The position numbers and the translations under genes were made by a program. Positions 1 through 64,000 of a DNA stretch of 64,000 bases are shown here, piece after piece (the stretch's first letter is position 1; every line of letters begins with the position of its first letter). The notes beneath the pieces were generated by a model. The model saw only the letters and a program-made list of their open reading frames with translations. It was not told the DNA's origin and searched no databases. This stretch comes from Moniliella sp. 'wahieum' (lineage: Eukaryota): contig RSEE01000112.1 in NCBI GenBank assembly GCA_003971905.1, positions 62,001-126,000 on the forward strand. The letters run 5' to 3'.

Positions 1-1237
1 CCAATCTCTCCGGCAAAAGGCGTCCAACGACCACACAAAACTTAGTACACGGCAGCCGGTTGTTGGAGAAACGTATATACCCGAGCACCCATCCATCGCC
101 GACAACTACGCACATTCCATACAGCATTACAGGACCCAACGTGGCGTTCTGCGAACGGCCCCCCTTGCGGGGTCTTCAGTGCGCATCAGCCGTCCTAGGC
201 TGCACCCCCCCGGCTGAGTTGCCCAATTGATATTGATATTGATATTGATATTTGATGGTCGATGGTGCAATAATGAGGCCTGAGGACTCGGAGCAACAGG
301 TGCACCGCATCCTCTCCCGGCTCGGTGTGCCTACCGCCCAAAGCCGGGGCACGTTGCTGATTCACTAGCCATGCCACGCGCCATGCCCCACTGTACCACG
401 CGCCACCAGCCCCTTGGCACACTGGCCCCACGCACACTCTGGGGTGGATCGAAGGGGACTGGCCCTGGGCAGCTGGATGGAGGAAAGCGAAGACAGGAGG
501 TGGCAAAAGGCCACAATCATTGGGGAGAGGGCAGTCGTAGGCATTTGGGCTGCCCACGCGCCAGCCGAGAGCCAAGCAAGCCAAGCCAGCAAGCCAAGGC
601 CCGCGAGGATGGAGGAGCGCAGGAGGGAAGTGCAGAAGGCTCCATAGCAAGTGTTTGCAAAGGGGCACGGAGCAAGCATCTCCCGCGTCTGCCGACGACG
701 GGTACAGGTTGTACGCACTTGGTGTGTGACTGCGCCGCCGACGTCTAATGTTGCGTTACAGGGACGGTGGGCATCCTTGGCTTGACGCTGGTCGGCCCTG
801 CTGAGCCCTGCTCCGCCGCCCCTGCCGCTGCGAGCACGCCACGCACAGGGGCAGTGTGCCGGCTGCACACTGGCCGGGTGCGGCTGCGGACCTGGTGCGT
901 GTTTGGCCGTGGCGTGCGCTGGACTGCCCAGATGCTGGGCTGCCTGGCGTGCGTGTCTCGCATGGGGCAAGCCGGCGCAGGACACTGCTGGGCTGCCGGC
1001 GGCTGCTCGCACGCCGCGGGCCGCAAGGGGCGCGGCTGTACTGCCCCCGTGCGGTGTGTCTTATCTGCGCACTCGCCGCTGGTTTCAGCAGAGTCAGAGC
1101 ATTTTGGCCCGTGGCCAGGCGAGCGGACGTGTGCGTGTCTCCGTCTCCAGCACCCCCAGCACACGCCGCCTTAAACGTTAAACCCCCCCCCCCCCGCCCT
1201 CCCTTCTTCCGCCTCCATCCAATATCCACCCCCCGCC

Positions 1238-2544
1238 ATGGCCAGCGATCGCCTCAATGCCATCACCAACCACATCCGCCCCCCCGCGCCCGCCGAGCCC
1301 GTGGCGAGCTTCGATGCGTGGACCGACGTGCCCCAGGCGCCGCCCGATGCCATCTTCAAGCTGAGCGCCGGGTACGCGGCGGACAAGGCGCCGACCAAGG
1401 TCAACCTCGGTGTCGGTGCGTACCGCGACGACCAGGGCCGGCCCTATGTCTTGCCCAGTGTGCAGGCCGCGACACGCGCGTGGCTCGAGGACCCAGCGCT
1501 GAACCACGAGTATCTGCCGATCACGGGCTTGCCCGCGTTCACTGCCGCCGCGGCGCAGCTGGTGTTGGTCCGGCCAGTCCTGCCCTGGCCCAAGGCCGGG
1601 TGGCGACGGTGCAGACCATCTCGGGCACGGGCGCGAACCATCTGGGGGCGCTGTTCTTGTCCAAGTTCTACGCCTTCCCCAACGGCATCAAGCAGGTCTA
1701 CCTCTCCAACCCCACCTGGGCCAACCACAGGCCATCCTGGCCCAGGCCGGCATCCGGCCGATTGACTATGTCTATTACGACGCCAAGACGATTGGGTTGG
1801 ACGAGGTGGGTCTGCTGGCCACGCTGGAAGCTGCGCCGGACGGCAGCGTGTTTCTGTTGCATGCGTGTGCGCACAACCCGACCGGCGTTGACCCGACGCG
1901 AGCGCAGTGGACGACGATTGCCGATGTGTTTGCGCGCAAGCGCCACTTTGCATTTTTCGACAGTGCGTACCAAGGCTTTGCGTCGGGCGACCTGGATGCC
2001 GACGCATGGGCCGTGCGCCACTTTGTCCAGCGCGGCGACATTCCGCTGCTGGTGTGCCAGAGCTTTGCCAAGAACGCGGGGCTGTATGGCGAGCGGATTG
2101 GCGCGTTGCATGTCGTCTCGCCGGGCCACGCGGCGCAGGTCAAGTCGCAGCTCTCCACCCTCGTCCGCAGCGAGATCTCCAACCCGCCCGCATACGGCGC
2201 GCAGGTGGTGCAGCGTCTCCTGACCCAGCCCGAGCTGTTTGCGCAGTGGAAGAAGGACGTGGCGGGCATGTCGTACCGGATCCAAGATATGCGCAGCGTT
2301 GCGCGCCGCGCTCGAACGGCGGCGGACGCCCGCGCCGGCCGCGGCCGCCGACTGGTCGCACATCACCAAGCAGATTGGCATGTTTTGCTTTACGGGGCTG
2401 ACGCCGGGCCAGTGCCAGGCGCTGGTGGACCAGCACCACATTTACCTCACCGCCAACGGCCGCATCTCCATGGCCGGGCTCAACGGGTCGAATGTGGAGT
2501 ATGTGGCGCAGGCGTTTGACCAGGTGATTCGCACCATTGCCTAA
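1238..2544 (+). CDS. AAT2: Aspartate aminotransferase, cytoplasmic type (PLP-dependent, class I); split by apparent indels
   Basis: Joined ORFs 1238-1765, part of 856-2223, 1797-2519 and 2239-2544 give APPDAIF, KVNLGVGAYRD, QTISGTGA, SNPTWANH, HACAHNPTGVD, DSAYQGFASG, QSFAKNAGLYGERIG (PLP Lys), SNPP and QIGMF...GRISMAGLN. Confidence 0.95.
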
Positions 2545-2925
2545 TCCGCTCTCTGCCGGGTGTGCTCTCTCCGTTGCCCTGTACTCTTTCTTTCTGCGGA
2601 CATTCCCTCTGCTGCTGTTGGCGTTGTTGCCCCGTTAGTCTGCCGCTCTACTGCTCCCACATGCTATTTCTTGCCCGGAACGACCCCAGATGCATCCACT
2701 TCCATAGGCACTCGTAGCCACCCGTCCACCCGACAGGGACGACGGATGGAGCGCGCCGGGGGCGCAGCGAAGCAGACAAAGATCGGACGAGAAGTGGATG
2801 ATGACGGTGTACGCTGGGCAACCGCTGAGGAGCGCTTACCTAAGCTGCACTTTAAGCACCGGCTGGCCAGCCGCGCGGAGTGCTACTGAGTCTGACTGCT
2901 GCGACGACTTTAGCCTGCTCTCGCC

Positions 2926-5900
2926 ATGGCCGCCCAAGGCGCAGCGTCGGGCCTGAGCGAGTGGGAGAAGGCGGCGGCGGCGTGGGTGGAGATGGAGGCG
3001 GCGTCTTCGCCTTCGCCTTCGCCTTCGCCCTCGTCTCCTCCTGCCCCCGCATCGCCCTCGCCACCGCCCCCGTCATCGCCACCGCCACCTGCGCATTCCA
3101 GCCCGCAGCCCCTCCCGCAGCCCCTCCCGCCCCCCGCCGTGCCTCTCAACTCGCAGCCGCTCGTCGACCCGCAGGGGTGGAGCAAGCGATGCAGCAGGGC
3201 GGCAAGAACGCCGTGCTGCTGCCCTACCACCGGGCCATCATTGCCTCCCTCATCCCTGGCTCGGGCGACGAGGAGGAGGCGGTGGTGGCGGACGAAGATG
3301 AGGAGAATGCGCTGGTGGTCATGGCGCCCGGGCTGGGGCTACGACGGGTGGTGTCGACGATTTTACGCATTTACGATGCACCTTCGAATCTCGTGTTGCT
3401 GGTGGGTGCGAATGCGGAGGAGGAAGCGTCGATCGGGGAGGAACTCTTGACGCTTGGCGTTCGGCCAGGCGGGATGGAGATTGTGGACCAAGCCAAGGGC
3501 GAGAGCAAACGGCGCCAACTCTACCTCAACGGCGGCTTGGTCTCGGCCACGAGCCAGATCATTGTGTCGGACATTTTGCGCAAGGTGCTTCCGACCGAGC
3601 TGGTGACTGGCCTTGTTGTGCTCCATGCCGAACGCGTGAGCAAGGGCAGCACAGAAGCCTACATTATCCGTCTGTTTCGCGACGAGAACCAGGAAGGTTT
3701 TCTCAAAGCGTTTAGCGAGGCGCCTCAGGTCCTCGCTTCGCGCGGCCTCCAGCACGTGGCCAGTCTGCTCCGCGTCCGCCGTGTCGAGCTCTGGCCCCGG
3801 TTTCACAAGTTGGTCCAGCGCAGCCTGGCGGCCAAGCAGGCGGATGTGATTGAACTGTACCAAGACTTGTCGCCCCGAATGCTGCGCATCCAGACCGCGA
3901 TCCTCGAGTGCTTGGAGGCGACGGTCAACGAGCTGCGGCGGAGCAGTATGGGCGATGTCGATACGTTTACCGTGGACAATGCGCTGTTCAGTTCGTTTGA
4001 CAATGTGGCGCGCAAGCAGCTGAGCGGCGTATGGAACAAGGTCGGGCCCAAGACGAAGCAGCTGGTCGCCGACTTGGGCACGTTGCGCAACTTGCTCACC
4101 TACTTGCTCGAGTACGATGCGATCTATTACCTGATCTACCTCGAAAGCGTCATAACCGCCAACCAACCCAAGGGCCCCAGTTCGCGCCAAAACCAGTCGC
4201 CGTGGCTCTTGATGGATGCGGCGAACGTGATCATTGCCGAGGCGCGTGCGCGCGTGTTCGAAGGCCGGATCGAAACCAAGTCCAAACCGGCCTCCTCTAC
4301 GTCCTCAGCCTCGGGACAGACGCGCGCCACGCATCCTCTCCCTCCTCCTCCCGGCGAGTCCTGGCCATCCTGGGTCCCCGAGGGCATCAGCCCCACCCTA
4401 GAGGAGCAGCCCAAGTGGAAATTGTTGCAGGATGTGATGCGGGAGATTGAACAAGACATCCAGACTCAGGAGCCGGATCCTTGTACGTTGTTGTCCCTCT
4501 CTTTCCTCTCTTTCCTCTTTCTACTCCCTGTTCGCCTGTACTGTCCTGCTGCTCAGACTAACCTCGGCTGACGTGACGCGGGCCCCAGACGGATGGACAA
4601 ACAACACGATTTTGATCATGACAGCCTCGGTGCGGAGTACGTGGCAAGTACGCAGTTTGCTGTCGACGTTGCACCATCGGACGGGCTTGGTGCTCTACCC
4701 CGACGCTGAGGCCGAAGCGTGGGCCGCGCACAGCGAGGAGGAGGCCGAGGCCTACTCGGAGCAGCACCGGGCCGAATCATGATGTGGCGTCAGTTCAAGG
4801 AGTACCTATTGTGGAAATCTGATTTGGGGGCGCTGGGACGCGGCACGCGCCCGGCCGCGTTGGATAAGACCCACTTGCCCCCCGGTCCCTTGGCTGGCGG
4901 GACCAAGCCCGTGTCCGACGCGCTCAAACATAAGTACACCCCGCACAATGCGCCGCCTACCAAGCGCGACGTGTTCGTGGTGGCGGCTCGGCCGCTGCCG
5001 CGTCGGCATCTACCGATCCGGCTTCCCATGGCGAGATGGTAGCCAAAGAGGCGGACGAGTTGGCGGACTTGTACGTTGTTTTTTTTTCTCCATGTTAGAA
5101 GCGTTCTTGGGCACTGATTTGTTGTTTTTGTTTCGTCCCAGTTCCAAGCGGGCGATTGATCTGGTGAATGCCGACCAAGGCTCCGAGTCGGAGGAGGAGG
5201 AGGTGGCAACGACCGGCCCTGGCTTGGGCCTTTCGACCGAGACGCTGAACGACGATACGTTCAATGCGTACTTCGGTCTGCTCAGTATGGAGAATTTGGT
5301 AGTGATACGAACGTACAAGAAGGAGGACGATGACAAGGTGTTGCAAGAGATCAAGCCACGGTACATTATCCTCTTTGATCCCTCGTTGGCTTTATCCGGC
5401 AGATTGAAGTGTACCGCAAGATGCACCCGTCGTTGCAGGTGCGGCTGTACTTTATGCTGTACGCCGAGAGCTCGGAAGAACAGCGCTACCTCTCTTCGAT
5501 CCGCAAGGAGAAGGATGCGTTCGAACGGCTGATCAAGGACAAGGCGGGCATGGTCGTGCCCCTGCGTGCGGCAGGCGGTCGGGACGCCGAGCACGACAGC
5601 CAGTTGTTGCGGACGATCAGCACGCGTCTCGGTGGCCGGCTGACAGCGACCAGGGCGCCGCAGCGCGTGGTGGTGGACCGACGTGAGCTCCGCTCGGCAC
5701 TGCCTTCGATGCTGACCGAAGCAGGGATGGAGGTGGTGCCAGTCTGGTTGACCGTGGGGGACTATGTGTTGGCGCCGGACATTTGCGTCGAACGCAAGTC
5801 GCTCAGTGACCTGATTGGATCCTTTAGCGATGGCCGACTGTACACCCAAGTGGAGATCATGTCGATCCACTACAAGAACCCCGTGCTGCTGATCGAGTTT

Positions 5901-6425
5901 GATGAAGACCGGGAGTTTTCGCTGCAGGCGCTGCTCAACACGGGCGGCGGCGCGAAACCCATCACGGGCGCCGCGGCGAGCGAGCGGGCAGGCCCGAACG
6001 ATCTGGACGTGCAGGCGAAACTGGTACTGCTGACCATCACCTTCAAGCGTTTGCGCATCCTCTGGTCCGCGTCGCCCACGGCCACCGCACAAATCTTTCG
6101 CGAACTCAAGGAGAACCATGCTGAGCCCGACCCGACCCGGGTGGCCGCTGTCGGAGTGAGCGACCGCGATGGCAAGCCCGGTCCCAACGGGGAGGTGGAG
6201 CAGGTGGTGGAACAGGCGTTCAACAGACTTCCCCAGGTCCTGCTGCGTGCCATGCCCGGCATCTCGTACCACAATGCCGAGCATGTGATGAGGGAGGTGC
6301 GCAACGTCGCCGAGCTCTGCGACCTGAGCCTCGCAGAGATTCGCGAGTTGGTCGGCAACGACGCGGGCAAAGAGCTGTATCGATTCCTGCACCGCGATGC
6401 TCGCACCGAGGGCATGTGGGGGTAG
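2926..6425 (+). CDS. RAD1: DNA repair endonuclease XPF/Rad1 (ERCC4 family); introns about 4483-4588 and 5071-5141
   Basis: N-terminal helicase-like region (LLPYHR, GFLKAFSE, LWPRFH, LEEQPKW), ERCC4 nuclease motifs (VVVDRRELRSALP, GDYVLAPDICVERKS, LLIEFD) and C-terminal HhH (LRAMPGI). GTACGT donors at 4483 and 5071. Confidence 0.95.
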
Positions 6426-6670
6426 CCCCCCCATCTACATCCCATGCGTCTGCGTCTGCGTCGGCGTCTTCGTCGGCGTCTTCGTCTGCTGCTTCCCTAC
6501 GAATCCGCCTTGCCAACTCCCTCGCCAACGGCTCCCCTGCGTGCGCACGTAGTCCCGTGGTGGGGGAAGCCAGGACCCCATAGCCGTACCATTGCCAAGG
6601 ACCCCAGTGTCCCACTTTGGATCCCGCTCCTGTTCCGACGACAGGGTGGGAATCGCACCCGAACCGAGTC

Positions 6671-7667
6671 TTACTCTTCCTCGCTCTGCCGCCTGCGGCG
6701 GCCCTTGGCTTTCGCCTTGCTTTCTGCGTGCGCGCTGGGGCTGGCACTGGGACTGTTTCCCTGCCCCTGTCCGGTGCGCTGTGCCCTTTTGAACTCGGCT
6801 GGGGTGACGACATGTGCTTGGGACCAGATGCCGAGTTTGTGCGCTTTGGCGTGTTCCTGCGCGGCGAGCAGACGCTCCTTGCCCGAACTGTCTTCGCCAG
6901 TGTAAATGTGATGGTAGGCTGCGTGGCCGTACTCGGCGCCGGACTGGGTGTAGACCGTAGCCAAGCCCTTCTGCACCATGGCGAGAGAGACATTGATAGG
7001 GCCTTGGACGTAGGGCGCGCGCCAGACGTACACGGTGCCCACTAAGCGGTTGTACTGGTCCACATGGCCTACATCGACGGTCACCCATTCGCCCAAGATG
7101 AGCTCCGTCAGCGCCTGCTTGGCTTCCGGGCCAAACGCTTGACCTGCCTTGCCAAAGTGCGCTAGCTCGGGCGCATCCGCTCCAGCTAGGCGCACACTGA
7201 TCGTCTCTTCCCCCAGCCGGAGCTTGCGCGACGGAACGGGGTGCATCTTGCGGCCCAGCACCCGCCCGCCCGGCTGGTGATACTACAACGCAGAGACCAA
7301 CACAGCGACACAGAGTCCATCGTGCGCGTCAGTGCTTGTCGTGCTTTCCGATCCGCACGTGGGTCTCCAGCGCGGGAGGGTGCATACAGCCATGTGCACG
7401 TCCCGCCCAGGCTGGGGAGGAGAGGGGAGGGGGGCGTACCAGGCGGAAACCATCGGCATCGCCGACCTTGACGACGGTGCCGGAGATGCGAGGGGTGGCT
7501 TTGAGCACGTCGTGGGTCAGTGCGGCATTGTTGGCGAAGCGGGTAGGATGAGTTGGGCAGCGGACGAGACGAGCGGCGAAAGGGACGAGTCGGGGGGGGC
7601 GGGGGCGAAGTGCCTGGCTTGGGATGCCGAGAGCGCTCGGCCGGGAGGGTGGGGCGCGAGGGAGCAT
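6671..7667 (-). CDS. LCL3: Staphylococcal-nuclease-like endonuclease Lcl3; intron about 7283-7439
   Basis: Spliced reading GTVVKVGDADGFRL|YHQPGG...SVRLAGADAPELAHFG...QAFG...DQYNRLVG...MVQKGLATVY...AEYG...AKAHKLGIWS...TPAEFK. Start codon approximate. Confidence 0.88.
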
Positions 7668-7678
7668 GCTAGGATGAT

Positions 7679-7790
7679 GGTGGGGATGGCGATGGGGATG
7701 GCGATGGGGATGGCGGTGGGGATGGCGGTGGGGATGGCGATGGGGATGGCGGTGGGGATGGCGGCGGGGATGGCGATGGAGATGGTGGTG
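7679..7790. repeat. 12-bp tandem repeat (GGGGATGGCG[A/G]T)n, about 9 copies, just upstream of LCL3
   Basis: Directly visible. Confidence 0.9.
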
Positions 7791-8359
7791 TTGGTGATCC
7801 GGTGGGGGTGGTGTTGGTGTGATGTGATGTGATGATGTGGTCGGTGGCGCTGCGGGAGGGCGTTGCACCGATCGAGCTGGGCTGGCATAGCAAGGCGCCT
7901 ATACTGTGCAACCGGCCTGAGGCCAACTGGCGGTGCGTACCCTGTCGACGCCATGCGCACGCTTGCGACCCTACGCCGGTCCCTCCTGCATCTCCTCCAG
8001 GTAGACATCCCAGTGCTCCAAATCGGTCGCGGAGGACAAAGAAGGAAAGCGAGGCGGCAGGCTAGGCTACAACGTACAGACAAAACTAGTCCTTTCCTGG
8101 GCCGGCTGCAACCCCACGCGGTCATGCGAAATGCGACATGCGACATGCGACGTGGGACGTGGGACAGCGCCGGCGAGGCAAGGTCGATCAGCAGCGCACG
8201 CAGAGGCTAAGGTGCAAGACGGAGAATGCAGTTTTGGGATGATGACAAGTGGTGGGATGTACCCGGGCGGTGGGGGGTAAGATCTACGGCCGACCGCAGT
8301 AGTTCCAGGGTCCCAGGGTCCAAGGTCCAGGGTCCAGGTCCGACGGGGGGGGGGGCAGG

Positions 8360-8878
8360 TTAGTCAAACAGACCAAAGCCCATGTCGTCGTCCGACTCCT
8401 CCTCGACCTTCTCCTCCTTCTTCCTCCTTCTTCTCTTCGGCTGGGGCGTCACCGGCGGCCGCACCGGGCGCAGCGGCGGCGACTGGGCCGGCGCCGGCCG
8501 CGCCGACCGAGGTCAAGAGGTCGGTGATGTTTTGCCCGGCAAGCGCCTTGGCCAACAAGCTCGCCCAGATCGGTTCCAGGTCCACGTGCGCGGCCGAGGT
8601 GAGGTGCGTGTGGATCTTCTCCCCCTACGATGCATGTATGCAGGCAGGCGCAGTAGGAACCAATGGGTACGCAGGGTCAGCAGAGCGGTTGGACGTGGCG
8701 CACGCCAGGCCGGAGCAAGAAAGAGTCGCTGGGCCGCTGGGCCAGTCTACCGAGCCTACCCGTAGGGCACTCTCGAGAGCAAGCAAGCCAACGCGATAGG
8801 AACACGTACCGTGATCTCCACCGCCTCGTCCGCGAGAATGAGCGAGGCGTAGGTGGCAGCGAGCTCCGAGGTGGCCAT
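8360..8878 (-). CDS. RPP1: 60S acidic ribosomal protein P1; intron 8625-8809
   Basis: [27 protein letters not shown]...[14 protein letters not shown]...Ala-rich hinge...[17 protein letters not shown]. GTACGT donor, GCTGAC branch point, TAG acceptor. Confidence 0.96.
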
Positions 8879-10891
8879 GGTGCGAGTGGGGTGGGTCGAG
8901 GCGGGGGGCTGGCGCTGCGTCGCGCCCAGGCCGCGGCTACACGTGCGGGCGCTGCGACGCCAGCAGCGCGAAACCCTAGGTCCTGCAACCCTATGCAGCT
9001 GCGGGAGAAACCAATGTAGCATTGGGGCGGTATGGAGGCTGATTTGCACGGCGTAATTAATTTGCGGATTGAGCGCATTCCCCCTTCCCCCCTTACTCCA
9101 CCATGCACATAGATGCAACAGGCGCGCGCACCAGTCCTACTGCCTACTGCTCCGGGGGGGGGAGGTCCTGAGCAAGGTGGACTGGCAAGGTACGGCTCCG
9201 TGGTTGGATTCGACTGACGTTGCTCGGTACGTCCCTACGGGACCTCGCTTGCCCATCTCATGTTGTCCCCGCGCGGGCACTTTGGCCTAGTAGAAACCCG
9301 TTATTACGGACGAGGCTCAACTGGGAAGAAGTGGGATGCGGGCCGGCTTACCCTCTCCTCCGATGCAAAGGAGCGAACGGTGGCACGGCCCAAAAGAGCC
9401 GGGGGAAACGATGGCACTATGCCAAGTCAATTTGCCGGGGGACGAGAAGAGGACCAAAGCAAAGGGGAATGTTGGATTGAGCTGCAGTTGAGGAGTACTG
9501 TGCACAGGGTTACCACTGGGGTACTGCAGCCTGGGGTGGGTGCGTTCACTATTCAACATTGAATCTTGGTGTGCCAGAGAAGGAGGGCAGATGGATGGCT
9601 TGAAGATTGGATTGCTGAGATGGTGTCAAGTGCTGATGTGGGCATGTGAGGCCACATGGGGAGGAAGATGATGGATGAGATGGGCTATGGCGCTAACGGG
9701 CGGGCATGCGACATGTGCCCATGGCTTCAAGTGAAAGGGGGGCTGGAAGGGAGGAGAGAGGGACTAGGCCTTAGGGTCTGTGAACGTTTTGCACGTTCAG
9801 GTGAACTATACCCTGTCTGTACGCGCGGTGCCTGGTACCTGATGTGTTGTTGGTTTGTTTGTAAGGGATGGACGTTTTCCATCAGGCGTTGCGGGAGGGA
9901 TCGCCTGAGAAGATAGGCCGTGGGCAGGGCTGGGTACTGGTACTGGACAGTGGCGTGGCAGTGCCAGCCTGTAAGTGGCGCAGTGGCGCAGAGGCGCAGG
10001 CGCGCGTGCGGGGGAAATGTTGCAAATGGATCGGGGGGTGGGCAGGCGTTGTACATTTCAGCCGGCGCAGCCCCCTCGTTTGGTGGGGCGGGGTATATCT
10101 GTGCCACTCTGGCCCCCCGGTTTTGGTCTCGGGCGTGGCCGATGGGCTTGCGAGTGAGTAGTAACTAGTAACGGGTAACCAGGATCCATCCCCGGCTGGC
10201 CGGCCACCGCCACCGGCGACCTGGCGCCCTCCGCCCGAGGGGGCGCACTCAGTGTGCTAACAAACCATGCGACGTGGACGGCGTGTGTTGGCACGTCACG
10301 TGCATCCGCCGGCAGCTGCGACTGACTGAGGACTGAGTTAGACATGCCCTGATTCGGCCAATCCCAAGTGTCTCTGCCGCACCGCCCCTCGCCAGGCGCT
10401 GGATCTGCAATCCCCTCCCCTCGCCCCGTCCACACCTCCACCACACACACACGCCGTGCCGATGGACAACATCCGCGTGGATCCATTCGAGAGAATCCTA
10501 CTTCTTCCCGTCCTCTCAGATGTGAGACTGGATGGCTGATGGCTGATGCATGATGGCTGATGCCCCCTCCTTCAGGAAGCCTCAGGCACACCGTCAAACG
10601 CCCTTTGTCTCATCCATCTTCCCCCCTCGCCCCGGCGGAGACACGCCGTAGACAGGCGTAGCCCTGGGGCCTCGATTCTTCCCCTCCCCTCCTTCCCCAT
10701 GCAGCAACGGCGTGTGCCACAAGCCGCTCTTCGTCTTCGTGCCTGTAAAGTAGCTCCTCGTTGCTATAAAACCTCCGACCGTCGGGGGCTTGGGCAATCC
10801 TCTCCCCCTCACCAACCCACCAGCAGTCCTCTTCGTCCTTCTCTTGGCGTCCTCTTCTTCTTTTGTTTTTCCTTTTCGCACCTTTTTCATC

Positions 10892-11380
10892 ATGTTCGCC
10901 TTCACCAAGATTGCGGCTGCCGCCACCGCCGTTCTTGCCCTCTCGGCCTCGGCCGCGCCCATTGCCAAGCCCGCTGCCGAGCTGGAGAAGCGCCACTTTG
11001 CGTACGTTTTGAGTTTCCTCCTTGGCGCTGTGTCACCCTGTCAATCGTGCTTGTTGGTCTTGGCATTCGTGCGCATATGTACTTACCCTCCCGTCTGGAC
11101 AGTGGCCAAGCCACCTTTTTCGAGGTTGGTCTCGGGCGTGCGGGTGGACCAACCAACAACACCGACTTGTTGTCGCCCTAACGCGCCGCAGTACAAAGAA
11201 GCCTGCGGCAAGGAAATTGCCATTCTCAACCAGCAAAAGGGCATCTGGCAATTCGCCACGATTGTCGACCTCTGCCTGCTGCGCCGAGGGCAGCTTGGAC
11301 ATGTCCCCCGCCTCTTCTCTGCTCTCGACGAGGGCGACATGGACCAGGGCGTCTTCCCCATCGGCTGGCACTTCCTCTAA
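10892..11380 (+). CDS. Small secreted RlpA-like double-psi beta-barrel (expansin/barwin-like) protein; intron about 11002-11102
   Basis: Signal-peptide-like MFAFTKIAAAATAVLALSASAAP and a KR (Kex2-type) site, then GQATFFEVGLG-ACG...VVALN...CGKEI...ATIVDLC...GSLDMSP...LFSAL...GVFPIGWHF across frames. TATAAAA near 10765. Confidence 0.85.
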   Translation: MFAFTKIAAAATAVLALSASAAPIAKPAAELEKRHFAYVLSFLLGAVSPCQSCLLVLAFVRICTYPPVWTVAKPPFSRLVSGVRVDQPTTPTCCRPNAPQYKEACGKEIAILNQQKGIWQFATIVDLCLLRRGQLGHVPRLFSALDEGDMDQGVFPIGWHFL

Positions 11381-13103
11381 GCGCCGTATTGCCATTTGGC
11401 GTGCGGCTCACTCCCTCTGCCTCTCCCTTTGCTTCTTCTGCCTCTTTCCTCTGCCACTTTCGTGTTCGTTGTCTCGATCTTCCTTGGGTTCCCCGGTTCT
11501 GGTTTTTTATGGGCTCTTCTTCCTCTCCCTCTTTTCTTCGTTTGGGTAGGGGACTACTCTTCCTTTTGGGCTCCCACCGTGCTCCCCTGTCGTGCTAGCC
11601 ACGCTCGACACTTTGGCTGCCCCCCCCCCCCCCTTCCCCCCACCCGCGTCACCGTCCATGGATTGGCACCAAAACATCACCTGCCCACCGCGCCGAAAAG
11701 TCGACCTTTTCCTCACGGTTCACACGGGCCACGGCGCTGCAATCGCCCCCCCCCCCCCTCCCCGGGCTGTACCTGTATCATACGCCACGCTCTGCTTGCT
11801 GGCACAAAAAAGTATCCGTTGCAGGATATTCGATCGAAGCGCAGTGTCTGTCGTAGTATACCTTGCCTCCACAGAGCGTACCTGGGCAATAAGGAAGGAT
11901 ACAGTTGAGATACAGGTCAGTTACGCCGTTTGTACGGTATTAGTAATTGAATAGTAGGCGAAGAGCGCTGAGGTGTAGAACTGCTGATCATGTATGTATG
12001 TGGCGGGACTACGCCCTACCCCCCTGGGCCCTGTATGACGGTCGTCATGCGCAACTGCTAGTAGGTGGCTGTCTCCGACAAGGGATGGTGCAGTGTGCTG
12101 CAGACGAGTGTACAGTAGCAAGAAAAAGGAACTCTCCCGTCCGCCGCCGCCATCGTCATCGTCGTTGCCTCTTCCTCCGCAAGAGCCCGTTTGCAAGCGC
12201 GGAGATGGTGTACAGGTGGGATCAGGACTTGTTCGTGCGGTTCGCCCGGGCCGGGGCGGGGGTGTGGTCGCCCACCTGAGCATTTCATGCCAGATGGCGC
12301 CCACGCAGCAGGTCGCACACAGTTGGGCGGCTGAAGGGTTAGTTGGGTGGCGGACTTATTTTTTCGGCTGTGGGTGAAGATTGAGCTTCAAGATTGAGCC
12401 AGCGAACATTGAGCCATTGAGCATGGCTGGTCTCAGCTAGTGCGACAGCTCCCGCTCCGGTTCACGCCCGTTTGGCTCGACGGACACAACGAGCTTCAGC
12501 CGCTGAGCAGCTGGTGCGCGTTAGGACGAATGGGGTGGAGGGTCGGACGATCTCTATGATCAAGGCATCGTCTCCATATCCCGACCTCGAGGGTCGAGGC
12601 TCGATCGTGCCCAACCAACAACCAAGAACAACGCTCTCCTAAACCCTGATCAGAACACCGCCCTTCGCTCCGCACCAAGCTCGGTTGAACGGGGCCCGCG
12701 GCACGCTAGCCACAGCAATACTGTGCCATTGCATAGTCGAATTCCAGGCGAAATGGACAGGACTGAAAGAGAGGGGAAAGAGGAGGAGGAAACGGAGGAG
12801 GAAAGAAGGAGAAGGAGGAGCGAGACCATAGCCTCGCTCGATCCGAGCCGAGCCAAGAACTGAAATGGGTCCCACGAGCCAAGAACCAAGAACCAAGATC
12901 CAAGAACCAACAATCAACAATCAAGAAGCGGGACAGCCCACCGCCCTCTTCTGGGCAAAAAAAAACCAAACCAAACCAAACGAAACCCAAAATCCAAAAC
13001 CCAACAGCCAAGTAGCATCACCAATCGAGCAACTCCCGCGACGCTCCCTGCCCGAGCCGCACTTACCGGTCACCCCCCGAGTTGGAGATTCAGTCAACCG
13101 GCT

Positions 13104-14625
13104 CTACACCCACATAGTCCTCGCTCCAATCGGAACGCGGCGACGGGCTCGGGCCGCCTCACCGTTCAAGGCGGCCGACGCGGGGGCAGATGGGGGACTG
13201 GCGTAGACGCTGGACCGGACAGTGGACCGGACGCTGCCCCGGTCGCAGGGCCCGAAAGGCGCAGGGACCGCACTCGGCGCAGAGGGAGCGACCGGTCGCT
13301 TTCCACTTCCCAACCCGTTCGTTGCGTCCGTATCGTCCGAGCCATCCCGGGCAGGGGAAGACGCTGCTCCACCTTGCGCTCCGGTCCGTGCCCCCGTCCC
13401 TGTCCCGTACTCGTACTCGTATCGTCTCCGTACCTGTCCCCGCCAACCCCGAAATCAAAGACTCGACCAGTCCGAGCGCACGGGTGGCCTGTTCCCCCCC
13501 GCCCGACCGGGCCATGCCTTCCACCAAGGAGACCAGGTTGGCCGTCACGCCGAGCAGGGGCGTCGGGCCGGCGTCGGCGCGCAAGGTACCTCCGGAACGG
13601 GAACCTCAGGGACCGAAGACGTCTCGGCCGCATCCGACGGTACCGCTGCCCCGACCGTCTGGGTGCCGGCCGAGGCGGCGCTCGCGTCCTGGGACGTAGT
13701 CGTCTGGGTGGCCGGGTGTGAAGGCGCAACGGGAGGGTGGGGGGCGGGGTGGGCAGCGGCAGGTGCAGCGGCCATCGGAGCAGCGGCGGGCGCAGCCACG
13801 CTCCCCAGCCCGGACAGGTACAACGTAGGAAGCAGGTCCACCACCGCGCGCCACGGCGGCAATCAACGCGTTGGGCACGCGCCGGGTGCGTGCGGAGAGG
13901 GGGGCGAAGGGCAGGACAGAAGGCGGGGAGGGGACACAGGCTCGGTGCTGGGACAGGGTCAGTGATGGCAGGACGAGAGAGGAGCCAAAACGGAGGGAAA
14001 GGGCACGTACGGTGTCACTTCAACTGCGGGCACGGGAGCGGGCGCGGGCTCCTTTGCGGGCTCTTTGTAGGCGGCTTTGCGGGCACAAGAACGACCGTAA
14101 ACCCAGGCTCCAACGAGGATGCGTTGTCGGCCGAGTCGACAAGCGCCTCCTTCATGAGCAGTTCCCAGGACTCCTGGCTGGAAATGATCGGGGTTGCGGT
14201 GGGTATGGCGGCGTGTTTCAACCATACGTCCCAGCGGGATGTATCGATTTCCCACTGGCGCACGAGAGCGGCGCGGACCTTGGCCCAGGAAGCAAAGGTG
14301 ACCTCGTCGTCGTGCAGGTAGGCAAACGGGATGAAGGTTCCATGGGAGTGGATCCGAACTGGTCTAGCACCTCCTTGCTCACTGTTTATGTGCGCGCCAT
14401 CAGGGCCATCTTGGGCGGCATGCTGGCCAGATGTAGGCGACGGAGGACGTGACCTGCAAGATGGCCAGCGTGTCGTCGCCGTAGGCGCGGATGGGGGAGC
14501 GGCGGGCGGGGGGTGCGTCGCGCAGCAATCGGCTCAGCGCACTTCGATCGTCCTCGGGGCGTGGCCCAGCTGGAGCGGTAGGACGAGTCGGAGCCAGCGT
14601 CGGAGGCAGCGTCGGAGGCAGGCAT
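13104..14625 (-). CDS. Hypothetical protein (Pro/Ala-rich middle); probable intron about 13948-14010
   Basis: Protein-like segments in successive frames (MPASDAASDAGSDSSY...; VRQWEIDTSRWDVWLKH...SWELLMKEAL; LVSLVEGMARS...LVESLISGL) and a GTACGT...CTGAC...CAG intron. No family recognised; end uncertain. Confidence 0.45.
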
Positions 14626-14995
14626 GGTGGTGGTGGTGTGACGGGGCGGGAGCAAGCGCACGATTGGTGCGTTATAACTGGCGACGCACAGACGTGTGAG
14701 AGGCGCGTGGCGGTAGGGGTGGCTCATCAAACGCTGGTTCCCACACCGCCGCCGTGGCGGGCATGCGATAGTGGCCGCGGGTGGGACGCTCCGCCCGGGC
14801 CCCCACACGCGCCCGGCGGCTCCGTCGCAGGCGCCTCACTCCCGATACGTCTACTCCATCCCAGCGTACTCGCTCTCTACGTCTACTCCATCCTGATGTC
14901 CGTCGTCGCTGCGCCGAGGAGCGCTCGCACCATCCACGCCGGCAGCAGGCGCAGCATGCAGCACGATGGGTCAATTGATTATCTGCATCCACGTC

Positions 14996-16615
14996 TCATC
15001 CTGTCCCGCCCTCGCCCGGGTCCACCGTCTCCACCGACTGGATCAACCCCGCCGCCACCGTCTGGTGCCCGTCATGCATCACGAACCGCCCAAGCGACGC
15101 GAACTCGGCCGCCCCTCTCGACGCATACGGGGTGCGTCGGCACAAGCTGGATCAGCGCCGCTTCGCCCGACTCGAGACACGGCGGGGCCAGCGCGATCGT
15201 CTGTCCCGTCTTGCGGTCGAGCTTGGCCAGGATGCGCGTGAGCGTGCAGCGGACCTGCGCCGTGTGGCAGCTGAGCAGCGCACTCGAGCCCCGTCCGAAC
15301 GTGGTGTGCGGCTGCAGAAGGAGGAGGTGGGCGTGGAAGCTACGTGCTTCCCTTGGCGGGTCGATGGCCGGGTTGCCAACGACCGAGCCCGCACGGATGG
15401 TGGTGAGGGTTGGGATTGGGATAGGTAGTTGCTTCTGCCGCGTATTCTTCTGGCCTGCCAGCTGACGCAGCATCACCTCCACATGGTCCCCGGGCAACCC
15501 TTCGGGAAGAAGGAAGGGTGGCGCGCCGCCGTGATCGCATCGACGTGCAAACGCCCATTTCCCGGGGCCCAGGTGACCACCATGCCCTGGCGGAGCACGC
15601 CTGTTTCCACGCGCCCGTGGATCCGGACTCCGCCTCCGCGCTTTTCCACTTGCGCCTCCTGTACCGGAAGACGGAGCGGCGGTCGGTCGGACGTCGAGGC
15701 GGGTCCATAGCATCCAACGCATCCACCAGTGTCCTCCCCGAACGGTACGCGACCGGCGTCTCGGTTTGCCATCCTTCGTACCACGCCATCCCGCTCCCAC
15801 CACCAACCCCCTTGTCCCCCACATTCTCCCCGTCGACGCAGAGAGCGGGACAAAGGCGATGGATTCGCGGCGGAAGCCAACGCGGGCAAACAAGCGTGCG
15901 AGCCGGTGGGTGATCTGCGCAAACCGAGCCTTGGGATCGCACCCGGGCGAGATGGCATCCATCTTGTCACCGCTACAATCACTTGCCGCACGCCCAAGAC
16001 GAAGATCCGAATCACCCGCTCGCCAATCGACCCGTCCTCGCGCTGTCGTGCTCGACTTGCTCGGGGCTGGCAGCAGCGGAAACGACAAGCATGGCACAGT
16101 CTGCTTGTGAGATCGCAGCACACGTGCTCCAATCCCGCCCTGCTCATCTTCTCGCGTGTCCAGCAGCGTCACATAGTACTTGGCTGTCTCGAGCGGGTAC
16201 AGCATCGCTTGGTTCGCCTCCGGTTCGTGGTCTGCCTGCCCTTGCTCGTCCTCCCGCTCGCGTCGCTTGTTCTGCTCAGTTACGTGCTCAGGTCCCTGCT
16301 CTTGCTCTGCCCTAAGCCGGTCAAGCAACCGGGCATAGGGCAAGGAGCTTGGATCCACATGGTCCGTCTCGTGGCGCACTGGGTCCCCCGTCGGCTGCTC
16401 CACCGCGCCAGACTGGTACCCAAGCTGCGCAATCACGCTCGATTTGCCCGCCGCCGCCGCCGGACCGAGAACGACAACGCTCGCGGCGAGCTGCCTCGCC
16501 CGAGACGGGTTGGGTTGGTGGGTAGCGCGTTAGCCTCGCCCGACTCGACAGGTGAGGTGGGTAACGATCCACTCGGTCTCACAGGCGGGGGGGGACGTAC
16601 CTTGTACACCACCAT
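14996..16615 (-). CDS. Divergent eEF1A-like translational GTPase paralog with degenerate G motifs; intron about 16491-16600
   Basis: Spliced MVVYK|LAASVVVLGPAAAGKSSVIAQLGY, then YARLLDRLRAEQEQG, LETAKYYVTLLD, SQADCAMLVV, LGVRQVIVAV-KMD, FVPLSASTGENV, WYEGW, GRVETGVLRQGMVVTWAP, EGLPGDHV, SCHTAQVRC, KLDRKTG and LGRFVMHDGHQTVAAGLIQSV. All are colinear with eEF1A domains I-III. Confidence 0.85.
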
Positions 16616-17290
16616 CTGGGGCAAGGGAGGGATGGTGGTGGGTGCGATGAAGCAGATGGATGGCGGATGTGCTCTTACTACCTCCTTGAATCGTTAGTGA
16701 GTGCTTGGGAAGATGGCACCGACGCACCGACGCACCGACGAATGTTAATGACTGCGATGACTGCAATGACGTCGATGACGTGTCGATGACGTGTCGATGA
16801 CGATGATCATCGCTCCCTCACTAGACTGGCCTCAGGCCGGCCTCAGGCCTCACTAGTAAAGCGATTAACGCGAGACGACCGTGACCATCTATGACCCTCC
16901 TCGGACATGGCCGACTACGGAGTGTACTCAGATACTCATCCTGGCTTCTAACACTCAAGGCTTGATGATAGAGGAAAAGTACTCCTTGCAAGACCAAAGC
17001 CAGCGATGCGCGCTGGCCCTCAGTCACGTGCATTGTGGGAGGGGAGATGTGGCCACGTGACCGGCGCCATGCCCGACGCGTGTGATGCCGCTAGAGGCAC
17101 ACGGTGGGTGATCACCGCAGGGTGCGTATTGCAATTTCAGTCGCCCAGCGCGACGCGGCCAGCACTAGGGTTGGTAGGCGCCACGGCGCCAGTGTGGGGA
17201 CGCGGCGTCTTTATTTGCGGGCATCACGCGTCTCCTCCTCCTTCTGCCTCCTCCTCCTCCATCGGATGTGTGCGGGCGTGTCTGCTGCCA

Positions 17291-19232
17291 ATGGTACGTC
17301 CACCCCCGTCGCCGCCACCCCCACGCTCACCCCCGCCGTGCTCGCCGCAGCCCACGACGCGTTCCGCCGCCGCGCCCGCGCCCTCCCACCCCAACGCCAG
17401 CGCGTGGCCCGCAGCCTCGCGCCCAAGCATCCCAACCACCTCCCGCCGGCCCCGGCCCCCGCCGCCGCCAAACCCCCCCGGCCCGTCGCAGGCCGGCCGG
17501 TACGTTCAGCGCGGGCCCCGCCAGCCGCCGCGTCTTCTCACCATGCCACCACCACCACCTCCTTCCCGTCCCATCCCACTCTCGCCTCCACTGTCCCCCC
17601 CGATGCGCGTCCCGCTCGTGCACACGGCACCAAGCGCCGCGCGCCGTCGACCCACCCGCCTCCACCGCCCCACCGCGGCACAAGAAGGCAAGAAACGCAA
17701 GCGGACGCGCGTCCGTGCTGCGGATTGCCCTAACGATAGTGATCGTGCTGCGGATTGCCCTGGCAATAGTGATACCATTGCCTTTCCGCTGTCCCGCAAT
17801 GCAACCCGGCGGATCAAGCGCGCCTTAAGCCGCGTCGTCTCGACGATGAAGGATGGGTGGACTTGGACGCGCAGGATGGGTATGACCCGTTGATGGTGGC
17901 CGAATATGTCAATGACGTTTTCGAGCACATGAGATCGCTCGAGGTACGTACGTTGGTCTCCGTTGTGTGTTTTTCTGCGGGGTGGTTGGGTTGGGTTGGC
18001 CTGGGAGCAGGCAGGCGTGCTGACGTTCGTGTGTGATCATGGAAATCGAATCAGGCCAAGACGATACCCAATCCAAAGTACATTGATCTCCAAGACGACA
18101 TTACGTGGGAAGAACGGGGCGTGCTGATCGACTGGCTCATCAACATCCACAACCGCTTTCACCTCATTCCCGAAACCCTCTTTTGGCGGTCAACCTGATT
18201 GACCGATTGTTGTCGATTCGTTTCGTTTCGCTGTCCAAGTTGCAGTTGGTCGGCATCACCGCCCTCTTTATCGCGGCCAAGTACGAGGAGGTGATGGTAC
18301 CGTCGATCACCAACTTTGTGTACGTGTGCAAGGATACCGTGACGGAACGCGAACTGTTGGAGGCAGAACGGTACCTGTTGCGCTCCTTGTGCTTTGACCT
18401 GTCCTACCCGAACCCCATGAACTTTCTCCGTCGCATCTCCAAAGCGGACGACTACGATATCCAAACGCGTACTCTGGCCAAGTACCTGATTGAGATCAGC
18501 ACGGTCGACTACCGGTTCATCGGGCACCCTCCGTCCGTCATTGCCGCCGCTGCGCTCTTCCTTGCGCGCGAGGTGCTGCAGCGCGGGCCGTGGGGGCCCA
18601 CCTTGGTCCACTACTCGGGCTACACAAGAGAGGAACTGTTAACAACAGCCGAGTTGATGGTGGACTATACGTTGCGTCCCCCTCCCCACCCTTACCTCCA
18701 CCGCAAGTACGCCAGCAAAAAATTTATGAAGGCCTCTACCTACATCCAAACCTGGGTCGCGCGCTACTGGCCCAAGACTGCCAGCCGCTTTGCCCGACGC
18801 GGCCAAGGCCGCCAACGCTGTGCCTCGGCTTCCGCCGCGGACGACGCCCCCCCCGTCCCAGCCACCTACGATACCTCCGGTCGGTGGGTCCCCGAAACCC
18901 CCCCAGTCGACTTGTTTGCCCACTTTGGTATCCTCACCCGACCTTGCACCCAAGATCTCTGGACCATCTTTGGCATTTTCCGCGCATTCTGCCAAGAACT
19001 CCAAACGCAAGCCGACGCTCACGCCCAAGCCCAAGCCCAAGCAGAAGCCCAAGCCCAAACTCAATCCCAACCCCAAACTCAATCCCAAGCGCACCTCTCC
19101 TCCTGCATCCCCACTCGCCTCCTTGCCCCCCGCTGCGCCGCCTCTCTCGCCCCGCCCACAGCGAGCGAGACCAGCGGCACTGCCCCCCCCGCAGCCTGCG
19201 CAGACGGGCGATCGCATGCCCAGCTGGGCTAG
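17291..19232 (+). CDS. G2/M B-type cyclin; introns about 17294-17350 and 17944-18054
   Basis: DLDAQDGYDPLMVAEYVNDVFEHMRSLE|...RGVLIDWLINIHNRFHLIPETL-LAVNLIDRLLS...KLQLVGITALFIAAKYEE...AERYLL...YPNPMNFLRRISKADDYDIQTRTLAKY...KYASKKFMKAS. Start inferred from ATG|GTACGT. Confidence 0.93.
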
Positions 19233-19642
19233 ATCGCATCCCCGAGCTCACACGCTGTACGAACAGGAACAGGGCCAGAATGGTCACTTTGTTTTCCATC
19301 GGTCTTCGAAGCATTGCATCCCCCCCTCCGCACCCCCCCTGCATTCTGTTTATGCCCCCCCCTGTCGTTGCCGGCCTGGCTATTCTGTCCCTCGCCCACA
19401 CTCGCCACGCAGCTGCCCACCCTGGTTCGCCGTTCGCCGGGCACAGTTCGCCGTTCGTCGCCAATGCCATATTCTTCCTTCCCTTTCCTTCCCTTCCCTT
19501 TCTCCGTGAGACCTCCATTCAATATTCCATCATTACACGTTCCTCTTCCTTCCTTGCCCGCCGCGGCACCGCGCACCGCGCACGGGGGGGTCCGTTCGGA
19601 CAGAGGCAGTCAGAGTGGTAGCGTGCTAGCGTGCTTAAGGAC

Positions 19643-19715
19643 CTTGGAAACTTGGAACTTGGAACTTGGAACTTGGAACTTGGAACTTGGAACTTGGAAC
19701 TTGGAACTTGGAACT
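19643..19715. repeat. Heptanucleotide tandem repeat (CTTGGAA)n, about 10 copies
   Basis: Directly visible between the convergent cyclin and CSN5 genes. Confidence 0.95.
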
Positions 19716-20079
19716 GGGGCCGGCATGTCGCTGATGCGTCACACGCGCTATCTTCTTCCTTGGCATACTTGGCCGCTCCCTTGCACCATGTCCTCGCCCT
19801 TGCCCTTGTTCTTGTCCTCGCCACCCTCGTTTGCCTCCCCAACTCAAATTGATGGGCTGGAAGGGCGGGTGTCTACCGTACCGCGGTTCACGTTACCGCG
19901 TTACGCCTGCTCCCTCGTCTCTCAGATCTCATCCTACATCTTGGAGCTCCACAGGTCCCACGTCACATGCCACACGTCCTTCAACTGATCATAACTCATA
20001 GACTCATCGATCCTATTCGCTGCTCGGAGCGTGGCCCCGATATGTTCGGCAGATCGGACAGCACGTGCGTATTCAGAGC

Positions 20080-21556
20080 TCAGAGCGACGGGAACTGCAT
20101 GCCTGCTCGACCTTGGTTGAACACCTGGTCCTTCACCACTTGGGCCAGCAGACCATAGTGCGCGTCTCCCACCACCTTGCGCGCCTCCCCCGCCACTTGC
20201 TGCAGCCCAGGCTCGTCCCGGTGCTGCCGGAGCGCCGTGAGCAGCGTGTGGATCTGCTCTTGCGTCTTGGCTTGCGATGCGGACGGAAACGGGGTCTGGG
20301 TCTGGGAAGGCGATTGGGATTGCGAGGGCTGGGATTGGGATTGGGATGGGATTGAGATTGGGATTGGGATTGGGACTGGGACTGGGACTGGGACTGGGAT
20401 TGGGACTGGGACTGGGATGGGAGGGCGGCAGCTGCACTGTGGGTTCCGTTGGTGGCTCTTGGGTGGCTTCGGCACCGCCTCCCGCGCCCGCGGCCGTGGC
20501 AGTGGCAGGGGCCGGGCGGGAGGCGACCGGGTCGGTACGGGGAGTGGTGTTGGTCGTCGGTTGCTCCGCTGGGGTCGGTTCGGTCGTTCCCGGGGGCAGG
20601 AGTCGCCATTGTGCAGCTGCGACGTCGGATGCGGCCTCGGTGCGGGCCGAGGAGGAAGCAAGGAGGGACATGTCACCTTCCTTGAACCGAGCCGCTGACG
20701 CGGCAGCTTGCTGGGCCAAACTTTCTGGACGCCGTCCAAGCGGCGGCGAGGTGGGCGAGTTGGCCAACATAAAACGGGGCATTGTTGACCAGGGGGGAAT
20801 CAGCCAAGGTGGCGACCCAGTACTTGTGCCACAGCCGCGCGAGCACATGCGCATCCGTCGAGGTTTTGAACACCTCGATTGGCAGTGCATAGTATCGATC
20901 GGCATGGACGCCAAAGTCGGCTTGCTTGGCGGAGGGGATGAACTGGTACGCGCGCGGTTCGGCCTTCTTGCTGTTTTCGGGCAAGGTACGGAACGCTCCG
21001 ATTTCCACCTTGCCCGCGGCCATGGTGCGTTTGGGATCGACGACGATGGCCAGCCAGGGCTCGTTGTACGTCTGGTTCAGCGCTTGGGTCGCCACGTCAA
21101 TCCCCGAGAGCCAACAGCCGTACCCCGGGGGGAGTGGTACCAGCCCATGACGTTCTCCCCGCGCTGGACCTGGTGCGACGTCTCGGTAAACTGGACCATG
21201 TACTCGTACGCCTCGGCATGCGCATTCACCCGCGTCTCGGTGCCTTCGACCGGGAGCGCAAACACATCCATCACATACAACGTCCGCGTCGCCTCGTCCA
21301 CCTTGCCCTGCAGCAGGCCCATCCCTCCAGCTCGCCGCCCGACTTGGCATGCATCGCCATCTGATCAGCGCCACCACCGACACGCGCACGCGCACAAACC
21401 ACTCGCCGTCCGCCTGCCACGGCCGCGCGGCACTGAGCCGTTGCTGCGCCGCGGCGTCGTACACCAGCACCAGGTCCTCGGGCGGAGCGTGAGCACGTTG
21501 TTGCTGATTTCGAACGCGGCCTGCGCCAGCACGGACGGGTCGGGCGCACTGGACAT
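20080..21556 (-). CDS. RRI1: COP9 signalosome subunit 5 (JAMM/MPN+ deneddylase)
   Basis: [104 protein letters not shown] and C-terminal [14 protein letters not shown]. Confidence 0.95.
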
Positions 21557-22212
21557 GGGGAGAGCGGGCAGCGACGGTGGTGGTGGTGGTGGTGGTGGGG
21601 TGGTGGTGTGGGGCGAGAGGGCGCCCCGGCCAGACCGACACCGAGCGGCGCACGGGCGGCTGTGTGCTGAGGTAAGCACCCGGGGGGGGGGGGGTGGTTT
21701 ATGGGGTTTAGCCAGTTGAGAACCCACCCTTGGCTGGCTCCAGCAGATGTACGCACACCGCCTGCCTCTCTCTTCGGTCCCTCGCCGCGCCCCTCTGCCC
21801 TCGTGTCGCTACGTCCGCGTGTGAGCCTGTGCTGTACAAATGGACAATGCACTCGTGCTGGGCGGTCGGCAGGGCTCATCCTCCCCCGTGCCGTGCCCCG
21901 CTCGTAGATACGAAAAAAAAAGGTATGGTGTACATGCCAACGCCTGCTCCCGCTCGCCCGCAGCCTTGCAAGCAAAGCGACGAGGGTGCGTCCACCGGTG
22001 CGGCCCTCACAGGAACCCTTGGTGCAACGATCACGGTGCAAGCTCCCTCTAATCAGTGCACAGTATACTCCGTACTCAGTCCACCCAGTCCCTGTCGACT
22101 CTGGTCCCGGTCAGCTGCCACTGGCCCTGTCCCTGTCCCATGGCGCAGCTCAGTGATCCGCGGTTCAGGGCGCGGGCCGAGACTCAGGGCTGCGATCAAG
22201 ATTCAATCCAAA

Positions 22213-23559
22213 TCATCTTGGCATCGGCATGCCAATCCGACCGACGCTCGGGTCCGCGCTGTGCGTCCGGGCCCGGCTCGGTCCATGCCGGGGGGAGCAG
22301 GCGCAGACGCACTGGGTGCGGGCGAAGCAGAAGCAGCTCTCGGAGCTGCGGCAGGCGCATCGTGGCATCATGTGCGTCGTGGCGTCGTGTGCGTCGGACC
22401 AGAAGGACTCAAACAGGGAGCGCAACCGTGGGCCCAACGGAGGCGGCTGCGACGAGGGCAGTTGCGCACGGCAAACCGGACACGTATTGTGCATCTTGAG
22501 CCAGGGCACGAGGCAGGTGGCATGGAAAAGGTGTTGGCAGGGTAACAGCATCGCCTGGTCCGTCGGGATGGTCGGGTCAAACCCTTCTTCGGGGGCCGTG
22601 GCCGTGGGGTGGCAGAGGGTGCCGAGCCCGGCGCTTCTTCGCCGCGTGCGCGCAGGGGCAGAAGAAGAAGCCTCCGGCGGCGGGAGAAACTCGTCGGTAC
22701 AAATGGGGCATTCGGTCGGGTTCTTAGTTGGCCAACTGGGCCTTGTCGCCAGTACTAAACCGGGGCAAGGCAGCGATCGCTTCTTGCGACGCAGGTGGTT
22801 CGCCCCCGCCCTGGCCACGTAACAGCTCTCAAACGATTGGGGCAAGACCAAGTCACGAAAGGGCATCATCCACTCCATCATGTGCGCCATCGGGTCTCCC
22901 GCGCCGGCGGCGGTGCGTCCCCGTCCCGCCGGCCCGGCCGCCAGGCGCAGTGAACCGATACGGACCCTGCCCTCGTCCGTCTTGCAAGTCTTCCATGAAG
23001 TCGACAGGCTGCGGAAAATCGAGTAGGGGCGTCCTCGGCCGCACCAGCACGATCCCTAGCATCCGAAGGCGTCGGCGTCTCGGGCGACGGGGCGTTGGAC
23101 GCGGCGGGCGGGGTCGGCAGGCCCGTGGACTCGCCATTCAGACCCATCAGACCTGCCATGGGCTCGAATGTCCATTGGCGGCCCGAACGAGATTCGTTGT
23201 CCCGACGGGGACGGGCGAGGCGGGGAAAAGGCAGCGGAGGAAGAGGCGGAGGCAGGGGCGGGGGGCAGGCCAAACGGACCGACCCACTCCATGGTGAGGG
23301 CCGAGCTGGAGGCGGCCAGGGGCGGCGGAGGGGTCGGTGGTGCGAGGGCACGGAGGAAGGTGGGGAAGATGGAGTCGGACGGGGAAGGGGGTCGATGGGG
23401 GGGGGGGGCATAGGGGGGCTGACGAGCTCGACAAAGTCGCTGCCGCATGGGGACAGGTGGGGCCCTGGGGCTGCTGGACGAGGTTGGAGGTGTGCTGGCA
23501 TGGTGGCACCACCCGGCCTGCGGAGGCGGGGTGGGGGGGGTGGGGGTGGAGGCGGACAT
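22213..23559 (-). CDS. RING-H2 E3 ubiquitin ligase with N-terminal zinc ribbon (RNF115/RNF126-like)
   Basis: N-terminal WCH..C...[12 protein letters not shown]-terminal CPICTDEF...[26 protein letters not shown]. Stop position uncertain because of indels. Confidence 0.85.
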
Positions 23560-23747
23560 GGCGGGGGGAATGGTGATGGTGGTGGTGGTGGTGATGGGGG
23601 ATGGCGGTTGGTGGTGGTGGTGTGGAGGGGCAGGGGCAAAGCGGCCAATGGGTTTCGATTGGGTTCGGGGCTGCTGAGCCAAGGCCGAGGCGGCTATCAA
23701 TGCTCAATCCACCGTCCCTCAGCCACGCCACTGCAACTTTCACAACC

Positions 23748-23830
23748 CACGTGACCGCACACGTGATCCCACACGTGCCACCGCACACGTGATCCCACAC
23801 GTGCACCCGCACACGTGACTGTGCACGTGA
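23748..23830. promoter_or_regulatory. Array of seven CACGTG (E-box/Cbf1-type) sites in a bidirectional promoter
   Basis: CACGTG at 23748, 23760, 23772, 23786, 23798, 23812 and 23824, between the divergent RING-E3 and SYM1 starts. Regulatory function is inferred. Confidence 0.65.
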
Positions 23831-23944
23831 CACCCCCACTGGCCCAAGCAGCTGCTCGCGCGAGCGACTGGGAGCGACGGGCGCGGTGGTTACCGCCGCG
23901 CAGAGCAGCCGCCCCAGCATCGCCACAACTTCGCCCACGCCATA

Positions 23945-24595
23945 ATGGACCTTCTCTCGCGCCTGCTCGCCGCAGCCACCGCCACGTCAGCACGCCGCAT
24001 CGCCACCACCGGTGCGCTCTATGCCCTGAGCGACGTCCTTTCCCAGTCCATCGCCCCCCCCACCACCACCGCCACCGTCACCACCACCACCGCCACCCCC
24101 GCGCGCTGGGACGCCGCCCGCACCCTCCGCCTCGCGCTCTATGGCGCCGCCGTCTTTGCGCCCCTGCAGGACGTCTGGCTCGGCACCGTCATTGAGCGCG
24201 TCCCCTGGGGCACCGCGGCCAAGGTCGCGCTGGACCAGCTGACCATGTCGCCGTTCGGCCTGCTTCTCTTCCTCGTGTACACTGCCTGGCTCCAGCCCTT
24301 GCCTGTGGTGCGTGGTGCGCCTCGCGTGCGCTTCCGCGCATGGCGCCCCGACGCGCTCCGCACCCGCACCCACGCCGCCAAACGCAAGATCCACCTCGAC
24401 TTTTGGCCGACGCTCAAGCGATCGTGGGCGGTGTGGGTGCCGGTGCAGGTGATCACGATGCGTCTCGTGCCGCCCCATGCGCGTCTGCTGTTCTGCACCT
24501 TGGTCGGGGTGGTGTGGAACTGCTTTTTGTGTCTGGTCGCTGTGCGCCAGACCAAGCAGGAGCAGGCCGACGTGCTGCCCTTAACGCGCATCTGA
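23945..24595 (+). CDS. SYM1: Mpv17/PMP22 family membrane protein
   Basis: Intact 216-aa ORF: TTGALYALSDVLSQ, WDAARTLRLALYG, KVALDQLTMSP, FWPTLKRSWAVWVPVQVIT...VPPH.RLLF...WNCFL. Exact orthology within the family is uncertain. Confidence 0.88.
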   Translation: MDLLSRLLAAATATSARRIATTGALYALSDVLSQSIAPPTTTATVTTTTATPARWDAARTLRLALYGAAVFAPLQDVWLGTVIERVPWGTAAKVALDQLTMSPFGLLLFLVYTAWLQPLPVVRGAPRVRFRAWRPDALRTRTHAAKRKIHLDFWPTLKRSWAVWVPVQVITMRLVPPHARLLFCTLVGVVWNCFLCLVAVRQTKQEQADVLPLTRI

Positions 24596-25578
24596 CGTCC
24601 AAGGCAGTAAGTCGCTGCACGCATGTCTCCGCTGTTGGCCACCGTCGCCCTGCGCCTCGCCGGCCGCCTGGGAGAAAACACTGTCCACCCTCGATCCCCC
24701 TCGCACCCGTCTCCTGTCCCCCTTCGTTCTCTTAGCCTGCATGCGCTCCTTGATTGATCCCAACCGCGCTTTCTCCTTCTCCTCCCGCCACGACACGCAC
24801 CGCCATCCGCTTCCCTCTGAACGCTGCCTCTGCCCACCTGATCCACCTCCGCATTCAGCCTCCCCCGGGGTAGACCCACAGTCCGCACGTCTGTCAATAA
24901 CCGTTCCGGCAGCGGCCTGGATAGCATGGCGTCCATTCGCTCCTCAGCTCTCGGTCCTCAGTTCCTGTCCCGCTGTGACCCTTTTGGGCTCGCTCTGCTC
25001 CCTTGCCTGAGTCGGGGGGGGGGATCGATCGAGGGGTGATGCCGCTTCCTCAGGTAAGAATGTCCCGGCACGTCGGTACGTCGGTGTAGCTGTGTTCCCC
25101 TCCGCCCCGCTTAGTCTGGGTTGGGTCTGCGGGATGGCCGTGCCAGCCTGGGGCGCTGTGTGCGGCTCATCGCGTTCGGATTGCTGCGATTGTCCTAGGC
25201 AGAGTTTGTACCATGTGTTTTTTATGATGCCCACCCAAGGATGGGGCAGAAGCAAACGCAGGCACCAGCACCGCGTTCTTATCGAGCTCGTCGTGCTGTC
25301 TGCGTTCACTGGGGTGGAAACGCACGGTGAGGGGGCACCCTCTGATGAAGCAGAAGTGCAATCCTTATCCTTGTTGACGAGACGGGCGTTGGAAACGCTC
25401 CGCGTCCTCCCCGCCATGGAATGGCGCATCTCCTTTCCTACCCATTTGCCTGACCATAGCGTCGCGCACAAGGCCAGTGGGCATTGTGCTGTGCCCCGCG
25501 GGACAGACACGATGGCCGGGACTACATAGCCGTCGATCATCCATCCCATCCCCTCCGGTCCCGCCGACCTCCCCCCCC

Positions 25579-26493
25579 TCACCCGAACGTAACGTCCGAC
25601 CGGAGCACCCACTTGACTCCGGCCGTAGGTGGGCGCGCTTCGTGCAGCATGCATGCCTGTCCCCACACACGGTGCCCCACCCCACCGCCGCCGCCGCCGG
25701 CACGCCACCCAGGTCAGCAACCAACCGATACCGATTCGTTTGTGTCTCCCTTGGCAGTCGCAGCCGCTCGGAAGGGAGGGGGGGGGGGGGACGTACATCG
25801 CCATGGCGGTGGAGCAGTGCGGCGCCTCGTTCGAGCGGCATGACAATTTCCTTATCGGGTCGCTTGGCATGGTCCTGGTAAAACACCGTCTCGCCGCCTA
25901 CCACGCCATCTTGTGCGCCCGTCAGGTAAATGAGCAGTGTCCATTCTCTTTTTGCCCGTGATGGTATCCACCACACTACCATCGTAGTGCGCGCCAAACG
26001 CCTGGCCGGGCAGGTAACGGTACACACGAATGTTGGAGTTGAGACCGGTGGCGTGCAAGCCTTTGATCTTTCCTTCGCTGCCCACCCAGGTACGGCAGGC
26101 AGGCGCGAGCAACTGCCACAAGGTATGGGCAAACTGCACGTCCTCAATCGACCAGCGCTCGTTGCTACGACTCGCTTCGCCTCGTCGCGCCGGCGGCGGG
26201 GAGGAGGAAGGGTGGGCATCGCACGCCTGGATCAGCGCATGGCACTCTTGCCGAGTGAAAAAGTTGTGCACCACCCCCAGTTGGTCTGCTAGGCGCCAGT
26301 CGATCGAGCTGGGGTCCAACCCGGGCTGCGGCGCCAAGCGCGGCCACACCATGCGGGCCCCCGACCGGGACCCAGCACGTGGGCCGCCCGCCTTGCTCGG
26401 CGCTTGCGACGGTGCAGACTTGGATTTGGCTTTGGCTTTGGATTTGGGGTTGGAGGTGGTGGTGGCGGCGGGCGTGGACTTGGACTTGGCCAT
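25579..26493 (-). CDS. 2OG-Fe(II) oxygenase (prolyl 4-hydroxylase-like); one intron about 25660-25795
   Basis: NFFTRQEC, GLNSNIRVYRYLPGQAFGAHYD (HxD), WTLLIYLTG...GGETVFY, GAALLHRHG|.CMLHEA...GVKWVLRSDV. Confidence 0.88.
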
Positions 26494-27249
26494 GCTGCTC
26501 GCCGTGGGGAAGGCAGGTGGGTGGGGGGACGCGGCGGTGGTGGAACAGAGGTGGGAGAGTGCGGCTGCCCTCGCCGTGCCGTGACGTCAGCGGCTGCCCC
26601 TTCGGGTGGCGGCGGCACAGCGGAGCAAGAATGAAAGCCAGCAGTTCGAGACGCCCAACCGACCATTTCCACCCGCTGCGCACCAAGAAAGAAGCAAGAG
26701 GGGACGGAGAGACAAGAGCGGGGGGCGCTTCGTTCTTCGTTCTTCGTACTTCGTGCGCACACCCGCTCGCAGGAGCATCTCTTATGTGTGCAGAACTGCC
26801 GGTGAGCCCCACCAGCCATGGAGAACAGGTCATCTCGCTGCCTGCCCCCGCCCCTTTCCAGCAGCACAGCAACCATCACGAAACCCCCAGCGTCCATCAA
26901 AAGCAATATGTACGACGAGCGGATAAGACCCGCGGGTGGACCATATCCATACGAGGCCTGGGGCTAGGTCTGAAAGGCCTCAAACCATCAACGAACTCTC
27001 CCCCCTCACCCGCCAAAAGACCACGGATCAGTCCGCAAGCTTTGTGACATATGCGACCAATAAAGAAGATGAAAAAGAGAGCCAAGGGAAGCTGTGTGCC
27101 GATGTATACACTCAGCTGCACCCTAGAGGCCACCACCAAAAGAAAAGGGGAAAGCCGACAGAAAACCCAACTGTTCAAGTCAAGAGACCAAGAGAGATCG
27201 AGAGATGAAGAGAAAAAGAGAGAGAGAGTGCACAAGGCATCGATGCAAA

Positions 27250-30200
27250 TCACGCTCCCATTGTTTCCGCCAGCAACCGTTCCACCGTCTGGTTCAACCA
27301 CACTTTGCGGTCCACGAGCGACGTGGCGTACTTGCGCTCCAGCTGCAGTCGGACCTGCTTCTTGGTCAAGACGGACAAATCGGACGAGGCAAGCAAGGCG
27401 CGCACATCCGCCTCCAGTACCGCCTCGGACGGCGCGCCGGACGGGAACCGTACCCTCCTTCGCGCAACGATGCGGGCGCCGCCACCCACGCGCCCGGACC
27501 GACATAGCCGCCGTACCCGTGGCCCAGGTGGGACCCTTGGCCCGATCCGTTGTGCACCGAGCGCGAGGGAAGAGAACGGTGCACTGAGCCGGGCCCATAG
27601 TGCAGCGGGCTGGGCACGCCCGACGGGTAGCCCGCTGGGTGCACCGTTCCCTGTCCCGAGAAGGCGGGCGCGGGCAGCGGGTACCCACTCATCATCGAAC
27701 CCTCTGGATGCACGCCCGCCGCACCATACACCGACCCCGCCCCGTCCCAGGGGCTGTGGCCAAACAGACTGCCTTCCCCCTTGGCAGGCACGAAGTTGCT
27801 GCCCGCATACCCCGACGCCCACGACTTGGCCACCGAGCCGTAGTCCGATGCGAAGCCCGCTTGGGCGGATTTGGTGTCCAAGTCGGCGTGCGCGTCGAGC
27901 AGGGAGCCGACCGATCGGTTGGAGCCTTGCTCCCACAACTCGGTTTCGTACTCGGCCCATGTCTTGAGGGGAATTTCGGTGGGATCAAAAGTGCCCTCGT
28001 CGTGGATCACTACTTTTTTCCCCGTGTCGCCGGTCACGACGCGCGTGTTGCCCCAGGAAAAGTCGTCCATGTGCCAAAACGAGTAGAGCGGGAGAAAGAG
28101 GGACCAGACGGGGATACCACAAATGTAGACAACCATCCACCCAATCATCTCAAACTTGCGATGCAGGAGAAAGATGATGGCTTGCAGGCCGTAGATGGCG
28201 CAGAGGAGAATGATCGAGGTGAGCGGGATGCTGCCTTCGTGCGTGGCAACAACGACGATCAAGTACACAATGTAAGCCACCCGTAACAGGTGCAATCACC
28301 GTAGACAGAAGATCGATCATGACGATAAATCGCATGGAGAACTGGAGGTGAACGTGTCAATACATCGGTTCTCTCTTCCCTTGCCGCAAAAACAAATTAA
28401 GTGAACGCAAAGCATGGAGGAAGACGTACACAGCAAAACCCACACAGTCCCGGGGTCCAAATCAGCTCAAACAAATTGTGCACCGTCGAATTGATCCAAC
28501 GACGACGCTGGGACAACAGTACCTGCCATGAATTGGGTGCGGTCGTCTTGCACTTGGCGGGGCTGTAGAACTGGGTCTTGAACTGAGGAAAGTGCTTGAG
28601 AACAGGGTGGTGAGGTACCGATCTTCGCCCAGGTGGAGCAGGTTTTTGGTGTGCAACGTGTCCACCCGATTCTCACTGTACTCCTCCACCACAGAGGTGG
28701 CCACAAACAGGGGCCGATGCGTGTCGGGGGTACGAAGACGGAAGATGGAAAAGCAGCCGGGGCATGTGACGGAAGAGAAGAGCGACTCGAACGCTTTGGT
28801 CAGGTAGTGCGAGATGTAGTACTCGTACACTTGCAGCATGGTGATGATGCTCTCCTTGGCGTTGCTTAAGGCCGTTTCCCACAAAGGCCAATGACCTTCT
28901 TGTCTTTGGAGAAAAAGGAAATAAAGTGGGCAAGACACATGGTGTCCACCACCGTATCGGCGTCCACTTGCAGCACATACTCATAAAAGGATGGATTGAC
29001 GCCAATCACGTTCTTGATTTGATGATACATCTCCAACTCCATCGGGTTCATGGGGAACCAAAGTGGACCTTGTTAAAAAAGCGCATGAGGATCAACTGCG
29101 AATCCCGTTTGCCCCGGTTGCCTGGCCGGGACCGTTCGCTAGGCTTGCCTACCTTCACCACAACAAGGTAGGGCACCACGTGGCCCAAATTCGTACAGCC
29201 CCGAATACACCTTGGCCATATTGTGTTGCTTGGTGCCCTCGCCTAGGGAGAGGAAGGAGAGCGGTTCGGGGTCCACCTGCGGATTGGCCCCCAATACGTC
29301 CAACACGATTCGCGGCGTAGGACGATCGTTGCCACTGCCGACGATCATTCCGTCGCAGATGATCAGGAGCAGCTTGCGCTTGTCGTCGTACTTGAGGCTA
29401 GCGAGGGAATTGACCGTCTTGCGGATCTCTTCGTCACCCTCAGTGTAGCACGGCACTTGGCAAACAACAAACTTGTCCTGTTCGGGCGGCATCTGATGCG
29501 GAAGAACTGAAGCGCCGACAAGAACTTGAAGCCAATGATCGATACCATAAAGATCGACAGGGCAAGAAGGATGTAATTGGCAAACTTGCAAGCCGCATCG
29601 CTCCGATGATCCACCTCGCCAATGAGATACAGATTACGAAGACAGACCTTTTGGCGCGCCATCACGGCCGGGTCGATCTTGAGATCGCGCATCTTCTTGC
29701 TAATGTCGCCGCCTTGGGCGGACTTGAACAGCTGCACGATCGAGGGATCTAGGATCACAGGGCTGATCCCATCGGGTACCTGCTGCCCGTCCGGAGCCTG
29801 GAGCACGCCTTGGTCGCCTGGTTGACATAATCGGTAATCTCGTACACCTTGTCATCGTAAATCGCCACAATGCGGCCGTCGCTAACAAAAGTTTTCACCT
29901 CCGACTTGGTGTACCCCAAAAATCCCACCCGGGCCGTATACCGCATCACCCACATTGCTCATAGTACCAGTCGGGGCGAGCATCCGTGGTGTGAATGGAG
30001 CGGAAGTCGTGGTACTGCATGTTGGTGTCGGTCTCGTTGGTCGAGGAGAGCTGAACCCAGGGCGAGATGGAGCCCGTCACTCCGTTGCACAGTGCATTGA
30101 CTTGCACGGGGAAGATGGGGGTCGCATCTTGGCCCGCATAGCGCATAATCTGCTTGCTCGGCACGACGGGAATCGTAGACAGGTGGGTCTTGGCCAGCTT

Positions 30201-33200
30201 GGTCAGATCAAACACTTCGCCACGGATGGCTGTAAAGGCATGGGCTGGGTTCTTGTGGTTGGAAAACTCTTGCTGGTTGTACACATGCTGGGTGGGGCAA
30301 ATGATGCGGCCCATGACGGCGATCACAAAGACGGCGCATCCGCATACCAGCCAGATCATCATGTTGATGGCCAGCTTTTCCCGCCATGCCTGGCGAATGT
30401 CCAACGCTTCATCCCGCACCACTTGAGAACCAAGCTGGGGATCCAGAAGGTCAAGGCCCACGTAATTACGACCCATTCCTTACGCGCCGACGTCGCTTCC
30501 TCTTCCACCGCCACTGCTCCTTCTCTTCATCTCCCAGTTTGCGCATCACCTCCTCGTCCCCATCCTCGGCGTTGGTTTGGCCCGACGCACCGTTGCGCAC
30601 GCCCGCTGGCAATCCAGCAAACATATTCTCGGACGGGGCATAGGCCACCGACGCGGCAGCGACGGAACCGTCGGGACGGCTCAGTTCGGATCCCAAACTA
30701 CGTGCATCGGGGCCACCGCCCCCTCCGCTTCCCATGATTACCGGAGGATGAAGAAACTGGTCGGCATCCCTGCCGTCGTCGCCCAGTGTAAATGTGAGAT
30801 TGTGTTCCATATCGGTCGTACCATGATCTGCCACCGTATCCATCTCGTCCACAGGTGACCGACCCGTGATGTCTCGTCCACCAGCCCCTCAGGAGAGTAA
30901 GGGTCCACGTGTTCTTGCCGGGCCAAGGCCTGTTGGTCGGCCAGGACACGTCGATTGTGGGCACGCATTTCGTCCGGATCGCCAATCCGCAGCTCGTCCT
31001 CCAGCTCCCGAAAGGAGGCAAAAGCCAGAAAGACCTTGGACCGTCCTAGGGCAGCATGGTAATCGTCCCAGTCCATCACCTCCTTTGCGTCAGCGACCTT
31101 CTTCATCGCCTCACTTCCTTGGGCATACCCCATATCGAGTTTCTCCAACGACGCCGTCTCGGCGTACCGTTGGCAAAACTCAACGTATGTCATTCCCACA
31201 CTAAACTCGGTGACAAACCGACCCGCCATCTCGGCCAAACCGAGCAGGGCAACTTGGTCCTTGATCAACTGGACCTCCACTTGGTTCGGAATTTGGTTCT
31301 CATTGGGACGGATACAAAAGACAAACCACGGTTTGGTATTGTTGATCGTATCAAACAGGCCTTCGAGCGCTTCTTGAAACTCGCCCATCACACCACAGAT
31401 GGTGGCCTTGGAAAGCTTTTCGTTGTCTTGCTGGTAATTATCCTCGTCGTCATCCGCCGTTTTGTTGTTGGCCCCTTTAGGGCGCACCGTGCCGGCCCGG
31501 GTCAAACCTCCCGTCGCCCCATTCTTTCGTCGTACCGACGGGGTACGAGTGGGCTCAACCGACTGCTGCGCCACAACGACCGCTTGGTCGTTGCGCGGAT
31601 CCGAGATGGTTTTGAGCGTCTTGGAACTAAACAAGCCACGGACAAAACTCGAGCTGGAACCAGGCGAGCGCTCATGACGTGTGCCGCCGTGCGCGCCGGC
31701 CAAAAGGCGAACAAAGTCCGAGTTGATCTTTTCGTCATTCTGTTCCAATAGGTTTTCCGACGAGTAGGTAACAGGTCCAGCGTAGTGCGATATGGTAAAT
31801 GTGGCGAATCCGGAACGGCTGATAGGGCCCACTTTGAACGCAGGATGGTTGCCCCACGTTTGCCAAACGCGTCGACCATCGTGTGATTCGTCTTTTTGGC
31901 ATCCGGCGGGACTGGTCATCGATAATGTGAACCAAGCCGCCGGGGCGATTGAGAAAGAGACGCAAGCTTTCCGAATTGTCAAAGTAGCTCACCTCGGGCA
32001 GGATCGCGCTCAAGCCCTCGTCGGCATACTCGTCCGTTTTCGACTCAAAGAGCGAGTGAAGGCACCAGCGATGCAGATACTCGGTAGCAAAATTAGTAAC
32101 CAGTTGGTCCAGACGAGAAGAACCGGCGCTCCCATACCGTCCGCCCATCAGGGGCGTCGCGACAAATCCGGGCATGTCGACCAACCCCACGTAGCAATCA
32201 AAATCTTCCCGACTGAGCTTGGAATTGATTTGTTCGCCAATCCAGGTGGGGAAAGGAAGCTGTACAGGGTCTTGGCCAACTCATCCCGGTTGGCCCCGGC
32301 GCCTTGCGTGTCACACAACACAGTACAAACTTCGTGGCGGATGAGCTTGGTCTGGAAGGTAAGCGCTTCTTCCAACCCTTTGGTGGCCACGCCAAGATAA
32401 CGAGCGACCAAGGCGAGTGTTTCCCCATTTCGCACTTGGGCCGGGTCAGCGGTACGGTTGGAGTCTTGGTAAAAGTCCAGGTTGCCCAGGTGGAGGATGG
32501 CGGCGAGGATTTGGCAAATGTTAGCCACTTGACGTTGGCTCATGCCTACGTTTTTGAATGCATGTTTGAGTTTGGCCAACTTGAGTGCATCGGCACGAAC
32601 AAATCCAGGCTGAAGGGCTCGACTTCCTGCGCCGTGAAGGTACCGAAAGGGAGGCTGACTGCTCTGCTCGGACACGGGTGGGAAGGAGAGAAACTCCTTT
32701 TCTTCGTCGGACGCACCAGCAAAGAGGTAATGGAGTACATGAAACGTGCGGTCGCCTGAGGCATGTTCGACAACCAGCCGTTTCTGGAGGTAGTACTCGA
32801 GCATTTTGCAGCCCACCAGTTTGCCTGCCTCGGTGTATTGCAATTCAGTGTACCGCACCCGGCTGACGCGTCGGCATTGTCCGAGGCAAAGTGTTTGCTG
32901 AAACTGTCAAGGATAAACTCGGCGGCAGGACTTGGTATGCTAGCTTGCTCCCTTTTTTGCCTGGGGGCGGGACGCCCAGTTCGACGAGTGCCTTGACACC
33001 CAGGCGACGGATCTCCGACTTGCCCGACGCTGTTTCACCGCTGCGGGAGTTACGGTGAGAAGAGGGAAGAGTCAGCAACAGAAGGATATTGGGAGGAAGG
33101 GTGCCTAGCATTCTTAACGGAAACCACAGAGTATATGTTGGGGTAATAATGTACAAAAAAGAATGCGGGTATATTCGTGTAGTGGGGAAAGAGGCGGGAA

Positions 33201-33642
33201 AAGATGTGGAAAATACGAAGATAGATGGGGAAAATCCGAAAGAGAGAGAAGAGAAGAGGAAGACGAACGTACTCGATAAGAATCGATTGGTCCTGGCCGG
33301 TGCGCATCAGTAGTAGTACGCGCGTCCGATGAGCTGGAAGAGATGGGGAGGCAAGACGCCGGTGCGGCGCTGCTTGTGGGGCTCGCGGGCATCCGCAATG
33401 TATTCGCGCAAGGTCTCGAGGGCGTTGACGGAGGCCATGGCGGCAGCGGGGGTGGCTGGGGCGGGCGGTGGCGGTGGCGGCGGCTGGTGCAAAGGGATTG
33501 AGGGCCACCAGGACACTGTCGCTGAGGTCGGTGTAGACAAAGCCAGAGACGAAGCGGTCGCGCAGGCTGGCGGCGACGTGTCGCTGCGGATGCTGGGCAG
33601 CTCCGACAGGCGCTCGGATGCGCGCGGAGCGTATGCGGCCAT
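27250..33642 (-). CDS. mcs1: Class V chitin synthase with N-terminal myosin motor domain; introns 33041-33272 and 28342-28429
   Basis: Myosin motifs ([60 protein letters not shown]), AWREKLAIN, cytochrome-b5-like [83 protein letters not shown] and a C-terminal DEK_C domain. Confidence 0.96.
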
Positions 33643-35175
33643 GGCGAACGCACGGGTGGTGGTGGTGGTGGTGGTGGGGCAGGGCAGAGCAAGGGCGAGG
33701 TGCCAGAGGGTGCTCGAGGATATATACAACCGTTCAGCGTTAATAGCACCATCCATCCGACGCCGCCCATCAGCGCCCACTCTCTATATAACCCCGCGTT
33801 AAGCGCAGCGCAGCACACTGCTCCTGTGCCCTGCCGCCGCCCAAGTCCGATGCGCATCCCATGTGCAGCACTGCGACGCTCGGTGCAAGCGCCCGGTGGG
33901 GTGGGCAGCTGATCCTGATCTGCGCCTGCCCATGTCGATGATGAATGATGAATGACGGTAACGGCGGCTCCATCCCACCCCGCCTGCTCTGCTCGCACCA
34001 CTGCCCTATGAATATCAACCCATCGGGAAAAGGCAGGCGAGGCGGGGATGAGGGTAGAAGGCAACAGAGGCAGGGGGATGCAGAAGAAAGATAGAAAGAA
34101 ACGTGGGAAACGCCGCCCCACCTCAAGGAAGATAGATCCATCCAAGATGCATTGACGCGGGGCGAGAAGGATAACCGACGAGGGGACGTAGAATTCGCGG
34201 GAAACGGACGAAGCTACAATTTGTCAAAGGGAAAAGGGGGGCACTGTCACGGGCGGGCGCCGCCAGGGGGCCCGCCCTGGGGTTTTTGGGGGTACAATCC
34301 CTTAGGCGACGGTAGGTCGACTCACGGTAGTTTCGGGCTTAGGCTCTGGTTGGTGTGTCCGAGCGGAGCTAGGGACGAGGAGAGGCCTTTGGTGGGGCGG
34401 CTGCACGTGTGGCAAGGCTGCGTCTGCACCGGCTTGGGCCGTAGTAACGTGTCTGAAGCCTCCGGGACTTGGGGACGGGAGGAGGAGGCAGCGGCGGACA
34501 AACACTGCCTTGACTGGGACTGGGAATCGCCGCGACCGAAGGAGGGCTCGCGCGATTGGACTGACGAAGGGCTGGAGGACGAGGTCGGAGGAGATGTCGG
34601 GCGCTAACAAGAGGAGCTGCCTGCACTGGATCAATTGGCTGGAAAACGGGCAGGAGTCGGACAGGATAGGCGGGAAAGGGACGAAAGTGGAGACGAGAGG
34701 ATGACGAGAGTGGAAGGTCGGGAAAAAGATCCCCATCAACCAGGGGTACAGGCAGGATCAAAAGGGAAACGGATACAAGAGGGTGTGTAGAAAGGAAGAC
34801 ATGTCAAAAGCGGGGTTGGTCGCCACAGGCGCGACCGAGAAAGGAAAAGGAAACGGGGATGGGGCGACAGTCGTCGCCACGGCACTGGAAGCTCGGTGGC
34901 CTTATTTAGGCCGGCCGACTTGGACTTGGGCGGGGGGCGACGATTGTCGCGCGGAGCATGGCCCTTCGGCCACGATACTTAATTTAGCCAACCATCATCA
35001 CACTTGGTTGGCCTGCGGAGCACGCTCTACTGGGCATGTGCGGAGCAGGCGGCCTTAGCTTGGGTCGGACCATCTCGTGTCCGCCGCAGCCCGTGACAGG
35101 CACAGGGTGGTAAAGGGTGTTGTGGCAAGCCAAGCCAACTAGGGTTGCGTACCAACGCAACGGTTGTTCTTGCGG

Positions 35176-37553
35176 TCATTCAAGGTGTTCCCGTTCCTCT
35201 TGCTTGGGGATGCGCAGCAGGAAGGTAACGGCCAACATCAACGCCAACAATGCCCCGCCCAGATCAAACCACCAGATCGCTTGTAACGTCTCCATCGTCG
35301 TTCCCTGCGCCGAACCGTACTCCCTATGTCCACCTGGACCAATCCACGACGTCCCATTGAGCCCCACGTGGCGGTACTCGGGCTTGAGGGTGAGGGACAG
35401 GACGGGGTACCCTTTCTCGCCCACGCTCGAGCCCCCGTTTCAGATACGGAGGTCATAATGGCTTGGGAAATGTTTGGAGCGTGACAAGCGCCGACCGGCA
35501 ACGCCTTGGTACCGCCGCGACACGTTGCTGTGATGAAGATGGAGGCTGCAGCAAAGGTGAGGTCCGGGGTGAACTGAACCGAGGGTGCGAGGCAGAAGCA
35601 TAACAAACAAAAGGTGAGTTGGTTGTCATAGGTGGGGTGACCCCACACAAGTTCCCATCATATGTGACTTCGTACGTACAGTGGAGAGAAAGATGCCCGG
35701 CATGGATAAGGCGTAGTAGCTCGTGTTGGGATTGTTGCACAGGAAAAATGCCGAGCCTGTTGCCGAGGCCAGACAGCCCACGCTAAAGATCACGTGGCCC
35801 GGGAGCAAGTGGAAGAGGCGGCCGACGGAAAACGTGGCCAAGATGCCAGCGACAAAGTTGGGGATCAGTAGAGCGCCGCCGTCATGCCGTCGGCACCTTG
35901 GAAGCGCAGCCAGAATTGGATGGCATAGAATTGGAACGAAGTAAACGAGCCCATCGACATGAAAAACACGGCACTGAGGCTCGAAAAGCCCTTGACGCGC
36001 CACAGGCCGTTGGGCACGATGGGGTCCTCGACCTTGGACTCGACATAGACAACACAGCTGCGCAAACAGGCCGCCACACCATACCACACCCATCATCGCC
36101 CCCACGTCAGACCACGTGCACGCCAACACAAGACACGAACCAAAACACGTACGAAGTAAGATCAGTCCCACAATCACCGTCACATAGGTAACGGCGCCCA
36201 ATGCGCGCTGCTCCCCTGCGTCAGACCAAACACGATCAATCCTACCGACGAGACGGCGAGGATGGCACCAGGAAAGTCAAACTTGCGTGCCGGGTGGGGC
36301 TTGGCGTCTCAGCAGTTCAAAGCGCCGTACGGTCCGCTCGGTCGGTGCGTACCGCGCCGCCAAAAGGAACAGGACCCCGGTAATGATGCGTTGACACCCG
36401 AGATCCAAGGTAGATGATGTTGGAAGGCACCGGCAAGAATGCCCCCGTCAAGTACCCCGTCGGACCCATCCCCCCCATGACGGAAAACACAACGGTTTTG
36501 CGCCGCCCGGGCTTGTAGATTCGGCCCAGGTAGCTATTGTATCCAAGGGAGGGGTCCGCGAGAAGGTATTAGTAATTTGCAAGGAATGTGTGCATGGGTA
36601 GGTAGGACGAGGAGGGAGGGGGGGAAGGCGTACCTGATACTAGCGGATGTCATTCCTGCCACACCAAGACCGAGGAAGGCACGAATAATCAGGTAGACGA
36701 TCCCGCTGTTGTTCCCGATCGCGGCACCCAAGATGGAACTAAACGTAAGCCAGAGAAGCGAGCTAAGAATCATGATTCTCGCCCCAAACATATCTGCCAA
36801 CGCACCGGCGACGACGACCATGACGCCGTTGGAGAGGGAGTAGGCGCGGACAACCACGGCGCCTGCGAGTTGGGCATGTGGAACCGTTCGAGCAGCTGCT
36901 TTTGCAGCACCATGGCGTTGCCTAGGTAATGCGCAAAAGGCCCTGGCCCACACAACATGATCGCAACAAACGCCACCTCGGCCGTGGCAGTGGGCAAGAT
37001 GACCGGACGCTGTTGGAGATATTGCCCTCGCGCGAATTTTCTTCGGCGTACGTGTCGGCCTGAAGACCCGGTTGGTGCTGCCGCAGAGCGCGGAGAGCAA
37101 TGCCAACATCTTGCAGGTCCGCCTCGCTGGGTTCCTCAGGGGTCATCTGTTTCGCCACCCAGCGCACCGCGCGGGCCAGCGTCGTGTGCACTGGCCCCTC
37201 GGTCGTGGGAGGAGCCGGGCACCCGCTGTGCTTGGCGATGGGAGCGACGTGGCGCCCTCCGCACCGGCGTCCTTGGCCGCGGTTCGGTCGGTTTGATGCG
37301 AAGCCGGCTGAGCCGCGATGCCCAAGACGGACAACTCGGCGTAGGGCGTGCTGGGCTCGGAAACTTTGGAAAAGGAAGGCCGACGACTGATGTCGGGCGT
37401 CTTCCAGGTGTCCTCGGCGGTGGCGGCGCCGGTGGCCCGCCGCTCGTACGGCAGCGTGTTCGTTTGCCCTGCTGGGAACATATCGAGCCCATCGGACGAG
37501 GTGCGTGCGAAGGCGCTGGGCCCGCTGTGCTCGTGGGGGCGTGGCGCTGACAT
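35176..37553 (-). CDS. Major facilitator superfamily drug:H+ antiporter (DHA2/Atr1-like), about 3 introns
   Basis: Long hydrophilic N-terminus, then AYSLSNGVMVVVAGALADMFGARIM, IIRAFLGLGVAGMTSASI, YLGRIYKPGRRKTVVFSVMG, DPIVPNGLW, QFYAIQFWLRFQG, SYYALSMPGIFLST|FTPDLTFAAAS and TLQAIWWF. Confidence 0.88.
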
Positions 37554-39824
37554 GGTGGTGGGCAAGAGGGAGCGAGATAATCGATACCCGATAAAACCGT
37601 CTTGCCCGCGGCGTTAATAAATCGCAAAAGCGGACCAGATCTGCTTTGCAGCGGCTGTTCCACCGAGGGACTTTGATAGGATTAGCTTCCGTGACTGGGG
37701 TCCGATTGCATCGTTCCGCCTGCACTAGCGCGGTGTGGGGCGAGCGGGGGATCTTAGGTCCTGCCAGGGTTAGTAACCTTGGGCCTCACGCGCACATACA
37801 AGGGTACCTGAAGTGGTCGACACAGCGAGGGTTAGCAGAGGGCAGGGGCGAGAGCTTCCCAGGGCCTTTGCCACTTGTTTAGCAGGTCTTGATTGTCTGC
37901 TCTTCCTCAAAGAAATCGCTCAGATGCCGCGGGCTCCATATATGCGTTTGCTATGGAACGTGGCGGACGCACGCGGTCATGCCAACAATAGCTGCTAGTC
38001 TACACGAATCCAGTAGCAAGCTAGACAAAACTGTACATCCATTATCTTAACTGGCTTTGCCTCAGCATCATCTTCGGGTTTGTTGTGGCCGAGTCCCGCG
38101 GGGTCTCTGTGAATGAGCAGCTGATACACAACCTACTATATATGAAAGGGGGCAGGATGATGGTGGATCTATTCCAGAAGAGGAGCCCGTCAGGGGCAGA
38201 ACATAAGGGAGAGTCGGATAACAGAGTGTGGAAGGAATGTGATTTGTCAGATCTGCTTACGCGCTGACACTATAGTCCCCACTGGACTCAATCTTGGTTG
38301 CATCCGCCAGGTCGTCCCTTCTTTCTTCGCCAAGACCACTCTTTCGCCCAATAAGCAAGTCCGCGCCTCCTTGAACCTGTAACATACAACACTGCATTAT
38401 GCACAATGCAAGTTTTTTTATCGCCGGTGGGGACCCACTGCCCCACCCACTTGGCACGGAGACACTGTCAATATCACATTGCCACACACGCAGCCCTGCC
38501 CACTCGTTTTGGCGTCACGCGTCACGCGCCACGGCATCATTGCGGCCGACCTGAGCCTCGGGCGGGGGCTCGGTTACTCCCAGTGGCGCCCCACCCCGCA
38601 CGGACCCACGTTTTCGCCCGCCCTACCTCCGCACCGCACCCCATCATCGATCCAAGCTTCCCGATGGCTGAGCCCGAGGCGCTGGGCACGGACCCCGCTA
38701 TGCGTGAGCGCGGGGTGGGAGACTTGCTGGGGCTGAAGGAGATGCAGGAGACCATCACCGTCACGCGGAACGAGAAGATGCGGGGGGCGAACAGGGGGCA
38801 GCAAGTGGGGTGTTGGGTGTGCGAAGGAAAACAAATTAAGCCAACTATACGCAAGCAGGTGCACCCCATCTTTTTCCAAAGGCGGAAGAAGAGCCGCCAT
38901 GCGGTAAGTAGCCTATGAAATGAGCCACAGAGCTTTGCACCCAACACCTAACTCCAAGCCAGCCTCACTTCACTATTTTGGCACAATCGTCTCCCCTGTT
39001 GAACGCCTTTGACGCAGAGTGCACAGAGCTGTTGGCCGGTTCACGCTCCACCGATGCGGTCCCGTCGGTGTTTACGTTTATTGAGCGAGAGTTGATCCAA
39101 CGCACGATGCTGACCAATGTGACATGTGACGGGGCCGACGCGAATGATCCGTCTCCAGCAGATAGTATGGGTACTACGCGCCTACACTGTCACCATACGT
39201 ACCTTACGTACCTGTTGTCCTCCGCTCCTTTTGCTCGATTACTTGCTACTTGCGTCTATACATATAGGGCATCTCTCCTTTGGCGGCATGCTACTCGAGA
39301 CAAGATATGACTTTCATGAGTTTTTGGCATGCGAGGTTGCGACCAGGAGGCCCGCAGCCAGTAGTTGCGGAATGGTCGAAGTCAAGTGCTTTTGCGCAGG
39401 TAGTATACCCGAGACGCTGTGGTGCCCAAGTGCCACAGTGCTTGATCGATCCGAGTCGCAACCTTCTTGTTGGGCCTTAAATAGCACAAGAAGCAACATA
39501 ATGCCGTGCCACATCCCACTGAACGTCGGAGTGGCGCGCTTGCGTCATCTCAGTCATCCAAACAACGATCTTCACACAAGTAAACCTTGCTTCAGCGTTT
39601 GCGCCATCACAAGCCATCTCGAGAGCCATCGAAAGCATCTTTAACGTTTAATACAACAAGTGTGAGGCAGCTAGTCATGCCGTCATTCTCGGTGGTTGAG
39701 AGGTAAGGTCCACCCCGTTGGTTTATCCGTCGTCCCTACTCACCCCTCTGGTATTTTGTTGCGTTCTTTCATATAGCGTACAATTTGGGACGTCCCATCA
39801 CGCCCCATCTTGCCTACCCTGCGT

Positions 39825-40790
39825 TGTTGGAGGGAGATTGCTTCGGATGCCGACAGGTATTCATTCAGGCTGCATGGAATGGCGCCTTATATACCAGAGG
39901 AGAAGGAGAAGCTATCACACGGTAGACCACGCGTGATGAGGGGAAAGAGACACAAAGGGGGCAAGGAAGATCTAGAACAAGGATCATACACATCCTGTGG
40001 GAATGTGTGTGATCCGTCACTCCCACCGGTCGACTGGAGCCTTGGGTCTCGACATGGCCAAGACAAGCTGATGAGACCTGGAGTCCAGATGGTCCTCGAG
40101 GGTGATGCAATCGCACTAGTGGTGGTAGTAATGGTCTAGCCAACCAGCAACGCCTACTGAGGAACACCAAGCAGCGAGTCGCCACCAGGGCTAAGCTGCG
40201 AACAAGGAAAAACAGGAGGAGAAAAAACAACGGAACTCCTAGGCCTGAGGAGGAACTGAAGGGACATTGGCCAAAGCACGAGCCACCTGGCTCAACACAA
40301 GCAAGACGAGGCTCCTCCCACCGATCCAATGGATCCGGAAGACGGGGGGGAAAGGAAGATCAGTAGAGAGGAAGGCAAAGTCAGCCTCCTGACAAGCGAA
40401 TCATGTCGTGGGAGCGCTGAGCAAGGGGCGAGGTAGGGTAGTGCTTTGGTGAGCACATCAGCTGCGTTAGCGGTGCCAGGTATGTGTTCAAGAGTGGCTC
40501 GACCGCGTTGCAGCTCGGTACGGAGGGCGTGGTAGCGGTAATCGAGGTGGCGCAAATTCGCGTCCCCCGCGGTCCTCATCTTCTGGGGGGTGCACACAAC
40601 ACACACACATCAGTACTTTCTTTCGTTTGTGCTGCTGCGTTGTGGCCCCCGTCTTGTTTGTCTGGTGGGTCTCCTCGGGCGTGGCGTCAGACTGTTGGCT
40701 CATTCTGTTTCTTCCCGCCCCAGTGGAGCAAGGAGAAGGCTGGAGGAGGAGAAGCAAGTGTGCAGCCACACTGGCCTCTGCTCACCGAGT
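39825..40790 (-). mobile_element. Degenerate Ty1/copia LTR retrotransposon relic: RNase H fragments plus a candidate 3' LTR (about 39825-40297)
   Basis: Minus-strand LRHLDYRYHALRTELQRGRATLEHIPGTANAADVLTKAL matches the copia RNase H C-terminal motif (KHIDxRYHF...N.AD.LTK.L). Upstream SRGQCG...LLHWGGKKQ resembles the WxSKKQ motif. The downstream segment starts TGTTG, contains TATATAA and ends CAACA. The LTR limits are tentative. Confidence 0.75.
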
Positions 40791-40989
40791 GCGGGGTAAA
40801 CCGGCTGCCCGCCCTGTTGGGACATATGGCTGCGATCCGCGATTTTAACGCCACATGAACTAAGCCCGCCTCCTCGCGCTTATCCAGCGCATCGTTCGCT
40901 TCAGTCTCCAGCTGCGCTCCTCCTGCCCACGCTCCGCTTGGCCTTCACCGCCTCCTCTGCGCGCCCTCCCTCTCCCTCCCTGCCGCACC

Positions 40990-42046
40990 ATGGCCGACGC
41001 GTCTGGATCGCAGCCTGCACGACCTGCAGGCGCTGAGCGAGATGCAGAAGCACGAGCCCTCTGCCACCCTCGAGTCGGCGCGGGCCAGGCCATGCTCGCC
41101 GGGCCCATCCCCCTCGCCGTGCTCGCCGACGAGTATCGTCCAACCCCGACCAGTCCTTCGCCACAAACTCGCCTGGCTTGCGCAACCCACCCACTATACC
41201 GCCTACTACAAAACCCGCGGCGATGGCGACTGCTTCTAGTGCGTACCTCCCCCCCCTCTTTCCCCCTCGTTGCGACGCGATCGCAGCAGAACCCAACAAC
41301 CCCTAACCCTGTTGTTGTTGTTGTGCTGTTGCAGCCGCTCGTTTGGGTTTGCGCTTCTGCTCAAACTGCTCGAGGCGCACGACCAAGCACTGCACCACGC
41401 TGTCCTACAGCACCTCCACACCACGCAGCAGCTCTGGACCAAGCTGGGTTTGAGCGGGACGTGTACCTCGACTTTTACGAGCCGTTGGAGAACTTGCTAG
41501 TCAGAGTGCTTCCGCCGAGCCACTGACGCGCTCGTTGGTAGCCGCATTCAATGACCCAGTCATCTCCAACTCCATTGTCGTGTACTGCGTCTCGTCACCG
41601 CCGCCTTTCTCAAGGCGCATCAGGACGAGTATGCGCCGTTCTTATTTGCCTACGAGGGCGCGGCAGGGACCGGCGAGGCACCTACCATGGACGAGTTTGT
41701 CCGGTCTCAAGTTGAGGCCTTGAGCGTCGAGGCGGACCATTGGCCGTGACGGCTCTGGCGCGTGCGCTGCGGGTTAGCCTGGACGTGGTGTACCTTGTGC
41801 CTTCGGCGGAAGACATGCGATCGCAGCCACGGCAGCCGCGACGCCCGATGTGGACGTGGGCAGTGCGACGACCCACGTGCCCGTGCGCAGTGCGACGACC
41901 CACGTGCCCGTGCGGGAACCAGAGATTGTTCGGTTTGATCTGCCGACGGAGCCGACGGAGCCGGCGGAGGCCGCGACGGCGTTGGGACATGGGGCGCGCT
42001 TCTGTTCCGCCCGGGTCACTACGACGTGCTCGTGCCTGCCCCCTGA
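40990..42046 (+). CDS. OTUB1: Otubain-family deubiquitinase (peptidase C65); intron about 41240-41333
   Basis: KTRGDGDCF (catalytic Cys)|RSFGFA, AGFERDVYLDFYE, FNDPVISNSIVVY, EADH.AVTALARAL...VVYL and LLFRPGHYDVL (catalytic His). Confidence 0.92.
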
Positions 42047-42536
42047 AGCGGAGACAGACCCATTGTTCCCTGCCGCGCCTCGCTTGGGCTTGGTCTCGCC
42101 TGCCTAGGTACAGGCGCTGGCACAACTTGCTTCCTTTCCTGTCGTTGTCCAGCGCGCTCGTTCTTGAGCACTGTCTTCTTCTTCCGTGCGCTCCCGAGGG
42201 GATGACGGGATGCTCTGCACTCCCCCTGCATCGCCGACCTGCTTCTGCTTCTTACGCTGGGCCACAATGCAGCAGGATCGGGTACCCCCCCCACCTTCTT
42301 TGCCACAGCTGCTCGGCCTGAGAGGTAGGAAGCGCCCAGACGGGGAGCTGACAAGCCCGAGGACGATTGCATGAGAGAACCCATTGACTGTGAGAGCTAC
42401 GGGATGGGCAAAGCAGGAGAATAAGGGTAGAGAGACCAAGGCATGCATAGGTGTAGGGACATATGTATGTACTTGGTGCAACCGAAGCAGGAGCAGCAGG
42501 AGCAGCGCAAGGCGTCGGGATGGAACAAACGGAGAC

Positions 42537-43113
42537 TTACTTGCCCTGGGGCGCCTCCTTGAATGCAAGCGCCGACTCCTCGCCATGGCCGAGACAATGG
42601 TGACCATGAGGTCCTTGCCATCGTCAAATTCGGCCTGGAGTTGCTCGCCAAGCTCGCCCTCGGGCACACGAACGTCGTCCTTCGAGTCGCCGTCGGGGGT
42701 AAGCAGGCTGAGGAAGCCATCGTCAATGTTGACCAGCTGGTACTCGGTACGCGACACGTTGGGCACCTCCATGTTGTGCGTCGAGGGGGAGATGTCCTCG
42801 AGCTTCTTGCCGGTAAAGATGTCGACGGCGACAAGGTGCACCTTGGCGTGGCCGTGCTTGCCTGTCTTGGAGGTGGACATGTCCACAATCTTGCACGGGC
42901 GGCCCTTGATGACCACGTGGCCGTTCTTGCGCAGCGCCGAGCACTGCATCGGGAACGTCAGCGACGCGCCGGCGTTGGCCGACTCGAACTCGACATTGTG
43001 CTTCTCGTCGTCGGACTGGGAGGGGGAGGGGAGGAGGAGGAGGAGGAGAAGAACAAGGAGAACAAAGGGGTCAGCACGGGCGTCGCAGCAGAGAAAAGGC
43101 AGAGGCGTACCAT
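42537..43113 (-). CDS. HYP2: Translation factor eIF5A; intron 43016-43110 directly after the ATG
   Basis: [61 protein letters not shown] (hypusine Lys)...[17 protein letters not shown]. Confidence 0.97.
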
Positions 43114-43447
43114 GGCGGATGGGCTGAGAGGACAGGTGGTGGGCACAAGGAAGAAGCCGCGCGGGAAAAGCCGGGGCGGGCGGAACGCGGCAGGCTGCTC
43201 CGGCAGGCACTGCGTCTGTGGAGCGCAGCGGGCACTAGGGCTGCCCAGCCACCCCCCGCACGACCCATGCCCTCCGAGAAGGGCCGACGGCCGTCTGCTG
43301 ATGTCAGCCCGTGTCACGTGATGCCCCCGGCGTGCCTTGACTTTCTCGCTGCTTGTCCCCCGCTGCTGCTGCTCTTCCCAGCTGCTTGGCAGCGGTCTAT
43401 ACGATACCCCACCCAGGCTTCCCTGCCAGCCATGCCATTGCCCTTGC

Positions 43448-45264
43448 CTAGAGCCCCCCCGCCTTCTCGCCCACACACGCCGCCTCGCGCTCAAACACCA
43501 CCTGCCCCCCACCACCGTCGTCGTCACCTCCACCTCGGCCGCTGCGTCGCGTCCAGCGCGCGCGGGTCGCAGTCCAGGATGATAAAGTCCGCCAGGAAGC
43601 CCTCGGCCAGGCAGCCTTGTCCTCCTCCGAGTGCTCGCACCACGCCGAGTCGCGCGTCCAGGCCTGGATGGCGCGGTCGAGCGAGATGGCCTCCTGCGGC
43701 GAGTTGGGCTTGCCAGCCGCGTCCGCCGCAGCACCTGCCGCGCAATGGAGAAGAAGGGCCGCCACGACTCGGCCATGCTGCCCTCGTCGTCCGAGTGCCC
43801 GGAATGGGGAAGCCGTGCTGGACGAGCGTGCGTTGCAGCAGCCGAGCGTCCAGCGGCGTCTCGCCCACCGGCACGGGCTTCGCGTCCGGCCGGGCGGTTC
43901 GGGCAAGAATTCGTCCAGGTACACCCAGGCTGGTGTGACGAGCGGCGTGACCCCGATCCGCTTGGCACGCTCCAACATGCCCACCGTTGTTGGTCCCGCC
44001 TTCGCAGTTGCCCATGTGCTCGACGCGGTGACGCAGCGCCTTGGACGCCGGCGCGGGTGCTTCTGCGCGCGTTCAAACGCATCCAAGCACATTTCCTGGC
44101 CCTTGTCCCCGACGGCATGGATCAGCACTTGCCAGCCTTGTACGTGCGCTTGCGCCACAAACGCGTTCAGTTCGTCTGCCGATACTTTGGGCGAGCCAGT
44201 CAGTGGGTACGGTCGCCATACGGATCGGTGTACCGCACTGCTGCAATCCCATCGCCATCGAGAAACAGTTTCAGTGCGCCGATCCGAAGCCAGTCGTTGC
44301 CAAAGTTGGTGCGGAGACCCATGCCCGTCAAGAGAAAGTGGTCGTACGAGTCGACGATGGGCACCAGATGGTCGTCGCGATCGTGGCCCGACTCGGACTG
44401 ATCCGCCTGGTGGCCCGAGCAAAACACAATTCATACGCAACCGCACCGGCAGCCTGCCTTCGTCGGCCAACTCTTGGTACACCTTGATGTCCCTCGGCTG
44501 GGGGAAATCGCCAATCGTAGTCAGACCATAGGACGCCATCTCGAGCAACTGCGCATGCACCGCCTGTTTACGCTCCTCCATCGTCACCGCCGGCACGCGG
44601 CGCGACCAGAGGAAGCTGGCCTCTGGATACGGCCCGTCGGCACCCCGTGCTCGTCCCGCTCAATCGTCCCCCAGGCGGAAGGTCGTGTGGGTCAGAGCCT
44701 GCCTCGGTGCCGATTCCACTGAGCGTGAGCGCGAGCGAGTTGAGGTACTGGACGTGGATGCTCTCACTGACCACGACGGGGACGGTGGCTGCGACGTGGT
44801 CGAGCTGCGCGCGGGTGGGCATGACGGTGCCGGTGCCTGCGATGGCCACCACCCCTTTCCTGGCGTTTTCTCCTTCTCGCGCGCAGCCGCACCAATCTTG
44901 GCCAGGACCGCGTCCAAATCGGGCAGCGGCGGGCGACGCACATCCAGCTCTTCCGAACGGAAAGTGGCCATGTTGCCCAGATGAGTGTGCACGTCAATCA
45001 ACCCGGGCCAGACGGGCTTGTGCTGCGCATCCACCACCCGCGTCGCAGGACCGACAAGGCGCGCGCACCGGCACACGACCCCACTACACAATCCGTTCGT
45101 GCCGCACCGCCAGGGCTTCTGCGCCATACACGTACCCCCCTGGCGGTCTCGGTGAGGATGCGGCCGTTGAGCAGCACAAGGTCCGCGGCTTGGCGCGCGG
45201 CGCGGGCGAGCAGGCAAGGACGGACATGAGGGTGGATGTCCAGGAGCGGGGGGGTGGGGGACAT
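43448..45264 (-). CDS. Metal-dependent amidohydrolase (Amidohydro_3, YtcJ-like); no intron seen
   Basis: ADLVLLNGRILT, AEALAVRHERIV, PGLIDVHTH (HxH), SIHVQYLNSLAL, GLTTIGD, LRIGALKLFLDG, QVLIHAVGD, RVEH, GHSD, AISLDRAIQAWT, G.LAEGFLADFIILD and TVVGGQVVF. Confidence 0.9.
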
Positions 45265-46788
45265 GGAGGTGCGGGGGGGGGAGAGGAGCAGAGCGGGTGT
45301 AATAGATGGGGAGGTGCGTGGGTCCACCGACAGGGGCGCTTAGGGCGGCACAGCGAGGCTCGCACACGGCGAGGAGAAACGATGTGACGGCCACGGTCAC
45401 CCACCATCGCCCCCATCATGCATCCCTTCCATGCGTCCGCCCGCTTGCTCGGCCGCGCCAGACGCGGCGCCGCCCCAGGCCGCCCCAGGCCGCCCTGCCC
45501 CGCCGTTGCCGGCCGCTTTCATGGCACGTGACACTGCCCAGCCGCTGACGTAACCCAGGCGCTTCTCTTCGTTGTTGGCTAGGCGGTATAGACAGGAGGG
45601 CTCTTCTTGTCGCTCGGTGGTCCAGGCGAAGGTGTGTTCCTCCAAAGACAAAAACAAGGCATAGTCCACACAGAGGGGCGAAATGGAAATGGGGGGTCAC
45701 ATTGTCACATGTCATCAAGAAGGAGGTGGGCCGTCAGAGATACATTGAATAGTAGTACTGGGCGATATATAACTAGTGTCTCGGCAGTTGCCCAACCAGG
45801 GACCAGATCCCTCCGATACACTTGTTTCCCGCAGGAGAGCATTGTGCTCGGCAAGAGACACGAATGACAACCCGCCTCTCTGCTGTGTAGTACCATGTAA
45901 TTCACTACGCACTGCTGCCCCTCCGGCGGTCTGTCAAAGGAGATGAAATGGATGCTCGGGATCGAAAGGGAGGAAGGGAAGATGGCACCAATTCACAGAT
46001 ATATACCCAGCCAAAGGTCAACAGACCGCAAAGATACCGAGATGCCAAGGATGGGGGAACCCAAATGCGCTTCTTCCATCCAGGGGCAGAGCTTAACCGG
46101 AGCAGTCGGCATGCCTCATTAAACATTAATATCTAGGATCTTTCCAATGGCACGCGTCGCGCTGATCACCTGCCGGCAATTCGATCATGATGCATCTTGA
46201 TGGAATATGGAGACCCGACTGCGACTGAAAGAATAGGTAGCGAGCTTTGATACCTCTCTCTGGCTTTTTCGACGATGGGAACAAAGTATCAAAGAGGAGA
46301 AACAGGGTCAGTATACTGACAGTACTACTCAGTCATCCTCAAGAGAAGATATACGACTGTCACATACAAACCGTGACCAAGGTGTCCTCGCATGCGTGCA
46401 TCATGTCAGGTGTGAGGCCTGTGAGGGTGTAGTGCGACGCCAACTCGGCCCGTGACCGTGTGGTCCACTCTACGACCTCCTACTACGGCAGGATCCCAAG
46501 TTCCTTAGGAGTTCCAGGCTCCCATCAGACCAGCCTCTCAAAACAGGGGTGCCGTGCACCACCAAAGAATCAAATATACCAATCGACAAAACTGCCACCA
46601 CCGAGAATGGCACAGCATACCTCTACCTAACCCCGCCTTGACCGCCCCCCAGAAGGCGGCAGTACGGAGAAAAGGTTGAATGGTGCAGGGCCAGCATTAT
46701 TCAAGGGACGAAGAGAACAAAGGATGCAAAGTAGGCAATGTGGCCTGGTGCCTCTTGCAGTCCGGGGAGGGGGGGAGGGCAAGTACAA

Positions 46789-48827
46789 TTACACCCAGGG
46801 CGCGGGTGAGCTGCTTGAAGCGGAACGAGCCCAGGCCCGAGGAGCTATCGTACCCAGCGCGTGTTTGGCACCGACGTACTCCACACCATAATCGTTGCCG
46901 GTCGTGATGGGGTTGCAGCCAAAGGAGCCGCCCTGGTAAATGTCCTTGAACGCTTCGTCGCGAACCTTTTTCGAGTAGAGCATCGGGTGGGCCCAGCCGA
47001 GACGCGACTTGCCCTGGCGCACCAACGCATCGTTGACCAGCGACAAGAGCGCAGCCGTGGTGGGCGTGGAGGCGGACGTGCCCCCGATCCCGGTCACTTG
47101 GCCACCCACCACCACATCGGCCCACCACCCGTTCATAGTCAGGTCCGGGTACAGACGACCAGTGTGGTTGTACATGTAAGGAGGTTCGGTGGGCGAGTGA
47201 GCGATGCGTTTGTTCAGGTGCTTGACGTCCTTTTCCTGGTACTTGGCGCTAGAAAGGGGGAAGATGTTGGAGGAGCGAGCGGCGCCCGAGTAAAAGCCTG
47301 AAGACAGACCGCCAACACCGGCACTAATGTTGACCATCGCTTCGCCATCCGCAATCCCGTTGAACCCGCGGTTCGCCCCGACGGCCAAAATGTAAGGGCA
47401 GGTAACCGGGTAGAGGGGATAAACGGGTGCTTACCGCCATCCGCCGCGCACCACTCTTTGTATTGCGACCCAAAGCCCGCCACACCATAGTCGCCCGACG
47501 ACACGGCAATCGTCGTGCCCAACGCAGACAGTTTCTTGGCCGAGTTGCACATGGCCTGCGCACCCGAAACCGTCATGCCATCTTCCTCGGACGTGTACGA
47601 GATGGACACCACACCAGGACGCTGCTTCTTGCCCCCATGGTACAAGAGCCAGTCAAACGTCTGGAGGAAAATGTCCTGCGGGTCGTCAGGCGCACCGAGG
47701 TTCACGTACTTGGTCTGCAGCGGCCACGACTGACGACCACTGAGAGTTTGGCAGACGGGGAGAGGGGCAGGCAGAGTCAGTCTCACCTCCACGATGCAGA
47801 AGATAGGATGGTAGGATGAACAACGTACCCAACTGAATGTCCAGCTGTGCCTCGGAAGTGGGCTCCGAGGCGTTGGTGTAAGCACCATAGATGTCTTCAA
47901 TGTCAATCTTGTACCCAGCCGCTTCGGGACGGTACTTTTTCAGGTAGGTGGTCAAGTCCTCCTGGTTAGCATTCTCGCCAATGTAGCCAAAGATGGTCGT
48001 GTCCGGAGCGGTGGCCGAGTCGTCCTTGAGCTGCTGGGTGTAGTCGTAGGTGCCATAGTAATGACGCAAGCACGAGGCCGGGATGAGCTCCTGGTCACAG
48101 TCGGTCAAATGACCAGTAAGCTTCGTTGGCGTGTCGGTACCAGTCGCGGCAGCTCCATTGGGTCCTTGTTGAATGGGCGCGTGGACGGGAGAGCCATGGA
48201 TGTGGCCAAAGCGCTTGCTGTGCTTGCTCGGACGAGAAGGCGCGGCAACGTTGCGCGCTTCTTGGTCTGCAGCTCCTCCGGAGCACGGACCGCCGAGCCG
48301 TGGGTGACGGGGAAGTCAGCGAGGTGGGAGATGTGGGTGATGGCATCGTCCAGATGGTCAGGGAGGTAGATGGCGTGCGACTTGAGCGTAGGCGAGGTAG
48401 CGCGGTAGTTGTACACGTGCAGCTCCGTACCAGGGAACATGTCCTTGACCGTCTTGGCCGTCGCCTTGACCCGCACCTGGTCCTGGTGCGGCGACCAGAC
48501 CAAGTCATCCGCACCAATGCCATGGTCCTGCAGGTGCTTCTGGACAGCAGCAATGTGGTGTGCCTGAGGCCGTACGTACTTGCCCAGTTCTTCCTCCGAC
48601 AGCCAGGGCAGGTCCCGGTTGAGGGAAATCTCCTCCATGCGCTTGTCCAGACCGGCATCGTCGGCCGAGGGGAGGTAAATGGTGAACTCGAGCCCCTGGC
48701 TGTGGTGGGCGGCGGTGGCAGCCGAGACGTATTTGTAGGCGTCGGTGTTAATCTTGGCGCCGCTGAGCACACGCGCGCCAAGGGCGGCGGAGGAGGCGGC
48801 GAGGAGGAGGACGCCGCGGGCGAACAT
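46789..48827 (-). CDS. Secreted sedolisin/tripeptidyl peptidase (peptidase S53) with pro-domain; intron 47740-47828
   Basis: Signal peptide MFARGVLLLAASSAALG, pro-domain (WLSEEELGKYVRP), IPASCLRHYYG, SEAQLDIQ (Glu/Asp), VVSISY, SSGDYGV (oxyanion Asp), GRLYPDL, GGTSASTP (Ser), LVNDAL, LGWAHPMLY, FKDIYQG and GYD..SGLGS. Confidence 0.93.
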
Positions 48828-51800
48828 GGCGACGCGAGAGGGGATAGAGAACGTGGGGGGGGGGGGGGGGGGGAGGGTGGAAGAAAGAACGTGGAGGAGG
48901 CGGAGAAGGAGGGTGGGGGAATAGAGGGGGAGGTGCTGGTGGAGGAAAAGACGGTGTTCGGTGCGGCAGCAGGGGTTATATGTACACCGAGATAATCGAT
49001 AACCGGTAACCGGTAACCCCTCTCGGAGGAATAGGGCGCTGTGGGCGGAGGTGCTGAACACGTTCAAGTGGAACGAACAGCATCGACTAGTGGCTGTGCG
49101 CATGCTGTGATCTGGAGAGGAAGGCTCGCTTAGCGCTTAGCACGAATCCCATCTGAGCGCTGCTCCACACACTGCTGCTTTGCTGGGCATGTCGATCGCG
49201 GCGATCATCGATCACTAGTCACTTGGCGGTGTCGGCCTGGTGGTAGCCTCTTGAAGCTTGAAGCTTGAAGCTTGAATGGGCGACAGAGAGAGGCAGGGAG
49301 GGAGGGATGAGATCTGAGAGTGCAGGCTGCTGGCTGGTGATCGAAGTGATCGAGTGGCCACGCCGTGTTGAACATGCTAAACGTTGAGCTGGTGCGCGCG
49401 GCCGCCGTGTGCCGCAGCCACGGTGGCCGGTCGTTAGCCAACTTAATCAGTGGGGGAGCACAGGGGGCAGCGGCGCACGGCAGCGCAGACACCGACATGG
49501 ACACCGAGGGACACGTGATAGGGTGAGTGGGTGTGGCATACGAGTACTGAGTACGGAGGTACTGCAGCAGCACTACACGTCTCTTGTGGCATGGCAGCCG
49601 CAGGCGGGCAGTGTGGATGGGCGGGCGCAAGGGTGCAGAGCGCTGGGAAGCATGTGGCTGCTGGCTACGAGGACTGCTAGCAAGACTGCTCCCACCGGGC
49701 GCCTCGGCGTTGGAAGGCTCTGCCCCCAATTAAAGCTTAACGCCAGCTCGGACAGATGCCGATCATCACCCATCGCTCCAAACAGCAGATACGGTAGCAG
49801 GGCGCCGCAGTCAGGCAATCCACGACGCATGAGCACCGAGCCATCCGTGCGTTCCTCGGTTTCACAATGTTTCGGCGAAGAGTTCCTGCATCCTAAGGCC
49901 TAACTGGTGGTCGATAGTTCGGCACAGTAGTAGTGCACACAGTGGAATATAGGAGGGAGACGCAACACATATGTACCCTCGTATCTTCACGGACCTTTTG
50001 CCTTCTGTTGCAGTCGCACATCCACATGGACACTTGTCCATGCACCGTAACGCGTAACGCGTACCGGTAACCGATAAGTCCATTCCCACCGTTTCCCCCG
50101 TCCCGGCGTCCCCTCTTCTCTGCTGTGTTCGCCATTTCGGCCAATGTGCATGGCCCATATGTTGGCCACACCATGTATGGCACGTCGCGTCACCTGTCCC
50201 CGTCATCAGGACACGTGGAGATGCGCAACAAGGAACAGAAGCATGCTACATCTCACTCTAAACTCTTTTCATAATCCGCCCTGTACTGGCATCAGCCATC
50301 CAGCCAACCCACCACTATCTTCGCAGAATATGGCTTTCACTAGTCACTAGTCACTGCGCACGACCATGTGCTGGAAGAAAATATACCTTGGGGCGTTTGA
50401 TGGGCCCGCATGTATCTAGGAACTGGGTTCTGGACCTGGCCATGACTATCGCTCATGCACATGACTGGCTTCTGAGCCCCCGGGTGTCAGGGCATTTTCG
50501 TGTCCGTGTCATCGATCATCGATCATCTCCAACAAACCTCGTTCCTATATGTTGCCTGTCTCGACCCCATCAGATCAGAGACTTCCGATACGCAACAGAC
50601 TCTCGCGCATGTTATTTTCTGGGCCATGTTGCGTGGGTGGAAGACACGTATGTCAAGTGACTAGTGACTAGTGACCGGTGACCGGTGACCGGGTGACCAG
50701 AGTCACTAATCATTAATCACTAGTCCCCCTGGTAAAACCGGTAACCGGTAACCGGTCACTTGTCACTCTGTCAGAGATGTATTCCTGTCGAGCTTCACGC
50801 GCACGGCGCCACCGACATTTATACATGAGTGTGGGTGTCGTCCGACGTCTTCTATAATGCCCAACATCTTCTCCCATTATATACTGCTTACCTCTCCACT
50901 CAAAATCACTCCCGGCAAAATCGCAAGGGGGGACGGAAGACGCGTTTGTCGTCTTCCGCACCACTTTGGACACGAAGCGAATGGTGACGGAAAGGTGGCA
51001 TCATTGGATAATGGATTGCCTGAGCTGCTGTATCACACCCGTCAGCTCTGGTCTTTTTCACGTTTATGTGTACCTCAGGCCTCAGGCTGAGGCGGCACAG
51101 TCTAAAGAGTGACAGCTTAAAGCTCAAACAGAGGGATAATCGATAAACGGTAACCGGTAACCAGTAACTACGTCTTCGCGGGTCACTCCAGTCACTCAGT
51201 GGTACGCCCGAATAAACTCGGTTCCGTTGTCGTCGGTGAGAGGGGATGTGATGGCCGGGATGGTATAGTAGTTTCGTCGCGGGTGCTGGCATCTACCATG
51301 CGGCCATGCCAACATCCAATAACGACCCTTTTCCGCTTACATTGGCTATCTCTCTCTTAAGTTTGCCCAGATGGACACGAGCTTCAAGTTGCTTAAAGCT
51401 TGAAGCTTGATGCTTGGGTTATGCATTATGAAGCTGCAGCATATCCTCATGTTGATGGCGCATGGTATCGCTTACGGTTCAGCATGCACGTATGTCGATC
51501 GTTGCATCACTTCAATCACCTCGACCATCTCTCAAGAGCTCATATCGGCACTTCAAAGCTTCATTGATCTGCATATTAACTTCCTTATCTTCAGTTTGGT
51601 CCTGACCTTCTACATGCACTGTAGCTTGCACTCTGTGCCTTCTTTAGTATACCCGTTACTCACTCGCTTCAGGCCTTAGAGACCTTGGAACGTATACCTA
51701 CCGGCCACCCCATGATGCACGACATGCATGACATGTGATGCATGTGATAATACACCAATACACCTAGTCCTCTCCCATGCGCTCCCGCGGTCAGATCTCA

Positions 51801-53854
51801 GATGTGACTATCCCATGTCACCCCAGGTGTGTCACATGTCCCACAGAGGTTTGCGCCACACCCATCAAAGCGGCGATCCTGCTGCACAAACTCGCCGGGG
51901 GAAAAGAGCTCATATGCTCTCACACGCATGTTACACTCTGGAGATAGCGCACCCGTCGGTCGCTTGACCTCTAAGATCTATACCTCGTCTTCGCGTGAAA
52001 ACAACAATGATAGTGCGCTCTCTTGTCACATGTCATATAACAAGAGACGACGTTGGAAAGCGCTATCGGCACCAAAAACGTAAGATTAGCGAAAGACTGG
52101 TGTCGAGGAGGGAAGCGTTTCGCTTTTCCTTGTTGCTTCTTCAGTTTGACAAATGATACGTGTGTACCCTGAGAGTCCCCTTAGCAGTATGGATTGAACA
52201 TCATAACATCACATCAGCGCGTTAGGCCGTTAGGGCTCAGTCGTGGATAGCATCACGGCCTCATCCGGAATGATAAATGCTCGATAAGACGAGGGGGTGG
52301 AGGAACATATACACATAGGGCATCCCGATAACGCGTGGCCGGCATCATGTGCCAGCGAGTGATCAAATTGATCATCGATCACAAGCCAATCAAAAGTCAT
52401 TTTTGTAGGAACGTGTGAGTTGGTCTTTCCTTTGGGGATAGACGGTGCGTGCGAGGAAGGGAAGAAAGATATGATGTGAAGCTTGAAGAGAGAGAGAAGA
52501 TATAGGAGGGTCGGATGGTAGCTTCGTCTCGGGAAACGCGAGAGGGGTCAAAAGGATAGACGTTCACCACTGCGTCGAGGGCTTGTGAATCACACTACTG
52601 TCGACGTTGCATGTCAACAAAATACTATATCGTGTGTTCCCTAAATTCGTTCGATGAGGCGGAGTCTACAGAGTACTTGTGCGGAAGACTTCAAGATGTG
52701 TGGGTACACCTTCCTGTTACATACCAGCAGTCTCCTCTGGACGAGCGGCAGAGGATCTGGGTCCAATATGGCGTTCAACGTCCTGGACTCAGGGCTCGCT
52801 CATGTCACGGAGCGACGATTAAGTCGCGCCACCTCCACTTCCTCATCGTCGCTCTCGCTTCTCGCCTTCTCTACCTATCACTACTCAAGTTTGCTATTAT
52901 CCTTCGCTCTCGTGACTCGGATTCTCAGCACATCTACAAATCCATATCAAATGGTCTCTTCTCCGCTCGCACTCGACTAAAAATCCAAAACACTACACAT
53001 GATCTCGACCCGCTCTCTCGCCTCGTTTCTCGTCTCGGGTCCGCTTCGCCCTTGACCCTTGCCTCGTCTCTCACCTCGTGCCTCTCGCGCTTGGTCCTCG
53101 CTGCTTCCCTTTGACTCGTCCCCCCTTTTGCTGTAAACCTGTTGGTCTTCCCTTTGATCCCTTGTTTGATCGCCGAGCTCAGCGGCCACTGTGAGAGCCG
53201 CGAGTTACCCTCAGTATACATGTAGCGGCCTCAGTAGTCTGAGTGGTCAGTACGCGGTACTCAGGAAACACGTCAAAGAGGATATCCCATACTGCTCGGT
53301 CCACATTCACAGAGACCAACTGCCGTCCAGAGCTGGTTACTGAGTATAGAGTTACCATATGAGGAGGTGCACAGGGAAGGGCGCGATTTCATTGTTGGTA
53401 CTATATATGTCCCTCACTGTGGCGGCGGATGCCGTATTAGTTAGATGCATGTATTTCCCCACACATATATGCCAGAACTGAAGGGAGAGAGAGAAAGAAA
53501 AAGTTTTGTGTGATGGTGTTCGTCCGATCCCTGGCCGGAGGTTAGTAGAGAGCAACTCAGTGCAGACGTTCCCGATGGGTAGAGAGGGTTCGTTGGCGGA
53601 CCAACTAAGAGAGAGACACTTCCCACTACTGTATCTGTTCGTACGTGTGGGTGAACAGTTATAACGACTCCTTTGGCGTGTGAGCCAAGTGAAATCACCA
53701 CGCCCTCGGCAGACCTCTTGGCTTTCCCTCCCTTGTTGAATACCCAAGAGAGGACAATCGCTCCCACGTACAGTGATGAGGAATGGTGGTAATGTGTGTG
53801 TAGGAAACAGCCGTCTCGAGTCACGCTGCTTCGAGTAGTCCATGACAAAAAGTT

Positions 53855-53940
53855 CTCTCCGACCGGGAATCGAACCCGGGTCTCGTCCGAACGTCCGTCA
53901 TCATGACAGGGACGTGTCATAGCCACTAAACTATCGGAGA
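53855..53940 (-). tRNA. tRNA-Asp(GTC) with a 14-nt intron
   Basis: Acceptor stem TCTCCGA/TCGGAGA, D arm TAGTTTAGTGG, anticodon arm CGTCC-CTGTCA[intron]C-GGACG, T arm CCGGGTTCGATTCCCGG, followed by a T5 Pol III terminator. Confidence 0.93.
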
Positions 53941-54479
53941 CACTTGCTCAAACAAAAGGATGCTTGGAATACCTAAAGGTTGTCCGAAGAGGTGCCTTGA
54001 AGTTTGATCCTTGATAGCTGGCGGTGCGACATGGTCTTCCCAAGCGGACTGAACATGTTCAGGACACCAGAAGGACACCAGAAGCTGCGAGGGAGAATGC
54101 AGCCTAGGTCCTTCTGTGCGGTCGAAGTCCATGCGGTGGGCGCTTGAGTTGTCGTGAGGCCTTTCTGCGGCTTCCGGTCCGCGCCTGGACCAACGTCTCG
54201 GCGCGGGATACCAGTGTGGTTGGTCCGCAGTGCTTCCGGAGTCTTTGCGTCTTTACCCGAACGAATTAAAAAGAGAGAGAGTATCGATGGCGTTCCCGGG
54301 AAGCGCACACCCTATTTCACCAACGAGCACCAGCCCCCTGGCTTTCCCTGAGAGCCACATTATCTGTTCTCGGTCGATTTCGATCCAAAACCGAGTGAGT
54401 AAATGGGCTTTCGTAGAAGCGATATGACATGGGCGGGTTTCTCGACTCAAATATGTAGTGTGAGCGGTGGAAGGGCGCA

Positions 54480-55837
54480 CTATCTTCTTGGGCTCCGCCT
54501 CGGGGAAAGAGAGCGCTCGCGTTCGCGTTCGCGTTCGTGTTCGCGCTCGCGCTCGCGCGCATCCCTGTCCCTCAGTCGATGGGAACGCTCATGGCGGGGG
54601 CGCTCAGCTCGCGAGGAATCATACCGAGAGGAATGCGATCGGTACCTGGAACGATCGGAACGGTGAGAATCGGAGCGAGGCCGGTCGTCCCGATGCGACG
54701 AGTGCTGGCTGGGGCGATGATGGGGACGGCGGTCCTCATCCGCACGGTGAGAACGGTTGTCCTCGTCTTTACGACGAGAACGGTTGCTCTCGTCCCTTTG
54801 GTGAGAACGAATCCCCTCGTCCCTCTGGTGAGAACGGCGGTCCTCATCGTGCCGGCGACTGCTCCTTGGCTCGGACTGCCGATTCACCTCTTTGTCCGAG
54901 CCTGGGGCTTGCTCTGATGGGCCATCTCCCGCGCTCTCCTCTTTCGCACGTTCGCGGCGAGAAATGGGGCGATAGTCACGAGCCTGTTGACGAACAGCAG
55001 CAGACTTGGCATGCGAAGCGTCAGAGCGCTTGTCGAGCAATTCCGTCAGCTTGGGCGCAGCGCCCAAGCCAAGAAGTGCAGGACGGCGTTTGTGCTCCGG
55101 AGCGTGTTCTGGCCCGTCGCGCCTCCTACCTGCACCCTGCCCAGGCTTCCACCCCATCCCGCGTAACATCGCCGCTCCAAATCCATCGACAGGCGTGGCA
55201 GCATACGCCGCCTCGGTCGGCGCATCCGGCCGATCGTGCACATCTTGCCGCAGTTGGTACAGCTCGTTGGCCGCGCTCAGTGGGATCGCGGCCTGGCCCT
55301 GGCATCCAAAGCAGAGCGACCGGACAGAACGGCAGCGCGGGCCGCGGCTTCCAATTCCGCCTCGGGAGAAGGGGGCGTGCCTGCGCGGGACCCGTCTTGG
55401 CGGTCGGGTGGGGGGGTGGAGCTTAGGCTACGCTGGGGGGCGGCGCGCGGCGCGCGGGTGGGCAGGAAGAGACCAACACGGTCAGGAGGGCCACCGACCG
55501 TCTCTGGGGACGGATCCAGGTGGGAAGGAGGCTGGGCTTGGGCTTGGGCGCGGGCACGGGCACGGGCACGTAGGTCATCGTCAGGGAGAGCAGGGATGAC
55601 GCGGTGGCGGGCAGCATGGGCGGCACGCGCGGCGGCACGCTCGGCGGCGCGCTCAGCAGCGGGGCGTTGGCCGTGGTGGAAGGTGGTGAGGGTGTGGGAC
55701 GAAGCGGCGGCGGCGTTTCCACTGCCCTCGCCGTCGTCTTGGTCGGCGGCAAAGGCCGCGGCGCGCTGGACGCTCATAGCGGTGGGGCGCGATGGCGTCG
55801 TTGGCGGCGGGACTTGGAAAGAAAATCTTGGGGCCAT
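54480..55837 (-). CDS. SPP2: G-patch pre-mRNA splicing factor (Spp2/MOS2-like) with Arg/Ser/Asp-rich tail
   Basis: MAPRFSF..., LTTF, VIPAL, RQDVHDRPDAPTEAAYAATPVDGFGAAMLRGMGWKPGQGAG...RRPALLGLGA. Confidence 0.88.
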
Positions 55838-56006
55838 CGATTGGTGTTCTGGGTGTGAAGGGCGCGTCACGTGACGCCCTGGCGCAGCACGGCATTGCTT
55901 TGCGGGCGACACGCCAGCCTCACCCCCACCACCTCCCTCGCCCCGACCCTGGGACACGGCGAGCAGCACGACGAGCACGACGAGCACGACGAGCACGACG
56001 CCGGAC

Positions 56007-58255
56007 ATGGGCCGCACGACTCCCGCTCGCTCCCGCCGCAGCTCTGGCCCTGCGAGCACCACCAGCTCCAGCTCGCCGTCCAGCTCGGGCTCCGCCTCGG
56101 GCTCCAGCTTCGGTTCCAGCTCCAGTTCCAGCTCCAGTTCCAGCTCCAGTTCCAGCTCCAGTTCCAGCTCCAGTTCCAGCTCCAGTTCCAGCTCCAGTTC
56201 CAGCTCCAGTTCCAGCTCCAGTTCCAGCTCCAGTTCCAGCGTCCATTCCAGCGCCCATTCCAGCTCCCATTCCAGCTCCGGCGCCCGCTCCAACATCATC
56301 TCCATCTCCAGCTCCGACTCTGCCCCCACCCCTACCCCCACCTCCAACTCCAACACCATCCCCCCGTCCAACCCCAACTCCAACCCCATCTCCATCTCCA
56401 AGTCCACCTCCGTCTCGCCCCCCAGCTCCGCTCCCCGCTCCGCCTCCCGCTCCGCCTCCCCCGCACGCCCCCCCCGGACCCCCCTCTGCATCTGCTCCTC
56501 GCCCCTCAACACCCCTGTTTCGCGACGCGCCCTCTCCCGCCCGTCCCTTCCAGGGGCCGCCATCGGCCCCCTTCCCTCCGCCGCCTCGCCTCTCTCGCCG
56601 CGGACGCCGAGCACCAAAGCCCACTCGCCCGCCACCTCTTCCAGACCCAGCCTCTCTATCGCTGCCTCCATTCGCGCCCTTCGTCCTCAATCCCTCCTCT
56701 TGCCAGCGGCCAGGACACGAGCCCCTCCCCGCCCGCCAAACGCCTCCGGCTCGCGTCCCCTTTGGCCAGCACCGAACTGGCCGGTGTGGTCCAGCTGTCC
56801 CCGCACAGCTCTCCCCCTACCTCCCCCAGCCCGCGTTCGTCTCCCCACTCGGTCTCCGCCCCGCCGCCGCATGGCTCCACCGAACTGGTCTTGCCCGGTC
56901 AGCGCACGGTCGCGCTGGACCTGCGAGACCATGCCTGGCGCGCGACCGCCGCGCCCATCCGCTGGTCGCCCACCCTGGACCGGCGGGGCATCGAGCCGGG
57001 GGATGCATTGGACCGTCTGCGTCCCCGAGCCGATGCGCGCTGTTTCTCCCTTCTGCCTGGCGTCGGCGATGCTGGTGACGTGCCGCCGCCAACGAGCTGG
57101 CCAGCGTCCCATCGGCTCTTTATTGCGGACCAGATCCGCGCCAGCTCGCACGTACCCTTGCATGCGCGTACAGCGCTGGCCAGCTTGGTCCAAGACGGTC
57201 CGCAGTCGCTCAGCGACACCTCCATCCTCCTTGCCAAAGCGGTATGGTTCGTTCCATTGTCGTGCCCGCTCCCGAGCGTGGTCGCTGTGGACGATACCGA
57301 TGCGGACATTGTGCAAAAGACCCATGTAGGCCCCGTGGTGGTGGTGGAGCCACGGATTCCACAATGGAATTTACTCGCGCTGCCGTACCAGGATCGCCAT
57401 GCATGTTGGTCCGCAGCGCTACGTACAGCCCTCACATTGATGTGTTGGGCAACGTGTTGACCTCGGACACCAAGACGTGCCCGCCAGCTACGGCCATTGC
57501 TTCCTCCTATGACGGCCTGGGCGTCGGCGCAAGCCAATCGGCCATGGCTGCGATCGATGTCAAGTTGGCCCCGCAGTTGGGGCAGCCCATGACGGCCATT
57601 GAGCTGGCCCACGCCCAGGCGGCCGAGGAAGAGGGCGGCGTCAGAAGCGGCGCGAACGGGCGTGAATGTGGGCTCGAGGGGAGGGAGAGACGAGTCGCGC
57701 AAAGACGGTCGCTCCCACCCCTTTTTGGCTACTGGCCCCTTCATCGAGCCTGGCGAGAAGGTACGATGGCAAACCCGCATTCTGCTCACGCAAACGGCAG
57801 ATATGTTGATTGAGAAGCAGACGGCGCTGTTGGACGAGAAACGATTGGTGGCGCGGCGTACGCGTCTGTCGGAACGTCTTCACACCCTGACTGCCGCCGA
57901 ACGCGACGTACTGGCAGAGAGCAGGAAGGTACGACACGCCTTGCGTACCATCCAGTCCGATACACTCCACCTGGAGCGGGAACGCGACGAGCTCCGTGCC
58001 GCTCTGGAGGAGCAGCACAAGGCAGATACAAACGTGATTGCTGCCCAGTCGATCGCCCAGCGCGCCGCAGACCAACATGTACTTCGTCTCCGTCGGCTGC
58101 GGAACACGCTGCGCGCCCAAGTACAGGCCACCAAGTTGCGGGAAGAAGCCATGGATGCGATGGAAAGCACAGCGGCCGCGCACCCGCACCCCTCGCTTCT
58201 TCCTTCCCCCTACCTGCCCGTCCCACCCTCGAGGAGGAAATGCAAGATGAACTAG
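56007..58255 (+). CDS. Hypothetical protein with Ser-rich N-terminus and coiled-coil-like C-terminus
   Basis: Overlapping long ORFs 56007-57329, 55871-57460 and 57599-58255 with protein-like composition and a heptad-like C-terminal segment (LIEKQTALLDEK...LERERDELRAALEEQ). Divergent from SPP2 across a palindromic GTCACGTGAC. Confidence 0.55.
56105..56240. repeat. 12-bp tandem repeat (TCCAGCTCCAGT)n, about 10 copies, probably encoding poly-Ser
   Basis: Directly visible. Confidence 0.95.
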
Positions 58256-58592
58256 CCGAGTTGGCCGCCGAGGCGGAAGCGGTTGGCTTGGCCGAGCCCC
58301 TTCCTCCCAGGCGCCGGCGCTGATTCGGCACTGCTGGCCTCGAATATCACTGACCATCTCGTTTGGTCGTACTCAATGTGCACTGCACGGACTCGACCGA
58401 TTTTTCCCCCCTGCCGACACGAAGAGGCCGCGTCGGTTCTCGCTACGTTCATGCATGGGCACGTTATATGAATGGGGCATCGTATGTGGGCGGACATAGA
58501 ACGCCATAGGTACTGTACAGATGAGCGCAAAGGGGAAGGGTGTAGCTGCAGCACAGACGATGCAGACACGTGCCTCATGCACGTTCGGTGGG

Positions 58593-60076
58593 CTAGGGTA
58601 GGGTGGGGTAAGAGGGAGGGGAGAGGGGGAGGGGGAGGGGGAGGGAGTGGGAGAGGACGAGGGCGAGGTGGGATCCTCGTGTGGAGATCCGGGGGTGTTC
58701 TCCATATCGTCCGCAAGCTCTTGCAACAGTTGTCGTTGGCGCGGCGACAAGGACGTGGGCAATCGGACGCGAAACTGGACGGTCAAGTCCCCGCGTTCGG
58801 GTGGCCGTAGCAGCGGAACCGGCTGTGATGGGCATACCCTTGCCCTTGACCAGCAACTCGTCCGCCTGTTCCGTCAAGGCGGGCACGCGTATGTCCACCA
58901 TGCCCTCGAGCGTGGGAATGCTAATGCGACCACCTAGCAAAGCCTTGTAAAACGGCAGCAAGGCCGTGTAGAACAGATGGCTTCCTTGGCGCCGCCAGGT
59001 GCGGGAAGGCAGCACATGCACGCGCACGTGCAGGTCGCCCTCGATGCCGCCGAACCCGCTCCCACCACCACTTCCAGGACCAGGACCAGGGTGGTGGGGC
59101 GGAGCATGGCCATGGCCAACCAGCCGCATCCGGGTCCCATCCTCCACCCCGGGATCGAGATGGACGTGATCCACGACACGTTTGTGCACGGTGCCCAATC
59201 CCGCGCAGCGCTCACACTCTTCGCCTGGCCGGACCACCTCGCCTGAACCACGGCAGTGGCGACAAGTGGCAGCCGAGTGGCGACCACTGGGCAGCGCGGC
59301 CACTTGGCTCCCCGTTCCGCCGCACTTGGTACACGATCTCTTCTTGCCGCCCTTGCGCACCCCGGATCCCCCACACGGCTCGCACCGCAACAGCCGCGTC
59401 ACCGCCACTCGCTTCGTTGTGCCCATCGCCGCTCTTCAAACGTCAGCGTCACGCTCGTCTCAATATCCTCCCCGCGCACCACACCAGACCGACACCGAGA
59501 CGCAGAACCAGATCGAGGCCCAAACGTGCCGAACAGTTGCCCAAAATCGAATCCGACCCGCCCTGGGTAAACCCGCTCCGTTCGCCGTCACAAGCGTCAG
59601 CGTCGGCGTCCGCGTCAGCGTCGCTCGCTGCCCCACTGGCCCACCCGGCCATCGGAGCCGCACCATCGTACGCCGCACGCTTCTCGGTGTCGGACAGCGT
59701 CTGCCCATCCCGGACCAGAAGTGGAGGAGGTGTGTCAGTATGCATGTGCTACACAGCACGGAGGGGCACAGCGCACCACACGCCGCACCGCATCAAGTCA
59801 AGCCAAGCCAAGCAAGGGGGGGGGGGGGGCACACGTACTCGTACGCGAGCTGGATGTCGATGAACTGATCCTGCGCCGCGGCGGTAGGGTTCGAGTCGGG
59901 ATGGAAGCGCTTGGCCAAGGCGTAGTACGCCGCTTTGATCTGCCGTGGCGAGGCGGCCCGCGCCACGCCCAGCACGCGTACAGGTCTGGCGGCACAGCCG
60001 CATGCGCTGACCATCTCCCGCCGAACAGCGCAGGCCACGCGCGCGCCGACACCAAGCGCAGGTCGGCGCGCAGCAT
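58593..60076 (-). CDS. MDJ1: Mitochondrial type-I DnaJ co-chaperone; intron about 59702-59837
   Basis: Arg-rich presequence, J domain (VLGVARAASPRQIKAAYYALAKRFHPD...IQLAYE|TLSDTEKRAAYD), G/F region, four CxxCxGxG repeats, GVEDGTRMRLVGHG, ALLGGRISIPTLEG and LSPRQRQLLQE. Confidence 0.9.
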
Positions 60077-60407
60077 GGCTGCGGGCGCGGACGGCGGGGG
60101 CGGTACAACCAGATCCAGACACTGGTAAGTGCAACACCGACGCCGACGCCGACGCCGTCGACGAGGCCAGACTGGCCACGCGCATGCGCATCGTCGGCCC
60201 CAGCATCGCTCTTGGTCCTCGCAGCGACGGCCGCACGAGGGAAAAAAAGGTCGCCGGCAAGGCGGGAAGAACCGGGCGGTGGCACCACTCACCCGTCGCA
60301 GTCACCGTTCAACTTGAACGTTCAAACATCCCCTACTTGATGTTCTAACCAGATCCAGACGACCAAGGACGACCAAGGCGACTACGAAATGTCGTTTCTT
60401 AGTATAA

Positions 60408-60512
60408 GCACTCGTGATCAAGTGGTTAAGATGCAACTTTCCCATGTACCGTGGGGTTCCATCACGAGGAGCTACAGCAAGTTGTGCCCGGGTTAGAATC
60501 CCGGCGAGTGCA
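60408..60512 (+). tRNA. tRNA-Gly(CCC) with a 34-nt intron (60445-60478)
   Basis: Acceptor stem GCACTCG/CGAGTGC+A, D arm GATCAAGTGGTTAAGAT, anticodon arm CAACT-TTCCCA[intron]A-AGTTG, T arm CCGGG-TTAGAAT-CCCGG, followed by T-run terminator. Confidence 0.88.
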
Positions 60513-60972
60513 CTCCTTTTTGGTGGGCTTCTTGTCTTCTCGGGTTCCGGTTGAGGGCGTGCTGCACCTAGCGGTGTTGGTTCTTTCTATTGGAGCTCGC
60601 ACCGACAAGGGATCTCTAGCCATGGCAGGGGAGGGAAGAGCAGAGCAGGGAAGAGCAGGGCAGGGAGCAAGCATGCCAAGTGCGTCGCTTCCGTCCTCTC
60701 ATTGATTGCAATAAGCTCGTGCTTTGTCTTTTTTATCCACCTTGTCAGGTGGCCTTTTATATGAGCTTCGAACCTCGCCAGCCCAATGTATCCATACCCG
60801 TCTTGCCGCCCCTCATTACCCCATGCCAATTGAATACGACGACTTGACGCTAGGAAAAGCGGGGTGGGCCGACGAACGTAGCAAAACGGCCGGCCCCCTG
60901 AGGGAGGGATCCCACGTGCAGCGGGTTGCATGCTACCAACCACTAGGCAAGACGAGTAAGCAAGCCCCACGG

Positions 60973-62312
60973 TTAGGTCACGGGGGACGGTGGAGCCTGC
61001 TGAGGTGGTCCCTCTGGGCGGCTCGGCCGGTTTGGACGATCCCTCACCTGCAGCAGGAAGTGCAACAGCGGTGGCGTGGGGGCGGATGGAATCCGTTTGG
61101 GGCGCCCGCCTTGCTGGTCGGCGTCGTACGCGGCTGCCTGTAGCGTGCGCGCTCGGTATCGTACCACGTAGTGAACAGTATCGTGTTGTCCTTTTGAGCC
61201 GACGGGCGTAGCAGGTCCACGGCCACCATGTCTTCTCCTTTGTGTCGTTACACCAGGATTGGTATGCGGCGCTGGTCCGAGCGAGATGTTCAGTGGGGAT
61301 GTGGGTGCCGTGGTATGCCTGGAGCAAGGGGCGAACGTCAGGGACGTGAGTGATGCCTACTGCCTCCAAGAAGGGAAGGTACCCAATCAAGTCCCGGTCC
61401 TCTCGCTCCGCCTTCCACGGGGGGAGTAAAATGGCATTGTCCTCCACGTGCGAGATGGACTCGGGATTGGTATCGAGGAAGATGACTTTGGCAGGATCGC
61501 GGTTGAGCGCTTGGAGGTCTTTGACCACACGTCCATCGTCCAGTGTGCGACAAGATTCCTTGAACAATGTGTAGGTCACGAAGCGGCGGTCGGGATCGAG
61601 GGCGTCGAGGATCGGGGCAACGGCCAAGGAAGGCTGGGTGGTGTAGAGGACAATTTCATAAAACTGGCTCAGGTAGCCCAAAAAGTACTCGACGCCAGGC
61701 CGTTTGGCGGTGCGCCAGCCGTGTTGGCGTGTCCACCAGCTCCAGGTGAGCAAGCCATCGAGGTCGATGACCAGGGTGTACGGACGGCCGTACGGCGGCG
61801 GCAGCGGATCCGGAAGCAATTGCTCCCACAGCGGCGCGTGCGCCTCCTCCCGCATCCAGGCCAAGCGCGTGTACAGCCGACCGTACCACCACTCCTGCTG
61901 CCACGCAGGCACGTCGCGCCGCACCACCCGCGTGCTTCTTGCTCGTCGTACGGCACGGTCAATCCATACGCGAAATAGCCCAGCATAACCACCGAGGACA
62001 GCAGGAAAAAGCGCACGCGCGCCGTGTGCCGCAGCTCGGCTTTGGTCGGCACCTTGCCCTCGTCCGCCGCCGACGTGCTGGACGCCGGCCGGGCGGCAGC
62101 AGAGGGCGGGGTAGACACGGCGGACGCAGGCGCGGGGCGGATGCGGGGGGGGAGGGGGCGGATGCGGGCTTGCGGGTGCCAGCGCGCCGCCGGGGGCGGT
62201 GGGGTATCGGGGGGGGAGGCGGATGGGGCGCGGCCCGCACGCCGAGGCTAGTGTGGAGCAGGCGGGCGCGGGGCAACACAGCAGCGGCAGTGCGCGTGGA
62301 AGGCGGCAGCAT
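60973..62312 (-). CDS. TIM50: Mitochondrial inner-membrane translocase subunit Tim50 (FCP1/NIF homology domain)
   Basis: Presequence, one TM segment (FFLLSSVVMLGYFAYG), LLPDPLPPPYGRPYTLVIDLDGLL, HGWRTAKRPGVEYFLGYLSQFYEIVLYTTQ, VKDLQALNRD and DVRPLL. Confidence 0.94.
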
Positions 62313-62731
62313 CGGCGCGGTGGCGTGCTCAGCCCGCAGCAGCCCCGCTTGTCCCCGCGTCGGCTGTCGGATCGAGGCAGGTGGTGGGCTCAGCCGTGGG
62401 TGTGGGTAGTCTGCGGCGGTAGCCGGCGATTAGGCGCTGCGGCCATCCGCCTCGGAACATTCGGCCCCAATTCCGACCCAAACCATCACGTGATCCTGCG
62501 GCGGCTGCAGCGAGCGGAGCGGCGCGCGGCCAAGAACGAAAGCCAGCACGCGACGCGACGCGGCGTGGCGGTGACGACCACCACCGCAACTACCACCACT
62601 ACTACCACCGCCATTACCACCACCACCGCACATTACCACCACCACCGCCATTACCACCACCACGCCATTACCACCACCACCGCCATTACCACCACCACCA
62701 CCCCTCCTCCCCCCCCCCGCTCTGCCGCACC

Positions 62732-64000
<1,269 letters not shown>

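Follow-up and report, generated by a model that had tools for sequence, protein, structure and literature searches.

What kind of gene, if any, is a locus that is colinear with translation elongation factor eEF1A over its whole length, although its GTPase motifs have degenerated and its reading frame is broken several times? The question arises for positions 14996–16615 on the minus strand of the stretch of DNA analysed here (64 kb, hereafter the window), where a first-pass annotation made from the sequence had placed an eEF1A-derived paralog at exactly these coordinates. eEF1A is among the most conserved proteins of eukaryotes, and the locus combines the loss of the predicted hydrolysis machinery with a protein-level constraint that is still visible.

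Gene structure

The gene structure of the locus was intact, including an ATG, splice signals and a stop codon at the homologous C-terminal place (Table 1). The intron proposed by the first-pass annotation from the pattern GTACGT...GCTAAC...CAG was found at 16600–16491, and this pattern has a single match in the whole window against 0.01 expected by chance. The intron is needed to reach the ATG, since the frame of exon 2 contains no ATG upstream of the P-loop. Also an intron of the neighbouring chitin synthase gene (approximately 28427–28344) follows the form GTACGT...CAG. The read-through product is predicted to have approximately 505 residues and the three-domain fold of eEF1A.

The locus does not resemble a processed (retro-copied) pseudogene: it includes an intron with full splice signals, and neither an A-run nor a flanking repeat was found at it. 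No Rfam families were detected between 12 and 19 kb of the window, and Pfam gave no match on the antisense or flanking ORFs of the locus. Neither a second eEF1A copy nor a canonical TEF1 was found within the 64-kb window.

Table 1. Features of the eEF1A-like locus, listed in the direction of reading (positions are those of the window).
Feature	Position	Strand	Remarks
Start codon ATG	16615-16613	-	First ATG of its open frame
Exon 1	16601..16615	-	ATG GTG GTG TAC AAG = MVVYK
Phase-0 intron, 110 nt	16491..16600	-	5' GTACGT, branch GCTAAC, 3' CAG
Exon 2, eEF1A-like CDS (G domain, domain II, domain III)	14996..16490	-	Frame broken seven times in the assembly, by one base each
G1 / P-loop GPAAAAGKS	16440..16466	-	Lys and Ser kept; one residue longer than GHVDSGKS
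Switch I: AEQEQG, then charged insert PEHVTEQNKRREREDEQGQADHEPEANQA replacing ITIDIA	16206..16310	-	In frame, without splice signals
ETAKYYVTLLD, remodelled G3 / switch II, RDW..SQADCA	16093..16190	-	One frame break near 16138
LGVRQVIVAV, two-base remnant 'AC', KMD = G4 read xKMD	15948..15997	-	Frame break near 15966
FVPLSA(S), G5 SA position	15834..15854	-	Closely followed by the frame break near 15820
WYEGWQTETPVAYRSGRTL, holding the 12-residue insert common to animal and fungal eEF1A, absent in plants	15727..15783	-	From alignment
Domain II core PLRLPVQ..GRVETG (15599-15616)..VVTWAP	15512..15679	-	Flanking frame breaks near 15680 and 15510
RQLAGQKNTRQKQLPIPIPTLTT, 16-residue net insert, domain II loop	15399..15467	-	Open in frame; without usable 3' splice site
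Domain III with SCHTAQ, KLDRKTG, PVCVE, LGRFVMHD	15038..15341	-	Pfam GTP-eEF1A_C positions 1-76 in one frame, 78-101 in the next
Stop codon TGA	14998-14996	-	At the place homologous to the eEF1A C-terminus

Similarity to eEF1A and origin of the locus

Homology of the locus to eEF1A was far above chance. The frameshift-aware alignment followed eEF1A colinearly across the three domains (identities 129/340 and 135/321), as the first-pass annotation had described, but seven frame changes were needed to obtain it. Identity was uniform among the domains (37, 42 and 42%, p = 0.58) and about 40% (39–42%) overall. All the eEF1A-type signatures that had been reported were recovered, i.e. ETAKYYVT, SQADCA, LGVRQVIVAV, GRVETG, CHTA, KLDRKTG and LGRF. 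The C piece matched eEF1A in the PDB search with an E value of 5e-18, Pfam GTP-eEF1A_C (PF22594) with 1.6e-16 and 61 bits (cut-off 27), and PF03143 (GTP_EFTU_D3) with 38.7 bits (cut-off 27), domain III thus belonging to the eEF1A / EF1 family by profile matches above the curated cut-off. The N piece matched eEF1A with an E value of 1.6e-5 (phmmer). Pfam GTP_EFTU and GTP_EFTU_D2 gave no match at E ≤ 0.01 for the six covering pieces, which the frame breaks limit to lengths of only 28–116 residues. The best local matches of all eight pieces were canonical eEF1A-type proteins. The AF2 model of 15117–15509 (pLDDT 80.9) had eEF1A (5o8w_A) as its top match in Foldseek (E 1.3e-7), while that of the N-terminal in-frame piece was unusable (pLDDT 61, pTM 0.40).

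The other members of the family were clearly more distant. In the PDB search HBS1L obtained an E value of 1.9e-4 and eRF3 6e-3, and the fold search ranked eEF1A above aEF1A, eRF3 and Hbs1. Only 13 residues precede the Gly of the P-loop, as in eEF1A, and the long N-terminal extension of Hbs1, Ski7 and eRF3 is lacking, a point already made for Hbs1 and eRF3 in the first-pass annotation. The 12-residue insert of opisthokont eEF1A, which follows WYKG and is mentioned in PMC3938643, was present in the locus and in the fungal and animal rows of the alignment, the plant rows having a 12-column gap. Because this insert is present and the N-terminal extension absent, the locus derives from fungal-type eEF1A and not from Hbs1, Ski7 or eRF3, which agrees with the origin first suggested for it.

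GTPase motifs and insertions

None of the canonical motifs G1 GHVDSGKS, G2 RGITI, G3 DAPGH and G4 NKMD was found at the locus, G2 being replaced or interrupted. GKS, xKMD and SA were kept. The degeneracy of G1, switch I and the catalytic His lies mostly within clean in-frame sequence.

The P-loop departs from GHVDSGKS as the first-pass annotation had noticed, but the reading GPAAAGKS given there was one Ala too short. The four Ala are part of PAAAAG, encoded by a perfect (CCG)5 microsatellite (16448–16462), and the alignment with eEF1A includes a 1-residue gap at this place. In switch I, the charged insertion after EQEQG and the loss of ITI were likewise confirmed, the length of approximately 30 residues being corrected to 24 in the MAFFT alignment or to 29 when counted from EQEQG to MLYPLET. 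Retained introns do not account for the insertions in switch I and domain II, neither of which has a usable pair of splice sites.

In the path joining YYVTLLD to SQADCA, the Gly of G3 is not followed by a His in any frame. In this respect the earlier observation held, but its wording that no His codon lies nearby did not: another frame of the bases encoding VTLLD-T reads C-D-A-A-G-H (16173–16156), followed by ARR and a stop. That this out-of-frame DAAGH goes back to a 10-nt tandem repeat that collapsed is less likely, as a codon-frequency estimate favours coincidence and the repeat would place a TGA in frame. The exact reading of G3 is uncertain because a frame break lies inside the region. 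For G4, previously given as probably NKMD with one base missing, the missing base and KMD were found, whereas the first residue would be Asn, Thr or Asp if one base is added next to a like base.

The motifs that were kept might suggest a GTPase that is still active in translation but unorthodox, for instance an elongation or decoding factor with a specialised task that hydrolyses GTP via non-canonical motifs. The domain II and III signatures GRVETG, CHTA and LGRF would suit such a protein as well, and D-x-x-G could be read as DEQG if the base missing near 16138 falls in the G run. We consider this improbable, given the path without a His after the G3 Gly, the overlong P-loop, the interruption of switch I at the position of the G2 Thr, and the change of 153 of the 273 universally invariant eEF1A columns at the locus. 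We favour instead a lineage-specific eEF1A-derived paralog that is probably hydrolysis-dead.

Frame breaks in the locus and in neighbouring genes

The locus includes seven frame changes, situated near 16138, 16058, 15966, 15820, 15680, 15510 and 15116, the last within domain III. Only the one in G4 (near 15966) had been noticed in the first-pass annotation. Six of the breaks consist of one missing base and one of an extra base; all seven are thus of exactly one base, and all have gapless flanks against eEF1A. The homopolymer context of the breaks was uninformative, since five of the seven had a run of at least three within 12 nt in comparison to 72% of the 25-nt windows of the locus.

The neighbouring genes also include frame changes. 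The Chitin_synth_2 domain was split across seven ORFs, with five frame changes leaving no room for introns, and Pfam domains revealed two further changes in Myosin_head, one in the cyclin and two in the aminotransferase. With this Pfam-only rate (10 breaks in 8.9 kb), 1.4–1.7 breaks are expected at the locus against the seven found in 1.5 kb by the more sensitive alignment (Poisson P ~0.001). Being the densest cluster of breaks by the sensitive method, the locus could be a recently dead duplicate, that is, a long-lived and diverging coding paralog that is now a pseudogene, with some or all of the seven breaks as real lesions. As proof of a pseudogene, however, the excess was withdrawn after a like-for-like comparison and a check of TIM50. 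The codon-usage frame tracker found 34 switches in 16.15 kb of neighbouring CDS (2.1 per kb) and, with the same penalty, four switches in 1.49 kb at the locus (2.7 per kb). Densities in the essential neighbours were comparable, 2.7 per kb in chitin synthase and myosin and 2.9 per kb in TIM50, where a frame switch near 61215 was confirmed independently by tblastn. One missing base was the kind of change in 23 of the 34 neighbour switches and in 6 of the 7 breaks of the locus.

The like-for-like comparison removes most of the excess, although the locus, with 2.7–4.0 per kb, lies at the upper end and at least one break could be real. The uniform size of the breaks and their gapless flanks would also fit the type of error made in assembly better than the natural spectrum of indel sizes. 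The conserved housekeeping neighbours are broken alike and at similar density, which makes erroneous single-base indels in the assembly the most likely source of the seven breaks. Single-base frame errors fill the whole window, and the polishing called for in the first-pass annotation was apt. In a GC-rich and indel-ridden assembly of this kind, neither long open frames nor frameshifts tell whether a gene is alive. The open frame of 600 residues that covers TIM50 conceals a genuine frame error, and genes that are essential resemble pseudogenes.

With an assembly so visibly error-prone, the locus as such might be an artefact of contamination, of a chimeric contig or of divergence made by sequencing error. 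This is hardly credible, since the errors of the neighbours are indels and not substitutions, and the neighbouring domains score strongly (Chitin_synth_2 pieces 1e-41 to 1e-43). The composition, codon usage and splice signals of the locus are those of the window, and ordinary fungal genes are situated on both sides of it.

Selection and codon usage

The 493-codon path through the locus contained no stops, whereas the same segments read in their two other frames contained 17. In 300 neutral simulations run to the observed identity of 39.4%, the mean number of stops was 7.9 and the minimum one, none of the 300 being stop-free. The mean BLOSUM62 score of the mismatches was -0.02 in comparison to -0.68 ± 0.10 under neutrality, and likewise none of the 300 simulations reached the observed value. 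Because the path is stop-free and its replacements are much more conservative than expected under neutrality, the locus evolved mostly under purifying selection at the protein level. The simulation rules out neutrality across the whole divergence, not recent death, and by our estimate neutral evolution could account for about its final third.

The invariant columns of eEF1A were kept in 120 cases out of 273 and the columns variable outside fungi in 26 out of 73, the difference not being significant (Fisher p = 0.23). The divergence was not under the site-specific constraints of eEF1A itself. Uniform divergence without preferential retention of invariant columns is what decay would give too. 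The GC contents at the three codon positions of the path were 0.72, 0.51 and 0.77 (GC1/2/3). Codon log-odds were +0.14 bits per codon in frame, against -0.32 and -0.37 in the other two frames. Seven of the eight pieces had positive values, but the log-odds were lower than in most neighbours. The modest codon bias suggests low expression.

The lack of preference for invariant sites and the weak codon bias would both be in line with a recently dead duplicate, as would the microsatellite in the P-loop, the low-complexity sequence inserted into switch I and domain II, and public protein sets without an ortholog. The stop-free path and the intact start, splice signals and stop argue against recent death, as do the tracker densities of the essential neighbours, and we regard it as possible but doubtful. 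About an even chance is given to a real, intron-containing, lineage-specific duplicate of fungal-type eEF1A, the breaks being assembly errors and the read-through protein having diverged under purifying selection with altered catalytic motifs.

Related sequences and phylogenetic placement

Among 1.84 billion protein cluster representatives, none exceeded 47% identity to the locus over domain III. Neither the N nor the C piece had a match in word-index searches, and in the ESM Atlas the C piece matched generic eEF1A_C clusters alone. Judged from these searches, the locus appears to be lineage-specific, as the first-pass annotation had proposed, the public protein sets holding no close relative of it. 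The literature searched contained no account of an eEF1A-derived pseudo-GTPase or of a divergent eEF1A paralog in Basidiomycota; PMC4713107 and PMC4777771 had no bearing on the subject.

In the phylogenetic tree, the sampling of which had no labelled Hbs1, eRF3 or EFL sequences, the locus formed a long branch pairing with another degenerate sequence, P0106 (SH-aLRT 96). The AU test did not reject a clade formed by the locus and fungal eEF1A (p-AU 0.27), and the pairing is probably due to long-branch attraction. P0106 and P0029 are divergent eEF1A-like proteins, full-length like the locus and themselves without the GKS P-loop, DxxGH and NKxD. They are no more than 32–35% identical to the C piece of the locus, and P0106 also lacks the 12-residue insert.

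The TIM50 neighbour was closest to proteins of Ustilaginomycotina (Tilletiaria, Testicularia, Jaminaea, Ustilago and Pseudozyma), with 48–60% identity, and by sequence the neighbouring genes of the host genome look most like those of this group of Basidiomycota. EFL is not known in Dikarya. Atkinson et al. 2014 (PMC3938643) tie 'degrading' copies of eEF1A to the presence of EFL, and the locus could accordingly be a decaying remnant in a host lineage now relying on EFL, as in Allomyces macrogynus and others; its uniform and seemingly unconstrained divergence resembles that of the degrading copies described there. The affinity of TIM50 to Ustilaginomycotina, the conservative replacements and the zero stops nevertheless make such a relic very improbable.

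Possible function and comparison with known systems

If the locus is a maintained duplicate, its motifs allow a function to be outlined. In place of the P-loop there is PAAAAG(KS), which the microsatellite encodes and which exceeds the usual length by one residue. A charged insert of approximately 24–29 residues interrupts switch I, and DxxGH lacks its catalytic His, while GKS, xKMD and SA are kept. Such a protein would be unable to deliver aminoacyl-tRNA through a GTPase cycle triggered by the ribosome. If acting at all, it would be a hydrolysis-dead pseudo-GTPase with the eEF1A fold, working outside canonical elongation, and the retained surfaces of domains II and III might be used as a binding module. 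Nucleotide binding without hydrolysis and a role in actin binding, tRNA binding or mRNA surveillance, as suggested in the first-pass annotation, would be mere possibilities for it. Only tentatively do we propose the wider reading, that purifying selection in a fungus of the Dikarya has preserved a previously undescribed subfamily of eEF1A-derived pseudo-GTPases, with the three-domain fold kept, the catalytic His lost, the P-loop and switch I remodelled and a role outside aminoacyl-tRNA delivery. This subfamily would be an independent parallel to the Hbs1-derived Ski7.

The locus shares with canonical fungal eEF1A (TEF1) the order of the three domains, about the same length, the short N-terminus, the 12-residue insert and the blocks KYYVT, SQADCA, LGVxQ-IVA, KMD, PLRLP, GRVETG, CHTA, DR+TG and LGRF, and eEF1A is the best match for the fold of its domain III. 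It is, however, only ~39–42% identical to TEF1, whereas the canonical plant, animal and fungal sequences used agree at 273 aligned columns. It also differs from TEF1 in the Ala-rich and one residue longer P-loop, the interrupted switch I, the absent catalytic His, the 16-residue insert in domain II and the modest codon bias.

Ski7, the precedent named in the first-pass annotation, is likewise a translational-GTPase paralog in which the catalytic motifs have degenerated and the fold has been kept, and like Hbs1 and eRF3 it belongs to the eEF1A family and has a role outside elongation. In contrast to Ski7, which derives from Hbs1, the locus derives from eEF1A itself. Domain III of the locus scores 13–15 orders of magnitude worse for Hbs1 and eRF3 than for eEF1A, and unlike Ski7, Hbs1 and eRF3 the locus has no N-terminal extension and carries the eEF1A-specific insert. 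A young lineage-specific offshoot could show a translational GTPase turning into a non-catalytic binding protein. The ancient offshoots of eEF1A, i.e. eRF3, Hbs1, EFL and, via Hbs1, Ski7, each stand for a function newly gained in translation or in mRNA surveillance, according to PMC4342817.

The degrading eEF1A copies, as they are described in PMC3938643, resemble the locus in being highly divergent even at functionally important sites and in forming a long branch in the tree. Unlike them, the locus has a host that looks like a member of Dikarya, and its conservative replacements and stop-free path argue against a simple loss of constraint.

Structure and ancestry of the eEF1A-like gene

The eEF1A-like gene is read from a first exon, an intron and a stretch from 16490 to the TGA at 14996–14998, in which the eEF1A-like protein reading is split into pieces across all three frames (table). 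The intron is required to reach the start codon, since the downstream frame has no ATG ahead of the P-loop. Its pattern, GTACGT...GCTAAC...CAG as proposed in the first-pass annotation, holds up: its single occurrence in the 64 kb compares with 0.01 expected by chance, and GTACGT...CAG is also used by a clear intron within the neighbouring chitin-synthase domain. Because adjoining pieces overlap or meet directly, introns cannot lie between them. A 485-residue open frame lies over the locus (15072–16529), and only part of it is in the true frame. The region upstream of the start, common to the divergently oriented cyclin gene, includes short perfect tandem repeats.

Features of the eEF1A-like gene and its upstream region
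Feature	Position	Strand	Frame	Details
Tandem repeats	16716–16849			GCACCGAC x3, GTCGATGACGT x2.9, GGCCTCAGGCC x2, all perfect
Exon 1	16615–16601	minus		ATG GTG GTG TAC AAG
Intron	directly 3' of exon 1	minus		110 nt; 5' GTACGT, GCTAAC 40 nt before end, CAG at 16491–16493
Piece 1	16490–16143	minus	0	
Piece 2	16143–16015	minus	2	
Piece 3	16042–15959	minus	1	
Piece 4	15971–15828	minus	0	
Piece 5	15837–15673	minus	2	
Piece 6	15688–15512	minus	1	
Piece 7	15530–15108	minus	0	
Piece 8	15112–14999	minus	1	

The in-frame C piece (15108–15530) matched PDB chains of eEF1A (E 5e-18), archaeal EF1A (6e-14), HBS1L (1.9e-4) and eRF3 (6e-3), the N piece matched eEF1A with E 1.6e-5 versus 0.16 for Hbs1, and the best local matches of all eight pieces were canonical eEF1A-type proteins. 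The Pfam domain GTP-eEF1A_C was matched at profile positions 1–76 in one frame and 78–101 in the next, which pins a frame break within domain III. The frameshift-aware alignment was colinear, its path including seven frame changes and zero stops, with identities of 129/340 to animal-type and 135/321 to fungal eEF1A. The eEF1A-like character first noticed is real. A 12-residue insert after WYxG, present in the locus, fungal and animal rows of the alignment and absent from the plant rows, is the opisthokont eEF1A insert mentioned in PMC3938643. The P-loop Gly is preceded by only 13 residues, as in eEF1A. When the longest in-frame C piece was modelled with AlphaFold (pLDDT 80.9) and the model compared with the PDB, yeast and mammalian eEF1A ranked first, followed by archaeal EF1A, eRF3, Hbs1, GTPBP1 and EF-Tu. 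On the basis of the search scores, the alignment, the insert, the short N-terminus and the fold ranking, the locus is descended from fungal eEF1A, not from Hbs1, Ski7 or eRF3; the far worse HBS1L and eRF3 scores and the short N-terminus also agree with the first-pass reading as an eEF1A duplicate. That the locus is an eEF1A relic linked to EFL is very improbable.

GTPase motifs

The sequence changes speak against continued function as eEF1A. The locus has changed at 153 of the 273 columns that are invariant in eEF1A among the plant, animal and fungal sequences used. Retention was 44% at invariant columns versus 36% at columns variable outside fungi, a difference that was not significant (p = 0.23), and divergence was uniform among the three domains (37, 42 and 42%).

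The P-loop is altered as first described, but G1 has four Ala, GPAAAAGKS and not GPAAAGKS, and is one residue beyond the Walker A spacing. Its PAAAAG comes from a perfect (CCG)5 repeat (16448–16462), the Ala run standing in place of HVDS. In switch I, the reported EQEQG and charged insertion without ITI were recovered as AEQEQG and a charged low-complexity insert of 24–29 residues, which replaces or splits the expected ITIDIA. At G3, YYVTLLD is followed by TREDEQ, a break and RDW...SQADCA; D-x-x-G is readable, and the His after the Gly is absent from the path. The absence of His near LLD therefore stands for the path but not for the DNA, as the sole nearby His codon lies in an out-of-frame C-D-A-A-G-H (16173–16156, minus strand) overlapping the VTLLD-T bases. 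This string almost reproduces the G3 motif where G3 should lie, and ARR and a TGA come next; it was judged a coincidence, the trace of a lost 10-nt repeat unit being less likely. G4 is VAV, two stray bases and KMD, G5 is SA, and domain II includes an additional 16-residue Pro/Ile-rich insert.

Ribosome-activated GTP hydrolysis in EF-Tu and eEF1A depends on the catalytic His. Given this and the His missing after the G3 Gly, the locus protein should have lost the ribosome-activated hydrolysis step, and the retained GKS, KMD and SA suggest that nucleotide binding would still be possible. A functioning pseudo-GTPase is a plausible candidate on these motifs, and a still-active, odd GTPase is improbable.

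Frame breaks and assembly errors

The first-pass annotation placed a single missing base at G4 only; that break was seen, but as one of seven. The window has the gene content of an ordinary fungal region, including aminotransferase, ERCC4 nuclease, SNase, B-type cyclin, RING protein, Mpv17, class V chitin synthase with myosin head, cytochrome b5 and DEK_C domains, eIF5A, amidohydrolase, sedolisin, G-patch protein, DnaJ and TIM50. A sub-ORF scan of these neighbours found a frame-break defect like that of the locus. The Chitin_synth_2 profile was spread over seven ORFs, with five junctions at which profile positions were contiguous and the DNA contiguous or overlapping and a further junction with an 83-nt intron; junctions of the contiguous kind were also found in Myosin_head (two), Cyclin_N (one) and the aminotransferase (two). 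At base level they have the appearance of single-base errors, as in the cyclin box, where ...ETLF is followed, one base short, by LAVNLIDR... at a TTTT run.

Pfam-visible breaks numbered 10 in 8.9 kb of the neighbours, beside which the 7 breaks in 1.5 kb at the locus would seem too many; an excess at the locus was rejected, the Pfam-only count being insensitive. A Viterbi frame tracker based on codon usage, with the neighbours as its training set, rediscovered the known break points and gave 34 switches, some of which will be introns, over the neighbours' 16.15 kb of coding sequence (2.1 per kb). Of these, 15 fell in the chitin synthase/myosin gene (5.6 kb), 4 in TIM50 and 5 in the amidohydrolase. 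At the locus it gave 4 switches (2.7 per kb). A tblastn search with a homolog confirmed one of the TIM50 switches, near 61215. One missing base accounted for six of the seven locus breaks and 23 of the 34 neighbour switches, and the flanks of every locus break aligned to eEF1A without gaps. The conclusion drawn is a rate of roughly two to three single-base indel errors per kb of coding sequence in the assembly. This rate predicts the locus breaks, which are uninformative for or against a pseudogene. That the locus as a whole is an artefact is very unlikely. Gene calls from contig RSEE01000112.1 need polishing beforehand.

Essential genes in the window also look like pseudogenes (class V chitin synthase/myosin, B-type cyclin, TIM50, aminotransferase), example frame-error sites being 29185, 29056, 28877, 28590, 28281, 32250, 31866, 18183, 2315 and 61215. 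TIM50 (60590–62389, minus) lies within an uninterrupted 600-residue open frame despite its frame change; in the 61% GC DNA here, long open frames come by chance and mask errors. The class V-type chitin synthase (27253–~33000, minus) has a myosin head at its N-terminus, followed in the list of domains by a cytochrome b5-like domain and Chitin_synth_2, with DEK_C at its C-terminus. No ORF of at least 60 residues matched myosin profile positions 1–153. The amidohydrolase ORFs 44663–45415 and 43451–44659 form one frame split by a single stop codon (44660–44662, minus), with 4–6 tracker switches in the gene, and these could be error, intron or real lesion. The eIF5A reading (minus) departs from its frame at ~42582, just past the Pfam-matched part (...IVSAM, then unrelated residues), and its open frame has no ATG upstream; the gene probably has a short first exon and another frame error.

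Protein-level selection

Stops are absent from the 493-codon path, whereas its segments contain 17 when read in the other two frames. In 300 runs of neutral HKY simulation, in which a GC3-rich back-translated ancestor evolved to 39.4% identity (~0.46 substitutions per site), stops averaged 7.9 (minimum 1) and the mean BLOSUM62 of mismatches was −0.68 ± 0.10 versus −0.02 observed, a value reached in 0/300 runs; two caveats are that a proxy served as the ancestor and that the real alignment had been optimised, whereas the simulated sequences required no aligning. Codon-position GC was 0.72/0.51/0.77, and codon log-odds were +0.14 in frame and −0.32 and −0.37 out of frame, positive in seven of the eight pieces. 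The coding signature was weaker than in most neighbours, but it exceeded that of non-coding DNA and of three neighbours. The stop-free path, the conservative replacements and the coding signature indicate that most of the divergence arose while the sequence was kept as protein. An intact, selected gene has about an even chance of being the right reading. A recently dead copy is more doubtful, and is compatible with the zero stops, which by an estimate from the simulation would be unsurprising if about the last third of the divergence were neutral.

Relatives and known subfamilies

With the C piece as HMMER query against 1.84 billion cluster representatives, 572 matches reached E ≤ 1e-3, and none reached E ≤ 1e-30. 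The best of them were mis-predicted fragments of ordinary fungal eEF1A (~39% identity), and the maximum identity across the whole domain was 47% (representative P0004). A word-index search of 5.8 billion clusters gave zero matches to the N and C pieces, and no second eEF1A copy was found within the 64-kb window. The nearest relatives of the TIM50, proteins of Tilletiaria, Testicularia, Jaminaea, Ustilago, Pseudozyma, Violaceomyces and Malassezia, were just 44–60% identical; the host is probably an unsampled Ustilaginomycotina lineage, which would explain the lack of orthologs. The searches, the insert and the motifs support the earlier proposal that the locus is a lineage-specific duplicate of eEF1A whose GTPase centre is degenerate.

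Two public representatives, P0029 and P0106, are full-length eEF1A-like proteins without GKS, DxxGH or NKxD. Like the locus they have degenerate nucleotide motifs, but P0106 differs in lacking the 12-residue insert. A quick ML tree paired the locus with P0106, which was read as long-branch attraction because of this lack and the ~32% identity of P0106 to the C piece; a clade of the locus and fungal eEF1A was not rejected (p-AU 0.27).

The eukaryotic EF1 subfamilies listed in PMC4342817 are eEF1A, EFL, Hbs1, Ski7, eRF3, eRF3-2, GTPBP1/2, eIF2-gamma and SelB, a list without a fungal eEF1A-derived inactive subfamily. Full-text search found no eEF1A-derived pseudo-GTPase in Dikarya, and the supplementary tables of PMC4342817 and PMC3938643 may list cases. 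P0029 and P0106 suggest that the searched literature may understate how widely degenerate proteins derived from eEF1A occur. The nearest published phenomenon to the locus is the 'degrading' divergent eEF1A copies described in PMC3938643.
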